From positions 96,001 to 160,000 of the forward strand of contig JBEGVH010000010.1 of assembly GCA_041178425.1 (NCBI GenBank): 64,000 nucleotides of DNA, read 5' to 3'. Made by a program: the position numbers and the translations under genes. Positions 1 through 64,000 of this stretch are shown here, piece after piece (the stretch's first letter is position 1; the number at the start of each line of letters is the position of its first letter). The notes beneath the pieces were generated by a model that searched no databases, was not told the DNA's origin, and was given only the letters and a program-made list of their open reading frames with translations. This DNA comes from Pseudomonadota bacterium (GTDB lineage Bacteria > Bdellovibrionota > Bdellovibrionia > Bdellovibrionales > Bdellovibrionaceae).

Positions 1-1818
1 ATAACTTCCGAAGCGCGCAATAGTCATGTAAGACTGCAGGAGTTCCAGAGGACGCAACTCAAGGGCCCCCAAACTGAGTGAGGGGACCGCGGGCAGATCC
101 GACTGTACTCCCAATTCTTTAGCCGTCTCAATAATAGGATTCAGGCCAATATCAACGGCCAGCTGAGCCGTTGCCAGATTGAGACTCTCCTTTAAACCAA
201 AATACATCGGAACTTTTCCGAAGAATTTATGATCATAATTTGCAGGAGACCACTTTTGTTTTCCATAAGAATAGGTGAACGGCTCGTCCTTTAATTCTGA
301 AATAGGGCTGAATTTCTCTTCATCCGACTCTAATGCTGTCAAATAGACAATTGGCTTAAAAGTAGAACCGACTTGCCGTTTTGAAGTGAGAATACGGTTA
401 AACTGGGTAGTTCGATAAGAGCGGCCTCCGACCACGGCGCGCACGCCGCCCGTTTCAATATCCACGGATACCAAGGCGCTCTCTAGGTTTATTTTTTTTG
501 TTTCTCTCACTTTTTTAATTACGGCGTTTTGACTTTCGATAGATTCAAGACTCTTAACAACAGCCGCCTGAGCCGCTTCTTGCAGTCGCAGATCAAGAGT
601 GGTGAATAAGCGATAACCGGAGAGATCCGAAATACCTGACTTCTTTGCTTGCTCCACTGCGGCCTGGAGGAAGTAAGGGAGAGTTGTATAAAGTTTAATA
701 TTTTCATTTTGAGGAAGAGGCTCTCCTTCAGCTTGCTTTTTTTCCTCAGATGAAATTAATTTTTGTTCTTCCATTTTCTCAAGCACAACAGAGCGTCGCG
801 CCATCGCTTTCTCAGGATTTTTAAATGGACTGTATTGTCCAGGACTGTTGACAATCGCCGCGAGTAGACTGCATTGGCCAAGAGTTAGATCAGAGACTGA
901 CTTTTGAAAATAATAACGACTGGCGGCTCCATAACCTCGAACCTGATAGGGACCCTGTTGACCCATGTAAATAACATTAAGGTAGGTTTCTAAAATCAAA
1001 TCTTTGTCGAGATGATGCTCTATTAAAAGAGCCATGACAAATTCGAGGGCTTTACGCTTAATTGTTTTCTCAGGTGTTAAGAAGTAGTTTTTGATTAATT
1101 GCTGAGTTAAAGTGCTTCCTCCTTGCGCCTTTCGCCCCTCAACAAGATTAACAAAGACCGCTCTCATGATACCAATCGGACTTACACCCCGATGCTCCAA
1201 AAACTTTGCATCTTCGATGGCAATAATGGCATTCAAGCAGGACACCGGAATCTCGGGAAGACCGTGCTCCTCTCGCAAAATTGGCTCCCCTCCAAGGTAT
1301 TGGGCCACCACCTGGGGAGCAACAATAAAATGCGATCTCGCTTGAGAGGGCTCACCATCAAAAATACCCTTAATGAGATTTGAAGAATCGATCCAAAGTG
1401 TCTCTACCCAAGGTTGACGAAACAACGGATGCTCCCCCTTATCCCAAACCACTCGCAGGCAGTGATCCCCTTCGATGATTTCATGACCTTCAGGTAAATA
1501 GGCCGAGCACTGAGCCCCCTCCAGAAAGGCAAAATCTCCAGGAAAGAGACTTTGCTGGGCCGTTCTTGATCGAAGGGATTTAGCAAGTTGTTCTCTTAAG
1601 GCTTCGATTGGGATTGTATCGCCGACCTTCCAATGTCCTATATGAGAATAGAAGATGGTAGGCTGCAGGAGCTGCTTTTGCTGCATCTTAAGAAGCATGT
1701 CTTGATCTACTTTATAAACAAAGAGACCACCCGCAATGATGATTAGCGTCACTAGAATGAGAAATCCTAGCACCGCGAAAATGACAAAACCTCTCTTGTT
1801 GTTTTTCTGATGAGTCAT
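1..1818 (-). CDS. mrcB: Class A bifunctional penicillin-binding protein (PBP1B-like), truncated by the window edge
   Basis: Not in the ORF track; translated by hand from ATG 1818: N-terminal TM (MTHQKNNKRGFVIFAVLGFLILV), transglycosylase motifs AIEDAKFLEHRG, GGSTLTQQLIKN and RKALE, transpeptidase SxxK (RQVGSTFKP). Confidence 0.9.
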   Translation of the reverse strand, partial: MTHQKNNKRGFVIFAVLGFLILVTLIIIAGGLFVYKVDQDMLLKMQQKQLLQPTIFYSHIGHWKVGDTIPIEALREQLAKSLRSRTAQQSLFPGDFAFLEGAQCSAYLPEGHEIIEGDHCLRVVWDKGEHPLFRQPWVETLWIDSSNLIKGIFDGEPSQARSHFIVAPQVVAQYLGGEPILREEHGLPEIPVSCLNAIIAIEDAKFLEHRGVSPIGIMRAVFVNLVEGRKAQGGSTLTQQLIKNYFLTPEKTIKRKALEFVMALLIEHHLDKDLILETYLNVIYMGQQGPYQVRGYGAASRYYFQKSVSDLTLGQCSLLAAIVNSPGQYSPFKNPEKAMARRSVVLEKMEEQKLISSEEKKQAEGEPLPQNENIKLYTTLPYFLQAAVEQAKKSGISDLSGYRLFTTLDLRLQEAAQAAVVKSLESIESQNAVIKKVRETKKINLESALVSVDIETGGVRAVVGGRSYRTTQFNRILTSKRQVGSTFKPIVYLTALESDEEKFSPISELKDEPFTYSYGKQKWSPANYDHKFFGKVPMYFGLKESLNLATAQLAVDIGLNPIIETAKELGVQSDLPAVPSLSLGALELRPLELLQSYMTIARFGSY

Positions 1819-1825
1819 GACCTTG

Positions 1826-1854
1826 ACATTAGAAACAGACCCTCGTTTAGTCAA
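1826..1854 (-). promoter_or_regulatory. Sigma70-type promoter of the PBP gene, leaderless geometry
   Basis: TTGACT-N17-TAATGT, then 7 nt to ATG 1818; no SD. Confidence 0.6.
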
Positions 1855-1928
1855 AGCCTTACCCCAAGCAAAATTCACCAAAATAAAACAAATTTGGTGT
1901 TTTGCTCCGAGGAAGCCTAAGGAGTTAT

Positions 1929-2207
1929 ATGAAGCTAACCCCAAATCAAATACAAGCGATCGTAGAAAAGGTTTTCAAACACTGGAAGGTCAAGAATATT
2001 GCAACCTTCAAAGAAGATGAAAAAAAGGTGCTCCTAAGAGGAATTGAGCTCCTCAAGCTTGAACTGCAAAAGGAGTCGGACCTCGACAAAGAGGTCAACA
2101 AAAAACTCGATGAACTGGAACGATCGAACCCAGGTGAGTTTCAACGCCACAAAATGTTTCAACTTGTAAAAACAAAATTGGCAAAAGAAAAAAAGGTGGT
2201 CCTATGA
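1929..2207 (+). CDS. DUF507 family protein
   Basis: SD AAGGAG before ATG 1929; MKLTPNQIQAIVEKVF...MFQLVKTKLAKEKKVVL resembles DUF507. Confidence 0.7.
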   Translation: MKLTPNQIQAIVEKVFKHWKVKNIATFKEDEKKVLLRGIELLKLELQKESDLDKEVNKKLDELERSNPGEFQRHKMFQLVKTKLAKEKKVVL

Positions 2208-2479
2208 TTTTGTCGGAAGAACGCCAACTCCACTTCGCTCGAGTTCTGACTGATGAACTCTGGAATGACGACCTCGTCGATTACTCTGATGATGATCTCG
2301 CACTAAGGGTGGCTCGCCAAGCGATCACTGAATTTGTTAAAGAGGATCTAGAAATCGATCAAAAAGCGAGAGAAAAAGTAGCAAGCTTAAAACGTTCTGT
2401 GATAGAAAGCTCCCCCGAGTGGGAAATCCTATACAAAAAATATTATGAAGAAGAGAGGAATCGTCGTGGCAGCAAATAA
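2204..2479 (+). CDS. DUF507 family protein, second paralog
   Basis: ATGA overlap with the upstream gene; MILSEERQLHFA...SPEWEILYKKYYEEE. Confidence 0.75.
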   Translation: MILSEERQLHFARVLTDELWNDDLVDYSDDDLALRVARQAITEFVKEDLEIDQKAREKVASLKRSVIESSPEWEILYKKYYEEERNRRGSK

Positions 2480-3050
2480 AAAACAAAAAAATAAGCCAGC
2501 AAAAAAAGCAACCCCAAAGAAGGTCACTGCAAAGAAGTCTTCTGCGAAGGTGGCTAAGCCGAAGGCAACCAAAACCAAGATCGTAAAAAAAGTGAGCCCA
2601 GCAAAAAAGGCAAAATCGGCTAAGAAGACAGCGACGAACAAGAAAAAACCGACCAAATCATCTCCCAAAGCTGTCGCTAAAGCGAAAAAATTGACCCCAA
2701 CAAAGACCGCTAGCAAAAAGCCGGCAGCTACTAAACCTACCACCGCCAAAACAAAAGCTTGGATGAAGCCGCTGGATGATCGCCTCTTAGTTGAACTCAT
2801 CGAAGCCGACCAAGTCAGCCAAGGCGGAATCATTCTCGTTGATTCATCAATTCAACCTGAAAATCTTGAGGGCTTTGTCACTGCGATCGGGCGCGGTCAC
2901 CAAAATAAAAAAGGCCGTATTCATCCGATTGAGCTCAAAGTTGGAGATAAAATTATTTTTTCCAAATACGCAGGTGACAAGGTCTCCCATAATGGTGTTA
3001 ATTTTGTAATTATTCGCGAAACTGACGTATTAGGCTTCGCTGCCAATTAA
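2466..3050 (+). CDS. groES: Co-chaperonin GroES with an N-terminal Lys/Ala/Pro/Thr-rich histone-H1-like extension
   Basis: C-terminal MKPLDDRLLVE...GGIIL...KVGDKIIFSKYAG...IIRETDVLG is Cpn10; GTG 2466 follows GAGAGGA; about 98 aa of KKAT/AKK repeats precede the domain. Confidence 0.85.
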   Translation: MAANKKQKNKPAKKATPKKVTAKKSSAKVAKPKATKTKIVKKVSPAKKAKSAKKTATNKKKPTKSSPKAVAKAKKLTPTKTASKKPAATKPTTAKTKAWMKPLDDRLLVELIEADQVSQGGIILVDSSIQPENLEGFVTAIGRGHQNKKGRIHPIELKVGDKIIFSKYAGDKVSHNGVNFVIIRETDVLGFAAN

Positions 3051-3078
3051 ATATTGGGTGCTCTAGGGAGGGGTTAGA

Positions 3079-4518
3079 ATGTTTAGAAGATCACTTTTAT
3101 TGATTTCAAGTTCTGTTTTGATGCTTCAACAGTCCGCGATGGGGATGATGCTCGACTGGAAAGGGCAATACCGAATCGAGTATGTTGAGGTGGATAAAAG
3201 TGAAATGACGTCGGGTAGTCGAAAAGGCTACCTTCTCAACAATCTCGTCTTGATGCCTCACATTCTTCCCAGCGATGGAGTGGAAATCGTAGGGAGAATT
3301 CATCTTACCGAAAACTCTGACCCCCGCTATACGAATTCACAGATGGGGTCAGTGTGGGGTAACAGCACTCGCGCCAAGACGGATCCACCATCTTCATCAT
3401 CATATATCGATGACTCAAACGCACTGGCTCAGTTCCGACCAAAAACTCCTCTTGCTGTGAGCCAAATGTATCTCAAGCTTGATCAGGAATGGGGCTCTCT
3501 TGTGGTAGGACGCGCTCCTGTTCAGTTTGGCCTCGGCATTACTCACAATGCAGGCAATGATCCGTTTTCTCATTGGTACGATACTCGCGATATTCTTGCC
3601 TACAAAATGCATATCGGAAACCTTTTCATCATGCCCTCTATTAGCAAGCAATTGGCAGACGACTTTCAACTTGGAAACGAGATTACAAATCAAACCATTC
3701 ACCTGGAATACAAAAATCCCGACACGGGAGATTGGCTAGGTCTTTTCTATGAGACGACAAGAGCCAATCCTAATGCGAATGATATTCCATTGGCGCGCCT
3801 AAATGGCGCTAACCTTAGTGGCTCGATGAGTTTGAATTCGTACAATATTATTCTTGGTAAAGACTTTTCTCAGTTCAACTTTAGAGTCGAAGGTGGTTTT
3901 CAATCGGGATCAACGGGTGCCGTTACTGCTACCGCCAAAGATATTAAAGTTAGTAGCTACGCCGTGGTGAGTGAGTTTAATATTTTTCCTACTGATAGCA
4001 AAAATACTTGGACCGTTAAAGCGGGCTCCGTCAGCGGCGACAACCCCGACACCGAAGACTTTGAGGGCTACCTTCTTGATCGCAATTACGACTTAGCCTT
4101 CGTGCTATTTAACCATGCTGTAGGCAGTAGCACAGATATTTTTAAAACAAAACTTGGCCATGCCGATCCGGGCCCATACACCTTGCGAAACAGCGCTGAT
4201 GATGAATTCGTAAGCAATGTATTGTTCATTGCGCCACAATGGACACGACAGCTTGCCGATCGCTGGAATATGAGAAATACTTTGATCGCTGCGCGCTTGA
4301 ATAATACTCGCATGACTGTTGGAAACTCTGTTGAAGACATTAGTAGCGACGTAGGCTTTGAGTGGGACCTTGGGTTTAGCTTCAAAGCCAGCGACAATAT
4401 GGAGTGGAGATTCAACTCGGGACTCTTGGTGCCTGGAAAGGCTTTCAAGATGGGGTCTGCTGATTTGAAGACTTCAACAATATTAGGTTTAAACACTGCG
4501 GCCGCCATCACATTTTAA
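3079..4518 (+). CDS. Outer-membrane beta-barrel (porin-like) protein
   Basis: Signal peptide, amphipathic beta strands, GRAPVQFGLGI segment, C-terminal Phe; strong SD GGGAGG. Confidence 0.7.
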   Translation: MFRRSLLLISSSVLMLQQSAMGMMLDWKGQYRIEYVEVDKSEMTSGSRKGYLLNNLVLMPHILPSDGVEIVGRIHLTENSDPRYTNSQMGSVWGNSTRAKTDPPSSSSYIDDSNALAQFRPKTPLAVSQMYLKLDQEWGSLVVGRAPVQFGLGITHNAGNDPFSHWYDTRDILAYKMHIGNLFIMPSISKQLADDFQLGNEITNQTIHLEYKNPDTGDWLGLFYETTRANPNANDIPLARLNGANLSGSMSLNSYNIILGKDFSQFNFRVEGGFQSGSTGAVTATAKDIKVSSYAVVSEFNIFPTDSKNTWTVKAGSVSGDNPDTEDFEGYLLDRNYDLAFVLFNHAVGSSTDIFKTKLGHADPGPYTLRNSADDEFVSNVLFIAPQWTRQLADRWNMRNTLIAARLNNTRMTVGNSVEDISSDVGFEWDLGFSFKASDNMEWRFNSGLLVPGKAFKMGSADLKTSTILGLNTAAAITF

Positions 4519-4618
4519 AGACATTTTATTTATTCAACTTGATAAGCATCTTTGATAGCAACTTGTTAACAGCTCGTTTGGCGGCCGTTCTTTTCTAGAT
4601 CGACAACGCCCTTGAAGA

Positions 4619-5347
4619 TCAAGGGCGTATTGGCTTGTAAAACAATATAAAATCACTCAAGCCATGTTGCTCAACAATTCCAAGCCGAACATTTTCTTTG
4701 GGCGGTTTTTTCCAAAAGACTGATTTGTTTCTGATGGCACAACCCAGTGGACTCTTTCCGGTAAAATCGGCTCCTTCAGCGGAACAGGGAATTCTATTCA
4801 CTTCGGGCTCTCGATCAGACTTTGCCAAAGGAACGGCAGTGACCGAGAGAAATCGAACATCTTCAGGATTATTTTTTAGTCGCTGAATCGGGTTATTCTT
4901 AATGAGCTGCGAAGAATAAACATGAGGAACCACAACTGCGATTCTCTTGTTTTTATACGGATCACTATTCCAAAGTGTCTTCAAAGCCTCTTCTTCCTTT
5001 TTGAGATCAAGAACTTGTTCTTGGAATCCCCAAGGCGCTTTTAGATTCAATCCTTGCTCGATAATAATTTCGTCGAACTTCCATCCAGGTTCTCGCGCTG
5101 CCAAAATAAAATCGCGCCAAATCTCTAGGTGCTCAGGTTCTTCAGGATCCACACCTAAAAAGACAATATTATGATCTTTTATTTCTTGGCGGAGTCGCAT
5201 GAGAATAGATTGACTCACCTCTTGAGCATTTTGAAATTCACTCAACTTAATTTTGGCCAAGGGTTTACCCTGGAGCCCAAGTTGAATAACCCATACAAGA
5301 GCGGCGACAGACACGAGACCAACAAAGGTAATATAAAGGTATTTCAT
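4619..5347 (-). CDS. Membrane-anchored hypothetical protein
   Basis: Long ORF; N-terminal TM MKYLYITFVGLVSVAALVWVIQ; TTGACA-N17-CAAACA promoter 6 nt before ATG 5347. Confidence 0.7.
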   Translation of the reverse strand: MKYLYITFVGLVSVAALVWVIQLGLQGKPLAKIKLSEFQNAQEVSQSILMRLRQEIKDHNIVFLGVDPEEPEHLEIWRDFILAAREPGWKFDEIIIEQGLNLKAPWGFQEQVLDLKKEEEALKTLWNSDPYKNKRIAVVVPHVYSSQLIKNNPIQRLKNNPEDVRFLSVTAVPLAKSDREPEVNRIPCSAEGADFTGKSPLGCAIRNKSVFWKKPPKENVRLGIVEQHGLSDFILFYKPIRP

Positions 5348-5545
5348 ATGGGCTGTTTGCGCTTTTGGGCTCAAACTGTCAAGAATGGTTCATACCCCAC
5401 CAGCGTTATATTGCTTCCAATTCACTAAAATGACTTGGGATTTAAGCCGCCCCCAAAAAACTCACGATTATCAACCCCGCCCCAAGAAAAGCCCTAGACA
5501 TTTCATCCGTACGCCCTTAAAAGCTCAAAAAAAGGACTTGATCCC

Positions 5546-6286
5546 ATGAGACAGGTACCCACATTTAAATATTTAATCATCGGCAATGGTCGAACCGCTC
5601 ATCATATGCGTTTCTACCTTACTCACCTCGGTCACCTGGTTGAGGGATGGCATTACACCACCCAATCTGTAGACCAATTAAAATATTTAGCAACTTGGAG
5701 TGATCGAACCTTAATCCTTATCAAAGATTCTGCGATGGAGGAGTTCGTTGAACAATTCGCTTTTTTAAGAGCTTCCAAAACCATTCATTTTTCGGGAGCC
5801 CTCGATATTCCTGGTCTTGCTAATGTACACCCACTCATTAGTTTTAGCCACGATCTCTTCGACCTAGAATTTTATAAACGTATTCCCTTTGCTATTTTTG
5901 CAACGAATCCTATCGCCTTGACTACTCTCTTACCAGGCCTTCCCAATCCAAGCTTTATCATTCCAAAAAATCAAAAAGCTCTTTATCACGGTTTGTGTGT
6001 TACTAGTGGGAACTTTACGGTTTTACTTTGGCAAATCATTGGCAAAACCTTTTTGGAGACACTCGGAGTTACTAGTGCCCATCTGGTTCCGTATCTCGAG
6101 AGTGTCACTAGCAATTTGAAAACACAATGGGACAACGCTCTCACGGGCCCAATTGCTCGTCGCGACTCAAAAACACTTTTAAAGAACTACTCGGCAATAA
6201 AAGAAACTCCACTCAAGGAACTTTTTGAGGCCCATGTCAGAATTGCCTGGCCCGAATTTAGTTCAGAACACTTTGACCAACGATAA
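5546..6286 (+). CDS. Rossmann-like/DUF2520 oxidoreductase, putative PanG-type ketopantoate reductase
   Basis: IIGNGRTA Rossmann motif, HFSGAL, HPL, KALYH...SGNF, ALTGPIARRD; first gene of the pan operon. Confidence 0.75.
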   Translation: MRQVPTFKYLIIGNGRTAHHMRFYLTHLGHLVEGWHYTTQSVDQLKYLATWSDRTLILIKDSAMEEFVEQFAFLRASKTIHFSGALDIPGLANVHPLISFSHDLFDLEFYKRIPFAIFATNPIALTTLLPGLPNPSFIIPKNQKALYHGLCVTSGNFTVLLWQIIGKTFLETLGVTSAHLVPYLESVTSNLKTQWDNALTGPIARRDSKTLLKNYSAIKETPLKELFEAHVRIAWPEFSSEHFDQR

Positions 6287-6299
6287 GGAAAGAAAAATT

Positions 6300-7106
6300 A
6301 TGGCACCCATAAAAGTTAAATCCGTTCTTGATTTTCAACGTAAAAAGCAAGCTCATCAAAAAATCACTATGCTCACTTGCTACGATTCATGGTCAGCCAA
6401 AATTCTTGATGACTCTAAAATCGATTGCCTACTTATCGGCGACAGCGTTGCCATGGTTCAACACGGTCACAAAACTACTATACCAGCCACGAACGATCTG
6501 ATGGCCTTGCATTGTGAAGCTGTTGTTCGCGGCGCTCCCAATCAGTTTCTTATTGGAGATCTGCCCTTCATGAGCTATCGCAAATCGTTTGCCAGCAGTG
6601 TAGAAGCTGCGGAAAAACTGATGAGAACGGGCGTTCATGCTGTTAAACTTGAAGGGGCCGAGGGCAATATTGATCTGGTTAAACACTTGGTACAGTCGGG
6701 TATCCCCGTTATGGGTCACATCGGGCTCACTCCCCAGGCGATTTACCAAATGGGAGGCTTTAGAGTTCAAGGAAAAAGCCCTGAGGCCGCAGAGCAGTTA
6801 AAAAAACAAGCCTTGGCCCTTGAAGAGGCTGGTTGCTTTTCGCTTGTTCTGGAGTGTGTTCCCGCTCAACTTGCTAATCACATAACTCAAAGCTTGAAAA
6901 TTCCAACCATTGGCATAGGTGCTGGCGCTGGGACCGACGGACAGGTTTTGGTTCTCCATGATATGTTGGGCCTCAATAAGGAATTTAGCCCCCGTTTTGT
7001 ACGCAAATATCTCAATGGAGTTGAGCTAATCCAGTCGGCTATTAATGATTTTATTGAAGACGTCGAGACGAATCAGTTTCCTACGGAACAAGAGTCATAC
7101 ACATGA
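6300..7106 (+). CDS. panB: 3-methyl-2-oxobutanoate hydroxymethyltransferase
   Basis: KITMLTCYD, LIGDSVAMV, DLPFMSY, AVKLEG, GHIGLTPQ, GQVLVLHD. Confidence 0.97.
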   Translation: MAPIKVKSVLDFQRKKQAHQKITMLTCYDSWSAKILDDSKIDCLLIGDSVAMVQHGHKTTIPATNDLMALHCEAVVRGAPNQFLIGDLPFMSYRKSFASSVEAAEKLMRTGVHAVKLEGAEGNIDLVKHLVQSGIPVMGHIGLTPQAIYQMGGFRVQGKSPEAAEQLKKQALALEEAGCFSLVLECVPAQLANHITQSLKIPTIGIGAGAGTDGQVLVLHDMLGLNKEFSPRFVRKYLNGVELIQSAINDFIEDVETNQFPTEQESYT

Positions 7107-7858
7107 TAAAAATTTTGGAAACAACAAAAGAGCTACAGGACTACCGAAAAACGCTCAACGGTCTCGTCGGGTTTGTTCCAACCATGGGTGCTCTGCACGC
7201 CGGGCATGCTTCATTATTGAAAGAAGCTCGCGAAAAATGTGATCATGTGATTCTCAGTATTTTCGTTAATCCCACCCAATTTAATGACCCAAAAGACCTC
7301 GAAAAATATCCTCGCACTTTTGATGCCGATCGAGATTTAGCAGAAAAAGAAGGTGTTGATGCTATTTTTTATCCGCAAATGGCTGATCTTTATCCCGATG
7401 GCTATCGGTATGAAGTTCGTGAGAAACAATGGAGCCAACACTTTTGCGGCGCCCATAGGGCAGGCCATTTCGAAGGGGTTCTCACGATTGTCTTAAAACT
7501 ATTTAACTTGGTACAACCTGATTTCGCGTTTTTCGGAGAAAAAGATTATCAACAACTCCGTTTGATTCAAGATATGGTGAACGCTTTTTTTCTCCCTCTT
7601 ACTGTTGTGCCTGTTCCCACATTACGCGAATCTGATGGTTTAGCGATGAGCTCTAGAAATACTCGCCTGACTCCCGAAGAGAAAGAACGAGCCCCTCAAC
7701 TCTATAGAATTATCTCCTCGTCCCCATCGGCTCCTCAAGCAAAAAAACTATTAGAGGAAGCCGGCTTTGTTGTAGATTACATCGAGGATTGGGAAGGTCG
7801 AAGGCTAGCCGCAATTCACCTAGGCTCAGTGAGGTTAATTGATAATGTTAAAATCTAG
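7103..7858 (+). CDS. panC: Pantoate--beta-alanine ligase
   Basis: FVPTMGALHAGH, SIFVNPTQF, FGEKDYQQL, RESDGLAMSSRN, RLIDN. Confidence 0.97.
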   Translation: MIKILETTKELQDYRKTLNGLVGFVPTMGALHAGHASLLKEAREKCDHVILSIFVNPTQFNDPKDLEKYPRTFDADRDLAEKEGVDAIFYPQMADLYPDGYRYEVREKQWSQHFCGAHRAGHFEGVLTIVLKLFNLVQPDFAFFGEKDYQQLRLIQDMVNAFFLPLTVVPVPTLRESDGLAMSSRNTRLTPEEKERAPQLYRIISSSPSAPQAKKLLEEAGFVVDYIEDWEGRRLAAIHLGSVRLIDNVKI

Positions 7859-9128
7859 AAATAAACACATTTTATTTTTGATGAGTGGCTCCATTGCTGC
7901 CTACAAAAGCTGTCATGTTATTTCACAGCTCGTTCAAAAGGGCCACCAGGTTCAGGTCGTCACCACGCCTTCGGCGATGAATTTTATTGGTGCTGCCACC
8001 CTCGAGGGGCTGACCGGACGCCCGGTTGTTTGTGATCTTTACGCTCCCAACCACATGATGGAGCACATTCACCTTGCTCGTTGGGCCGATTTAGTAATCC
8101 TTTGCCCAGCGACGGCCAACACCATCAACAAAATGGCCCAAGGAATTGGTGACGATCTCGTTACAAGCTTATTTTTGGCGCATGATTTTAAGAAACCTTT
8201 TCTCATTGCTCCTGCCATGAATACGGCTATGTACGAGCACCCCCTTACCCAGGCATCATTAGAAAAACTGAAGGCCCTTGGGCTTAAAATTCTTGCAACT
8301 GGAGCAGGAGCCCTGGCTTGTGGTGAGGTCGGAGCGGGGCGACTGCTGGAGCCTGAACAAATTATCGATTGCATCACAAGAGAACTGGAGTTCTTACAAT
8401 TGACTGAAAGATTGGAATCTCCCAATTCCTCCAAAACAACAGCTCGAAAAATTCTCATTACCAGTGGGGGCACCCAGGAACCTATCGATGCTATGAGGGT
8501 CATCACCAACCTTAGCACTGGCCAAACGGGCGCATTCTTAGCTGAAGTATTTTATGATTTTGGTTTTGAAGTTTTTTACTTGGGCGCTGCTAACGGCGCT
8601 AGACCCCAGCGCCCATGCCACCAGTTGAGCTTTAAGACTTTTAATGACCTCAACGACCAAGTGAAATCACTCCTTCAATCTCATTCATTTTTTGGAGTCA
8701 TTCATGCTGCTGCAGTGAGTGACTTTCATGTATCTCGACTCACCATTGGAGACGTGACCTCGGAGCCAGTAAACGGCAAATTACCTTCGAATCAAAAACT
8801 AGTCATCGAACTCGAACCAAACTTTAAGATTTTGCCCCGACTGAAAAGTTATTCGATGAACCCTGCCCTGACAATCGTTGGTTTTAAATACACTGCTACC
8901 GAAAACTCTGAAGCGAAGACCAAAGCCGTTCATAAACTCTTTCAAGAAGGAGGAGTTGATTGGGTGGTCCATAATGATCAGGCTGACATCGATAAACAGA
9001 GAGGCCTGCATCGCTTCACCTTACACTCACAGCATCATTCTTTGCCACTACCAAATAAGATGAGCTTGGCGGAATGCCTCTGCGAAAAATTTCAAATTTC
9101 AAGTGAAAACCGGGAGATTAACTTATGA
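7845..9128 (+). CDS. coaBC: Bifunctional phosphopantothenoylcysteine decarboxylase/synthetase
   Basis: [59 protein letters not shown]. Confidence 0.95.
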
Positions 9129-9904
9129 TATTAGCTCTGGATGTTGGAAACAGCCAAATCTTTGGTGGCGTTGTTCACCAAGATAAAATTATTTTGAGAT
9201 TCAGAAAAACCTCGAAAACCGGTGCTTCTTCTGATGAATACGGCCTCTTTTTGCGATCGGTTTTAAGAGAAAATGGTATCGATCCATCCGATATTACGGA
9301 AATTGCCCTTTGTTCGGTGGTTCCAGAGGTTGTCTATTCACTGAGAGGAGCCTGCCGGAAGTATTTTGAGATCACACCCTTTTCTATTCAGCCAGGAGTT
9401 AAAACGGGCCTGAAAATAAAATACCGAAACCCCATCGAGGTGGGAGCTGATCGTATTGCAAATGCCATCGCAGGAATTCATCTGTACGCTGATCGCCCCC
9501 TCATTATCGTGGATCTCGGCACGGCAACCACATTTTGCGCTATCAACAGCGACAAGGATTATCTTGGTGGCGTGATTATCGCAGGACTAAGACTCTCTAT
9601 GGAAGCGCTAGAAGCTAAAACTGCGAAGTTGCCATCGGTGGAAATTTTGACCATGAGTGAGACTCTTGGCCGATCGACAACAGAATCTCTTCAATCAGGT
9701 CTTTACTATGGTCATATGGGCCAGATTAGAGAAATTACACAACGGTTGACCAGAGAGTGTTTTCCCAATGAAAAGCCCTTTGTCATTGGCACAGGAGGCT
9801 TCGCTGGCCTTTTTGAAAAAGAAAAAGTTTTTGATGTTATTCACCCTGATCTGGTTTTGACGGGCTTAATTCAAGCATTAAAATTAAATTCTCAAGGAGC
9901 TTAA
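9125..9904 (+). CDS. coaX: Type III pantothenate kinase
   Basis: [27 protein letters not shown]. Confidence 0.96.
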
Positions 9905-9905
9905 A

Positions 9906-10265
9906 ATGAACGTAGAAATGTTAAAATGTAAAATTCATCGAGCCACAGTGACGGATGCAGACCTTAACTACGAAGGCTCCATCTCAATTTGCCCAAAACT
10001 AATTAAATCGAGTGGACTCCTTCTCAACGAGAAGGTTGATATCTATAACTGTAATAACGGGGCTCGTTTTTCAACCTACGTTATTCCCGGAAAAAATGGC
10101 GAAATTTGTCTAAATGGTGCCGCTGCTCGACATGTCCATACCGGCGACATTGTCATCATCGTTAGTTATTGCAATATGCCCCTAGAAGAAGCCAAGAAAC
10201 ACGTCCCTACCGTAGTCTTTGTTGATCCTAAAAACCGCCTTAAAACCATTAAAAGCAAGGGCTAA
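9906..10265 (+). CDS. panD: Aspartate 1-decarboxylase
   Basis: [33 protein letters not shown]. Confidence 0.97.
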
Positions 10266-10343
10266 AGACTTTTTACTAAAACGATCGATTAAAGATTCTT
10301 TATTTAGAAGCCGCACACAAATAAGTGCGGTTTCTATGCTTTT

Positions 10344-10359
10344 TGGCTTATTTATTGCT
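10344..10359 (+). promoter_or_regulatory. Putative sigma54 (-24/-12) promoter
   Basis: TGGCTTATTTATTGCT is TGGC-N7-TTGC (GG-N10-GC), upstream of SD AGGAGG and TTG 10394. Confidence 0.6.
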
Positions 10360-10393
10360 ACTTTCTCCTGCTCACAGTCCGCAGGAGGCCTAC

Positions 10394-12088
10394 TTGAGAA
10401 ACCTATTGGTTCTTTTATCTTTCTTCATTTTCACAGACGCACAGGCGTTTCTCTTCGATAACCAAGAAATCGACATCGACCACACCCGCGGCCCCTATGC
10501 CTGGAAAATCAAAAAAGATCACTGGGACATGTCTGACGAACTTGGCTATGGTCGCTTTGTAACAACTCTTGGTGAAGCTGTTGCTGCGGGCAAGTGCCGT
10601 AACGTCACCGATTGCATGAATTCAACCGCAAATATCTATCGCAGCTCCGATCCAAAAGACCTCATTTTTAAGGCTGATTGCGCTGACTGGACATACCTTC
10701 TGAGAGCTTACTACGCTTGGAAAAACAACCTGCCTTTTGCGGTCACAACAATGATTCCCCATCCGTCCAATCCCGAAAATATGACTGATCTTCGTTATAC
10801 ACCTTTTGGAAATATTGTAAGCGAACGAGTTGATCTGGTCTCGACATTTTGGGGATATCCAGACGCTCGCCAACTTTTTACAGAAATTATTCCAAGCCTC
10901 ATATCTACCGCAAATATTCGCACTCACCAGGACAACGTTGTCGAGAATCTGTGGAGCGACTTCTATCCCATTAGCATCAACTCAAAAAGTCTTCGCCCTG
11001 GCACAACTATTTATGATCCTTTCGGACATGTGGTTGTGGTTTATAGAATTTCGGAGGATGGTCACATTTACTATGTTGATGCTCACACAGACAATAATTT
11101 GACCGTTGGGGTTTTTAACGAGAAATTTGTCAGAACTCATCCCTTAATTGGAGGTGGTTTTAAGAATTGGCGCCCAATCAAACTTGTAGACTACAGCCGT
11201 GATAGCAGTGGGATTTTAAACGGTGGCAAGTTAGTGGCGCTTTCTAATTCTCAGATCAGTGACTTTTCAGAAGTTCAATATTTTGGAAGCAGACAACGCT
11301 CAAACCGAAACTGGAAATTAGCCCAATTTGCAGTAGAAGACAAAAACGTCACATTTTACGAGTATGTTCAAGCTCAGATGAGTTCGGGAGGACTGCATAT
11401 CAACCCCCTCAATGAACTCAAAGACCGTCTTGGGGAAATTTGCCAAACAATGCAGGCTCGCAGTCGGTCAGTAGAATCAGCGCGTGTAAATAAAATCTAC
11501 CTCGCTGAACACCCCGAGAAGCTTCCTTTTAACATCTACGTTGCCAGTGGTGAGTGGGAAACTTATAGCAGCCCCTCTCGAGACACCGTTCTTAGAATTT
11601 TGTATTCAACTCTTTTAGCACGAACTAAGACCTGGATCGAAATGTGGAAAAATCAAAGCAGTCACTTGGTCTATAACGGACAGAATTTAGTGGATGATTT
11701 GAAATCTAATTACATTGCAATTTCAAATCAATGTGTCATTACCTACTATAATAGCAGAGGTAGCAAGAAGAAACTTACTCTTGAGGATGCTCGATTGCGT
11801 TTGCCACAAATGTCTTTCGACGCCTACCATTGTCCTGAACTTCGTTGGGGTGCTACACAGGAAACTAGTGAAGGATCTACTTGCAGCACAAACGCCAATA
11901 AGAATCACTGGTACAAACAAGAGCAATACATCAGAAATCAGTTGGAAAGAAGGTTCGATATAAGAATGGACTATGATGCTGATGAACTCTCACGTTTACC
12001 TCCCGGGGTTGGCTCGCGCAACGTGCCCGAAACGGATATTTTAAAGTATCTGAACTCTTTGAATGAACCACTAGGTGAGCACCTCTAG
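10394..12088 (+). CDS. Secreted hypothetical protein with a possible papain-like/NlpC-P60 Cys-His-Asp site
   Basis: SD AGGAGG then TTG; signal peptide ending AQA; motifs ADCAD, DPFGHVVVV, YVDAH. Confidence 0.7.
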   Translation: MRNLLVLLSFFIFTDAQAFLFDNQEIDIDHTRGPYAWKIKKDHWDMSDELGYGRFVTTLGEAVAAGKCRNVTDCMNSTANIYRSSDPKDLIFKADCADWTYLLRAYYAWKNNLPFAVTTMIPHPSNPENMTDLRYTPFGNIVSERVDLVSTFWGYPDARQLFTEIIPSLISTANIRTHQDNVVENLWSDFYPISINSKSLRPGTTIYDPFGHVVVVYRISEDGHIYYVDAHTDNNLTVGVFNEKFVRTHPLIGGGFKNWRPIKLVDYSRDSSGILNGGKLVALSNSQISDFSEVQYFGSRQRSNRNWKLAQFAVEDKNVTFYEYVQAQMSSGGLHINPLNELKDRLGEICQTMQARSRSVESARVNKIYLAEHPEKLPFNIYVASGEWETYSSPSRDTVLRILYSTLLARTKTWIEMWKNQSSHLVYNGQNLVDDLKSNYIAISNQCVITYYNSRGSKKKLTLEDARLRLPQMSFDAYHCPELRWGATQETSEGSTCSTNANKNHWYKQEQYIRNQLERRFDIRMDYDADELSRLPPGVGSRNVPETDILKYLNSLNEPLGEHL

Positions 12089-12591
12089 GATAATCCCAAT
12101 ACCTTCGGACTCACTGCCCAAATAAGTTTAGCCGATTTGGCGTCGAAACTTTGACTAGTTTCGATTGCCAAGGCGCCACCTTTCTTTAGAGTTATTCGGC
12201 TCTCTCGAGAACCAAAAATAAGCCAACTTGCCAAAATGCTCAGTTGCGGCTCGTGCCCTACCAAGATAACTTTTTTTGCATTTTTAATAACATTACTCCT
12301 ATACCATCGAAGAAACTCCTCTGGTTTTCCATTCGGCATAAGTGCATCGCAAGAGAGTTGTCTTGTTTTTGGATAAAACCCCTTGAGAATTAAGGCCGTC
12401 TCTTGTGCCCTCAGAAAGGGTGAACAGATAATAAAATCTACAGCTCCAATCAGGTCCCTAATTTTTTTTGCCGATCTTCTGAATTTTTTCTTACCGTCTT
12501 TAGTGAGTGGCCGAAGGCTATCGTCGAGACTTTCTAATATAAAGGTTTTACGATCCTCTGCAATTGCATGTCGCACCAAAAATAGTTCCAC
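12085..12591 (-). CDS. sixA: Phosphohistidine phosphatase SixA family
   Basis: LFLVRHAIAE, RPLT, SPFLRAQETA, LVGHEP, LKKGG; SD GGAGGG before GTG 12591. Confidence 0.9.
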   Translation of the reverse strand: MELFLVRHAIAEDRKTFILESLDDSLRPLTKDGKKKFRRSAKKIRDLIGAVDFIICSPFLRAQETALILKGFYPKTRQLSCDALMPNGKPEEFLRWYRSNVIKNAKKVILVGHEPQLSILASWLIFGSRESRITLKKGGALAIETSQSFDAKSAKLIWAVSPKVLGLS

Positions 12592-12754
12592 GGTCCATCC
12601 CTCCATTAACAATTAACTTGTAAACTCATTGTGTTTGATTTGGCAAATGCGCATTGATTATTGTCTCAAATACAACCTCACTAGGCGTGACCATCAGAAT
12701 GCCCCTCCATAAAAGGCCTTGCGCATTTAAGGACGGCCAATCCATAATTGGTTC

Positions 12755-13768
12755 ATGTTAAGAAGTCTAAAAAAATTAAGTCAAATGATTGAAAAGGACC
12801 CTGATCTCCAAGCAATTATTAGATCAGAGGTTCTTTGTGAAATCCCTTATAAAGACCAGTTGTTTCCAATTCACGCCTTCACTCTCGGATCAGAGAACCC
12901 GAAACATCCTGTCTTATTTATCACGGGCGGAATCCACGGGCTTGAACGAATCGGCGTTCAGGTTGTTTGGAGCTTATTGAAAACCACGGTCGACCGGCTT
13001 CGCTGGGACCAATCTCTCAGAGACAACCTTAAAAATATCCGAATCGCTGCGATTCCATTAGTTAATCCAGTTGGCTTCGAACGAGCCTCAAGAAGCAACG
13101 GTAATGATGTTGATCTCATGAGAAATTCACCAATAACGGCGACGACTCGTGTTCCACCATTACTCGGAGGCCATCGCTGGAGCAAACAGCTACCGTGGCA
13201 TCGAGGGGAACCCGGAAAATTAGAATTAGAAAATCAGGCCCTCTATAACTATTTTTTTCAACAAGCTGGGCAAAGCTCTTGTGTTATTTCTGTCGACTTT
13301 CACTCCGGGTTTGGCATGAAAGATAGACTCTGGTTTCCGTATTCACACACCGTTGAACCTTTTGAGTTTCTGCCCGAGATGAATGCCCTAACTCACCTAT
13401 TCGAACAAACGTATCCATACCATATTTATCAAATTGAACCCCAGTCTCAGGGTTATCTAATGAGTGGTGATATGTGGGATTATATGCTCATTGAATTTAT
13501 GAAGTCGAACCCAAATCCCTATCTTCCGCTAACTCTCGAAATGGGATCTTGGACGTGGGTAAGAAAAAACCCTATACAAATGTTCTCGAGAGGCGGCTTT
13601 TTTAATCCTATCAAAGAGCACCGATTAAAGCGAACCTACCGCCGGCACAATCTTTTGTTTGAATTTCTGATGAGAACCTTACGCTCTAAAGAGGCATGGT
13701 TGTTACCCAATGAAAAAGCGCGTCTCTCACAACGACGCAAAGGTCTGGAACGCTGGTATGAAAAATAG
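12755..13768 (+). CDS. M14 zinc carboxypeptidase / succinylglutamate-desuccinylase-like (DUF2817-like) protein
   Basis: GGIHGLE (HxxE), VNPVG, RSNGNDVDLMRN, VDFHSG, LTLEMG. Confidence 0.85.
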   Translation: MLRSLKKLSQMIEKDPDLQAIIRSEVLCEIPYKDQLFPIHAFTLGSENPKHPVLFITGGIHGLERIGVQVVWSLLKTTVDRLRWDQSLRDNLKNIRIAAIPLVNPVGFERASRSNGNDVDLMRNSPITATTRVPPLLGGHRWSKQLPWHRGEPGKLELENQALYNYFFQQAGQSSCVISVDFHSGFGMKDRLWFPYSHTVEPFEFLPEMNALTHLFEQTYPYHIYQIEPQSQGYLMSGDMWDYMLIEFMKSNPNPYLPLTLEMGSWTWVRKNPIQMFSRGGFFNPIKEHRLKRTYRRHNLLFEFLMRTLRSKEAWLLPNEKARLSQRRKGLERWYEK

Positions 13769-14504
13769 ATTTGTTCTTATAAGAGGCTTGGCTCGCGGGA
13801 ATGCCCATTGGGCCGACTTCACAAATAACCTTATTTCAATTCATCCCAATTTAACCATCGAATTGCTGGAAATTCCTGGAAATGGCGATCGTAACAGAGA
13901 AGTGACTCCCATCGATGCCTCGCAAATTATTGAACATTTCCGACGGGACCTCAATTTAGCACAAAGCTGCTCACCGGTGCGACTGATTGGAATTTCATTA
14001 GGAGGTATGCTCGCCCTAAAGTGGGCAGAGCTCTATCCTCAAGATCTTGAATCTGTATTTGTTATCAACTCAAGCCTCCGACAGTTTTCTTCTCCCTTTG
14101 AACGTCTTTCTCCGGGCATCTATACTTTGCTACTAAAGGCTTTGCTTTCCGCAAACCCTAGAAAAAGGGAATCCTTGGTTCTCAAAATGATAGTGAATAA
14201 CCCGCAAATCAGAAAACAATATCTCAATCAATTCACCGAACTTTCGATTCAAAATCCAATAAGCCTCCAAAATTTTATTCGTCAGCTTCTCTTGGCTGCA
14301 TCTATCAATGTTTCTCTTTCACCCACTGTGCCCCTACGAGTTATCACTTCAAAAAAAGATAAGATGGTTCATTTTCGTAGCTCCCTAAAAATCGCACAAG
14401 CCTTCGCTGGAAAACTCCACATTCACCCAACAGCCGGTCATGACATCCCTTTGGACGACCCGGAATGGCTCGCCGAAATTCTCTTAGACGGGTACACCTG
14501 CTAA
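13758..14504 (+). CDS. Alpha/beta hydrolase (esterase/lipase-like)
   Basis: LIRGL oxyanion region, GISLGG nucleophile, KKD acid, AGHD His; overlaps the M14 gene. Confidence 0.88.
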   Translation: MKNRFVLIRGLARGNAHWADFTNNLISIHPNLTIELLEIPGNGDRNREVTPIDASQIIEHFRRDLNLAQSCSPVRLIGISLGGMLALKWAELYPQDLESVFVINSSLRQFSSPFERLSPGIYTLLLKALLSANPRKRESLVLKMIVNNPQIRKQYLNQFTELSIQNPISLQNFIRQLLLAASINVSLSPTVPLRVITSKKDKMVHFRSSLKIAQAFAGKLHIHPTAGHDIPLDDPEWLAEILLDGYTC

Positions 14505-15281
14505 CGAGGGCTTCCTTCTATATGAAGGCGATGACTTTATCTTCGCAGAAGGCGAGAGAATAAATTTTAAGCTCAAATCATCGACGATGGAGTCGCTCCC
14601 ATAAAAACCGAAAGATAGATCCTGGTTTTTAATACTCCTCAAAATAGAGTCCTCTTTGCACTTCGAACTAATGAGCGTTTTCCAAGAAGAAATTTGACGT
14701 CGATGGTGAAGATCGCTATTGGCGAGCATCGGCAACCCGCTTCGAAAGACCTCCTCAAATAGCTGCACTCCACTGGCGACCTCCCAGCAATCGATCCATT
14801 CGCTCAGCACGTTTCTGTCATTCCAGAGCTGGAGCGTTGGAATGTAAGAGGGATCTAGCGTGAAAACAGGATGAGCCGCCACGCTCACGGCTCCCTGCGA
14901 TTTAATGGCTTTCAGTATTTCTCTTATATCTAGATCAGGATCCACCCATTTTCTTACCCCTAGACCTAGAACATGAGCGGAACGCTGAGTTCTGAGCGCA
15001 TTCTTTGTGACTTCAATGCCTGGGATTACAAGCATTCGGTACTGCCGCCAAGCTCGAAAAGCCTCACGTTCAATCTCGGCGATATATTCGTCAAAACGTT
15101 CCTCAGTGAGGGTTCTCTCAAGCCAATGCGCAGCCTTTCCAAGAAAGGACTGTGTCTCACAAACATGATCGGTAATCGCAATAACCCTAAAACCTCGTTC
15201 ACCATAGAGATCAACAACTTCTGAGATTGAATGCCTACCATCACTCCAACGACTATGAATATGCAAATCAGAAAGTAGCAT
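14484..15281 (-). CDS. PHP-domain phosphoesterase
   Basis: DLHIHSRWSDG, AITDH, GIE, AAHP, NSDLH. Confidence 0.88.
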   Translation of the reverse strand: MLLSDLHIHSRWSDGRHSISEVVDLYGERGFRVIAITDHVCETQSFLGKAAHWLERTLTEERFDEYIAEIEREAFRAWRQYRMLVIPGIEVTKNALRTQRSAHVLGLGVRKWVDPDLDIREILKAIKSQGAVSVAAHPVFTLDPSYIPTLQLWNDRNVLSEWIDCWEVASGVQLFEEVFRSGLPMLANSDLHHRRQISSWKTLISSKCKEDSILRSIKNQDLSFGFYGSDSIVDDLSLKFILSPSAKIKSSPSYRRKPSLAGVPV

Positions 15282-15978
15282 TGGTTGCGCCCTCCCAATT
15301 TAAATTCAACCCGTTGCACCAGCTACGACAGTATTCCATTTCACTAGCAGTGTTCTTTATAAAAATTGGAGGGTGTATTTCGAGACTCGCACTCAACTCT
15401 TTCTGGTTACTTAATTTAAACAAGTGGGTCGGCAGAAAATCGTCATCGATATAGGCAACAGCCCTTGTCGGAGAGTATCTAATTCGGATTGGTTGAATAG
15501 GAATTCCCAGTTCATGGGCAATCTCAAAGCAGCCCCTGCGCCACACCTTCTCTTCTGATGCACTCGTTGTACCTGAGGGGAACAACACTATTTTTTTATT
15601 GGCCTCTTCGAGTTGTTTTTTTATCTCTTGCCGCACTGAACTTCTTGACTCTACAGAACTCCGTTTTACAAAAACCGTCTCGCCCTTCCTCGCGGCAGCA
15701 CCAAAAACCGGCCAATCGGCCACTTCGCTCTTCGAAACGAAAACACATTCGCCATGATGAGACAAGATGAGTGGGATATCGATATAACTAATGTGATTCG
15801 AAACGATGAGCACTGGTCCTTCGCAGATGGGAGCGCCAAATACTTTTACTCTAAACTTTAAAAGCTCGAGGACCTTGTTGGCCCAGGATAATCTTTGATT
15901 TGGTGGCACAATAGAATCATTCTTACGCTTGCGAAGATATTGATATGTTACTGTTAAAATCTGTAAAGCTGGCACCAT
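15268..15978 (-). CDS. Lysolipid O-acyltransferase (PlsC/OlsA family)
   Basis: SNHISYID (HX4D), FVSKSEVADWPVFG, LFPSGTTS. Confidence 0.88.
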   Translation of the reverse strand: MVPALQILTVTYQYLRKRKNDSIVPPNQRLSWANKVLELLKFRVKVFGAPICEGPVLIVSNHISYIDIPLILSHHGECVFVSKSEVADWPVFGAAARKGETVFVKRSSVESRSSVRQEIKKQLEEANKKIVLFPSGTTSASEEKVWRRGCFEIAHELGIPIQPIRIRYSPTRAVAYIDDDFLPTHLFKLSNQKELSASLEIHPPIFIKNTASEMEYCRSWCNGLNLNWEGATNATF

Positions 15979-16013
15979 GCGGATAGTCTGCCTTTTCTCA
16001 ACGCCATTGTATT

Positions 16014-16030
16014 GTTAGGTTTGTGTTAAG
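16014..16030 (-). promoter_or_regulatory. Tandem-hexamer box facing the acyltransferase-PHP operon
   Basis: Minus strand reads CTTAAC-ACAAA-CCTAAC (11-bp period). Confidence 0.55.
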
Positions 16031-16080
16031 GTGGTAGGTGGTGCGTTACTACTTTTTTTATTTACCGCAAAAGAAGTCAG

Positions 16081-16097
16081 CTTAACCAAAAACTAAC
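16081..16097 (+). promoter_or_regulatory. Tandem-hexamer box facing the arginase-olsB operon
   Basis: CTTAAC-CAAAA-ACTAAC; 14/17 identical to the opposite-strand box at 16014-16030. Confidence 0.55.
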
Positions 16098-16133
16098 ACG
16101 ACAAATATTTTTTTTTAATTGATGGTATCATCA

Positions 16134-17093
16134 ATGAAGTCACCACCGTGGTCATTCGTAGGACTAAGCACTGAACAGGGACAAGCCCGACCAGGGCTGA
16201 TTGATTCTCCCTTTATTGCTCTTAAGTTTCTCGATGAGCGTTTTAAGTTCAATCAAAAAATTAATATTGAAGATCGCAAGGTGAAAACGAGGATCCCTGA
16301 CGACGGCACTTTAGGCTTTATCAACTGGAGTTTTTATCATGATGCCCATCGGGCCATAAGGGATTTGCTCTTGCGGGGCAACCGAGTGGTTAACTGGGGA
16401 GGTGATCACAGCGTTGGAATGGCGACTGTTTCCGCCTTTTCTAATATTTATACCGATGGCTATATTCTCTGGATTGATGCCCATGCCGACTTAAATACAG
16501 CCGAATCGAGTCTAACCGGTAACTTTCACGGCATGCCGCTATCGATCCTGCTCGGTGTTGGCAATATTCCAAGCGATGAGGTTCGGCCCTACTGGAGCAT
16601 ACTTGATCCAAAGAAACTTATCTATTTTGGCCTGCGCGATGTAGACCCCTTCGAACGAGAAGTAATTGATTCACTTGGAATCACTTCATACTTTAGTAGC
16701 GAAATTAATTTCTCCTCCCTCGATTTTATTCTAAGTGAAATTTTGGAACAAATTGGCACCAATCCTCTCCATATTAGTTTTGATATCGACTCTATCGACC
16801 CCGAATTTGCCCCTAGCACAGGGGTGCCTGCAAGAGATGGTCTAAGTGACCTTCTTATCAATACTCTCGCAAAACACCTAGGCCGACTGACTCAATTGAA
16901 ATCGGTTGATGTCGTTGAGATAAATCCACGCCTTGGATCATTTATAGAGGTCATTAAGACTTATTCTATTGCGTATCATTTCTTAGACCAAATTCTTGAA
17001 TCAAATAAGGAGGGTTATTATGATTCAATACATTGCACAACTAAAAACAAATTACTCGTTTCGCCGTCGTGGAATACACCGTTTTGGCCCTAA
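16134..17093 (+). CDS. rocF: Arginase (ureohydrolase family)
   Basis: GGDHS, WIDAHADLNT, SLTGNFHGMP, SFDIDSIDP, PSTG, VEINP; exact start (16119-16134) uncertain. Confidence 0.9.
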   Translation: MKSPPWSFVGLSTEQGQARPGLIDSPFIALKFLDERFKFNQKINIEDRKVKTRIPDDGTLGFINWSFYHDAHRAIRDLLLRGNRVVNWGGDHSVGMATVSAFSNIYTDGYILWIDAHADLNTAESSLTGNFHGMPLSILLGVGNIPSDEVRPYWSILDPKKLIYFGLRDVDPFEREVIDSLGITSYFSSEINFSSLDFILSEILEQIGTNPLHISFDIDSIDPEFAPSTGVPARDGLSDLLINTLAKHLGRLTQLKSVDVVEINPRLGSFIEVIKTYSIAYHFLDQILESNKEGYYDSIHCTTKNKLLVSPSWNTPFWP

Positions 17094-17880
17094 ATTTTCA
17101 TTAAAATTTGAAGCGGGCCCCTACTTGGTCAAGACCGCTGAAACGAAGGCCGAACTCCTTCAGTGTTTGCGGTTACGCAATGAAGTTTTTAACCGCGAGT
17201 TTCGATCAGTGACTCACCTTGAGTATGATTTCGACGCTTTTGATTCGCATTGCGACCATATTATTATTCTTCATCAGCCGACACAAAAAGTGGTAGGAAC
17301 CTACCGCCTCAACTCAACGCTGTTTTCAAAGAAATTTTACACATTCACTGAATTTGAGATTAAACACTTTCGATCACTATCGGGCCCGGTTCTCGAGCTA
17401 GGAAGAGCTTGCATTCAAAAAGACCATCGAAGAGGAATCGTTATAAGCCTTCTATGGCGAGGGATTGCCGAATATATGAAGATCTCTAACTCAAAAACAC
17501 TGATTGGCTGTTCGAGTATTAAAATTTCAAATAGTCGAGAAGCCGCCCTCGTATATCAGTATTTATCTCATAAAGGTCATCTCGATTTTCGATACTGCGC
17601 TAAACCTAGAGCTAAATATGAAATGGATAGTTTTGCAGTTTGGTATGAGTACATGAAAGAGCATTACAGTGAGCGCCTCGAACAGGAAGCCGAAAGCTTA
17701 CTACCACCTCTTTTAAAATCATACCTCAAGTTTGGATCTAAAATAATAGCAGAGCCAGCTTTTGATGAAGATTTCGATTGCATCGATCTACTGACGGTTC
17801 TCGATAAGGATAACCTCCTTAAGACCTCCGGCAAAAAATTTGTCGGCAATGAGCAGCGCGGCCCCTACGTAGAAGGTTGA
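17020..17880 (+). CDS. olsB: GNAT-fold OlsB-like L-ornithine N-acyltransferase
   Basis: LRLRNEVF, DAFDSHCDH, VVGTYRL, LELGRACI, LLWRGI, GCSS, LPPLLKSYLKFG, PAFDEDFDCID; SD AAGGAGG. Confidence 0.82.
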   Translation: MIQYIAQLKTNYSFRRRGIHRFGPKFSLKFEAGPYLVKTAETKAELLQCLRLRNEVFNREFRSVTHLEYDFDAFDSHCDHIIILHQPTQKVVGTYRLNSTLFSKKFYTFTEFEIKHFRSLSGPVLELGRACIQKDHRRGIVISLLWRGIAEYMKISNSKTLIGCSSIKISNSREAALVYQYLSHKGHLDFRYCAKPRAKYEMDSFAVWYEYMKEHYSERLEQEAESLLPPLLKSYLKFGSKIIAEPAFDEDFDCIDLLTVLDKDNLLKTSGKKFVGNEQRGPYVEG

Positions 17881-17934
17881 CTTGAATCGTTAGTCGGCAT
17901 TTATTTGTGGCTCTCCAAAAAAAAGGGGGCCACT

Positions 17935-18435
17935 ATGTTAGATTTAAAAACATTTGTTCGTGAAATTCCTGATTTCCCTAAACCCGGAATTCTTTTTCGC
18001 GATATTTCTCCCCTGTTGGCAGATCCCTTGAGGCTTGAGTTTATTGCCCATCGCCTTGTTGCAGACATTGATTTACAGAGCATCGATTGTTTTGCAGGTA
18101 TCGAGAGCCGAGGCTTTATTCTTGCCATGCTCTTGGCGGCCCATTTTAAAAAAGGTTTCATCCCCATTCGCAAGGCCGGAAAGCTTCCCCCTCCAGTAGT
18201 CGCCGAAAGCTACGCGCTAGAATATGGAGAAGCCACTTTAGAAATGCAGCACGGTCAGCAACGAATTGTAATCGTCGATGATGTCTTGGCGACAGGTGGC
18301 ACATTGCAGGCCGCAATTAGCGTATCTCAACGTGCCGGGTACGAAGTGATCGATGTTCTTACTTTGATAAACCTTAAAGATCTAAATAAAATGACTTTTA
18401 AGGGTTCACCTGTGAAGCATCTACTGACTTATTAA
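17935..18435 (+). CDS. apt: Adenine phosphoribosyltransferase
   Basis: IPDFPKPGILFRDI, GIESRGF, IRKAGKLP, VDDVLATGGT. Confidence 0.96.
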   Translation: MLDLKTFVREIPDFPKPGILFRDISPLLADPLRLEFIAHRLVADIDLQSIDCFAGIESRGFILAMLLAAHFKKGFIPIRKAGKLPPPVVAESYALEYGEATLEMQHGQQRIVIVDDVLATGGTLQAAISVSQRAGYEVIDVLTLINLKDLNKMTFKGSPVKHLLTY

Positions 18436-19939
18436 AATTGCGGCAAGCGGCATCATATTCTTCCCACCAATGCTTGAGTCGATCCATATTTGTGATGCGA
18501 GGTTCATCTCCGGCTCCTGCCAGGTGGAGGTATTCATGCAGTAACGGCCTAAAATAAGGATGAGCACACTTATCGATCATTTCAACGGCTCGTTTCGCTG
18601 GAGATTTGATCTCAGTATTTAAAACAAGCCCCTGCTCGGTAACTACACATTTAATATCGTGTTCGGTATGATCAATGTGGCGAACATAGGGCATCACACA
18701 ACTTACCACACGACCGTCTTTCATGGCCCGTATCGAAGGTGTGTGAACCATACTAATATAGGCATTACGAAGAAAGTCTCCACTCCCGCCAAGGCCATTA
18801 ATAATTTTCGATCCATCGACATGAGTCGAATTGGCGTGCCCATAAATGTCGACTTCCACGGGCGTGTTCATCGCAATTACAAATAATCGCGATATAATTT
18901 CTGGTGAATTGGAAATCCATGTTGGGCGCAGAATCACTTTATCCCGGCATTTATCAAAAAGTTGATAAAACTTTTCCCAGGATTCTTTTGAAAAAGAGAC
19001 GGCGGTGCTCGATGCCACTTCAAATTTATCATCATTTTCTACATAACGAAGCATTCCGTCTTGAAAGACCTCCGTCCAAAAACGAATTCGCTGAAAAGGA
19101 GAGTCATAGAGCTGGCCAACAATGGCATTCGCAATATTACCTACCCCTGATTGTATTGGCGGAATCTTGGGCCCCCAATTATATTTTTTTTGGCAATCAA
19201 CAAGAAATCCCACAACATTCTCAGCAATTTTCTTATCAATTTCGGAGGTTTCTTTAAAACCAACTCCGTAATCTGGGATTCTAGATTCAACAACGGCAAC
19301 CACTTTGTTGAGATCAATTGGAACGTGAAAAGAACCCACTCGATCACCTACATTGGTGATCGGCACTGGCCAGCCAACCCTAGGGTAAACTCGCGGCTGA
19401 GTCATGTCATGAAAACCAGTGTAATCGGGACTCGCCGTATTGATCTCTAAAATGATTTTTTTTGCTTTTACAAGGGCTTCTCCTGAGACACCCACAGAAG
19501 AGGTGAGAACCACTCCGCCGTTGGCAGTGATTCGCGAGGCCTCGACCACGGCCACATCAATGTCGCCATAAAAACCGTACATGAGGTTGCGAGCGAACTG
19601 CGATAAATGAATGTCATTAAACTCCATCGTGTGGTTGAGAATTCGCTTTCTTGCTTCGGGTGAAGACATATAGGGTGCACGCTTACTCACAAAAGGGGCT
19701 ATTTGATTTTCAACATCTTCGGAGAGAGAAGCCCCACTCAATAAGGTGATTCGGTAGTCGGGATGATTTTCCGCGAAGTATTTACCGAGAGCAGGAATGA
19801 ATACCTTAGGCTCGCCAGATTTTGTAAATCCACTGATAGCCATTGTTGCACCATTGGGTATTAATTTGACAGCCTCCTCGACTGGCATGAGTTTTCTGAG
19901 TAATTCTTTACATTCAACACGTTCACTGATCGTCGCCAT
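18398..19939 (-). CDS. Acetyl-CoA hydrolase / succinate CoA-transferase family
   Basis: SGFTKSG, QSGVGNIAN, TEVFQD, EVDIYGHANSTH, NGLGGSGDF, DHTEHD. Confidence 0.92.
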   Translation of the reverse strand: MATISERVECKELLRKLMPVEEAVKLIPNGATMAISGFTKSGEPKVFIPALGKYFAENHPDYRITLLSGASLSEDVENQIAPFVSKRAPYMSSPEARKRILNHTMEFNDIHLSQFARNLMYGFYGDIDVAVVEASRITANGGVVLTSSVGVSGEALVKAKKIILEINTASPDYTGFHDMTQPRVYPRVGWPVPITNVGDRVGSFHVPIDLNKVVAVVESRIPDYGVGFKETSEIDKKIAENVVGFLVDCQKKYNWGPKIPPIQSGVGNIANAIVGQLYDSPFQRIRFWTEVFQDGMLRYVENDDKFEVASSTAVSFSKESWEKFYQLFDKCRDKVILRPTWISNSPEIISRLFVIAMNTPVEVDIYGHANSTHVDGSKIINGLGGSGDFLRNAYISMVHTPSIRAMKDGRVVSCVMPYVRHIDHTEHDIKCVVTEQGLVLNTEIKSPAKRAVEMIDKCAHPYFRPLLHEYLHLAGAGDEPRITNMDRLKHWWEEYDAACRNFNKSVDASQVNP

Positions 19940-20157
19940 GACTTGCACTCCAGGGTGATTCAAAAGGGAGTCTCTGTCATACTCCTCTCGATTAAAAACC
20001 ACCCTCTCAAAATAAAAATGGGATGTTTTTTCTTGTCCTCTCCAAGAGGGCTAGCAAAGAAAAAGATAACTCCGCCATCAAGCCCAGTCATTTCAGACAC
20101 TTAGTGGCGTTTTTGAATTTGCCAAAAGTCGGCCAATCGTGGTAATTCTAGCCTTCT

Positions 20158-23100
20158 ATGACAACACAAAAAAATCAAAACCAATCGCCCTATTCTTCCG
20201 TAAAACCAGATGTGAATTTAGCTAAGCAAGAGGAATCGATTCTAGATTTCTGGGATCAAGAGAAAATCTTTGCGCAAACAATGGACCCAAACAAAAAGAC
20301 TTATAGTTTTTACGATGGCCCTCCCTTTGCGACAGGACTTCCTCACTATGGTCACTTGCTTGCGGGGGTTTTGAAAGACGTTGTGCCACGATACTGGTCT
20401 ATGAAGGGCTATAACGTTCCAAGACGTTTTGGTTGGGATTGTCATGGCCTCCCCGTCGAGTATGAAATTAACAAGGCTCACAAAATTGAAAGTCGCAAAG
20501 ACGTTCTTAAAATGGGCGTGGCTCAATACAATGGCCTTTGCCGTTCCATCGTAAAAAGATATTCTGAAGAATGGAAAACAACGGTTCGTCGCGTGGGTCG
20601 CTGGGTAGATATGGAAAACCCCTACTTCACTATGGACGTGAGCTTCATGCAAAGTGTTTGGTGGGTGTTTCAAGAAATGTACAAAAAAGGCCTCATCTAT
20701 GAGGGCTATAAAGTTGTTCCTTACTCAGTTGGCATTTCGACACCGCTTTCCAATTTTGAAGCCAACTTAAATTATAAAATGGTTCAAGACCCTGCGATCA
20801 CAATCCTCTTTGAACTAAACAATAAGCCTAACACTTATATGATGGCCTGGACGACAACTCCTTGGACCCTTCCTTCGAATCTAGGCTTGGCAGTTGGCGA
20901 AGAAATTGATTACGTCACCGTTAAAGAAAAAGCGACTGGTCGACAACTAATTCTTGCGCAAGCACTTCTTGGCTCAAGTTTTAAAAATGCAGAGGCCGAA
21001 GTTGAAATCATCGAAACCGTTAAAGGGAAGCAACTCCTTGGCTTAACTTACAAACCTCTTTTTGATTTCTTCAAAGATAAAGCGACGGAGGGCGCTTTCC
21101 GAGTGATTTCTTCTGATCACGTGACCACCGAAAGCGGTACTGGTGTGGTTCATATGGCACCGGCTTTCGGGGAGGAAGATTACTACGCGTGTTTAAAAGC
21201 TAATATTCCTTTGGTGAACCCAGTTGATGACGATGGGATGTTCACGGCGGAGGTTCCTCCCTATCAAGGAAAGCGAGTTAAAGAAGCCGATAAAGACATT
21301 ATCGCCGATATCAAGAAAAACGGCCTCCTCTTCAAACATGAAACTCTTCAGCATAGTTACCCTTATTGCTATCGATCAGACACTCCGCTCATTTACAAAG
21401 CGGTCTCCAGTTGGTTTGTAGCCGTTGAGAAAATTAAAGATAATCTCGTTAAAAATAATCAAACGACAGCTTGGGTTCCCGATCATTTACGCGATGGCCG
21501 GTTTGGCAATTGGCTTGAGAATGCTCGTGATTGGGCCGTTTCGAGAAATCGCTTCTGGGGAACTCCGATTCCTATTTGGCGAAATGCCGAAGGTGAGATG
21601 ATCTGCATTGGTTCAAAGGCCGAGCTTGAAAAGCTCTCTGGCAAAACAATCAACGATTTACATATCGACGTGGTTGACCAAATTACCATTCCCTCACCTA
21701 CTGGTAAGTCACCATTAAAGCGCATTGAAGGCGTTTTTGATTGCTGGTTTGAATCAGGCTCCATGCCCTATGCACAATGGGGATATCCAGAAGCCAATCA
21801 AGAAGACTTCAAAAAGGCATTCCCTGCTGAATTTATTGCTGAAGGACTCGATCAAACCCGAGGCTGGTTCTATACGCTAATGGTTATTGGAACCGCCTTA
21901 TTCGACAAAGCTCCATTTAAAAACGTCATCGTCAACGGGCTTGTGCTCGCCGAAGACGGCCGCAAGATGTCTAAGAGTTTACGAAACTATCCAGACCCGA
22001 TGGATGTTCTCAATAAACACGGCGCCGATGCCCTTCGACTTTATCTGATTGATTCTCCCGTAGTGAAAGCACAAGAGCTTCGTTTCTCTGAAAAAGGAGT
22101 TTTCGATGTTGTTCGTAAAATCCTTTTACGATGGTGGAACTCTTACTCCTTCTTTACGAACTACGCTAATATCGATGGCTTCATCCCCAAAGGCGACGCT
22201 CAGAACTCACCCAATATTCTCGACCAATGGGTGCTCTCTCGGTTGCATGGCCTCATTGCCAACACCCAAAAAGAAATGGATGCTTACCGCCTCTACAATG
22301 TAGTGCCGCAGCTCTTGCAGTTTATCGAAGACCTCACCAACACCTATATTCGCTTCAATCGAAGTGTTTTCTGGGAAGAGGGGATGCCGGAGTCTAAGCG
22401 TTTCGCCTACGAGACTCTTCACATGGTTTTGGTGACTCTCGCTAAATTGATGGCTCCGTTTGCTCCATTTATGAGTGAAGTAACATACAAGAACCTCAGC
22501 CAGGTCATGGCCAATAAAAAAACATCGGTGCATCTTGAAAACTACCCTGAGGCCGATTTAAAGATGTTACGCCCAGAATTAGAAGAAGCTGTGAAAGCCA
22601 TGGATGCACTCGTGGCACTTGGTCGTAATCACCGCGAAAAAATTCAGGTGAAAGCGAAAATTCCTCTCAAAAAGATTCGAATCATTCATCGCAGCGCCAG
22701 CGTGCTCGAAACTTTGAAACGGTTTGAGCCCTTCTTTGTTGATGAACTCAATTTTAGAGAAGTCGTATACGATGCCAACGAAGATCACTACGTGCAAATC
22801 TCGGCGAAAGCGAACTTTCCGGTCTTAGGTAAACGGCTTGGATCTAAAATGAAATCGGTTGGTGCAGCCATCCAAAAGCTCACCCTCGAAGAAATTATTC
22901 GCCTCGAAAAGGGTGAAACTCTCAAAATCGAGGGCGAAGACATCACTCTCGCTGAAGTTGAAATTCGTCGCTCCGCCAAGGGAGATAATCCTAATTTAAC
23001 AACTCACCAAATTGTGTCGATCGAAGTCGATCCAACGGTCACTCCAGAGCAAGAGCGTGAAGGTTTGGCTCGTGAGGTAATGAGAAAAGTGCAAGCAGCT

Positions 23101-23331
23101 CGCAAATCGGCTGATTTTCGGTTGGATGACAAAATCACTCTAGAGATTGCGTGTTCGTCTGTACTTGCAGAAGCGATCAATGAACATAAGAACACATTGG
23201 TTTCAGAGACCCTGGCAAAATCATTTAGTTTACTCGCTGCCACTGAAGTTCCGAAAGGGTTTCATGTTGAGGAACTCGATATTGACGGAGAAGTTCTCAA
23301 AATTGGTGTGACGGCAGTACCGCGAGCATAG
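20158..23331 (+). CDS. ileS: Isoleucine--tRNA ligase, type 2
   Basis: DGPPFATGLPHYGH, GWDCHGLP, WTTTPWTLP, EGLDQTRGWF, KMSKS; long C-terminus without the type-1 Zn finger. Confidence 0.98.
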   Translation: MTTQKNQNQSPYSSVKPDVNLAKQEESILDFWDQEKIFAQTMDPNKKTYSFYDGPPFATGLPHYGHLLAGVLKDVVPRYWSMKGYNVPRRFGWDCHGLPVEYEINKAHKIESRKDVLKMGVAQYNGLCRSIVKRYSEEWKTTVRRVGRWVDMENPYFTMDVSFMQSVWWVFQEMYKKGLIYEGYKVVPYSVGISTPLSNFEANLNYKMVQDPAITILFELNNKPNTYMMAWTTTPWTLPSNLGLAVGEEIDYVTVKEKATGRQLILAQALLGSSFKNAEAEVEIIETVKGKQLLGLTYKPLFDFFKDKATEGAFRVISSDHVTTESGTGVVHMAPAFGEEDYYACLKANIPLVNPVDDDGMFTAEVPPYQGKRVKEADKDIIADIKKNGLLFKHETLQHSYPYCYRSDTPLIYKAVSSWFVAVEKIKDNLVKNNQTTAWVPDHLRDGRFGNWLENARDWAVSRNRFWGTPIPIWRNAEGEMICIGSKAELEKLSGKTINDLHIDVVDQITIPSPTGKSPLKRIEGVFDCWFESGSMPYAQWGYPEANQEDFKKAFPAEFIAEGLDQTRGWFYTLMVIGTALFDKAPFKNVIVNGLVLAEDGRKMSKSLRNYPDPMDVLNKHGADALRLYLIDSPVVKAQELRFSEKGVFDVVRKILLRWWNSYSFFTNYANIDGFIPKGDAQNSPNILDQWVLSRLHGLIANTQKEMDAYRLYNVVPQLLQFIEDLTNTYIRFNRSVFWEEGMPESKRFAYETLHMVLVTLAKLMAPFAPFMSEVTYKNLSQVMANKKTSVHLENYPEADLKMLRPELEEAVKAMDALVALGRNHREKIQVKAKIPLKKIRIIHRSASVLETLKRFEPFFVDELNFREVVYDANEDHYVQISAKANFPVLGKRLGSKMKSVGAAIQKLTLEEIIRLEKGETLKIEGEDITLAEVEIRRSAKGDNPNLTTHQIVSIEVDPTVTPEQEREGLAREVMRKVQAARKSADFRLDDKITLEIACSSVLAEAINEHKNTLVSETLAKSFSLLAATEVPKGFHVEELDIDGEVLKIGVTAVPRA

Positions 23332-23343
23332 GTTTAAAAGCCC

Positions 23344-24141
23344 GTGATCGATTACTTCTCGACACTCATTAAAAATTCTCTCAGCGGGGGATCAAAGCAA
23401 TCGTTAACGTATTGCTTTGATCCTATTGGTTTTGTCGAGTCTCCTTTCAAAGATAAGTATGGAGTGCCCCGGCAACCTCAACTGGCTTCGTCAGCAAAGG
23501 GAAAAATTAAATTCCGAAATGATCCAGACTTGGTCACGGCGCTCAAAACCTTAGAGCAATTTTCTCACTTGTGGGTGATCTTTGTGTTTCATGATCACGG
23601 TGGTAAAAATTGGAAACCCAGCATTCGCCCCCCTCGCCTTGGCGGAAGAACCAAGGTGGGAGTACTCTCCTCTCGTTCTCCTCATCGCCCTAATCCGATT
23701 GGCATTTCTCCGGTTAAAATTGAGTCCCTCAATATTGAAGCCGATGGCGGAGCAGAGATTCTTATTTCGGGCTTAGACTTGATTGATGGAACCCCCGTTT
23801 TAGATATCAAACCTTATATTCCCTATGCAGATTCGATTCCCTCCGCCCACGCAGGATGGGCCGCCGATGATATTAAAAAATATCCAGTGAGTTTTTCAGA
23901 TGAAGCAAAATCTTTTCTACTATCACTCAACGAACAATACGACGAGTTTTTAAATTTAATGATTCAAGTTCTAGAAATTGATCCAAGACCGGCCTATCAA
24001 AAAAGGGGTGCTCCCATCGACCAATCAGGTTCCGAAGAGCAGACCTATGGGATAGAAATTTCCGGTTTCGAAGTTAAGTACTCGATCAAGGAGGGCGGAA
24101 TTTTAGTCACGAAAATCTACCGCCCCTCGGGCACTAAGTGA
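23344..24141 (+). CDS. tsaA: tRNA (t6A37-N6)-methyltransferase TsaA/TrmO
   Basis: PIGFVESPFKDKYGVPRQ, RPPRLGG, RSPHRPNPIG, DLIDGTPVLDIKPY. Confidence 0.93.
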   Translation: MIDYFSTLIKNSLSGGSKQSLTYCFDPIGFVESPFKDKYGVPRQPQLASSAKGKIKFRNDPDLVTALKTLEQFSHLWVIFVFHDHGGKNWKPSIRPPRLGGRTKVGVLSSRSPHRPNPIGISPVKIESLNIEADGGAEILISGLDLIDGTPVLDIKPYIPYADSIPSAHAGWAADDIKKYPVSFSDEAKSFLLSLNEQYDEFLNLMIQVLEIDPRPAYQKRGAPIDQSGSEEQTYGIEISGFEVKYSIKEGGILVTKIYRPSGTK

Positions 24142-25085
24142 CAAGCCACTGAATGCCCAGATCTAATCTCGCGTAGCACTGGGGTTTCAGCTCTGCAGCG
24201 ATCTATCACTTTTGGACATCGACCCGCAAATCGACAACCATTAACCAAGTTGACTGGTGTCGGAATCTCACCCTGTAGTGGTGGCTGGTTTCTTAACCGC
24301 TCTTTTTCAGGATCGGGCTCCGGATTTGAGCCAATTAAGAGCTGGGTGTAAGGATGCTGAGGATTAAAAAAGACTTCATCGCTTTCACCGAGTTCTACGA
24401 CTGATCCTAGGTACATCACCGCCATTCTATTGCTCACATATCGCACCATAGAAAGATCATGAGCAATAAAAAGAAGCGTTAAACCAAATTTGTTTTTTAA
24501 TTCCGCCAACAAATTAATGATTTGTGCCTGAATAGACACATCAAGAGCCGAAATTGGTTCATCGCAAACCACAAATTTTGGTTCCATCGCTAGGGCCCGT
24601 GCAATACCAATCCTTTGCCTTTGTCCTCCCGAAAATTCATGGGGATATCGGGAGCCATGCTCTGCCGACAAACCTACTCTCTCCAACCACATCTGCACCT
24701 TCGCTGAAATTTCCTCCGCTCTCCATAAGCCTACAAGCTTCGGCCCCTCAGCGATGATTTCACTTACTGTCATTCGAGGATTAAGCGATGAATAGGGATC
24801 TTGAAAAATCATTTGAATCTCGGATGAGAGTCTCGCGAAATCTTTAGGCGAGTATTGTTGTGGCAGTGCCTCACCTTTATAAAGAACTTTGCCCTCTGTT
24901 TTTTCGTAAAGCCCCGCCAGGGTACGACCAAGTGTTGATTTTCCACACCCAGACTCTCCCACCAATCCCACAATTTCATTAGGATAAATAGTCAAGGTGA
25001 CTCCATCTACCGCGTGGAGAGTTTTATTTTTACCGATTTTAAAATGCTTTTTTAGATTAACTATCTCGAGAAGTGGAATCATCAC
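24117..25085 (-). CDS. oppF: Oligopeptide ABC transporter ATPase
   Basis: [33 protein letters not shown]. Confidence 0.93.
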   Translation of the reverse strand: MMIPLLEIVNLKKHFKIGKNKTLHAVDGVTLTIYPNEIVGLVGESGCGKSTLGRTLAGLYEKTEGKVLYKGEALPQQYSPKDFARLSSEIQMIFQDPYSSLNPRMTVSEIIAEGPKLVGLWRAEEISAKVQMWLERVGLSAEHGSRYPHEFSGGQRQRIGIARALAMEPKFVVCDEPISALDVSIQAQIINLLAELKNKFGLTLLFIAHDLSMVRYVSNRMAVMYLGSVVELGESDEVFFNPQHPYTQLLIGSNPEPDPEKERLRNQPPLQGEIPTPVNLVNGCRFAGRCPKVIDRCRAETPVLREIRSGHSVACHLVPEGR

Positions 25086-26062
25086 ACACCCCCCTTCGCT
25101 TGTGGATGGTGAAGCCAACATCTACCCATGTGCTGACCTTCTTGGTACTCTGGCGGCGAATGCATTTCGCATACTTTCATTGCCTGCTTGCAGCGAGCAT
25201 AAAAGCCACACCCCTTAGGAGGAGCAAAGAGATCTGGTGGCGCTCCTTCGATGGATGTGAGCTGAGCCCGAGTTCGCGAATGAGATGGCAATGCTTGCTT
25301 AAGGCCCAGGGTATAAGGATGGCGGCTCTGATAAAAAACTTCATCAACCGTACCTCTTTCAATCACCTGGCCGGCATACATAACCGCTACTTCGTCAGCC
25401 ATTCTGGCCACCACACCAAGATCATGCGTAATAATGACTAAACCCATTTTATTTTTCTTTTGTAGCTCCCTCAAAACGTTTAGAATTTGAGCCTGAATCG
25501 TAACATCCAAAGCCGTAGTAGGTTCATCGGCAATCAAGAGTTCTGGCTCGCAGGCAATCGCCATAGCAATCATTACCCTTTGGCGCATTCCTCCTGAAAA
25601 TTGAAAAGGATACTGTTTAATTCGATTTTTGGCGTCGGGAATCTGAACCTCTTCGAGAAGCTTTACAGCTTTTGAAAAAGCCTCAGACTCTGAAAGATTA
25701 TCGTGAATTAACAAAGTCTCCATGATTTGGTCGGCAACGGTCATTGTGGGATTTAACGATGTCATCGGATCTTGAAAAATCATTCCGATATGTTTGCCAC
25801 GAATCTTGTTAAGCTGGCTTACCGATGCGCCAATCATTTCTACACCATTGAACTTCGCCGAGCCGCCAACAATTTTCCCTGGAGGAGACGGTATTAGGCC
25901 TAAAATCGACTGAACAGTCACAGACTTACCACAACCCGACTCTCCAACAATGGCAAGAGTCTTCCCTTTTTCTACCTCTAAATTCACACCACGAACGGCT
26001 CTGACTTTTCCACCATAGGTAGAGAATTCAACTTGTAAATCTCGAATATTAAGTAACGACAT
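25082..26062 (-). CDS. oppD: Oligopeptide ABC transporter ATPase
   Basis: [25 protein letters not shown]. Confidence 0.93.
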
Positions 26063-26076
26063 AACCTTCTCCCTCG

Positions 26077-27498
26077 CTATTCGTTCGATCGGAGTTTCGG
26101 ATCAAGAGCATCACGAAGTCCATCGCCAAGTAGGTTGAATGAAAGAACTGTTAAACTGATGACAATCGCAGGTGCAAAAAACTCATAGGGCCGAGTGAGC
26201 AAACTCTGAATTGCATCATTACACATAGCGCCCCAAGAGGTCGCAGGAGCCGCAATTCCTAATCCAATAAAAGACAGAAAGGCCTCAGTAAAAATGGCCG
26301 ATGGAATTTGAAACGTCAGTGTTACGAGAATAACTCCTATGAGATTTGGTAACATATGCCTGGCGATCAAATAACCCGAACTCGCTCCCATCATTCTGGC
26401 CGCCTGAACAAATTCACTATTTCTAAGCTGAAGAATTTGCCCCCGCACTAAGCGGGCCGTACCAGTCCAAGATAGAACCACCAAACTTATGAGCAAGGCA
26501 GTTATTCCCGATTCGCCGGGTCCTACATTAAGAACAACCTTTAAAAGAATCATGAATAATAAAAAAGGAAGGCCGGTAATTAGATCGGTAAGCCGCATTA
26601 GAACGGTATCTATGGATCCACCAAAAAAACCTGCAACACCCCCGAGGGCAATTCCAAAAATCACCGAAAGAACAGACGCAAAAACCCCAATAAAGAGAGA
26701 GACCCGTCCCCCAGACATTAAGCGTGCGAGGATATCGCGTCCTAAGGAATCGGTCCCCAGAGGAGCGGCGGGTAAATCGATAACGGCTCCCAATTTTGCG
26801 TCAGCAACAAACGTACGAGCTGACTCAAGATCTATGGCATTCAAAACCTGCACGGGAATCGTCAAAGCCTTGTCGGTTTCTTCGCCGTTAAAATCTTTTG
26901 TAACGATAGTGTAATAGTAAAGTCGATCTTCTAGGGTTTGAATATCCTCAAAATTAAATTGTTGAGGTGTAGCGATATCTCCAACTGGTACCCCCCAACG
27001 ATCTCCTAGGGGCTCGACCTCATCACGATACACAGTATATCCACCGCCGACACCATTGGGATCCCATTCAAGCAATACTCTTTGTGTGGTCGGAGTGCTA
27101 ATCACACGAAGATTAGAGACCGATGAGATAAGTGTATGGGAATTCGCCGGGACCGTCTCAACTAGTTTAGCCAACTTTGGCTCGAAGGTCGGCGCATCAC
27201 CCACAATTACGGCCTTACGCCCGAGCGTTGGCGGAGTTGAGGGGCTCGTATTATCTTGATAGGTCGGATCAATCGTCCAAAAAAAGGGCCCTACAAAAGA
27301 AAACAAAATGAGGACGTGCGCCAAGGTAAAGGCAAATAGTGATTGTTTATTTGCAACAAAGCGCCTGAAGGCGTCTTGCCAATAGGATAAAGAGGGCCTT
27401 ACGATGCTTAACTTGGAATCTTCTTTAATCGCCGGGCGAAATAATTCGAAGTCTAATTTTGTTATTTCTTGCACCGAAAATGTCTGTTCATTACTCAT
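26077..27498 (-). CDS. oppC: Oligopeptide ABC permease with an inserted extracytoplasmic domain
   Basis: SYWQDAFRRF, LGTDSLGRD, EFVQAARMMGA, FNLLGDGLRDALDP; about 150-aa beta-rich insert. Confidence 0.9.
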   Translation of the reverse strand: MSNEQTFSVQEITKLDFELFRPAIKEDSKLSIVRPSLSYWQDAFRRFVANKQSLFAFTLAHVLILFSFVGPFFWTIDPTYQDNTSPSTPPTLGRKAVIVGDAPTFEPKLAKLVETVPANSHTLISSVSNLRVISTPTTQRVLLEWDPNGVGGGYTVYRDEVEPLGDRWGVPVGDIATPQQFNFEDIQTLEDRLYYYTIVTKDFNGEETDKALTIPVQVLNAIDLESARTFVADAKLGAVIDLPAAPLGTDSLGRDILARLMSGGRVSLFIGVFASVLSVIFGIALGGVAGFFGGSIDTVLMRLTDLITGLPFLLFMILLKVVLNVGPGESGITALLISLVVLSWTGTARLVRGQILQLRNSEFVQAARMMGASSGYLIARHMLPNLIGVILVTLTFQIPSAIFTEAFLSFIGLGIAAPATSWGAMCNDAIQSLLTRPYEFFAPAIVISLTVLSFNLLGDGLRDALDPKLRSNE

Positions 27499-27509
27499 AG
27501 ATTCAGCTC

Positions 27510-28448
27510 CTAAGCTCCAGCAATTCGAATTCGTGGATCAATAAAGCCATAGATTATATCGACAATAATAACTACGATGACGAGATAGGTTCCATAAAAT
27601 ACAGTCAGACCCATAATCACCGTGTAATCGAGCTGCTGAACGGCTTGAACAAAGTACCTCCCTAATCCAGGAATCGCGAAAACAATTTCAGCCACAAATC
27701 CGCCCGTTGTGATCGCAGCTACCGCAGGCCCAAGAAAAGTTATCACCGGCAACACCGCATTTCTGAGTTGGTGTCGAATAAAAATCTTTATCGGAGCGAC
27801 ACCTTTCGCCTTTGCCGTACGGATATAATCTTGATGAACAACTTCGAGCATGGAAGATCTCATAAGCCGAGCCAAGAAGGCCATTGTACCCAAACCGAGA
27901 ATCAGACCAGGAAGTATTAAATGGGCAAGTGTTCCCCATCCAGCCACTGGCAAGATTTCTACACCAAACTTCTTTTTGATCTCTGCAAGACCGACTTGGG
28001 CAAAAGCAGCAAATACGAAGCTAGGCACAGAAACAAAAAGAATAACCAGCGACATAATCGTACGATCAGGCCATTGATTTCTTCTGATAGCTGCCACGGC
28101 TCCACCAACGATACCCCCGAGGGCCGCGGTAATAATGGCTACCAACCCCAGAAGCGCAGACACCGGGAAGTGTTCACGAATGATGTCATTGACTGAACGA
28201 TTCTGTTGAGTGAACGATATTCCGAAATCACCCTTCAGCATATTAGTCAGAAAAGTGACGTACTGAACGAAGAGAGGCTGATTGAGACCATACTTGGTCT
28301 CTAAATTTTGACGAACCACTTCGTTGACGACCTTTGCCCGCATTAATGGGTCCCCCGGAACGGCGTGCATCGCAAAAAAAGTGATTGTAGCAATCGCATA
28401 CACCGTCATGAGTCCAATAAGAATCCGCTTCATAGCATATGAAAACAC
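27510..28448 (-). CDS. oppB: Oligopeptide ABC permease
   Basis: PGDP, GDFGIS, DYIRTAKAKG, IDPRIR. Confidence 0.93.
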   Translation of the reverse strand: MFSYAMKRILIGLMTVYAIATITFFAMHAVPGDPLMRAKVVNEVVRQNLETKYGLNQPLFVQYVTFLTNMLKGDFGISFTQQNRSVNDIIREHFPVSALLGLVAIITAALGGIVGGAVAAIRRNQWPDRTIMSLVILFVSVPSFVFAAFAQVGLAEIKKKFGVEILPVAGWGTLAHLILPGLILGLGTMAFLARLMRSSMLEVVHQDYIRTAKAKGVAPIKIFIRHQLRNAVLPVITFLGPAVAAITTGGFVAEIVFAIPGLGRYFVQAVQQLDYTVIMGLTVFYGTYLVIVVIIVDIIYGFIDPRIRIAGA

Positions 28449-28464
28449 AAAGGCTCCCTGCGGA

Positions 28465-30096
28465 TCAGTCCGCTATTTTCACATTGGTTAAGTCTGGATC
28501 CGAACCTACGGCTCTTCGAACCAAACCCTTGATTTTATCCGAGTGTGTATAAATGATAGTTCTCTCGTATGTTGGAATAATCGGGAGTTCTTCTAGAATG
28601 ATTTTTTCTGCCTTAGCCATTTCACCCATTCGAGTTTGAGTATCAACAGTTCCTAATGCATTTCTTATGTGCTGATCATAGTCTTTATTAAACCATTGAC
28701 CCGTATTGTTTCCATTCCACGAAGTAAATAAGTCCACAAAAGTCATTGGGTCTGCGTAATCAGGTCCCCAACCGGCGGAAACAATATCAAAGTCTCCAGC
28801 TCTCATTTTTGCGAGTCGTTGTTTAAAGATTTGCTTATCCACCTTCAGTTGAATTCCTAAAGTCGTCTTCAACAAATTCTGCATATACTCAGCCTCTTTA
28901 GTTGCCGTTGGACTATCTGTTGTGAGCCACACGAGACTTGGTGGGCTCTTCAACTTTAACTCTTTCATGGCAGCAGCCAAATATTGCTTACCCATAGCAA
29001 TGTCATTTTTTACGGCTATCAATGGGAACTCTTTTCGAAATGGCCCATTTACTCCATTGAGCCAAGCGGGAATCAATCCCGTACCTGGAATAGTTCCTGG
29101 GATTCCAACAATTCTACTGACATATTGATTGGCATTAAAAACAGAGCGAATAGCCTTGCGCAAATTTTTGTTTGCTGTGAGATGACCTTCGCGAAAATTA
29201 AAGCTGAAGTAAAACACAGTGCCATCAGTAAACTTCCTTAACTTAAAATGTTCCCTCTGAGCATTTGAGAGGTTTTCCTTATTAAGACCCAAAATATCAA
29301 TTTTTTGAGTCTTGAATAGATTAAAGCGAGCGGTCTCATCCGGAGTAATATAAGGAACATCGATCACATCGACATCTACGTTTTTCTTATTCCAATAAAA
29401 AGGGTTTCTCTCCATTCGAAGACTCGATCCATGAACCCAGGTGGTTAATTTAAACGGTCCGTTAAACAGCATGCTTTCAGGATTCGAAGCATACCGATCT
29501 TTCGTCCTCTGAACTAAATCCTCTCGAATGGGAAAATAGGTGGCAAAAGCTGTTAAGCCGAGAAAATACCCACAGGGCTTTTCAAACGTAACTTCGAGAG
29601 TTCGATCATCTTTAGCCACAGCACCCAGTTGCTCAAGTGGCAACTTTCCTTGATTGATAAGTTCGGCGTTCTTTATTGGATACAAGATGAACGAATATTC
29701 GCTGGCTGTCGCCGGATCCAAAGCTCGTCGCCAAGAAAAAACAAAATCTTTCGCCACCACCGGCTGCCCATCACTCCAACGAGCGTCTGCGCGTAGATAG
29801 AAAACGACGCCTTGCTCAGTTAGCGTCCATCGCTCCGCAACTCCGGGAGCTGTGTTACCATCTTTACCGTAGCGAGTAAGACCCTCCATTGAATGCCCTA
29901 AAACAAAAAAACTCTCAGAGTCTGTTGCGCGACCTGCATCTAAATTAGGAGGCTCGGTTGATAAGGCGAGAGTGACTGTTTTGAGTTTCAACTGAGAATA
30001 ACCAATAGAGGGAAAACCAAGGCAAAAAAGAACCTCGATCATGAGGGCCACTTTGATACCGTATTTTAGATAATTCAACACGCGTGGAAGGGTCAT
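28465..30096 (-). CDS. oppA: Oligopeptide ABC substrate-binding protein
   Basis: EGLTR, PGVAERW, WSDGQPVVAKDF, NGPFKL, GWGPDYADP. Confidence 0.93.
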   Translation of the reverse strand: MTLPRVLNYLKYGIKVALMIEVLFCLGFPSIGYSQLKLKTVTLALSTEPPNLDAGRATDSESFFVLGHSMEGLTRYGKDGNTAPGVAERWTLTEQGVVFYLRADARWSDGQPVVAKDFVFSWRRALDPATASEYSFILYPIKNAELINQGKLPLEQLGAVAKDDRTLEVTFEKPCGYFLGLTAFATYFPIREDLVQRTKDRYASNPESMLFNGPFKLTTWVHGSSLRMERNPFYWNKKNVDVDVIDVPYITPDETARFNLFKTQKIDILGLNKENLSNAQREHFKLRKFTDGTVFYFSFNFREGHLTANKNLRKAIRSVFNANQYVSRIVGIPGTIPGTGLIPAWLNGVNGPFRKEFPLIAVKNDIAMGKQYLAAAMKELKLKSPPSLVWLTTDSPTATKEAEYMQNLLKTTLGIQLKVDKQIFKQRLAKMRAGDFDIVSAGWGPDYADPMTFVDLFTSWNGNNTGQWFNKDYDQHIRNALGTVDTQTRMGEMAKAEKIILEELPIIPTYERTIIYTHSDKIKGLVRRAVGSDPDLTNVKIAD

Positions 30097-30157
30097 CTCA
30101 AATAGCTCCTCATAAATTACAAATAGAGCCGCCACAATGGCTCATGGGGCAGTAATT

Positions 30158-30173
30158 TGCAATGCTGATGCCA
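30158..30173 (-). promoter_or_regulatory. Putative sigma54 promoter of the opp operon
   Basis: TGGCATCAGCATTGCA, near-consensus -24/-12. Confidence 0.7.
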
Positions 30174-30203
30174 TCGTATTCGGAGCCGATTTGACTCCTG
30201 ATT

Positions 30204-30674
30204 TCAAGGCACTGGTTTGGTTTCAGACATGTTAAGGGTGGGTGAAGAATCCTTAAAAGCTTCATTCACAAACGGTGGCAATTCTGAAAAAAAATCCGAT
30301 GACCGGATCACAAACGGACCAGTATTTTCATTCTGAGCCTTCATTTGAAGGTGGTTTTTAAGCTTCTCAATTGGACCGGCAATCGCATGCGAAAGATACA
30401 AAAAGAAAAAGGAATTAAATATTAATAAAATTACGGTTCCAACAACCACGACAATTTTCAAATTAAATTCAATTTGAGAAAAAAAGCCGATCAACGACAT
30501 CGCCGTGTTTTGATCCATCATTTCGATTCGCTCAACGAAAAGCCGAATGAAATACGAATACGCAATGTAGAACAGAAAAACAATCGGCAAAGTGATCGCA
30601 AAAGAGGCAATGAGCATTTTTGTTTGGAATTCAGGATTGATAATATAACTTTTTCTTCTTCCCTTGATTGCCAC
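30204..30674 (-). CDS. Two-TM membrane protein with a HAMP-like C-terminus
   Basis: RRKSYIINPEFQ N-terminus, two TMs, SHAIAGPIEKL...IRSSDFFSEL. Confidence 0.7.
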   Translation of the reverse strand: MAIKGRRKSYIINPEFQTKMLIASFAITLPIVFLFYIAYSYFIRLFVERIEMMDQNTAMSLIGFFSQIEFNLKIVVVVGTVILLIFNSFFFLYLSHAIAGPIEKLKNHLQMKAQNENTGPFVIRSSDFFSELPPFVNEAFKDSSPTLNMSETKPVP

Positions 30675-30786
30675 GTTATCCCCTTTTCAAAAAATAAACA
30701 GATAACATTAGTTTAGGGTTTTGTGGCTGAGTTCGCAATACCTTATCTTAATTCATTGGTATCACTGTGTGCGGTCCCAATTCGTC

Positions 30787-31659
30787 TTATAAATAGACGA
30801 TCTGTTTACAAGACAACTCTTCAGGCCTTAAGCCTTTAACCCTGGTAGAAAAAGGAGCTGTATCAGCTTTTGTCTTTCCCACAAAACTCACATACAAATC
30901 CACATCGGGCCAACGATGGGAGAGCTCCTTCAAACCCTGATCAGCTTTCTCGTAGTTTTTATAATCATCATCAATAAATATAAATTCCCCACGAATCTTC
31001 TCTCCTCGAGCCTGTCGCCGAACAACCTCTTTCTGAAGTTTGTCCAACACTCGCTCCATCGCAAGGACCTTTAACTTTTCTGTGGGAAATCCAAGTGCTC
31101 GCTGTTCCGGTGATCCAACTGGAAAAATAAATTCTTCGCGGGGGGTATATCGAAAATAACCCTGATTTGAAAGGTGGTCGACCGCTTGGTGCAATTCGCG
31201 GGCAGAATGCCCCCTGGCTGTAATAATCGAGAACCATTTCGCTTGCTCTGGATCATTCAATGACTCGGTTATGATATCCCATGCGGGCCCCTGCCACTGA
31301 TTCGGATCAGCCTGAGAAATGGTTGTTTGAATAGCTTCTAAAACTATATTGCGTTCGGGCGCATCGCTGAACTCTCTAAATGACTTAGAGTCGTCTGGAA
31401 ATCGCAATTCAAATTGCTCGAACTTTCCAGGCTTTCCCAAGCCCTCTCTTACGTGGGCAAAATCAAGAGTACTGACTCCAAGCTCGTTATCCGTCATTTT
31501 GTTATAGATATAGATCTTTGAACTCGTGTGCATGAAGGTATCGTCAAAGTCGACGGATAATGCCCTCAGTTTTTTAACCCCATCTTGAACTTGAGCATCA
31601 CTTCTTGAAGAATTTAGACTGATTAAAAAAATAAGCGAAAAAAGTACAAAGCCGCGCAT
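30787..31659 (-). CDS. Secreted HAD-superfamily phosphatase-like protein
   Basis: SD GGAGAGG, signal peptide, HAD motifs VDFDDT, ITARGH, K, FIDDD. Confidence 0.7.
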   Translation of the reverse strand: MRGFVLFSLIFLISLNSSRSDAQVQDGVKKLRALSVDFDDTFMHTSSKIYIYNKMTDNELGVSTLDFAHVREGLGKPGKFEQFELRFPDDSKSFREFSDAPERNIVLEAIQTTISQADPNQWQGPAWDIITESLNDPEQAKWFSIITARGHSARELHQAVDHLSNQGYFRYTPREEFIFPVGSPEQRALGFPTEKLKVLAMERVLDKLQKEVVRRQARGEKIRGEFIFIDDDYKNYEKADQGLKELSHRWPDVDLYVSFVGKTKADTAPFSTRVKGLRPEELSCKQIVYL

Positions 31660-31809
31660 GCATACCTCTCCTGCGAAAAGAGAAAGCTGCAAGGCGTGTG
31701 CACACATTAAGACTATTATATGGACCTTGGACAAAATCTCGAGTGAATAACTTTTTGACACCTATAGCGCTCCCCGGGCGGACCCAGGGTGCCATCAAAG
31801 ATAAACTCT

Positions 31810-32853
31810 TTACTCTAGATAACCACGTTTTTGTTGATCTCGCTCGATAGATCTAAATAACGCCCCAAAGTTTCCTTCGCCAAAGGAATAATGGTTCTTA
31901 CGCTGAATGATCTCAATAAATATCGGTCCGATAATGTTTTTGGTGAAAATCTGAAGTAAGTATCCTTCTTCATCACCATCAACCAGAACATTAAAGTCCT
32001 GAATTTCCTTTTTATCTTCAGTGATCTGCGGAAACTTAGTGAAGATTTCTTTGTAGTACTCATCGTCTATATCGAGAGTTTCAATTTTGGATCCTTGGAG
32101 TTTTTTCAAGGAAGACAAAATGTCATTAGTTGAAAACGCAATGTGCTGAACGCCTGGCCCTTTGTATTCTTCGAGATATTCATTGATTTGCGATTTTTTT
32201 TCGGTTCCCTCATTGATAGGAATACAAAAGCTACCACAAGGTGATTTTAATGCGTATGAAGTTAACCCCGTCTTTGCGCCTCTAATATCGAAGTACCGAA
32301 CTTCAGTGAAACCAAATACGTTTTTGTAAAAATTCGACCAGTGCTCCATAGTGCCCTGGTATACGTTGTTGGTTAAATGATCGATATTTAAAAATCCTTT
32401 TTCTTCATTCATCACTACTGATTCATGGGGTACAAAACCAAGCTTTGAATAAAGACCCGGACTGCTCCATTGATCAATAAAATAAATAAGGCTATCACCA
32501 ATTCCAAATATCGCGGGAATTGACTGACCCTTCTCATCAACGAGGTCTCCTTTGGGACAAGGCTTTGCTCCCCGCTCCACAGCAATCTTAAGTGCCTTTT
32601 GAGCATCTTCTACCCGCCACCCCATCGAACAAACGCTCGGCCCATGAGACTGCGTAAATTGGGCCGCAAAGGATGAGGCCGCCTTGTTGAGAAAGAAATG
32701 AATGTCGTTTTGCTTATAAAAATCAATATTCAATGATTTATGTCGATGTGTTCTTGAGAATCCAAATTCACAAAATAACTGATGAAGTTGTTCCGGCTTT
32801 GGAGATGCAAATTCGGTGAATTCTATTCCTTGTAGCCCTACTGGATTGTTCAT
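31810..32853 (-). CDS. hppD: 4-hydroxyphenylpyruvate dioxygenase
   Basis: IDHLTNNV, SQINEYL, GVQHIA, LLQIFT, EIIQRK, FGEGNFGALF. Confidence 0.96.
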   Translation of the reverse strand: MNNPVGLQGIEFTEFASPKPEQLHQLFCEFGFSRTHRHKSLNIDFYKQNDIHFFLNKAASSFAAQFTQSHGPSVCSMGWRVEDAQKALKIAVERGAKPCPKGDLVDEKGQSIPAIFGIGDSLIYFIDQWSSPGLYSKLGFVPHESVVMNEEKGFLNIDHLTNNVYQGTMEHWSNFYKNVFGFTEVRYFDIRGAKTGLTSYALKSPCGSFCIPINEGTEKKSQINEYLEEYKGPGVQHIAFSTNDILSSLKKLQGSKIETLDIDDEYYKEIFTKFPQITEDKKEIQDFNVLVDGDEEGYLLQIFTKNIIGPIFIEIIQRKNHYSFGEGNFGALFRSIERDQQKRGYLE

Positions 32854-32874
32854 AAATGTCCCCCCATTAAAACT

Positions 32875-32899
32875 GAACGGAACCTTTTGGGTTCCGTTC
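32875..32899 (-). terminator. 10-bp hairpin between murD and hppD (terminator or stabiliser)
   Basis: GAACGGAACC/GGTTCCGTTC perfect stem with 5-nt loop; only a short U-tract on the minus strand. Confidence 0.5.
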
Positions 32900-32910
32900 T
32901 TCGAATTGGA

Positions 32911-34299
32911 TTATTTGAATTTATTTATAATTTCTCTAAAGTAATCGCCGCGCTCTTCGAAGTTGTCAAACATGTCGGTACTTGGGCAACCTGGCGAGAG
33001 CAATACAACGTCGTTGATTCGAGACTTTTGGTAGGCAATGAGTACCGCTTCTTCAAAGGTACCTATAAGGAAGGTTTCGCTGAAGTCGCCAATATCCCTA
33101 TTGACTCTTTCTTTTGATTCACCGACGAGAATAAGACTTTTCACTTTTCTCTTCACTGGCCCTTTGAGCGCCTCAAAGCTAAGATTTGAGTCTTTACCAC
33201 CCATTATCAAAATCACATTTTCGTTGAAGGAATCTAGAGCTCTCAAAACGGCATGAACGTTCGTTGCTTTGGAGTCATTGTAAAAGCGAACGCCTCCCAC
33301 CTTACGAACATACTCCAGTCGGTGAGGCAATCCACCGAAGCTATCCATGACTCTTTGAATAGCGTCGTGGTTAGCTCCATGCTCTCTGGCCACCAGAATA
33401 GCCGCCATCATATTTTCGATGGAATGCTTTCCAAGCATTTTAATGTTTTTAGAATTGTAATACTCAATCTCGGGCCCGGTACGAACTCTAATTTCATCAC
33501 CAACATTCACTGCACCACCAATGTTCATGATTTGAGGCTCGAGTGAAGTTTTTCTAGAAAAATAAAAAATTCGACCCTTCTGAACAATTGGATCACGAGC
33601 CAACTCAACGACAGCATTATCATCGGCATTTAGAATACTGGTTGTTGCCTGGTTGGTGTTGCGGAACACTTTTCTCTTAGCGTTCACATAGTCTTCCATG
33701 CTCTTGTAACGATCGAGATGATTCTCCGCCAAATTAGTAAAAACAATGTTGGATGGACCAAAATTTTCAACTTTTTCAAGCATGTAACTTGACACTTCGG
33801 CAATTACTACCTTTGCTTTAATGCCAGAGCGAAGATATTCGGTGAGAGGCAGGAAGTTGTTTCCCCCAACCCATACTTCGATGCCGGATTCCTTCAAAAA
33901 GCCATCGATCAAACGAGCGACAGATGTTTTACCATTGGTCCCAGTCACGGCCACGATTGGCTCTTTAATGAACTGGCTGACAAATTCTAACTCGTTCGTG
34001 ATTTTAATACCGTGAGCCGTTGCATAATCAAAGATCTTTAAGTTCGATGGAACTCCCGGACTTAAAACGACAAGGTCTTGAGCTAGAAAAGTCTTTGGAC
34101 TGTGGCCACCGAGATCGAGCTTAACACCCAATCCTTCAACCTGCTCAACCGTTCCGGCCAACTCGGGCTTACTCTTATGATCGCTGATAGTTACTTGCGC
34201 GCCATTTTCAACCAAAAATTTCGTTAATGAAACGCCCGTTTTCCCAAGGCCGACGACTAGGACTCGCTTGTCCTTTAGTTCCGAAAGCTCTTTAAACAT
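32911..34299 (-). CDS. murD: UDP-MurNAc-L-Ala--D-glutamate ligase
   Basis: GLGKTG, VTGTNGKTS, EVSS, HLDRY, HRLE, YNDSKATN, LSPGC. Confidence 0.96.
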   Translation of the reverse strand: MFKELSELKDKRVLVVGLGKTGVSLTKFLVENGAQVTISDHKSKPELAGTVEQVEGLGVKLDLGGHSPKTFLAQDLVVLSPGVPSNLKIFDYATAHGIKITNELEFVSQFIKEPIVAVTGTNGKTSVARLIDGFLKESGIEVWVGGNNFLPLTEYLRSGIKAKVVIAEVSSYMLEKVENFGPSNIVFTNLAENHLDRYKSMEDYVNAKRKVFRNTNQATTSILNADDNAVVELARDPIVQKGRIFYFSRKTSLEPQIMNIGGAVNVGDEIRVRTGPEIEYYNSKNIKMLGKHSIENMMAAILVAREHGANHDAIQRVMDSFGGLPHRLEYVRKVGGVRFYNDSKATNVHAVLRALDSFNENVILIMGGKDSNLSFEALKGPVKRKVKSLILVGESKERVNRDIGDFSETFLIGTFEEAVLIAYQKSRINDVVLLSPGCPSTDMFDNFEERGDYFREIINKFK

Positions 34300-34332
34300 T
34301 TTAGCCCCCTAATTTAGGTATTTAATAAAATC

Positions 34333-35409
34333 TTATCTTAACTTTAAAGTCGCCAAACTCAGTACTGCTAACAAAATAGAAATGATCCAGAAGCGTACAA
34401 TGATTTTAGTCTCATCGAGTCCCTTTAATTCAAAATGGTGATGAATGGGAGCCATTTTGAAAATTCTCTTACCTGTCGTTTTAAAAGAAATAACTTGGGT
34501 AATAACAGAGAGGGCTTCAACAACAAACACGCCACCCAAAATCAGCATTAAGATTTCATTTTGAGTTATGACGGCCATAATTCCCAAAAACCCACCCAAA
34601 CTTAAGCTGCCCACGTCGCCCATGAAGACTTGCGCCGGATAAGTGTTAAACCAAAGAAAACCAAGACCCGCAGCCACAATTGTAGCCGCCACAGGAGTTA
34701 GCTCCCCAGCGCCGGCAACAAAGGGAATCTGAAGATACTGAGCGATCTGAATATGTCCAGAAACATATGCAAACAATGCGAGGGTGGCAGCGCAAATAAT
34801 AACGGGAACAATCGCCAAACCATCTAAACCATCGGTCAAGTTGACGGCATTTGCTGTTCCAACAATGACCAAAGAAGCAAAAACGACATAGGCTGGCCCC
34901 AGATCAAAAACAAAATCTTTGAAGAAAGGCACTCTCAGTGTTGTCGCTAAATTTGAGTGATAAATCAAAAAAGCGACGACCGCCCCCGAAATTAAAAATT
35001 CGCCGACCAAGCGGATTTTTCCTGATAGTCCCTTGGTATTCTTTTTACTCACCTTCAGATAATCATCAATGTAACCGATGGCACCGAACCCCCAAGTAAC
35101 TAATAAGGTTCCCCAGACAAAGGGATCCATAACATTGGCCCACAACAAACAAGGAACAAGAGTACTCATGAGGATGAGTCCGCCCCCCATCGTTGGGGTG
35201 CCCTGTTTTTTCTTGTGGCTTTGTGGCCCATCATCCCTAATTTGCTGCTTCAGTTGATTGCCGGTAAGACGTCGAATGAAGTGAGGCCCCCAAATCCAGC
35301 ATAAAATGAAGGCGGTAAAAAATGAGATGAATGTTCGGAAAGTTATGTAACGAAAAATATTTAAAGGGGAAAACTCACTCGCGTGGGAATAAAGCCATTG
35401 GTAAAGCAT
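34333..35409 (-). CDS. mraY: Phospho-MurNAc-pentapeptide translocase
   Basis: [38 protein letters not shown]. Confidence 0.97.
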
Positions 35410-35582
35410 TTTATTTCGTCTTTCGCTATGTCGTTCGAAGTTTTAAGTTTGTGTTCCACGATTTCTTATGGAAATATCACAGGTTATAATAAAATGTCTA
35501 GCTTAAACTTATAAGCTATTGAATTTGTTGATTTTTTAGATTAAATGATGGCCATCGAAATACTCACCGCGGAGCTCATTGT

Positions 35583-38459
35583 ATGAAAAAACTTTCGTTC
35601 CTTCTTTTAGCCTCACCACTTCTCACCGCCTTCTTCTGGCAAACAAGCCCTGGAGGCGACAAAAGCGATGGCCAAAAAGTTGTTCCAAATGCACTGATTT
35701 CACAAGCTCGCCAATTGACTTTTGAGGGCACTCGCTCTGGAGAGGGCTATTTTAACAAAGATGGCACAGAGCTCATTTTTCAGAGCGAACGCTATAAGAA
35801 CAACCCCTTTTACCAGATTTATAAAATGAATCTTAAGACGGGAAAAACTGACTTGATTTCGACGGGTAAAGGCCAAACAACGTGCGCCTGGATTCACCCC
35901 AGCGGAAAAAAGGTTCTTTTTAGCTCCACTCATCTTGACCCAAAATTTGATGACAAAGTGAAGGCTGAGTTTGCTCTCCGAAAACAACCAACCCAAAAAT
36001 ACTCTTGGAGTTTTGACGAAAATTACGACATCTTCGAAAAGGACCTCGGGTCAGGTCAACTCAAAAAAATAACCACAGCCAAAGGTTACGATGCAGAAGG
36101 AGCTTACTCTCCTGATGGCCAATGGATTGTTTTTGCCTCGAATCGCGCCGGCTACAAAAAAGGCGAACTCTCCGAAGACAGTAAAAAGAGATTCGAAGCA
36201 GATCCATCTTATTTGATGGATATTTATATTATGAAGTCAGATGGGTCGAATCTAAAACAACTAACAAACCACCTTGGTTACGATGGAGGCCCCTTCTTTA
36301 GTCACGATGGCAAGAAGATCACTTGGCGTCGCTTCACCCCAGACGGTAGAAGCGCAGAAATTTACTCCATGAACATAGATGGCAGTGATCAGAAAGCCCT
36401 GACACGCATGAACGTAATGTCTTGGGCTCCGTTTTTTCACCCCTCTGGACAATATGTGATTTTCACAACCAATCTTCTCGGTTTCCAAAACTTCGAGTTG
36501 TACATCGTTGATGCCGAAGGAAAGCAAGAACCCGTGAGAGTCACCTATGAGGAGGGATTCGACGGACTTCCTGTTTTTTCACCCGATGGAAGATCATTGG
36601 CATGGACGAAACGAAACAACAAAGGAGAGTCGCAAATTTACATGGCTAATTGGGATCATGCTGCTGCCATGCGAGCTCTCAATTTAGACCCAGAGCCGCT
36701 TTCTTCTGTTGAACTAAAGCCTGAAATTTCAATCGATGACCTTAAGGTCAACGTTAATTACCTTGCTTCAAAAGCAATGCAAGGTCGCCTCACGGGTAGC
36801 CCACAGGAAAAAGCCTACTCTGATGAAGTGGCAAAACTTTTCAAAAAATGGGGCCTCAAGTCTGCGCCCAACACAAAGAACTTTATAAACAAGTTTGATT
36901 TTCTCTCAAACGTTACGTTAGGAGAAAAAAATGAGCTCACACTCAATAATAGAAAGCTCGAACTCGGCAAAGACTGGAACCCGGTTTCCTTCTCTCAATC
37001 GGGAGACTTTAAGTCAGCACCGGTGGTTTTTGCTGGCTATGGAATGGTAGCCCCCGCCACCGAAAAGTTCGCCGAATACAACTCTTACAAAGGAATCGAT
37101 GTTAGAGGCAAATGGGCACTTGTTTTTAGAGACATTCCTAACGATGTTGCCGGCGAATTTCGCTACCATCTTAACTTTTATTCGCGCATCCAGCATAAGG
37201 TGACAGTCGCCAAAAATCTTGGTGCATTGGGACTGATTGTCGTATCGGGGCCAAGAGTGGCCTATAAACAAAAATTGCCTACTTTTCAATTTGAGGGCTC
37301 ACTCAGTGACTCGAGCCTTCCGGTGGTAAACATCGATGATAAGGTGGCCGAGGAGATCCTCAGCAAATCTGATCGCTCATTAGAAAAACTACAAAAAGCA
37401 CTCGATGACGGTAGCTTCCAAGAAGGCTTTGACCTAGAGAATTCGACACTTTCTGCTATTGTTGACCTCCACCCAGTGAGAAGCGTGGGTCACAATGTGA
37501 TTGCTATGCTTTCTGTGCCTGGCGCAAAACAGACCGTAGTTGTTGGCGGCCACGGCGATCATTTAGGTCTGGGTATAGCTGGCGTTTCCCTCGCTACCAG
37601 TGCAATGACCGATAAAATTCATTATGGCGCGGATGACAATGCAAGTGGTGTTTCGGCAGTTTTGGAATTAGCCCATTACTTTGCTCGTAACCCGCAAGGT
37701 TTAAAAACAAATTTGGTTTTTGCCGTTTGGTCAGGAGAGGAATTAGGAAACCTAGGCTCTAAAAATTATTTGCAAGGGCTCAAAAAAATTAAGTCTAATA
37801 ATCCCAAAATTAAGGCCTACCTGAATCTCGATATGGTGGGAAGACTTAAAGACTCTCTCTACGTGCAGGGGCTGGGTTCTAGTACGGAGTGGAGAAAAAC
37901 AATTGAAGCTCTTGGGCGACAGCACCGAATAAGCATAGTCGCGCAAGACGACCCCTATCTTCCTACCGATGCCATGAGTTTTTATGTTGAAGAAAAGGTT
38001 CCGGTGTTGAGCTTATTTACAGGTTCCCACCTTGAGTATCACACACCGCTCGATACGGTAGATAAAATTAATTTCGAGGGCCTTCACCTCATTACGGGCT
38101 TAGCAAAAGATGCGGTGATGCAAGCCTCTACAAAAAATATCGCCTACCGTGCAGTGGAGAGCAATCACAACACTATGCCTGGAAGAAAGTTTAGAGTCTA
38201 TTTGGGGACGATTCCCGACTATTCACAAGAGGGAGTTAAAGGAGTTCGTATTTCGGGAACTTCAGAGAAGAGTCCTGCTGAAAAGGCTGGCCTCAAGGCC
38301 CAAGACATTATTGTTGAATTAGCTGGCCAAAAAATTGAAAATCTTTATGACTTTACCTACGCTCTTCAGATGGTTAAACCAGGGGCTGAGGTGCGCATCA
38401 AGGTGATGCGCAATCAAAATGCTGTAGATCTAAAAATTACTCCAGCAATAAAAGAATAA
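35583..38459 (+). CDS. Secreted M28 peptidase with TolB-like PD40 propeller, PA and PDZ domains
   Basis: Repeated (F/Y)SPDG blades, GHGDHLG, GADDNASG, WSGEELG, NLDMVG, YHTP, C-terminal PDZ (SPAEKAGL). Confidence 0.9.
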   Translation: MKKLSFLLLASPLLTAFFWQTSPGGDKSDGQKVVPNALISQARQLTFEGTRSGEGYFNKDGTELIFQSERYKNNPFYQIYKMNLKTGKTDLISTGKGQTTCAWIHPSGKKVLFSSTHLDPKFDDKVKAEFALRKQPTQKYSWSFDENYDIFEKDLGSGQLKKITTAKGYDAEGAYSPDGQWIVFASNRAGYKKGELSEDSKKRFEADPSYLMDIYIMKSDGSNLKQLTNHLGYDGGPFFSHDGKKITWRRFTPDGRSAEIYSMNIDGSDQKALTRMNVMSWAPFFHPSGQYVIFTTNLLGFQNFELYIVDAEGKQEPVRVTYEEGFDGLPVFSPDGRSLAWTKRNNKGESQIYMANWDHAAAMRALNLDPEPLSSVELKPEISIDDLKVNVNYLASKAMQGRLTGSPQEKAYSDEVAKLFKKWGLKSAPNTKNFINKFDFLSNVTLGEKNELTLNNRKLELGKDWNPVSFSQSGDFKSAPVVFAGYGMVAPATEKFAEYNSYKGIDVRGKWALVFRDIPNDVAGEFRYHLNFYSRIQHKVTVAKNLGALGLIVVSGPRVAYKQKLPTFQFEGSLSDSSLPVVNIDDKVAEEILSKSDRSLEKLQKALDDGSFQEGFDLENSTLSAIVDLHPVRSVGHNVIAMLSVPGAKQTVVVGGHGDHLGLGIAGVSLATSAMTDKIHYGADDNASGVSAVLELAHYFARNPQGLKTNLVFAVWSGEELGNLGSKNYLQGLKKIKSNNPKIKAYLNLDMVGRLKDSLYVQGLGSSTEWRKTIEALGRQHRISIVAQDDPYLPTDAMSFYVEEKVPVLSLFTGSHLEYHTPLDTVDKINFEGLHLITGLAKDAVMQASTKNIAYRAVESNHNTMPGRKFRVYLGTIPDYSQEGVKGVRISGTSEKSPAEKAGLKAQDIIVELAGQKIENLYDFTYALQMVKPGAEVRIKVMRNQNAVDLKITPAIKE

Positions 38460-38512
38460 CCTGATTCAAATACAATTATAATTTTGTGGCCAAGGACGGC
38501 CCTTCTATAAAA

Positions 38513-39496
38513 TCAATTGAGAAGCAGGGCTGATGTAAAAGTTTGGCCTGGCTTGATCGCAACCCCATCAGAAACTACAACCTCTTTTAAAAGACAATCT
38601 CGCGAAATCATAGCTAGAGGACCGGCAACGAGCCAGCCCTCAATCTGAGCTTCATTAGAGATCTGAGCCGATTGGTGCTTCAAAACAAGTGTTTTTCCAC
38701 GGGTCTCAAAATCCATCAAAAGCGATAACTCTCGATTCATTTGCAATAAAAAAGGATTTTGATCTCTGAATAGGCCGAGAACCGATTCGGTCGCCTTTAG
38801 ATAGTCTTCGAGGTTTCCGGTTTCAAACCAATCACACTCTATCTCAAAAATTCCTATGTCCTCACCCTCAGCGATGGCGGATTTTAACGTGTCATGAAGA
38901 ATATTAGATGGCTCCGTATCGATGCGATCGAAAATTCTATCATGAAAGTACATGGGACCTATAAAATGATAGGGGGTGAGATCTTCGTTTGTTTCTGGTC
39001 GAACCTTACCAAACCCAAAAACCTTGCCTACTTTATTGGCCCAAACAGCACCAAACTTTCTGCCGGCTTCTGGATGCCTCATCACCATTAGAGTTGAAAG
39101 ACGAGAACTCTCCTTGGCGACCATATAAAACTGTTTCATGATATCGGCTTTTTGAGGAATGATGACTTCATCGGCATTGAGCGCAATAAAACCTCCTCGA
39201 CCACATAAATCGTTTTTTGCTTTCGCCATCCCGCCGGCACTGCCCAGGAGTCGATCTTTTTCGTCAGAAAATTTTACCTCAACACCAAAGGACCTAAGCT
39301 TATTTCCAACATCATGAATTTTATCGGGAAGATGATAGGTGTTTACAACAACACGGTCAGGAGCAAGACACTTCGCTAAATAAAAAGAGTAATATATTAG
39401 CGGGGCCCCACAAAAGGGAATGGCAGGCTTCGGTAAAATCTCAGTGTGCGGACGGAAGCGAGTTCCCTCTCCAGCCGCCAACAAAAAGAGATTCAT
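38513..39496 (-). CDS. murU: MurU-like nucleotidyltransferase
   Basis: LLAAGEGTRFRPHT..LPKP; coupled to the amgK-like gene. Confidence 0.75.
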   Translation of the reverse strand: MNLFLLAAGEGTRFRPHTEILPKPAIPFCGAPLIYYSFYLAKCLAPDRVVVNTYHLPDKIHDVGNKLRSFGVEVKFSDEKDRLLGSAGGMAKAKNDLCGRGGFIALNADEVIIPQKADIMKQFYMVAKESSRLSTLMVMRHPEAGRKFGAVWANKVGKVFGFGKVRPETNEDLTPYHFIGPMYFHDRIFDRIDTEPSNILHDTLKSAIAEGEDIGIFEIECDWFETGNLEDYLKATESVLGLFRDQNPFLLQMNRELSLLMDFETRGKTLVLKHQSAQISNEAQIEGWLVAGPLAMISRDCLLKEVVVSDGVAIKPGQTFTSALLLN

Positions 39497-40506
39497 GTTT
39501 TCTCCTCAGTCCAATCATAGGCGCCCGAATTCGAAAGCGCCTTAGCGAGGTTAGGAAATTCATTGGTCAATTCCATTCCCTTTTTTACCCTCTTCATAGT
39601 TCCACTAATGTATTTCAGATAACGTTTGTCTTTGCGAAGCATCCAAAAGCTAGAAAAGCTTCCAACAGCCTTGAGTAGTCTTTGAAGGGACTGAATCTCG
39701 TAGAGAAATTCAAACTCATTGGTGTTCCACTCCTGGTTAAAATCGGCTTTTGCGCGATAAAGATAATACTCTAATAGTTCTTTTTCGAGAGTCTCTGGAA
39801 CTGGCACGTAAGCATCGCGGAGAAGCGAAACAAGATCATACTGAACCAACCCTAATCGAGCATCTTGAAAGTCAATCACTCTAATCTTATTATCTGTCAC
39901 CATGATGTTGCGAGAATGATAATCACGATGCTGAATGTATTTATTTTTTTGCTGAAGCAAAGTTGTAAGCTTAATGAATTCCTGATCGAGCTCGCGCCCC
40001 AAGTCTTTAAACCCCAGCACTCCTTCTAAAAAGTGCTGTTTCATGAAATTTAGCTCCCAGCTCAACTTTTCTACGTCAAACTCGTAATTAAAAGCAATAC
40101 AAGGTGATCGATCCTTGGTGGCCATAAGGTGAATTTTAAGGAGTTCGTCTAAAGACATACGGTAAAAACCCAAAACCCCATATGGGTTTCTGGTTTTATA
40201 AAACTCTTGCTCCAGTGTCACATCACCGAGATCTTCATAAATGATGACCCCATGCTCACCAGAGAACGCAACAACCTCTGGAACAAGTACGTTATGTTTT
40301 TTAAAATGCTTCTGCACGCTGAGTAGTGAGTAGTTTTCTGGATCGTAAGGCTCCCACTCCATCAGAACCCAAGAGTTAGTGCCAGACACAATCCGTGAGT
40401 ATCGACGTGAAGAGGCATCTCCCACCAAGGGAATGACCTGAAATTCACGATTCGCCAGATGGCTGGCGAGCAATTCAGTAATATAGTTTTTGAGCTCTTG
40501 CTTCAT
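39493..40506 (-). CDS. amgK: AmgK-like anomeric MurNAc/GlcNAc kinase (APH fold)
   Basis: GDASSRRYSR, EDLGD, HRDYHSRN, IDFQDA, YDLVSLLRD. Confidence 0.85.
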   Translation of the reverse strand: MKQELKNYITELLASHLANREFQVIPLVGDASSRRYSRIVSGTNSWVLMEWEPYDPENYSLLSVQKHFKKHNVLVPEVVAFSGEHGVIIYEDLGDVTLEQEFYKTRNPYGVLGFYRMSLDELLKIHLMATKDRSPCIAFNYEFDVEKLSWELNFMKQHFLEGVLGFKDLGRELDQEFIKLTTLLQQKNKYIQHRDYHSRNIMVTDNKIRVIDFQDARLGLVQYDLVSLLRDAYVPVPETLEKELLEYYLYRAKADFNQEWNTNEFEFLYEIQSLQRLLKAVGSFSSFWMLRKDKRYLKYISGTMKRVKKGMELTNEFPNLAKALSNSGAYDWTEEKT

Positions 40507-40540
40507 GATCTCCCACCCCCCAGTTTTCAGTTAAACAAAT

Positions 40541-41326
40541 TCACACGAGAATTTGTTCAACCGAACTCGGACGATTTTCGTCTTCCACAAGCATCTCTAA
40601 TACTTCTTTTAAGCGCAAGTAATCCTTTGGTAATTGTTCGGTGAAAATAGAAGTTTCTGAAAAAATAGCTGCGAATTCAGGCGCTACCATTTTTTCCTCG
40701 GCGTAATGAGCTAAAGTTTGAACACTACCTACTATCAAATGAGGCCTAAGTGCGGCCGGCAATTTCCTGAGTGTTAAGAGTTGTTGTTGCTCTTGGGGGG
40801 AGAGCTCAAGGATATCGCGAACATAAATGCAAATGTTTGATAGATCTTCCATATCATCCGTGTTCCAGTGGGCGATCCCAGAATCCGTCCACGGAACAAA
40901 AGACCACGCTCCAATAACCTCATGAATGGTTGATGCAATTTTCTGGCGAATCTCATTGCCGCCACCAACTAGATTAAAAGATCGCTTTGCAGGAAGCTGC
41001 CTTTCTTCTGACTCCATTCTGTTTAGTGATTCGCTGGCGTCTAAAAGAGCCGAACCCACTTTACTAAACATTTTCTGTATGGATTCGCGATCTTCCACCG
41101 GCAGCGAACCACCCTCTTTTACTTTAATAGCTCCCAAGAAGTGCTCGCCGGCTAAAAGCGGCAAAATGAGATCCCCGATGGATGTGACAATATATTCTTT
41201 TCCAAAATCATTAACATTCATCGCAGGCGAAAAAGCGATATATCGGTGGTATCTCTTTTCGATAAGACGGCTAAAGGCACTCCAAACACGATGATTAAAC
41301 TGATCCCGAACTGTCTTCACTCTCAA
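40541..41326 (-). CDS. Hypothetical protein resembling a degenerate sigma54-activator AAA domain
   Basis: By-eye alignment to bEBP AAA segments (see findings); lacks Walker A, GAFTGA and HTH. Confidence 0.55.
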   Translation of the reverse strand: MRVKTVRDQFNHRVWSAFSRLIEKRYHRYIAFSPAMNVNDFGKEYIVTSIGDLILPLLAGEHFLGAIKVKEGGSLPVEDRESIQKMFSKVGSALLDASESLNRMESEERQLPAKRSFNLVGGGNEIRQKIASTIHEVIGAWSFVPWTDSGIAHWNTDDMEDLSNICIYVRDILELSPQEQQQLLTLRKLPAALRPHLIVGSVQTLAHYAEEKMVAPEFAAIFSETSIFTEQLPKDYLRLKEVLEMLVEDENRPSSVEQILV

Positions 41327-41406
41327 CTCCCAAAATACAAATAACGAACAAGGTTAAGGCCTGCTTTTGTGGCAGGCTGGGTCGACTTCTGTTGGTTGGC
41401 GAAGAA

Positions 41407-41422
41407 TACAAGGTCTGTGCCA
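41407..41422 (-). promoter_or_regulatory. Sigma54-like promoter (imperfect -12)
   Basis: TGGCACAGACCTTGTA upstream of the 41326 gene. Confidence 0.45.
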
Positions 41423-41641
41423 TAATATCCCCCCATCATCCTCTGCCTAAGTTCATTTCATTCGATTTGACGACCTCTAAGTCCAAAATAGACCGCCAAT
41501 TTCGTCTCTGTCTTAAACTTACTCAGTTTAGTGAGCCTCTTGAGCTTGGAGGGGATACATAAGCCAGACAGTATCTTTTGGTTTGCCTATTCAACCCGGC
41601 AACCAGTAGCCTTAAAGAAGTTCGAGAAAGGAGTTCTCATT

Positions 41642-42613
41642 ATGTCGACGAAACCTAAACTCAGTGATTTTGAAGTCATCGATTTTCACCTCCATGTTTA
41701 CCCACGGTTACCTTGGCCAACGAGTGTTAACCCCCTGAGACAACAAATCAATCAATGGCTAAAACCAGTCTCCCGAGTACAACAACAAGCTCAAACACTT
41801 TTGCGCCTTATGCCTAAAAAATTGCGACCAATCGCCGATGAACTTGGCATACCCATGATTATTCCTCATCTTTTAGTAGAGTCAGATGTTTTTGACCTTG
41901 AGAACGAAATGCACCGAGAACGAGTTTCGAAGGCCATTGTGGTTCCACATCCCCCACTCATTAGTAATGATTTTGTTCTTTATGAATCAAAGCGCATTGG
42001 GGGCCTCATTCCTGCGGCATTTATTGATCCTGCAACGATGAAATCAGGGTCTGATCTACAGGCTTTTTATAATCGCGGCGTGCGCATTTTTAAGATCAAC
42101 CCTCTCCAATCAGGAGTTCCCACCGAGGCTCCTTTTTATAAGGAATTCCTCTCATTTTTAAATTCAAAAAAAGCTATTTTACTTCTCCACACCGGGGCTA
42201 TTGGATCACACCTCTTTAAATTACCTAAAGCTGGTGACATAAAAGAATATGAGTCGTGGTTTCAGAACTACCCCGATATTAAATTTGTTGCGGCTCACAT
42301 GAACTTCCACGAGCCCAAAACAGCTATTCGTATGGCCCAAAAATACAATAATCTTTATTTACTCACTTCGTGGCAACCGGCTAGTGTTCTTAAGCAAGCC
42401 ATTCGCGCCGTAGGCGTCGAAAAGATCTTATTTGCTTCAGACTGGCCTCTTCTTGGAGAAAACATCCGCATTCAAAAAGAACGCCTATGGTCTCTTTTTG
42501 AAAAGGGTGATCTCAATGAAGAGGACCTGACGGCCATTTTCTCTGGCAATGCCAAAACCCTTTTGGCTGAACCTACGGAAAAGGTCTCCCCTTCAACCGA
42601 GGCCAATCCCTAA
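41642..42613 (+). CDS. Amidohydrolase_2 family metal-dependent hydrolase
   Basis: IDFHLH, LHTG, AAHM, LFASDWP, GNA; SD AAAGGAG. Confidence 0.85.
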   Translation: MSTKPKLSDFEVIDFHLHVYPRLPWPTSVNPLRQQINQWLKPVSRVQQQAQTLLRLMPKKLRPIADELGIPMIIPHLLVESDVFDLENEMHRERVSKAIVVPHPPLISNDFVLYESKRIGGLIPAAFIDPATMKSGSDLQAFYNRGVRIFKINPLQSGVPTEAPFYKEFLSFLNSKKAILLLHTGAIGSHLFKLPKAGDIKEYESWFQNYPDIKFVAAHMNFHEPKTAIRMAQKYNNLYLLTSWQPASVLKQAIRAVGVEKILFASDWPLLGENIRIQKERLWSLFEKGDLNEEDLTAIFSGNAKTLLAEPTEKVSPSTEANP

Positions 42614-42677
42614 AACACTTACCTTTGCCTCCCAAATTCTGATTGTACTCGGTGTCGAGATGTTATAGACCCGTGAA

Positions 42678-42775
42678 TGGCCGGGTCCCACACAATGGCG
42701 CTCGCATCGAACTCCGCTAGGTCCGGAAGGAAGCAACGGCATTTGCGGGCTCATGTGCTGTGGATCGCCCGGCCA
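42678..42775 (+). ncRNA. ffs: Signal recognition particle RNA (4.5S)
   Basis: Conserved AGGTCCGGAAGGAAGCA helix-8 loop, terminal pairing TGGCCGGG/CCCGGCCA, U-tract after, directly upstream of dnaX. Confidence 0.93.
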
Positions 42776-42801
42776 CTTGTTTTTTTTGAGAGGTATAGCT
42801 A

Positions 42802-44499
42802 TTGTCTTACCAGGTCATTGCCCGCAAGTGGCGCCCTCAATCTTTTTCTGAACTCGTTGGACAAGAGCACGTTTCCCAAACCTTGGTTAACGCTCTTAGG
42901 GCCCAACGAATGCCTCATGCTATTCTCTTTACCGGTCCACGAGGAACAGGCAAAACATCTTCTGCCCGTATTTTAGCCAAAAGCCTTTGTTGTTCAAAAG
43001 CCCAAGATTTTGTTCCATGCCATGGATGCCCGGATTGCTTAGATATTACTCAGGGTCGCCACGTCGATGTGATTGAGATCGATGGCGCCAGTAATAATGG
43101 TGTTGATGCTATTCGTGAACTTCGCGAAACCGTTGGCTATATGCCCTCTTCAGGTAAGTACAAGGTTTATATCATCGATGAAGTTCATATGCTTTCGACG
43201 AGTGCCTTCAACGCCCTTCTCAAAACGCTCGAAGAACCACCCGCTCATGTGGTCTTTATAATGGCGACCACCGAAGCCCATAAGATTCCTCAAACGATTC
43301 TTTCTCGTTGCCAACGCTTTGATTTTCGCCGAATTGCTACTCGAAAAATTACCGAGCATTTAAAAAAAATCTGTGAAACCGAGGGGTTGCCTTACGAGAT
43401 GGAAGCGCTTTGGCTCATCGCCCGCCAGGGTGATGGATCCATGCGTGATAGCCAGAGCCTACTTGAGCAGGTCATCACCTTCACCAATCGCGATATCAAA
43501 TACCAAAAGGTTGTCGAAACTCTAGGACTAACAGATCGCCACCTTGTCCTTGATACCTTACACGCCATTCTCGAGCGTAACCCTCAAAAAGTTCTCAGCA
43601 TTCTTGAACGATTTCACCAGACTGCTGCAGAACCTCATTTGTTCGCCCAAGAACTTATGGAAGTTCTCAGGCATTTAACCATCGTAAAAGTGGCTGGCCC
43701 TGCGAGCCAATTGATTGTGGATCTTCAAGACTCAGAGGTGGAGACCCTCTCACAGTGGGCTGAATCCTTGAGCGAAGAAGATCTACATCTACTCTTTGAT
43801 TTGGCCCTTAAGGGCGTTCAGGATATTCTCAAGGCTTTTGATGCCCGACTTGTATTGGAAATGGTTCTCTTAAGACTGGCATCGGCACCTAAAATTGAAT
43901 CCTTAGCAAAAATCCTGCATTCTCTCAAAACGATGGGAAATATTCCAACAGCTCCCACGGTGGCCTCGGCCCCCTTAGCAACAATTGCTACCACTTCACA
44001 AAACTCTGTATTGACTCAGGGCGGCGGAAACTCAGATCGATCAATAAGCCTCAACTCGCCCTTAAAAAATCTCTCTGGTCAGAAGGTCGACACAAATCTT
44101 TCCATTAACGATCAGTGGTTAAATTTTGTTGGACTGGTAAAGAAGGTTGATGGCCTGTTCGGTGCAAAACTTGAGAGCATTCTCTTTATGGGGCTTAACG
44201 ATAAAAAAATCACCCTTGGCATTCTCGATAAAATGCAATTTCTCAAACAACAGTTAACAGCCCCTCAAACTGCTAAACGGTTACAATCCTACGTTGATCA
44301 ATTCTGGGGACAAGGCTATGCTTTTGATATTCAAACCGTTAAAGACAAAAGTGCCGGTTTTTCAGCCCAGGCTTTGACGGAACAGAAAGAACAACAACAA
44401 AAGGATCAGCTCGATCAACAGATCCAGTCGCATCCTTTAGTAAAAACGGCTCAAGCTATTTTTAAGAGCCAAATTAAATCAGTTAAGGAGCTCCCATGA
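42802..44499 (+). CDS. dnaX: DNA polymerase III subunit gamma/tau
   Basis: ARKWRPQ, GPRGTGKTS, EIDGASN, IIDEVHML, SRC; TTG start after GAGAGG. Confidence 0.97.
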   Translation: MSYQVIARKWRPQSFSELVGQEHVSQTLVNALRAQRMPHAILFTGPRGTGKTSSARILAKSLCCSKAQDFVPCHGCPDCLDITQGRHVDVIEIDGASNNGVDAIRELRETVGYMPSSGKYKVYIIDEVHMLSTSAFNALLKTLEEPPAHVVFIMATTEAHKIPQTILSRCQRFDFRRIATRKITEHLKKICETEGLPYEMEALWLIARQGDGSMRDSQSLLEQVITFTNRDIKYQKVVETLGLTDRHLVLDTLHAILERNPQKVLSILERFHQTAAEPHLFAQELMEVLRHLTIVKVAGPASQLIVDLQDSEVETLSQWAESLSEEDLHLLFDLALKGVQDILKAFDARLVLEMVLLRLASAPKIESLAKILHSLKTMGNIPTAPTVASAPLATIATTSQNSVLTQGGGNSDRSISLNSPLKNLSGQKVDTNLSINDQWLNFVGLVKKVDGLFGAKLESILFMGLNDKKITLGILDKMQFLKQQLTAPQTAKRLQSYVDQFWGQGYAFDIQTVKDKSAGFSAQALTEQKEQQQKDQLDQQIQSHPLVKTAQAIFKSQIKSVKELP

Positions 44500-44819
44500 A
44501 AGGTCTTCCAGGCGGAATGCACGCCCTCATGAAACAAGCGAACCAAATGCAATCTCGCATGAAGAAACTCCAAGAGGAATTGGCCGTCAGAGAGTTTGAG
44601 GGAACTTCAGGTGGCGGCGCGGTCACCGTAAAAGTGAACGGCGACCACAAGCTTTTGGCCGTCAAAATTAATCCCGATGTTATGCAAGCGGGTGATGTAG
44701 AAATGCTCCAAGATCTCATCCTTACGGCAACAAACGACGCTATCAAGCTCGCAAAAGACACTAGCCAAAAAGAGATGGAAAAAATCACTGGTGGCCTTAG
44801 CTTGCCAGGTCTTTTTTAA
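44496..44819 (+). CDS. ybaB: YbaB/EbfC nucleoid-associated protein
   Basis: MKQANQMQ, SGGGAV, DVEMLQDLI; canonical dnaX-ybaB-recR order. Confidence 0.94.
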   Translation: MKGLPGGMHALMKQANQMQSRMKKLQEELAVREFEGTSGGGAVTVKVNGDHKLLAVKINPDVMQAGDVEMLQDLILTATNDAIKLAKDTSQKEMEKITGGLSLPGLF

Positions 44820-44844
44820 CTAAATGATGTTGGTTTAATCCGTT

Positions 44845-45456
44845 ATGTTAAAAATTGATGCCCTTGATAGGCTCATTCAAGAACTAACGCGGTTACCGGG
44901 AATTGGGCCTAAAACGGCCCAACGTCTAGCTTATTTTATTCTCAAGTCTCCCAATGATTTTAGTCAACGCCTCAGCTCAGCCATTGCTGAGCTGAGCCTC
45001 AATGTTAAGATGTGTGGGCTCTGCTTTAACTTTACAGACCGCGATCATTGCTATTACTGCCTCGATCATCACCGTAACGAAGATAGTCTTTGTGTCGTTG
45101 AAGAACCCTCCGACATCGCAACCATTGAAAAGTCACAAGCCTTTCGTGGGCGCTATCATGTTTTGCATGGAACCATTTCTCCCCTCGATGGAATCGGACC
45201 CGATCAACTCAAAATTAAAGAGCTTATCCGCCGTATTGAGGGCAAAGAGGATTCTCCTCATCCCATCCGTGAAGTGATCTTTGCTCTTGATCCAGATCTT
45301 GAGGGCGATACGACGGTTTTGTACATAAGTCGCCTCCTGCAAGGGAAGGGAATCAAATTGAGCCGCATTGCGCAGGGCATCCCTATTGGCAGCGACATCG
45401 ATTATATAGATGATAGAACTATAAGTAGAGCGTTGCTCAATCGAACAGAAGTTTAA
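44845..45456 (+). CDS. recR: Recombination protein RecR
   Basis: LPGIGPKTAQRL, C4 Zn finger, CVVE, YHVLHG, EGDTT. Confidence 0.96.
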   Translation: MLKIDALDRLIQELTRLPGIGPKTAQRLAYFILKSPNDFSQRLSSAIAELSLNVKMCGLCFNFTDRDHCYYCLDHHRNEDSLCVVEEPSDIATIEKSQAFRGRYHVLHGTISPLDGIGPDQLKIKELIRRIEGKEDSPHPIREVIFALDPDLEGDTTVLYISRLLQGKGIKLSRIAQGIPIGSDIDYIDDRTISRALLNRTEV

Positions 45457-45513
45457 GCAACACTTACCCAAAGGGAGTAGAAAACACTCCTTTGCCTAAG
45501 GAAGGGAAGGGTT

Positions 45514-46110
45514 ATGTCATTTGTAAATTCAAATGCGAAGGAAGTTCACTGTAAAATCGTCTATTACGGGCCTTCGCTCGGTGGAAAAACCACAAATATT
45601 CAGTGGGTTTACCAGCAAACCACCAACGAAAATAAATCAAAAATGAAATCCCTAGACCAAGAAGTCGAACGTACTCTCTTTTTTGATTTTCTACCGCTCA
45701 ATCTCGGAGAAATTCGTGGGTATAAAACTCGCTTCCATCTTTATACCGTTCCTGGGCAAATTGTTTACGATGCCTCTCGAAAATTGATTCTCAAAGGGCT
45801 CGATGGCGTCATCTTTGTTGCGGACTCTCAGGAGGAACGGATGGAAGAAAACATTCATGCCTTAAAAAACCTAGAGCGCAATCTAGAGCAACAGGGATAT
45901 GACATTCGCCAGATTCCCCTGGTCATTCAGTACAACAAAAGAGATTTGCCAAACGCGATGAAACTTCAAGAGATGCGTTCCACCTTAAACACCTACAATG
46001 CTCCCGACTTTGAAGCGGTGGCCAACGAGGGCAAGGGTGTATTCGAGTCTCTTAAAACCGTTTCAAAATCAATTATTGGCGTTCTTAAGGGCGGCGAGCT
46101 AACTCTATAG
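45514..46110 (+). CDS. mglA: Ras-like GTPase MglA
   Basis: KIVYYGPSLGGKTTN, ERTLFFDFLPL, YTVPGQ, QYNKRD. Confidence 0.95.
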   Translation: MSFVNSNAKEVHCKIVYYGPSLGGKTTNIQWVYQQTTNENKSKMKSLDQEVERTLFFDFLPLNLGEIRGYKTRFHLYTVPGQIVYDASRKLILKGLDGVIFVADSQEERMEENIHALKNLERNLEQQGYDIRQIPLVIQYNKRDLPNAMKLQEMRSTLNTYNAPDFEAVANEGKGVFESLKTVSKSIIGVLKGGELTL

Positions 46111-46207
46111 GGCTCACTGCAACCTGTCTCAAGTAAACCTAATTTGCTGGCTCGATTAGAAGTTCGACAGCAAAAGGTACTATTAAACAAATAAAGCTTG
46201 CCTCTGC

Positions 46208-46223
46208 TGGCACCAAGTTCGCA
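46208..46223 (+). promoter_or_regulatory. Putative sigma54 promoter
   Basis: TGGCACCAAGTTCGCA (GG-N10-GC), followed by SD GGAGG and the HAD gene. Confidence 0.6.
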
Positions 46224-46254
46224 CTTCCGGGTGGCGTGACGGAGGACATCATCA

Positions 46255-46884
46255 ATGATGAGGCCAAATTCAAAAAAAGTTTTTGATAGCAAAGTAATCA
46301 AAGACTTTGATGCTCTCCTTTTTGACATGGACGGGACCCTTATTGACTCCATGCCCGCGCACAATCGGGCGTGGCAAATGGCTCTTGCGGAATTTGGCGT
46401 CACTGTCAGTAATGATGAACTTCTGGAACTGGCGGGGACCCCCAACAAGAGAACGGCAGAAATATTCATTGATCGGTACTCTATTCTATCAACGGCAGAA
46501 ACGATAGTTCGCGCCAAAGAAGAACTTTTTGAACGCGCCATCAATAACATCGACCTGATCCAGAGTGTGGCCACCATCGCTCAATCCTTTTTTAACCAAA
46601 AGGCTTTAGGTCTTGTCTCTGGAAGCGATCGCCAAAGCATCCATCGCAACTTGAGATTATTTCAATTGGAGCATCTCTTTAGTTGCATTGTCTCTAGTGG
46701 AGACACGGTGCTTGGCAAACCCTCTCCCGACCCCTACCTACTCGCAGCCCAATTATTAAAGGTTGAACCCCATCGTTGCCTCGTATTCGAAGATGGTCAC
46801 GCCGGTATTCTGTCGGCTAAACAAGCCGGAATGAACGTTATTTTGATTGAAAATGGACTCTTGTACCATTGGGAGAGCAAGTGA
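46255..46884 (+). CDS. HAD IA family phosphatase (YqaB/beta-PGM-like)
   Basis: FDMDGTLIDS, GKPSPDPY, FEDGHAG. Confidence 0.9.
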   Translation: MMRPNSKKVFDSKVIKDFDALLFDMDGTLIDSMPAHNRAWQMALAEFGVTVSNDELLELAGTPNKRTAEIFIDRYSILSTAETIVRAKEELFERAINNIDLIQSVATIAQSFFNQKALGLVSGSDRQSIHRNLRLFQLEHLFSCIVSSGDTVLGKPSPDPYLLAAQLLKVEPHRCLVFEDGHAGILSAKQAGMNVILIENGLLYHWESK

Positions 46885-47996
46885 GACATCAATTCGGAAT
46901 TCTCCTATTCACGTTCATCATTAGCTCCGCGGCCCAAGCGAATCTCGATCTCTGTCGGGCGATCCTCAGCAGTGATCAATCGACCTCTCAATCGCTTTTT
47001 ATGGAACGAGCAACTTTTGGACCAGAGTTCACCTTTACGAATAGACGGCTCCTTAATGAGGAAGATGGAAAAAACTCTCCAGAAAAGGAAAAGATATTCA
47101 GCAAGGCAAGAGAGTTATATGAACAAATGTGCAAAGTTCGCAAAGACTGTAAGATCACTATCGGATACGACAAACATGGTGGAAACTTCAGAGTCACGTA
47201 TAATGATGGCTGGTACTTCGAGGTCGGGATAGATCAAGGAGTCATTGAGGCCCAAACGGTTAAGGGCACTTATCGTGATTTTCTAAAAAACAGAGTTCGC
47301 CTAAAAGACGATCTTTTTTATTTTATGAAATCGCTAGGACTCTTCCCTGATGCTGAGGTGGGCGGCGGCCACATTCACATTGGTGCTGATCTTTTTCATG
47401 AGGATCCAGTGCTTTTTAGAAACTTCTTCGCAGATTATGCTAATCATCCACAACTCACTGTTGGCGTTTTTAGTAACGACAACCCCAATCACCCTCCAAT
47501 CATTTTTCTAAAGCCCGAACAGCAAGAGGGATTTGTAAAAGCTCTTAAGACTTTCGATGCTGAAGAAAACCCTACATTGAAGAATTTTATTTGGAATATC
47601 CATAGCCTTGTTTACACGGAAGCCTACACCCCTGAATGGGGCGGCGGCGCCTATTACCAAGCCATTCGCTTAGAGAGAATGTTTTGGATCAATGGAATGA
47701 ATACCTTTGAGCTTCGAGGCTTTCGCCCACAAAAGTCGGTCGATGAGTTTTTGCTCCAGCTTGAGCTCATCGGTGCGCGAATGGATTATTTAAAAAAGAA
47801 TGGCCAACGCGTTTCATTTAGATTTAACGAATCCGACGCTGATCTTCGCCCTCAGGCCATCGTCGACAATTTCTACTCGTACGTCACTGAAACTGGCTTG
47901 AGTTGGAATAAATTTAAAGTTTTGCTTCCGAACCGATTAAAAACTCGGAAGCCATCAAAAACCAGGTTTGGTTTTATCTCAAATATATTCAAATAA
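46881..47996 (+). CDS. Secreted putative amidoligase (COOH-NH2 ligase fold)-like protein
   Basis: Signal peptide ending AQA; TFGPEFTF, VIEAQT, GGGHIHIG, TFELRGF resemble amidoligase motifs. Confidence 0.55.
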   Translation: MRHQFGILLFTFIISSAAQANLDLCRAILSSDQSTSQSLFMERATFGPEFTFTNRRLLNEEDGKNSPEKEKIFSKARELYEQMCKVRKDCKITIGYDKHGGNFRVTYNDGWYFEVGIDQGVIEAQTVKGTYRDFLKNRVRLKDDLFYFMKSLGLFPDAEVGGGHIHIGADLFHEDPVLFRNFFADYANHPQLTVGVFSNDNPNHPPIIFLKPEQQEGFVKALKTFDAEENPTLKNFIWNIHSLVYTEAYTPEWGGGAYYQAIRLERMFWINGMNTFELRGFRPQKSVDEFLLQLELIGARMDYLKKNGQRVSFRFNESDADLRPQAIVDNFYSYVTETGLSWNKFKVLLPNRLKTRKPSKTRFGFISNIFK

Positions 47997-48007
47997 AAAC
48001 TGTTTTT

Positions 48008-49789
48008 CTAACTCATCAGGCCCGCCACTACAAGAGCAGCGATCACAACACCCATAAGACTTTCGCCAGCGATAAATCCGGAGCTGACTGGAATTACACC
48101 TCTCTCAGCAAGCTCTGGTCTATTTTTTTCTAAGAAAAGCGTCAGTACCGCACCAATAAACATGGCGATCGTATTGTAACCAGGGCTCGTAAATCCCAAT
48201 CCGAAAGCGGCGGCAGAGGGAATCCACTTTTTTGCTTTTGGAAAATAGTGTTCAAGAAGAACAATACCGACCCCAACAAGAGCACCAACGAGAATCGCAA
48301 GCCGAGCCGTAGGATGAAGGGTTTCTATTCCCTTCGCCAAAAGCTCCGCGACACCTTTCCATGTTTGTGCGGCAGGAGCGGGCCATTGATCCGACCCAAG
48401 AACACTCGCATCTGGAATCAATAAGTGATAGGCGGGAACTACGAAAAAGGATCCAGCCACTACTCCAAAAAACTGAGCCCAAAATTGCTGCCGAGGATCG
48501 GCTTTCAGTAGATATCCACTTTTTAAATCAGTCAGTAGATCTGCCGAATGTAGAGCTACACCGCCCGTCGCGTTCGCCGTCATTAAATTAGTTGTTACAT
48601 TTCCAGGATCCAACACTCCGAACGTAATTTGAGTGATCTTACCTAAGGCACCAGTAGGGGTGGTATCTGTTTCCCCGGTCGCACGACAAGCAACAAGAGC
48701 AATAAAGAAACTCAGCACCACAGACAACAAGCCCATCCAAATCTTAATTCCAAAGTAATGCCATTCTAAGAAAACAACCATCGGGGCCACAACAACCATA
48801 CCCCAAAAAAACCAAGACATCGGAACTTCTTTGGCCATTTCTGGATCGACAGCCCCTCCCTCTTTATTAAAAGCATTACCAACACTTTTCATGGCACGAA
48901 GAACGGTTTTCCACTGGAGAGCAAAAGACAATAAACCACTCGTCAAAAGAAGAGCAGAACCAAACCAAACACTCCAACCAACAATATTTTTATAACCTAG
49001 TTTAGGACCAATAATCCCGTGCTCAAACAACCAGGGAGCGACAAACAAATAATTCACAACAGCACCCAACAACATGCTCCAGGCTGCTCTAAATCCCATG
49101 ATAGCCCCAGCTCCTAACATGATGACAGAGCCTTCCATTGAAATAGTGAAGTCCATGAGAGGGCGCCCAGCAATTGTAAGCGAAGGAAAAATAGCTATTT
49201 TTTCTGGAAGATTAAAAGGCATCCAAGATGCTTTTGCGTCTCTAAAAAAAGCCACAATAGCACCGATCGCTCCACTCCAAGTTAGTAGTTTTGCTTTTTC
49301 AGAACCGCTATTGGCGCCTTCTTCTCCGGTGGCATGGAGGGCCTTAAGAGTCTCTGCGGCAGCAACACCACTCGGAAACCTCAATTGCTCGATATTTATG
49401 AGCTGCTGTTTCATTGGAATCGCCATAATCACACCAAGAAACGCTATAGAACTGATCCAAAAAAACATCTGCATCATTCCCATGGTCTGACCAGTGATCA
49501 TCATAAGGGCCGGGATTGCAGCGATTGTTCCTCCTCCCGTCATATAACCAGCGGCGCTAGCCACCGATTGCATGGCATTATTTTCTAACATTCCAAAATG
49601 AGTTTTTACGAGTTTCAGACGAAATAGCACCGCAAATATGGCGTAAGCTAAAATGCCCGCCGTGATTGAAACACCAAGGCCCCAGCCCGTTTTTAATCCC
49701 ACATAGAGGTTCGATAAGCTCATGAACCCACCAAGACACATTCCGGCTATAACAGACCTTAGGGTCAGCTGTTTTTCTAATTGGCGCAC
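48008..49789 (-). CDS. OPT family oligopeptide transporter
   Basis: LTLRSV, NLYVGLKTGW, ENNAMQSVASA, DLKSGYL, SGFIAGESL. Confidence 0.92.
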   Translation of the reverse strand: MRQLEKQLTLRSVIAGMCLGGFMSLSNLYVGLKTGWGLGVSITAGILAYAIFAVLFRLKLVKTHFGMLENNAMQSVASAAGYMTGGGTIAAIPALMMITGQTMGMMQMFFWISSIAFLGVIMAIPMKQQLINIEQLRFPSGVAAAETLKALHATGEEGANSGSEKAKLLTWSGAIGAIVAFFRDAKASWMPFNLPEKIAIFPSLTIAGRPLMDFTISMEGSVIMLGAGAIMGFRAAWSMLLGAVVNYLFVAPWLFEHGIIGPKLGYKNIVGWSVWFGSALLLTSGLLSFALQWKTVLRAMKSVGNAFNKEGGAVDPEMAKEVPMSWFFWGMVVVAPMVVFLEWHYFGIKIWMGLLSVVLSFFIALVACRATGETDTTPTGALGKITQITFGVLDPGNVTTNLMTANATGGVALHSADLLTDLKSGYLLKADPRQQFWAQFFGVVAGSFFVVPAYHLLIPDASVLGSDQWPAPAAQTWKGVAELLAKGIETLHPTARLAILVGALVGVGIVLLEHYFPKAKKWIPSAAAFGLGFTSPGYNTIAMFIGAVLTLFLEKNRPELAERGVIPVSSGFIAGESLMGVVIAALVVAGLMS

Positions 49790-49871
49790 ATGAGCCTCCT
49801 TTTTTTGACAAAAAAATGGATAAGCAATATTTGCTACAGACTCAATAACAAAAAGGGTACAAAGTAAAAGA

Positions 49872-50243
49872 ATGAAAACAAAGATGCTGAGTTGGCTCTT
49901 TAATGGTCTTGGAGGTTTTTTTCTGCTCTTGGGAGTAGCTGGAATTTTTTTACCTCTCCTACCAACAACCCCTTTTTTGCTTCTATCAGGCTTTTTCTTT
50001 TCTAAGGGGTCTCCACGCTTTCATACCTGGCTCATGAATCACAAGCACCTTGGCCCCCCAATCCAGGATTGGAAACGGAAGGGTGTTATTCGCAAACCCA
50101 CCAAACTCCTCGCGTCGACAATGCTGCTTATCAGCGCACTTGTAATTTTACCTAAAGCCACAGTTCCCACGATCGGAAAAATTAGTTTTTCCTTTGTGGC
50201 CATTGGCGTCTTGGTCTTCATTTGGACTCGACCCTCAAAATAA
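49872..50243 (+). CDS. ybaN: YbaN/DUF454 inner membrane protein
   Basis: GIFLPLLPTTPFLLL...SPRFHTWL. Confidence 0.9.
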   Translation: MKTKMLSWLFNGLGGFFLLLGVAGIFLPLLPTTPFLLLSGFFFSKGSPRFHTWLMNHKHLGPPIQDWKRKGVIRKPTKLLASTMLLISALVILPKATVPTIGKISFSFVAIGVLVFIWTRPSK

Positions 50244-50366
50244 CAATAACGAAAGCAGTTCCCGCGTAGACCAAAGTGGAGGCAAGCTCGAAGGCTCACT
50301 CTTCCCTTAAGACCAAATACCCTTTTTTGCTTTGATAGCTTATTTAACGGTCGTTATTCTTAAATC

Positions 50367-51806
50367 GTGCACTCTCTGTTAAAAAAGATCTTTTTTCTCG
50401 ATTCACGCTCACTCGCCCTTTTCCGAATTTTATTGGGTTTTTTTCTTATTGCTGATCTTATTACACGAGTCGCTGATCTCACCGAATTTTACACCGATGA
50501 GGGAGTACTTCCTCGATCCGCTTTGGTTGGACAATTTTCAAGTCCTTGGGTAATTTCTCCTCTCAATGCCTTCGGACACCATTCGCTTATTTTTGTTTAT
50601 ATGCTCGTGGCACTCTCCGTATACCTCGCCTTTCTTGTTGGCTACCGCACCCGAATAGCGACGTTTCTCTCGTGGATTTTCTTTTGCTCTTTCTCCGCTC
50701 GCAACTCAGTGATTGCGCATGGTGGAGATGATCTCGTCCGACTTTGTCTCTTTTGGTCAATGTTTTTAAATCTCGATACGAAATGGGCCCTTCATCGACG
50801 TCCCAACTCGCCACAATCGCTTGTCGCCAGTATGGCCTTCATTAGCCAACTTTTAATGATGTACTTTGGGACCGCCCTCCTGAAGTGGCACCCGATTTGG
50901 CACACAGAGGGAACGGCCATCTATTACGCACTTAACCTCGATGGGTTTACAACTTCGATGGGGCATTGGTTTTCTCAGTTGCCCCTAGGGATACTGAAAC
51001 TGTTCTCTTTTGCAACTTTAGGTTTGGAGTTACTCGGACCATGGCTCTGGCTACTCTGCTTTCGCGAATGGCGGTATCGAACCCATATTATCGCGATTTT
51101 TATTCTCTTTCACTTGGGTTTGATTTTTACCCTCGAACTTGGACCATTTCCTTTTGCCTGTATCATTTATTGGTTAGCCCTTCTGCCCGCAGAAATTTGG
51201 CAAGACCTTGCTACCCGCTTTCCGAAATACCAGGACGGTTTGCGACCCGATGTCACCTTTGACGACTACCTAAAAAAAATCTCTATCGCTACTTATTTAA
51301 AGACGGTGTTTATTCTTATCTGCTGGGGTATTGCCGTGGCTTGGAATGTTGCCACTTTTTCCGATAAGGATTCGATTAGTCTATCACCCTATACTTATCG
51401 AGCTGGAAATATTTTACGACTTCATCAGAAGTGGGAAATGTTCGCACCATTCCCAAAAACGAGTGATACCTGGCTCGTCGTAAACACAAGGCTTTTTAAT
51501 GAAACCACGTGGGATATACTCAATGACCGGCCAACGAGTTTTGAGAAGCCTAACCATCTTGCCGATGATATGGTCGATACGCTCTGGAGAAAATATCTCA
51601 TCAATCTCACAACAGTTGCCTTCAAAGACCACTTACCCCACTTTAGCCGTTGGCTTTGCCGGGATTGGAACTCCAGTCAGAAAAACGTTAACCATAAAGC
51701 CATTCATTTAGAAATCTGGATGATTGGGGAGAGAACACCTCCCCCCGGTGCAAAAGCGCAGCCCCTTGAAAAATTAAAAATCTGGGACCACTTCTGTATC
51801 GATTAA
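50367..51806 (+). CDS. HTTM-domain membrane protein
   Basis: DSRSLALFRI, FYTDEGVLPR, LVGYRTR, GGD, W..GTA, QKWEMFAP. Confidence 0.85.
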   Translation: MHSLLKKIFFLDSRSLALFRILLGFFLIADLITRVADLTEFYTDEGVLPRSALVGQFSSPWVISPLNAFGHHSLIFVYMLVALSVYLAFLVGYRTRIATFLSWIFFCSFSARNSVIAHGGDDLVRLCLFWSMFLNLDTKWALHRRPNSPQSLVASMAFISQLLMMYFGTALLKWHPIWHTEGTAIYYALNLDGFTTSMGHWFSQLPLGILKLFSFATLGLELLGPWLWLLCFREWRYRTHIIAIFILFHLGLIFTLELGPFPFACIIYWLALLPAEIWQDLATRFPKYQDGLRPDVTFDDYLKKISIATYLKTVFILICWGIAVAWNVATFSDKDSISLSPYTYRAGNILRLHQKWEMFAPFPKTSDTWLVVNTRLFNETTWDILNDRPTSFEKPNHLADDMVDTLWRKYLINLTTVAFKDHLPHFSRWLCRDWNSSQKNVNHKAIHLEIWMIGERTPPPGAKAQPLEKLKIWDHFCID

Positions 51807-51812
51807 CCCTCG

Positions 51813-52172
51813 CTATTCGCAGAGAATTTTTCCACGAGCGAGAAGCGTGATTTTTTCTTTTCTATCTGCGGGAGCAGTATTCCCAAGACCCGTGTCTTCG
51901 AGGGCATTCCAATCTCTCAAAAGAGGCATCGCTACTTCGCAGAATTGAGAAGTCGTTATTTTTCCGGAGCAGTGCTCGGCTTCGAATTGAAATAGTCTAG
52001 CGCGGAGAAGTTCACTCCGATTAATAAATCCTTTTCGTGCCATATCTTCAACATCCACTAGCAAAGTCGCTGCTCTTGCTGCCACCTCGGTGTCACCTTT
52101 TTTGCAATCTAAAAACGAGTGCGCATGCGCTGTGCCTGTCATTAGCATGAAACAGATAATAAGTTTTTTCAT
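51813..52172 (-). CDS. Small secreted Cys-containing hypothetical protein
   Basis: SD GGGAGG; signal peptide MKKLIICFMLMTGTAHA; four Cys in the mature part. Confidence 0.7.
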   Translation of the reverse strand: MKKLIICFMLMTGTAHAHSFLDCKKGDTEVAARAATLLVDVEDMARKGFINRSELLRARLFQFEAEHCSGKITTSQFCEVAMPLLRDWNALEDTGLGNTAPADRKEKITLLARGKILCE

Positions 52173-52277
52173 CTAAGGAACCTCCCCAATATTTGAACGG
52201 CAATATTCTTCTTAAAACAGACCCGGTCAACCAATTCTTCTTGTTCTCTTTACCTCTTCGTTTTATGAAATTCCCCT

Positions 52278-53258
52278 ATGTTAATGAAACCATTTGAAAT
52301 TGAAATCACACGCGGACCCCAAACTGAAAGTAGACACTTCGTTCACGGAGTTATTTATGGACAAAAGGGCCATGTGCTTGAAGTCTATGGGAATTCCCAG
52401 CTTCCAGTTTTTCCGCGTTCTTCCTTAAAACCCATTCAGGCGTTACCTCTCATTCAAACAGGTGCCGCCGATCACTTCAATATAACCGATGCGGAACTAG
52501 CATTGGCCTGTGCTTCCCACCGTGGCGAACCCATGCATATTGAACCCATTCGAGCTTGGTTGGCCCGGATAGGCCACCAAGAAGCTGATCTAGAATGCGG
52601 AACTCATCCGCCCGTTCACCAAGAAAGCCTCTTCCATCTTCTGCGCTCGCACAATCTTCCTAGTCCCGTTCACAACAATTGTTCTGGCAAGCACACAGGA
52701 ATGCTCATGACTGCTAAACACCTGGGAGAATCACACAAGAATTATGTTTCATTAAGTCATCCGGTCCAACAAAGAATTTTGAAGGAAGTCGAAACTTTTT
52801 GTGAGTTTACTTTTGGCAATGAATCTCTGGGAGTTGATGGCTGTTCGATTCCAGCGCCATGTCTACCCTTGGAAAATCTCGCGAAGGGCTTCGCTGAGTG
52901 GATTGCTCCTCAGCGCGCTGACGAGCTTACGGCAAAGGCTTGCACGAGAATATACAAAGCCTTTGTTGATCATCCTTTGCTCACAGCTGGAACAGGTCAC
53001 TATTGCTCTGAAGTCATGATTGAAACCAAAGGTCGTGCCCTCGTGAAGGGCGGAGCTGAGGGTGTGATTGTTGCTGCCATCCCGGAACTCCAAATGGGAA
53101 TCGCTCTAAAAACCCTCGATGGAAATACTCGAGCCAGTGATCATTGCATGAGTGTGATTTTAGAGAGACTTGGGTTGTTGTCGTCCTCGAGCTTATTATT
53201 GAACCCGCACATTCAAAACTGGAATCAAATCGAGACCGGAGAAATCCGTCTTAAATGA
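52278..53258 (+). CDS. Rhizobium etli-type (class 3) L-asparaginase II
   Basis: RSSLKPIQA, CASHRGE, HNNCSGKH, DGCS, KGGAEG. Confidence 0.88.
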   Translation: MLMKPFEIEITRGPQTESRHFVHGVIYGQKGHVLEVYGNSQLPVFPRSSLKPIQALPLIQTGAADHFNITDAELALACASHRGEPMHIEPIRAWLARIGHQEADLECGTHPPVHQESLFHLLRSHNLPSPVHNNCSGKHTGMLMTAKHLGESHKNYVSLSHPVQQRILKEVETFCEFTFGNESLGVDGCSIPAPCLPLENLAKGFAEWIAPQRADELTAKACTRIYKAFVDHPLLTAGTGHYCSEVMIETKGRALVKGGAEGVIVAAIPELQMGIALKTLDGNTRASDHCMSVILERLGLLSSSSLLLNPHIQNWNQIETGEIRLK

Positions 53259-53314
53259 GAAGCTTTTCTAGCGGCAAAGAGGAGTATTTCCGCTCGAGCC
53301 GAGGGGTATGCAAC

Positions 53315-53842
53315 TCATCGGCCAGAAATTCTATGATCAAGCGACAGATCTAAAAGAAGACTTTCGATCGCCATTTGAATGCGGGCAGGATGCCTTTGTA
53401 AATCAATTTTATTTTTATTCACCACGATGTCTACTTCACTGATCACCATCCGCGCCTCATCCCAATAGGCATCCATTTCAGCCGTTTCTTCTTCCGATGT
53501 TTTATTCAAATTGGTTCGAAAATAGACCCCATTTTTCCCATCTTCCAAGGGGATGTTATTGTTCTCAAGCAGTCTTGATGAATCAATACGAAATACAACC
53601 TGTGGATTTGACTTATCGTAGGAACGAAGGCGATTCACATTGATTATGGCCTCTCGAACGATCCGGGCCAACTCCAGCGGAACATCCTTATGGATTTTTA
53701 GCGATATAGGATCCACCATTCGCGTCAGATAGCCTCCCTCCCCATCGGGGGGAAGGTTATGGATAGGCTCAGCAAAAGACCGTAAACCCCAAAAAAATGT
53801 TAAACCCATGGCAAACTTTGTCAGCGCAGAAGACACAAACAC
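53315..53842 (-). CDS. Secreted hypothetical protein, matrixin-like without HExxH
   Basis: Signal-like N-terminus; DGKNGVYF...ISEVDIVVN...LSLDH. Confidence 0.55.
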   Translation of the reverse strand: MFVSSALTKFAMGLTFFWGLRSFAEPIHNLPPDGEGGYLTRMVDPISLKIHKDVPLELARIVREAIINVNRLRSYDKSNPQVVFRIDSSRLLENNNIPLEDGKNGVYFRTNLNKTSEEETAEMDAYWDEARMVISEVDIVVNKNKIDLQRHPARIQMAIESLLLDLSLDHRISGR

Positions 53843-53900
53843 CTCTCAAAACGAACATCAGGGCACCCATGCAAGAGAGGCCCCGTTGAGAAGATGACTC

Positions 53901-53916
53901 TGCAAAGCGAACGCCA
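53901..53916 (-). promoter_or_regulatory. Putative sigma54 promoter
   Basis: TGGCGTTCGCTTTGCA (GG-N10-GC) between ampG and the 53842 gene. Confidence 0.6.
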
Positions 53917-53935
53917 ATTGGCCACGCAGCAAACA

Positions 53936-55186
53936 TCAAGCGCTGACTGGGACATAGGCCGCATCCATGCCCCTGCGGTGGATGTAAATGGCTAGAAAAA
54001 TTCCAGGAACGGCAATGAGCGAACATCCAATGAAAAACTGCGCCCACCCAAGCTGCTCCACCATAATTCCTGCAAAACCCGAAAAGAAATTTCTTCCTAA
54101 AGTCGCAAAGCTCGAAAGGAGCGCATATTGTGTCGCTGTGAATCGGCGGTTGGTTAGCTGAGCCATAAACGACAAAAATGCCGCACTTCCCATCCCACTC
54201 GTTAAGTCTTCAAATACAACGGCTACCGCGAGCGCCCAGCTTTGTGGTCCGGTGAAAACGAGAGTCGCGAAAAAAGCCGTTGATAGCGCCTGCAGGATTC
54301 CAAACAGAATGAGGGATCGGTAGATTTTTAATTTTGTGAGTAAAATACCACCCAAAAATAAACCAAACAAAGAAGACACCAGGCCTACTGTTTTTGCAAT
54401 GTACCCAACCTGCTGATTTGTGAAGTTAACATCAACATAAAATTTATTTAGCATTTGCCCCGAAAGAGAATCACCCATTTTGAAGGCAATAACAAACAAG
54501 AGGCACAAAAGGGCTCCTGGTCGACTCAGAAACTCTTTAAAGGGCTCGATGACAGCTTCTTTCAGGGTACGTACTGGTGCTTCCGTTAACTGTGGTTCCG
54601 GAATAAACAAGGTAGTAACAAAACCCACACCCATGAGCGCCGCCATTAATAAATACAACTGCTGCCAAGATAAAAAGTTTGGCCCATCACCAACCAAACC
54701 AACCCCCAACCCTCCAGACACGAGCATTGCCACTCGATATCCATAAGTAGTCATCGAGGCCCCCAGACCCATTTCTTCTTCTGGCAAAAACTCTCTGCGA
54801 AAAGCATCGATCACCGCATCTTGGGTTGAACTAAAAAAAGCAACCATGATCGCAGTAATCACCATAGGGGTGAGTGTCGTGCCAGGGTTTAAGGTGCTCA
54901 TGAAGGCAATGGCAATAATCAATGCTATTTGTGTAAGAAAAAGCCAACTTCGACGACGTCCGAATCGCGTTAACTCGTATCGATCTAACAGTGGTGCCCA
55001 GACGAATTTTAGGGAATATGCCATTCCCACCCAACTCAAAAAACCAATGGTTTTTACGTCGATGCCCTCGCGAGCTAACCACATCTTAAAAGTTCCGCCC
55101 GTCAGCAAGAGCGGTAGGCCGCTGGAAAAGCCCATCAAAACGGTCACTACCATTCGCTTCCACAATGTTTGCTGAATATTAGACAT
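53936..55186 (-). CDS. ampG: Muropeptide MFS permease
   Basis: GFSSGLPLLL, KFVWAPLLD, GRRRSW, SSTQDAVIDAFR, ATQYALLSS. Confidence 0.93.
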   Translation of the reverse strand: MSNIQQTLWKRMVVTVLMGFSSGLPLLLTGGTFKMWLAREGIDVKTIGFLSWVGMAYSLKFVWAPLLDRYELTRFGRRRSWLFLTQIALIIAIAFMSTLNPGTTLTPMVITAIMVAFFSSTQDAVIDAFRREFLPEEEMGLGASMTTYGYRVAMLVSGGLGVGLVGDGPNFLSWQQLYLLMAALMGVGFVTTLFIPEPQLTEAPVRTLKEAVIEPFKEFLSRPGALLCLLFVIAFKMGDSLSGQMLNKFYVDVNFTNQQVGYIAKTVGLVSSLFGLFLGGILLTKLKIYRSLILFGILQALSTAFFATLVFTGPQSWALAVAVVFEDLTSGMGSAAFLSFMAQLTNRRFTATQYALLSSFATLGRNFFSGFAGIMVEQLGWAQFFIGCSLIAVPGIFLAIYIHRRGMDAAYVPVSA

Positions 55187-55272
55187 GGATTGATCCTTTG
55201 AATAACCAAGTTATCGAGATGAGAATCCTTCATCCCACTCAGGTTAGACTAAGGCCATAGGGCACTCTGGGT

Positions 55273-56913
55273 CTAGATAAATGTTAACTTACGCATCTTC
55301 CACAATAGGTGACTGATATACGGTCGTCTGGTCTCTCCGGTGGTCACCATGAGAAGCTTGGTTATTTTCAAATTTTTTGGATCTGTAAAAAGCAAAATGA
55401 GCATCTCTCGAATGAAATTTGTGTTGAGCGTAACGTAGTTATCAGTTCCGACCCCCAGCTGAACATTCTTTTTCTCCCACCAAGAAAAGGGATGGTCTTT
55501 AAAATCCTGAAATTTTCCGGTGAGTTTATTGTTTGATGATGGAAGCGCAACAAGAGAAACACCTTTATCAATCAATCGATTGAGAACATCATGTTGATAG
55601 TGTTCTACTTCTCTTGCCGTATGAAACTTGGCCTTTAGAAAAAGCGTCACTTCATCATCATTTAGACGATGACCCCTTATAAGTTTATCACAAACCGCCT
55701 GATTCGGGCCCCAGTCCATATCAATGAGTTCTTTGTAGGCCTCTGTCCCAATGGGAACATGCTGACCAGCTTTATTCATTTCCACCACGCGTTGGAAAAT
55801 TCGATGGAAGTAAAAATTGGGGTTTATGCCCAGACTCACCCCATGCTCGAGCGTGTCGATATGCCAAATGTTCATGGCATTATCAACGGCCTGAATCCCT
55901 TTTTTAAGAGTGTGCCAAACTTCGCCATGATGCGATCGAATCTTGAAGCCTCGATATTGAAGTTTTCGAAACCCGGTGAATAACTCATTAAAATGCTCTT
56001 TACGAAACAGATCTAACTCGCTTCCTACCGTGTCTACATCGGTCATGTAAGCTTCGAGTTCAGGATATTTTTCTAACATGTAGATGAGAGTGTTAACCTG
56101 TTCTTGAAAATGCTCTTTACGATCGCCGAAGCGAGCAGAGTCAAAAAAATCTTTTTCTTTTCTAAAGGAGGGCGAAAGAATAAAGTCAAAATCAGGCCGT
56201 TCCTTTTTGAATGCCATAAAGCCTTCAAATAAGCCGAGAATAACATCTTCGGATGAAACATCATCAGAGCCTGGAATATTTTCTCCCGAAGCAGAGCTCG
56301 CACGTGCCAAAGTAAATTTTAGACGCACTTTACCAACGTTGTACCGATGGTAAAGTTCATTAGCCATATGATAGGCAGACTCTTTATGGGCCTCGCGATC
56401 AACTAAAATCAATTTAGCAAGGTAGAGAATTTTCAAATACGAATTGAAACCTTCATTCTCACTTAGACGAATCAAAGCATCAACATCGGCCACTTTATTG
56501 ATAGGCAAGGAATCCGGACCATATACTTCTTTTATCTTCTTTTCATAAAGAGCCTTGTTGGGTCCTTCGAGAAGTTTCTGCACTCGAGGAAATATAAACT
56601 CAGCCGTTAGTGAGCCGGTAAGGTGAATGTGCTCTTCATTATACTTGATAGGAAAATGTCTAAAAAATTCAAAAAGTGCCTTAGAAACTGGGTGCTCCAA
56701 GAGTGTGTTAATTGAGACACGGTCTTGCTGAAAATCAGATAGTAACTCTCTAAATTCTCTAACACTATCAAAGGCTGCTTCATTCTTGTTTTTAAGGTCA
56801 CTTTGCAAAATAAGCTCAAGCGTATCTTGCAGGCTTATTCCATTTGTTTCGCTGATCATTCCAGTTAGCGACTTTGTCAATTCATGTATGAGTCTATCTT
56901 GTGCCTTCAACAT
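55273..56913 (-). CDS. Divergent adenosine/AMP deaminase-like amidohydrolase
   Basis: EEHIHLTGSL, DTVGSE, SHHGE, LEHG, PSSN, GVGTDN. Confidence 0.7.
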   Translation of the reverse strand: MLKAQDRLIHELTKSLTGMISETNGISLQDTLELILQSDLKNKNEAAFDSVREFRELLSDFQQDRVSINTLLEHPVSKALFEFFRHFPIKYNEEHIHLTGSLTAEFIFPRVQKLLEGPNKALYEKKIKEVYGPDSLPINKVADVDALIRLSENEGFNSYLKILYLAKLILVDREAHKESAYHMANELYHRYNVGKVRLKFTLARASSASGENIPGSDDVSSEDVILGLFEGFMAFKKERPDFDFILSPSFRKEKDFFDSARFGDRKEHFQEQVNTLIYMLEKYPELEAYMTDVDTVGSELDLFRKEHFNELFTGFRKLQYRGFKIRSHHGEVWHTLKKGIQAVDNAMNIWHIDTLEHGVSLGINPNFYFHRIFQRVVEMNKAGQHVPIGTEAYKELIDMDWGPNQAVCDKLIRGHRLNDDEVTLFLKAKFHTAREVEHYQHDVLNRLIDKGVSLVALPSSNNKLTGKFQDFKDHPFSWWEKKNVQLGVGTDNYVTLNTNFIREMLILLFTDPKNLKITKLLMVTTGETRRPYISHLLWKMRKLTFI

Positions 56914-57021
56914 GCCACCAGTCTACTGCCTGTACACCAGAGAGTCTAACTTTATCACCACACTCGCTCCAAAAGAGCGGTCTAGCAAAATACTTTATAT
57001 TTAGATAAGACCTTTAACGCT

Positions 57022-57558
57022 CTAACCAGCCTTAAGGTTGAGGTAGGCCTTCCAGGTCACCGGTAAAGTTGCTGAATTCTTTAACTCCAACTCAACGGCA
57101 GTCATCCACGCCGGGGCTTCTGGCTCTCGCAACAGTGGCATGCCCGCGGCGGCTGGTGTTCGGTTGCCCTTCCTTTGATTGCAGTTGCGACAGGCGGCTA
57201 CCACATTACTCCAAGTCTCAGGGCCCTGCTTAGACACAGGAATCACATGGTCTATAGTGAGTTCTTTTTGCGAACATTTCTTGCCACAATATTGGCAGGT
57301 CGAGGAGTCTCTCAGATAAACATTTTGTTTTGAGAATCTAACAAATCGAAAAGGCGCGTAGGACACATAGGACTTTAGTCGTATAATACTTGGAACAGGA
57401 AATTTAACCCTGGGAGTGCTAACAAAAAATTGATGAAACTCGACCACCTCCACCTTCTCGGTGAGCCACATAATCATGGCTTTTTGCCAACTTATAATTT
57501 TTAAAGCCTCATAGGATGCGTTAAGTAATAAGGCTGCTTTTTTCTGAATATTTTTTAT
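57022..57558 (-). CDS. HNH endonuclease; start uncertain (non-canonical or frameshifted)
   Basis: RDSSTCQYCG..LTIDHVIP..GPETWSNVVAACRNCNQRKG; the in-frame upstream segment ALLLNASYEALKIISWQKA precedes the first ATG (57477). Confidence 0.85.
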   Translation of the reverse strand: MKNIQKKAALLLNASYEALKIISWQKAMIMWLTEKVEVVEFHQFFVSTPRVKFPVPSIIRLKSYVSYAPFRFVRFSKQNVYLRDSSTCQYCGKKCSQKELTIDHVIPVSKQGPETWSNVVAACRNCNQRKGNRTPAAAGMPLLREPEAPAWMTAVELELKNSATLPVTWKAYLNLKAG

Positions 57559-57679
57559 CTTTTCTTTGACTGCCCCCCTGTCTTTGCATTGACAATACTT
57601 ATATTGTAGTTAACTTAGAACTATAGAAGCAAGGCCCTAGGCCATTCTAAAGTTTTTCAATAGGATATAATAAGTTTTT

Positions 57680-58165
57680 ATGCCATCGTTCGATATCGTC
57701 TCAGAAATAAACATACAAGAAGCCGACAACGCCGTTAATCAAGCCCTCAAAGAAATCGAAGGTCGTTATGATTTTAAAGGTAGCAAAAGCGAATTAACTT
57801 GGGACAAAAAAGAAATTTCGCTTATCGCTGAAGACGATTATAAAATCGGTGCCATGAAAGACATTCTCCAATCAAAGTTTCATCGCCGTGGCATCGATAT
57901 GCGAGCGCTACAATACGGAAAAATCGAAGAAGCCGGCGGACGAATGCTTCGGCAAAAAATTACTTTAAGCCAGGGAATCGATAAAGAGAAAGCAAAGGAC
58001 ATTACGACATTTCTTCGCGACACGAAATTGAAGATTCAACCACAATTGACCGATGACAAAGTTCGCGTTTCCTCAAAAAGTATTGATACTCTTCAGGAGA
58101 CTATGAGCCTCCTGCGCGCGAAAGACTTCGGAATTCCGCTCCAATTCAACAACATGCGTTCGTGA
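57680..58165 (+). CDS. yajQ: YajQ family cyclic-di-GMP/nucleotide-binding protein
   Basis: MPSFDIVS, RYDFKGS, QGI, VRV, LQFNN. Confidence 0.95.
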   Translation: MPSFDIVSEINIQEADNAVNQALKEIEGRYDFKGSKSELTWDKKEISLIAEDDYKIGAMKDILQSKFHRRGIDMRALQYGKIEEAGGRMLRQKITLSQGIDKEKAKDITTFLRDTKLKIQPQLTDDKVRVSSKSIDTLQETMSLLRAKDFGIPLQFNNMRS

Positions 58166-58244
58166 GGTTTGATTTTCGACGGAATAGTTTAATAATATTA
58201 TTTTTAGCCTCAGATTTTCTGAGGAGGTTTATAAGGAGGCCCAA

Positions 58245-58628
58245 GTGGGTAAGAAGTTATATGTAGGCAATTTGCCTTTTACGATCGATGATCAACAATT
58301 GCACCAGGCGTTCTCGAGCTATGGCCAAGTTATGTCGGCCAAAGTTATCATGGACAGAGACTCTGGCCGAAGCAAAGGCTTCGGATTTGTTGAGATGTCA
58401 ACTGATGAAGAAGCTCAAAATGCATTGGGCTCGCTCAATGGCACCCAACTTGGTGGCAGAGACATTAACGTATCAGAAGCTCGCGATCCAGGACCTCGCA
58501 CTGGCGGCGGCGGTCCTCGCGGTGGTGGATTCCGTGGTGGCCGTGGCGGTGGCGGCGGCGGCCCTCGTGGTAACGGTGGTCCTCGTGGCGGCGGCAACAG
58601 ACCTCCTCGCCGTTTTGGTGACGACTAG
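58245..58628 (+). CDS. RRM RNA-binding protein with a Gly/Arg-rich (RGG) tail
   Basis: RNP2 LYVGNL, RNP1 KGFGFVEM, GGPRGG repeats. Confidence 0.95.
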   Translation: MGKKLYVGNLPFTIDDQQLHQAFSSYGQVMSAKVIMDRDSGRSKGFGFVEMSTDEEAQNALGSLNGTQLGGRDINVSEARDPGPRTGGGGPRGGGFRGGRGGGGGGPRGNGGPRGGGNRPPRRFGDD

Positions 58629-58653
58629 TTTTTGGTTTGATTCAATCAAGGAC

Positions 58654-58683
58654 AAAGGGCTGGGAATAACAGCCCTTTTTTTT
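58654..58683 (+). terminator. Rho-independent terminator
   Basis: AAAGGGCTG-ggaataa-CAGCCCTTT plus T-run after the RRM gene. Confidence 0.8.
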
Positions 58684-58737
58684 GGTTTTAAGAACCCAGC
58701 CTATCCTGTGTGACCAGCTATGGTATTCTAAAAGTGA

Positions 58738-60312
58738 ATGAGTTTAGTTTGTATCATCGAGCGAGAGCCATTTATCACAAGGCAAATCCAAACAGCGCTA
58801 ATCGAAATCGATAGCAAGCTGACCGTCGTCGCTTTCAAAGATCTTGATGGGTTTTATAAATGGTTTGCGGCTGAACTCCGAAGGATTAATAGAGAGCCTG
58901 AAACTCCGAAAGAAGATTTAAAGCTTTTAATTGGCGATCTGCAATTTTTAGGGCCTCGCTATTTCACCCTCATCGAAAAACTAAGAAAACTCATGGCCCG
59001 AAGAGGCTTTATTTCTCGCGAAGACGATCTCGCGGTCATTCTCACTGCTTTCGAAGCACCTAACTTGAACTATAAGCAAATTGAGAGTCGAATTATAAAT
59101 AATCTGATTTTTAAACCTTTCGACCTTCCAATTCTAAAGCAGCACTTACAAGTCGCATTAGCACAGCAACAAGCCATCAAAGACTACATGATTTTTAATC
59201 AAAAACTCAAAACGACAGCTGAAATGCTCAAAGAGGTTCAATTAGAATCGTTTTCCGAAATGGGTTTTACTACTCGAAGCAATCGTGAACTGCCCCTCAA
59301 TGCTGTTTCTAAATACTACTTTCAGCACTTCGAAAACGGAGCGAAAACGAGCGTATTAGCACGCTGCCTTTCCTGCATTCCCCACCCAACGGTACCTGAT
59401 GAGTACCAGGCGGAATTTAGATATCTAGGTCTCAATAACGGACAAGTAAAGAAGCTTCGTCAATCTCTCTTTAAAGCAGATTTAGAAGACAAAGATAAAA
59501 CGAAAGTCAGCAAGGTCGCTTTTCCGAAAGCAAAAAAACCAGCACCACCGGCCATCAATTTTCTAATGTTCTTAACATCAGAAACTGACCACTGCCTTGA
59601 GATCAAAGATAACGTTGAAAGTAATCTTTTTGGCATTGGAATCACTCTGAATCGCTCAATGGCGAAATTCATGGAGGCCTTGGCTAAAAACGACCTTACC
59701 GTACTAGGAGCTAAGCCCATTCATGTTGTTTTGTTGGACATTGCTTACTTTAATCCCACAAAGGGAGTTGATACATGGAGAAAAATACAGGGCCAAATTG
59801 AGGAATTTAACAAACGACTATTTGTAAAAGATCCTAAGCCCCGATTTTTCTTATTGAGCTCTCAAGAAATCCCTGATGTACACCTTAGAAACTGGGCTAG
59901 TTTATTTGAAGATGTACTCCTACTGCCAATCGATAGACCTTATCTGAATAAGCGCCTCCTGACTCTCTTTTCAGAGGCTCAACCCAAGAGAGAAAGTCTA
60001 GAGTTGCTTGGTTGTACGACCGATGAAGTATTTAGAGTAGCAAACCCAATAGAACTTGTTACTATTTCAGAAGCTTGCCTGACCATGAAGTATTATCGAC
60101 CTATTTCATTTCACTCGTTTAGACGCTTCTTTCTACCCTCGGCTCAGGCAGGTGATCTCAATGAACTTTTAGGGTCTTGCTACTTTGTTGAAAAAAAAGA
60201 CAATTTCTACATTAACTACTTTGTCTTTTTTGGGATTACTGATAGGTACCTCAAGTATATTCGCAAATGGATCTTAGAGAATTATATTGCCTCTAAGGAA
60301 GGTGCTGCCTAA
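58738..60312 (+). CDS. Hypothetical protein with tandem pseudo-receiver and PilZ-like modules
   Basis: REC-like ends (LIFKPFD, LLLPID), each followed by a beta-rich segment (ESFSEMGF; VTISEACL). Confidence 0.55.
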   Translation: MSLVCIIEREPFITRQIQTALIEIDSKLTVVAFKDLDGFYKWFAAELRRINREPETPKEDLKLLIGDLQFLGPRYFTLIEKLRKLMARRGFISREDDLAVILTAFEAPNLNYKQIESRIINNLIFKPFDLPILKQHLQVALAQQQAIKDYMIFNQKLKTTAEMLKEVQLESFSEMGFTTRSNRELPLNAVSKYYFQHFENGAKTSVLARCLSCIPHPTVPDEYQAEFRYLGLNNGQVKKLRQSLFKADLEDKDKTKVSKVAFPKAKKPAPPAINFLMFLTSETDHCLEIKDNVESNLFGIGITLNRSMAKFMEALAKNDLTVLGAKPIHVVLLDIAYFNPTKGVDTWRKIQGQIEEFNKRLFVKDPKPRFFLLSSQEIPDVHLRNWASLFEDVLLLPIDRPYLNKRLLTLFSEAQPKRESLELLGCTTDEVFRVANPIELVTISEACLTMKYYRPISFHSFRRFFLPSAQAGDLNELLGSCYFVEKKDNFYINYFVFFGITDRYLKYIRKWILENYIASKEGAA

Positions 60313-60335
60313 TTGATTGAACCAGGGTCATCATT

Positions 60336-61322
60336 TTGAGTGAAAAGAATTTTTCTAAAAATTTTGAAATAGAGAAAGCCGTCGAGGAACTAAAAAAAGG
60401 ATCTGTCGTTGCTATCCCTACCGAAACGGTCTACGGGCTTGCGGCCAAAATTTCAGATCTTGAAGCTATTCGAAAAATTTTCGCAACAAAAAACAGACCC
60501 TTTTTTGATCCTCTCATTGTTCATGTAGCCTCCATCGACCAGGCCAAATCTCTTGTTAAAGATTGGCCAAAGAGCGCACAAATTTTAGCAGAAGCATTTT
60601 GGCCAGGACCGCTCACTCTTGTGCTTCCCAAAGGTGATCTCATTAGCGATTTAATTACTTCTGGGCTCGAGACGGTCGCCGTCAGGCTGCCCAAACATCC
60701 CATGGCTCGAATGATCATTGAACGTCTCGGTGAACCTGTAGCTGCCCCGAGTGCAAATAAGTTTGGCCGAACGAGTCCCTCTCAGGCCCAGCACGTGCGC
60801 GATGAGTTCCAGAATGAGGTTCTCATTGTAGACGGAGGACCATGCGAAGTTGGAATTGAATCATCTATTCTAAAAGTTGTCGAGACGCCTAAAAAGACTG
60901 AACTCACTCTTCTAAGATCAGGCTCAATTTTGCCGGAACAAATTCTCAGTTCATTACAAATTCTCGGTAAAGAACTGATTTTTAATAAACCTGGAACGAA
61001 TATCGAAGCTCCTGGCCAGATCAAGCATCACTATATGCCCGGCATTCCCGTTATTTTTATTGAAGAGGAGACTTGGACCTCCCTCGGTACCATAGAGAAA
61101 ATCAATCACACTCTTGGAACTCAATTCAAACACCCCTGCCTATTACACTTGAGCAGCGCCCCCGATCAGGCAGCCCGCGAACTTTATGGTCAATTGAGGG
61201 CCTGTAGCCAGCCTCCGCACGACGTCATTCTTTTTGTACGAAAGAAATCCTATCAAGGAGAATATTGGGCGGCCCTTCTTGACCGTATGAATCGGGCCTC
61301 AACATACCATCTTTTGAATTAA
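60336..61322 (+). CDS. sua5: L-threonylcarbamoyladenylate synthase, Sua5 type
   Basis: PTETVYGL, KNRP..DPLIVH, FWPGPLT, AAPSAN, APGQIKHHY. Confidence 0.95.
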   Translation: MSEKNFSKNFEIEKAVEELKKGSVVAIPTETVYGLAAKISDLEAIRKIFATKNRPFFDPLIVHVASIDQAKSLVKDWPKSAQILAEAFWPGPLTLVLPKGDLISDLITSGLETVAVRLPKHPMARMIIERLGEPVAAPSANKFGRTSPSQAQHVRDEFQNEVLIVDGGPCEVGIESSILKVVETPKKTELTLLRSGSILPEQILSSLQILGKELIFNKPGTNIEAPGQIKHHYMPGIPVIFIEEETWTSLGTIEKINHTLGTQFKHPCLLHLSSAPDQAARELYGQLRACSQPPHDVILFVRKKSYQGEYWAALLDRMNRASTYHLLN

Positions 61323-61363
61323 GATTTGCCGAATTCAAAGGGAATAGCTAAGGTATTTCACCT

Positions 61364-62161
61364 ATGCTTTTAATGAGACTTTTTCGCGTTCTACACCTTG
61401 GTTCAATCGTAGCCCTCTTTTTATTGAAGGCTCTATTTATTCATTTATTTACAACTGACTCTCATCGTCGCCGCAAAAAATTTGCGATGAATGTTTCGCA
61501 GTCTTGTCAAAAAGCCCTGAAGTCACTCAATATTGACCTTGAGGTTACGAGCCCCCCCAATAATCACGGGCGCTATCTCATCGTTTGCAACCATCTCGGC
61601 TATTTGGATATCTTTGCTCTCGCGGCTTCTGTTCCGGCTCTTTTCGTCACATCTGTTGAAATGAAAGAGACCCCATTTTTAGGGCTTTTAACAGAAATGG
61701 CCGGCTGTATGTACGTTGAGCGTCGTAGTCGCATGAATATACACAATGAAATAAAAGAAATAGAAGAAGCCTTAAACGACGGATTCAATGTTATTCTTTT
61801 TCCGGAAGGCAAGTCTACGGATGGAGAAAAAGTTCTCCCTTTTAAAAAATCTCTCCTCATGGCCTGCGCAGGAAGCGACGCCAATATCATGCCCGCAGTC
61901 GTTAATTTTAAAATGATCAATGGCGAGCCCATGCAGCACAAATTTAGAGACTGGGTTTGTTGGTATGGCACCATGCCATTCATAACATCGATTTGGAATG
62001 CCTCGAAAATTTCACAAAGCCTTCTACGACTCGACTTTCTCGGAGAAGTTGTGGTTAACGGAGACTCCGATCACAGAGACGTTGCCCAACGGGCACAAAG
62101 CCAAGTGGAATCCAACTATATTGGGGTGCCCTACCCACCTGGAACAGGAAAGACTTACTAA
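61364..62161 (+). CDS. Lysolipid acyltransferase (PlsC/OlsA family)
   Basis: CNHLGYLD, LFPEGKSTDG, PFKKSL. Confidence 0.88.
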   Translation: MLLMRLFRVLHLGSIVALFLLKALFIHLFTTDSHRRRKKFAMNVSQSCQKALKSLNIDLEVTSPPNNHGRYLIVCNHLGYLDIFALAASVPALFVTSVEMKETPFLGLLTEMAGCMYVERRSRMNIHNEIKEIEEALNDGFNVILFPEGKSTDGEKVLPFKKSLLMACAGSDANIMPAVVNFKMINGEPMQHKFRDWVCWYGTMPFITSIWNASKISQSLLRLDFLGEVVVNGDSDHRDVAQRAQSQVESNYIGVPYPPGTGKTY

Positions 62162-62182
62162 TTCTTACGATTTGCGACTCAT

Positions 62183-62548
62183 TCAATGAATGTACACATT
62201 CGATTTGGCCGATAGTATCTGAGCCAATCGATCTTTTTGACTGATTACCGAGTCTTGAATAGAGACTAGCTTTTTAAATAGTTTATTCTTTGCCTCCAAA
62301 ATGGCTTCGTAAATATTCTCTGAGGTTCCCTCTTCTTCTAGACTCACTCCGTTTTCCTTAATAGAAATTGAAATAGTATGTTTTGAGGGGTCATTGACAT
62401 ACCCAAAATCATCTTGGTTTTTTGAAATCACCGATATGAGGCTCGATTCTGTTAAAAAGGGTTCAAAATCCGCTATCTGCTGATAGATAAAAGACTTTAC
62501 TTCAGGGGATTCCTCGATTGGAACCGCATTGCTTTTTTTTCTATCCAT
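62183..62548 (-). CDS. HPF/RaiA-like fold protein
   Basis: SPEVKSFIYQQI...SENIYEAILEAKNKLFKKL resembles the HPF helix; SD AAGGAGG. Confidence 0.55.
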   Translation of the reverse strand: MDRKKSNAVPIEESPEVKSFIYQQIADFEPFLTESSLISVISKNQDDFGYVNDPSKHTISISIKENGVSLEEEGTSENIYEAILEAKNKLFKKLVSIQDSVISQKDRLAQILSAKSNVYIH

Positions 62549-62791
62549 TCTGAACCTCCTTTTTACAGCACGGGCAAATCAGGATGACCGCCTTCTTTTT
62601 CTAGTATAACTCTGGTGGCTCATCGATTGCTGTCAAGTTTGCCCAAACGAATATAATCCTGCTGATGACCATTTTTCTTAGGCTCGTTTTAAATTGATAC
62701 AAGGACCCATTCCCGAGGTCGACGCAAAATGGGTCGCACTATGGGCAACCAAGACTTGCTGATTGCCTCTGCATCAGCTAAGAAGTGATAC

Positions 62792-64000
62792 ATGACACCC
62801 TCACAAATCCGAACCCTTCAGAGTTATAAGAAACTTTTACTTTTCCTCGATGTCATTGGCTTAACCTTTATTTTTTCTTTAGCTTTTACAGTACGGATGC
62901 AATTGGATTTCGAAGCCGCAGTAAGGCAACCCTTATTGATAGTTATTTTAATTGTCGACGTTGCGAGCCTCTATGTCCTTGGCGCCTACGACATAAATAC
63001 AGAGCATAGTTTTTTTGAATTAAGTATCCGAGTTCTACTTGCAGGAATTTTTGGATTCGGGTTCCTTGTTGGATTTATTTATCTCTCCAGACTAGAAATT
63101 GCAGGACTTTTCGGACGAGGAGTATTTTTAACATCTTTCATTGCCAACTTATTTTATGCTGCATTCTTGAGAGTTCTATTTAGCACTCGTCTTCGATATT
63201 TAAAAACATCTCGATGGCGATGGTTGGCTTTTGGGGACTTACCAATTCTAGAGCGCCTCACTCAGGATGCCAGAAAAAATACGGCACTTGGACAATTGGA
63301 AACTCTTATTGTTGAAGAATCGGATGATTTTAAAGTTATGCAAAGCCGACTCGTTCAGCCATGGGAAGGTATTATAATAGCGACCAACCTCTCGCTACCA
63401 GAAGAGATTTCCAATACGCTCCTCCACAAGAGACTCAATGGCCTACAAGTCGCCAATCTAACGCAAATCTATGAACACTTCTGGGGTAAGCTTCCTGTGC
63501 ACTTCATTGAAAATAAGTGGCTTCTAACTACCGAGGGATTCAGCATTACCCACAATCCCATTGGACTTAGAATTAAACGATTAATGGATATTGGGTTATC
63601 AATTCTTTTACTGCTTATTACCTGGCCTATACTCGTCCTAACAATGGTGGCCATCAAACTAGAGAGCAGGGGACCTATTTTTTTTAGACAAACGCGAACG
63701 GGAAAAGATGGTAAGGACTTTTCAATTGTTAAGTTTCGGTCAATGACTACTGATGCTGAAAAAAATGGAGCACAATGGGCCCAAAAAAATGATACGCGCG
63801 TCACTCGTGTTGGCAAGTGGATCCGACTGACTCGGATTGATGAACTCCCCCAAATTATCAACGTCCTTAAGGGGGAAATGAGTTTCATTGGTCCGCGGCC
63901 CGAACGCCCAGAATTCAATGAAACATTGGAGCAGAAGATTCCCTATTACCAATTAAGACATTTACTGCGTCCAGGGATCACCGGTTGGGCCCAGGTTATG
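62792..64000 (+). CDS. Polyprenyl glycosylphosphotransferase (bacterial sugar transferase), truncated by the window edge
   Basis: Not in the ORF track; open from ATG 62792 with N-terminal TMs, then KRLMDI, KFRSM, DTRVTRVG, RIDELPQ, GEMSFIGPRPERP, PGITGWAQV. Confidence 0.93.
   Translation, partial: MTPSQIRTLQSYKKLLLFLDVIGLTFIFSLAFTVRMQLDFEAAVRQPLLIVILIVDVASLYVLGAYDINTEHSFFELSIRVLLAGIFGFGFLVGFIYLSRLEIAGLFGRGVFLTSFIANLFYAAFLRVLFSTRLRYLKTSRWRWLAFGDLPILERLTQDARKNTALGQLETLIVEESDDFKVMQSRLVQPWEGIIIATNLSLPEEISNTLLHKRLNGLQVANLTQIYEHFWGKLPVHFIENKWLLTTEGFSITHNPIGLRIKRLMDIGLSILLLLITWPILVLTMVAIKLESRGPIFFRQTRTGKDGKDFSIVKFRSMTTDAEKNGAQWAQKNDTRVTRVGKWIRLTRIDELPQIINVLKGEMSFIGPRPERPEFNETLEQKIPYYQLRHLLRPGITGWAQVM

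Follow-up and report, generated by a model that had tools for sequence, protein, structure and literature searches.

A putative ornithine-lipid membrane-remodelling locus with a linked arginase and Pho-box-like sites in a Bdellovibrionota genome

The locus analysed here comprises six genes at positions 12755-17880 of a 64,000-nucleotide stretch (the window) of contig JBEGVH010000010.1 from a member of the Bdellovibrionaceae. On the forward strand, the gene for an M14 zinc carboxypeptidase-like amidohydrolase (12755..13768; PF00246/DUF2817, 337 aa) precedes that for an alpha/beta serine hydrolase (13758..14504; approximately 248 aa), whose probable ATG start at 13758 overlaps the M14 stop by 11 nt, the ORF scan placing the start instead at 13710. 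Genes for a PHP-family metallophosphoesterase of the TM0559 type (14484..15281; PF02811, 265 aa) and a PlsC/OlsA-family O-acyltransferase (15268..15978; PF01553, 236 aa, HX4D motif NHISYID) lie on the reverse strand and overlap by 14 nt. On the forward strand again, an arginase gene (16119..17093; PF00491, 324 aa) overlaps by 74 nt the gene of an OlsB-like GNAT N-acyltransferase (17020..17880; PF13444, 286 aa), which starts with the ATG at 17020, preceded by an AAGGAGG ribosome-binding site. Both gene pairs share a divergent intergenic region of 140 nt (15979-16118). A scan for sigma-70 promoters and terminators gave matches at chance level. The first-pass annotation had reported these last four genes, their two overlaps and the single divergent region, all of which were borne out by ORF calls and Pfam matches. 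Its coordinates (14484..17880) were too narrow, however, as the conserved unit also takes in the overlooked genes at 12755-14504, nor is the module strictly self-contained, because these two genes belong to it and a second OlsA-like acyltransferase gene lies behind sua5 at 61364..62161 (forward strand), 45 kb from the locus.

The divergent region carries two Pho-box-like tandem TAAC repeats, one at 16014..16029 (reverse strand, 11-bp period) facing the acyltransferase-PHP pair, and one at 16082..16097 (forward strand) facing arginase-olsB. When the 3.06 Mb genome was scanned with a matrix built from the sites of 21 relatives, the window being excluded, these repeats ranked second (23.7 bits) and first (23.8 bits), followed in third place by the promoter of pstS; the genome contains pstS-pstC-phoU-phoB-phoR. 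Since the two boxes and the pstS promoter are the top three sites of the genome, Pho control of the divergent region by the predicted PhoB sites is likely. In line with what defines a Pho box, the sites are direct repeats of 11-bp period that also occur before pstS, and 9/17 pstS-type promoters of relatives scored at least 13 bits, compared to 0.17 expected. Upstream of ols genes the motif was found in 40 of 92 regions, compared to 1.3 in shuffled sequences and 14/1470 upstream regions genome-wide. Sorted by the leading gene, a box was present before arginase in 10/13, acyltransferase in 8/13, olsB in 19/46, PHP in 3/10 and M14 in 0/10 units, and separate M14 loci were likewise devoid of it (0/12). 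Taken by itself the pattern count in the window is not significant, as its two matches were reached in 6/100 shuffles. Two other patterns were rejected: a strict version of the motif (1/92 upstream regions, equal to chance) and an E. coli-like TGTCA pattern (7/92), which mostly represented boxes of divergent regions read in reverse. A Pho box upstream of olsB is described in Acinetobacter (excerpt of PMC11419095) and PhoB control of the ornithine-lipid pathway in S. meliloti (excerpt of PMC12971839). Our literature search returned nothing joining Bdellovibrio, PhoB and Pho box. The locus thereby supplies a Pho-box-like motif for Bdellovibrionota.

Within the genome, PF13444 was matched by the olsB product alone. 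All 29 family members matched PF13444, with a best OlsB E-value of 1e-40 compared to 1e-8 for FeeM. Ornithine-specific OlsB models scored best in the family (28/29 members, compared to 4/29 for glycine GlsB), so that by these models the GNAT resembles OlsB more than it does FeeM or glycine GlsB. The neighbouring 236-aa acyltransferase, with PF01553 and HX4D, scored 90.9 bits with the OlsA model and 77.6 bits with the PlsC-type model, an order that was reversed in its G001 orthologue (77.6 and 86 bits, respectively), and the paralogue at 61364 exceeded it with 105.8 bits for OlsA (PlsC-type 83.4). The OlsB-like and OlsA-like pair proposed earlier holds as far as OlsB and OlsA are the best NCBIfam models, but neither protein reached the curated cut-offs, which are 320 and 350 bits for OlsB models carrying the names of Brucella and Rhodobacter proteins (here 105 bits) and 300 bits for OlsA. 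In a tree limited to relatives (olsB-locus proteins and three other paralogues from the window genome), the locus acyltransferase fell within a group of 18 short acyltransferases (support 100), and the 61364 paralogue clustered with sua5-linked OlsA-like proteins (support 98). The site matching 61364 often reads sua5-olsB-olsA in relatives, and the olsB-less arrangement seen here was found in 6/8 fetched relatives. When plasmids were searched with OlsB, 12 matches came up, all of them distant.

The pairing of a PF13444 N-acyltransferase with a PF01553 O-acyltransferase resembles the OlsB/OlsA pathway of Sinorhizobium, Brucella, Rhodobacter, Pseudomonas and Acinetobacter. In contrast to that pathway, the locus couples arginase to olsB, includes additional PHP, M14 and serine-hydrolase genes, has two OlsA-like paralogues and acyltransferases far under the curated models, and its box, followed along the sense strand, is TAAC/TGAC rather than CTGTCAT. 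Judged by predicted activities only, the locus would be a variant of the OlsBA pathway.

The M14 residues H61, E64, H183, R113, R123/N124 and E262 were invariant in 21/21 sequences, and the predicted model (pLDDT 86.8) matched carboxypeptidases T/A/B with a TM of approximately 0.65. Fold, zinc ligands (HxxE...H), carboxylate-binding Arg/Asn and catalytic Glu are thus those of the M14 metallocarboxypeptidase clan, including the Shewanella deacetylase of NF052223. Unlike the solved carboxypeptidases, to which it is 14-19% identical, the protein has Trp at the 255 pocket position, where carboxypeptidase B, a basic-residue enzyme, has its pocket Asp, and Asp at 253; it also differs from carboxypeptidases and deacylases in having no obvious hydrophobic N-terminal segment and in its lipid-remodelling gene context. 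In the serine hydrolase, S96, D217 and H244 (numbered from 13710) were invariant in 14/14, and the nearest solved relatives were the monoacylglycerol lipase ABHD6 and a lipase (E 2e-13). M14 occurred in 44 of 61 close relatives, all 44 also carrying olsB; in the phylum sample 155 genomes had both, 24 M14 only, 31 olsB only and 91 neither, and M14 and hydrolase tracked olsB better than arginase did. Among 80 metagenome M14 loci, the serine hydrolase was found in 67, and 11 were flanked by LpxH-like genes, for which we assume the label PlcP; a contig scan with M14 gave 2 loci only. Apparent M14-hydrolase fusions in GC-rich loci proved to be overlapping frames. We consider the M14 protein a candidate N-acyl-ornithine (lyso-ornithine-lipid) hydrolase and the serine hydrolase a candidate lipid esterase or transacylase.

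Alternatively, both could assist biosynthesis, M14, like the Shewanella N-acetyl-ornithine deacetylase, freeing ornithine from short N-acyl-ornithine or peptides and the hydrolase, like OlsI, transferring an acyl group from phospholipid to lyso-ornithine lipid. The two genes often follow olsB immediately within a single operon, a position that fits poorly with a purely degradative role, and a biosynthetic one would account for arginase-less genomes. OlsI is an alpha/beta-fold O-acyltransferase according to the available part of PMC12493201, and the hydrolase resembles OlsI of Singulisphaera in fold and in lying within an ornithine-lipid gene cluster, although it is partnered with M14 and OlsB and not with a GH3-type OlsH. 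However, the matches to N-acetyl-ornithine deacetylase (NF052223, 21 bits) and OlsI (NF052614, 19.9 bits; 7/14 hydrolase members) are weak and far below the cut-offs of 400 and 385 bits, other hydrolase families match more members, and no ArgB/C/J was found in the window genome to make acetyl-ornithine. Furthermore, an acyltransferase of the same Pfam was present in 8/8 fetched genomes (behind sua5 in 6), the pair also accompanies OlsF-length synthases (five M14 loci) and occurs in 24 olsB-less genomes, and units that it leads are those without a box. OlsF proteins alone make ornithine lipid in E. coli (PMC12186959, in part). We thus find a biosynthetic role unlikely, though the best of the alternatives, and retain the degradative reading for these enzymes.

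The arginase is the sole arginase-type member among four PF00491 genes of the genome. TIGR01229 was the best NCBIfam family (166.7 bits, below its cut-off of 227.6), and arginases were the best PDB matches (E 1e-39, agmatinase 1e-14). In human-arginase numbering, equivalents of the Mn ligands H101, D124, H126, D128, D232 and D234 and of H141 and E277 were present in the window arginase and in 58/58 aligned relatives. The alpha-amino/carboxylate residues N130, S137, N139, D183 and E186, which separate arginase from agmatinase and HutG, correspond to N126, T133, N135, D176 and E179. The Thr246-equivalent, presumably an active-site position, is Val236 in the window; it was V/L/I in 27/35 olsB-linked arginases and T in 21/23 unlinked ones. 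As the change occurs mostly in linked enzymes, their substrate may have shifted. A literature search on arginase with Thr246 and guanidinium returned nothing. In a quick arginase tree, the starred branches require at least 3 gains or losses. An arginase-OlsB fusion was rejected on weak evidence, 3507 longer candidates having yielded one case, an unrelated protein of fungal origin.

Searches of the window genome for argC, argB, argJ, rocD, argF and argG found none, whereas the same search in G041 returned argC, argB, argJ, argF and argG. Neither cyclodeaminase nor fold-I decarboxylase was found in the window genome, its two PF02784 genes being SpeA and LysA, and an Ast-type route was rejected, as AstB was not found in 5/5 genomes. 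Thus, arginase is the only recognised source of ornithine and OlsB its only recognised sink. The earlier proposal that a dedicated arginase supplies ornithine gains from this and from the intact arginase-type active site. Arginase was absent at E<=1e-55 in 128/186 olsB genomes, and the tested de novo genes were also missing in G024, which has no arginase, and in G005, where arginase is unlinked; many of these OlsB must therefore have a different source of ornithine or a different amino acid substrate, e.g., lysine. Another aminolipid, lysine- or arginine-derived, might be made here, with the arginase-like protein acting on a different guanidino substrate, for instance after acylation. The Thr246 change, the OlsB scores below cut-offs, the arginase-less olsB genomes and the presence of LysA are compatible with this, and ornithine-lipid synthases also make lysine lipids (PMC12971839, in part). 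Nevertheless, it appears improbable to us, given the preference for ornithine-specific OlsB models and the recruitment to olsB of arginases that keep Thr (L025, L073). The equivalents of N130, D183 and E186, which presumably bind the free alpha-amino acid end of the substrate, were moreover kept in 35/35 linked arginases.

Gene linkage was followed through the phylum sample and the 80 metagenome loci. Of the 55 phylum genomes in which both genes were located, 26 have arginase no more than 6 kb from olsB and 29 have it unlinked; a 12-kb window is approximately 0.4% of such a genome and kin are not independent, and the grouping is far above chance. The linkage anticipated by the first-pass annotation is hence recurrent in relatives, but the four genes are no fixed unit, arginase and PHP being optional (PHP was lacking in 96/186 olsB genomes). 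The 35 loci with both genes were ordered arginase>olsB, overlapping (17), olsB>acyltransferase>arginase (10), olsB>arginase (5) or otherwise (3). Arginase occurred in 3/80 metagenome M14 loci, all near the Bdellovibrionota clade on the tree, and two metagenome loci (L135, L136) read PHP>acyltransferase>arginase>olsB>M14>hydrolase, with all six genes pointing the same way.

The PHP metal ligands were invariant in 9/9 sequences, the nearest solved relative being PDB 2ANU (E 1e-65). Of 117 longer homologues, 76 were fused to MGDG-synthase domains (diacylglycerol glycosyltransferases), which together with the Pho-box-like sites backs the phosphate link suggested previously. PHP was linked to olsB (<=6 kb) in 19/82 genomes, likewise far more often than by chance, and unlinked in 63/82. 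We regard it as a candidate phospholipid phosphoesterase. Like the metallophosphoesterase of the PlcP-Agt phospholipid-to-glycolipid module, it is tied to lipid genes of phosphate starvation; it has a PHP fold, not the calcineurin-like (LpxH-like) fold of PlcP, but may still work like PlcP. Alternatively, function may tie olsB to the acyltransferase only, while arginase and PHP are genes of the phosphate regulon or of catabolism in general that came to lie in a Pho island by drift. This agrees with the patchiness of both, the unlinked arginases and the finding, in G047, of a PHP gene next to pstS, ppx and ppk, but is very unlikely, as several families and three different gene orders show arginase overlapping or adjoining olsB, and RocD, ArgF, cyclodeaminase and ornithine decarboxylase were not found to consume ornithine.

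Because of the layout, the intact catalytic motifs, the boxes with their pstS twin, the lack of other recognised ornithine genes and the recurrent linkage, we think that the six genes at 12755-17880 probably form a membrane-remodelling locus that makes ornithine lipid, a phosphorus-free lipid, under phosphate starvation and is fed by arginase; lipid product, substrate and predatory lifestyle are what we infer. PhoR/PhoB would, very likely, activate both divergent operons at phosphate starvation, probably via the two tandem boxes. Quite likely, the arginase would convert scavenged arginine into ornithine and urea, and it is likely that OlsB would use 3-hydroxyacyl-ACP to N-acylate ornithine, O-acylation of the product falling to the short acyltransferase, the 61364 paralogue or both. 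More tentatively, at just under even chances, PHP may remove the phosphate of phospholipids or of phosphatidic acid and so do the work of PlcP with a different fold; about as tentative is that ester cleavage by the serine hydrolase would be followed by amide cleavage by M14, so that lyso-lipid is cleared and ornithine recovered. Lyso-aminolipids without acylation appear to be rapidly degraded (excerpt of PMC6298996). A complete build-and-recycle cycle for ornithine lipid in predatory Bdellovibrionota is a bolder and rather doubtful proposition; in it, olsB would have acquired a specialised arginase subfamily repeatedly, an enzyme of PHP fold would replace PlcP, and the widespread pair of M14 and hydrolase would be the missing degradation route.

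Roughly one in two sequenced bacteria is believed capable of making ornithine lipids (PMC12971839, in part), and in Ruegeria, mutation of olsA was accompanied by down-regulation of an arginase (PMC9938194, in part). Our literature searches found nothing combining arginase, ornithine lipids and phosphate limitation, or linking DUF2817 with phosphate; of two recent reviews searched by word, one did not contain 'degradation', 'arginase' or 'carboxypeptidase' and the other 'degrad', 'catabol', 'arginase' or 'peptidase'. As the chemistry is of known kinds, the gain is one of gene assignment and not a new type of system. The locus gives testable genes for two gaps, head-group supply and lipid breakdown, the two unstudied hydrolases being candidates for the missing enzymes by which ornithine lipids are dismantled, and it offers candidate functions for TM0559-type PHP and for the DUF2817/M14 family with its more than 5000 members. 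If the proposed build-and-recycle cycle is true, the M14 and hydrolase pair would also let predators without arginase and olsB salvage ornithine and fatty acid from the lipids of their prey.

The ORF scan and the sequence agreed on the arrangement described in the first-pass annotation, namely four genes in two overlapping pairs sharing a common divergent region of 140 nt. On the minus strand, a PHP-family metallophosphoesterase gene (14484-15281; PF02811) overlaps an acyltransferase gene (15268-15978; PF01553) by 14 nt, and on the plus strand an arginase gene (16119-17093; PF00491) overlaps by 74 nt a GNAT gene (ATG at 17020, to 17880; PF13444) resembling olsB, which encodes the N-acyltransferase of ornithine lipid (OL) synthesis. 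The best NCBIfam models for the last three were OlsA, the O-acyltransferase (90.9 bits vs. a cut-off of 300), arginase (166.7 vs. 227.6 bits) and OlsB (105 bits vs. cut-offs of 320-350), all scoring below their cut-offs at this locus. The suggestion that the four genes form a self-contained unit is not supported as it stands, since an M14 zinc amidohydrolase (12755-13768) and a serine hydrolase (13758-14504), neither of them listed in the first-pass annotation, together adjoin the PHP gene, and since arginase and PHP are absent from 128 and 96, respectively, of the 186 olsB genomes in our phylum sample of 301, absences that count against either being necessary for olsB.

Arginase was present in 76 genomes of this sample, PHP in 111 and M14 in 179, while arginase and olsB occurred together in 58. 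Both genes could be located in 55 of these (48 from printed places and seven from fetched loci; three were left out), and arginase lay within 6 kb of olsB in 26 of the 55, so that the proposed linkage does extend to relatives; PHP was as close to olsB in 19 of 82 genomes. Counts are given without reliance on P values, as kin are not independent. Among 35 loci holding both arginase and olsB, from families f1, f3, f6, f21 and f27, the order was arginase followed by overlapping olsB in 17, olsB-acyltransferase-arginase in 10, olsB-arginase in five and other in three. In a quick tree of 60 arginases, the starred branches require at least three changes of linked state and the linked arginases of two genomes (G007 and G014) were placed among unlinked ones, suggesting that arginase may have been recruited to olsB more than once. 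Arginase is a dedicated but optional part of the locus, and PHP is likewise optional.

The closest solved structures to the window arginase are arginases, and for the other three of the four PF00491 genes in its genome the best-scoring families are agmatinase (two genes) and HutG. In human arginase numbering, alignment showed the metal ligands and the equivalents of H141 and E277 to be invariant in 58/58 relatives, and those of N130, D183 and E186 to be kept in all 35 olsB-linked arginases. In the genome, which is 100% complete by markers, none of argC, argB, argJ, rocD, argF and argG scored over cut-off, whereas the same searches found argC, argB, argJ, argF and argG in another genome (G041). 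AstB, ornithine cyclodeaminase and a fold-I decarboxylase were also looked for and not found, and the genome's two PF02784 members were identified as SpeA and LysA; with other supply and use genes not found, no ornithine source other than the arginase and no user other than OlsB is recognised in this genome. The failure to find biosynthesis genes and the kept active-site residues favour the earlier proposal that the arginase supplies ornithine, but the Thr246 equivalent is Val, which counts against a plain arginase. This position is V, L or I in 27/35 olsB-linked arginases vs. T in 21/23 unlinked ones, a replacement mostly confined to one clade, and the linked arginases carrying it, which have long branches on the tree, possibly form a specialised subfamily. 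One linked arginase that bears Thr is that of L073. Beside olsB or arginase, three relatives carry a pyridoxal-dependent decarboxylase gene (PF00282; L072:3928-5568, L089:511-2133 and L115:3698-5104) with an additional part that we read as cupin-like.

The divergent region contains the Pho-box-like repeat TAAC-N7-TAAC once per strand (16082-16097, plus; 16014-16029, minus), a count that is not significant for this region alone, as 6/100 shuffles reach two. When the genome was ranked with a matrix built from 21 sites taken from the ols promoters of relatives, the window excluded, these two sites (23.8 and 23.7 bits) and the promoter of pstS (21.1 bits), whose operon contains pstC, phoU, phoB and phoR, were the top three, followed by a site inside a gene (20.2 bits). 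Thirty PF12849 loci were fetched and 17 of them matched this PstS; sites scoring 13 bits or more occurred in nine of the 17 vs. 0.17 expected. The pattern T[AG]AC-N7-T[AG]AC, picked after inspection of the data, occurred in 40 of the 92 regions upstream of ols-locus units (the window included) vs. 1.3 in base shuffles, and in 14 of 1470 upstream regions of the window's genome. By leading gene it was found before arginase in 10/13, acyltransferase in 8/13, olsB in 19/46 and PHP in 3/10, and was absent from M14-led units (0/10) and further M14 loci (0/12), two M14-led regions matching a looser TAA[CT] pattern. PhoB would be expected to bind these boxes, and the locus is probably Pho-controlled. 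Weaker box-like sites in the same genome lie before a putative outer-membrane beta-barrel gene (C18:190, plus; 17.1 bits) and in the ppk divergent region (C7:13388, minus; 15.1 bits).

The acyltransferase of the locus (236 aa) fell within a group of short proteins with a support of 100. A second OlsA-like acyltransferase (61364-62161, plus), behind sua5 (60336-61322) and with no box found upstream, has a higher OlsA score and groups with proteins of the sua5-olsB-olsA locus of many relatives; the window's genome keeps the acyltransferase there, and 6/8 relatives fetched have this sua5-acyltransferase pair, likewise with no olsB. Both acyltransferases are candidates for acylating lyso-OL. Same-genus relatives (L065:5228-5971, L068:2741-3538 and L133) have an extra gene of 247-277 aa between acyltransferase and PHP, without a Pfam match but near PF13444/FeeM GNATs (0.94, Atlas feature search), possibly a second N-acyltransferase. 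Elsewhere in the window, a 587-aa protein (10325-12088, plus) matched neither Pfam nor NCBIfam; a homologue fragment lies near the locus in another genome (G001).

The metal ligands of PHP were invariant in 9/9 sequences, and among solved structures only that of TM0559, a hypothetical protein, is closely related. Among the 117 longer homologues, the fusion partner is an MGDG-synthase domain in 76, a histidine kinase in 40 and a GT2 in one. In one genome (G047) PHP precedes pstS near ppx and ppk. A diacylglycerol-releasing phosphoesterase would fit, while the histidine kinase fusions show other uses. A SixA-like histidine phosphatase gene (12085-12612, minus) adjoins the module and clusters with ppk, ppx and PHP in relatives (L107 and L123).

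The M14-hydrolase pair is tightly associated with the OlsBA-type locus. Among 61 close relatives, all 44 genomes with M14 belonged to the 46 with olsB; in the phylum sample 155 genomes had both, 24 M14 only, 31 olsB only and 91 neither, and where places for both had been entered (110 genomes), the two genes were at most 6 kb apart in 52. Among 80 metagenome M14 loci (GC 35-75%), 67 had the hydrolase, 22 olsB or olsF (17 of the 43 loci of at least 6 kb), 11 an LpxH/PlcP-like gene and seven an MJ1255-type glycosyltransferase; in two metagenome loci (L135 and L136) all six genes run in one direction. On a Methylomagnum plasmid, M14 adjoins PhoX and another alkaline phosphatase, and three other plasmid loci examined had the pair without nearby olsB. 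The M14 protein resembles carboxypeptidases in fold and keeps all catalytic residues, and the serine hydrolase, nearest to lipases, retains Ser-Asp-His. As the two bonds made by OlsB and OlsA are an amide that adjoins a free carboxylate, and an ester, the pair may be a route of OL breakdown, a tentative reading that we place slightly below an even chance. Its main rival is that the pair is biosynthetic rather than degradative. Two observations count against a simple breakdown reading: in many genomes the pair is co-transcribed with olsB, and M14 has a Trp at pocket position 255. Two relatives have an M20-family deacylase gene immediately 5' of olsB (L108:7490-8683 and L112:7181-8377).

OL are made by three pathways (PMC12971839). 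The words "arginase", "carboxypeptidase", "Bdellovibrio" and "degradation" were absent from the text of that paper as searched, and "degrad", "catabol", "arginase" and "peptidase" gave no match in a word search of PMC11631085. The literature searched, which extended to sources other than subscription journals, described no ols operon containing an arginase and no role for M14.

From the placement of the window's genome in the Bdellovibrionota, by the names on close homologues (Bacteriovorax and Bdellovibrionales), we infer a predatory lifestyle. Eight genomes have M14 where olsB was not found (L308-L315, from G226, G108, G254, G188, G186, G130, G074 and G292), with the hydrolase in 6/8, and are candidates for salvage of prey aminolipids. 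In conclusion, the locus is a real and conserved one of OlsBA type, and the additions of arginase, PHP, M14 and hydrolase represent a new variation on a known pathway.
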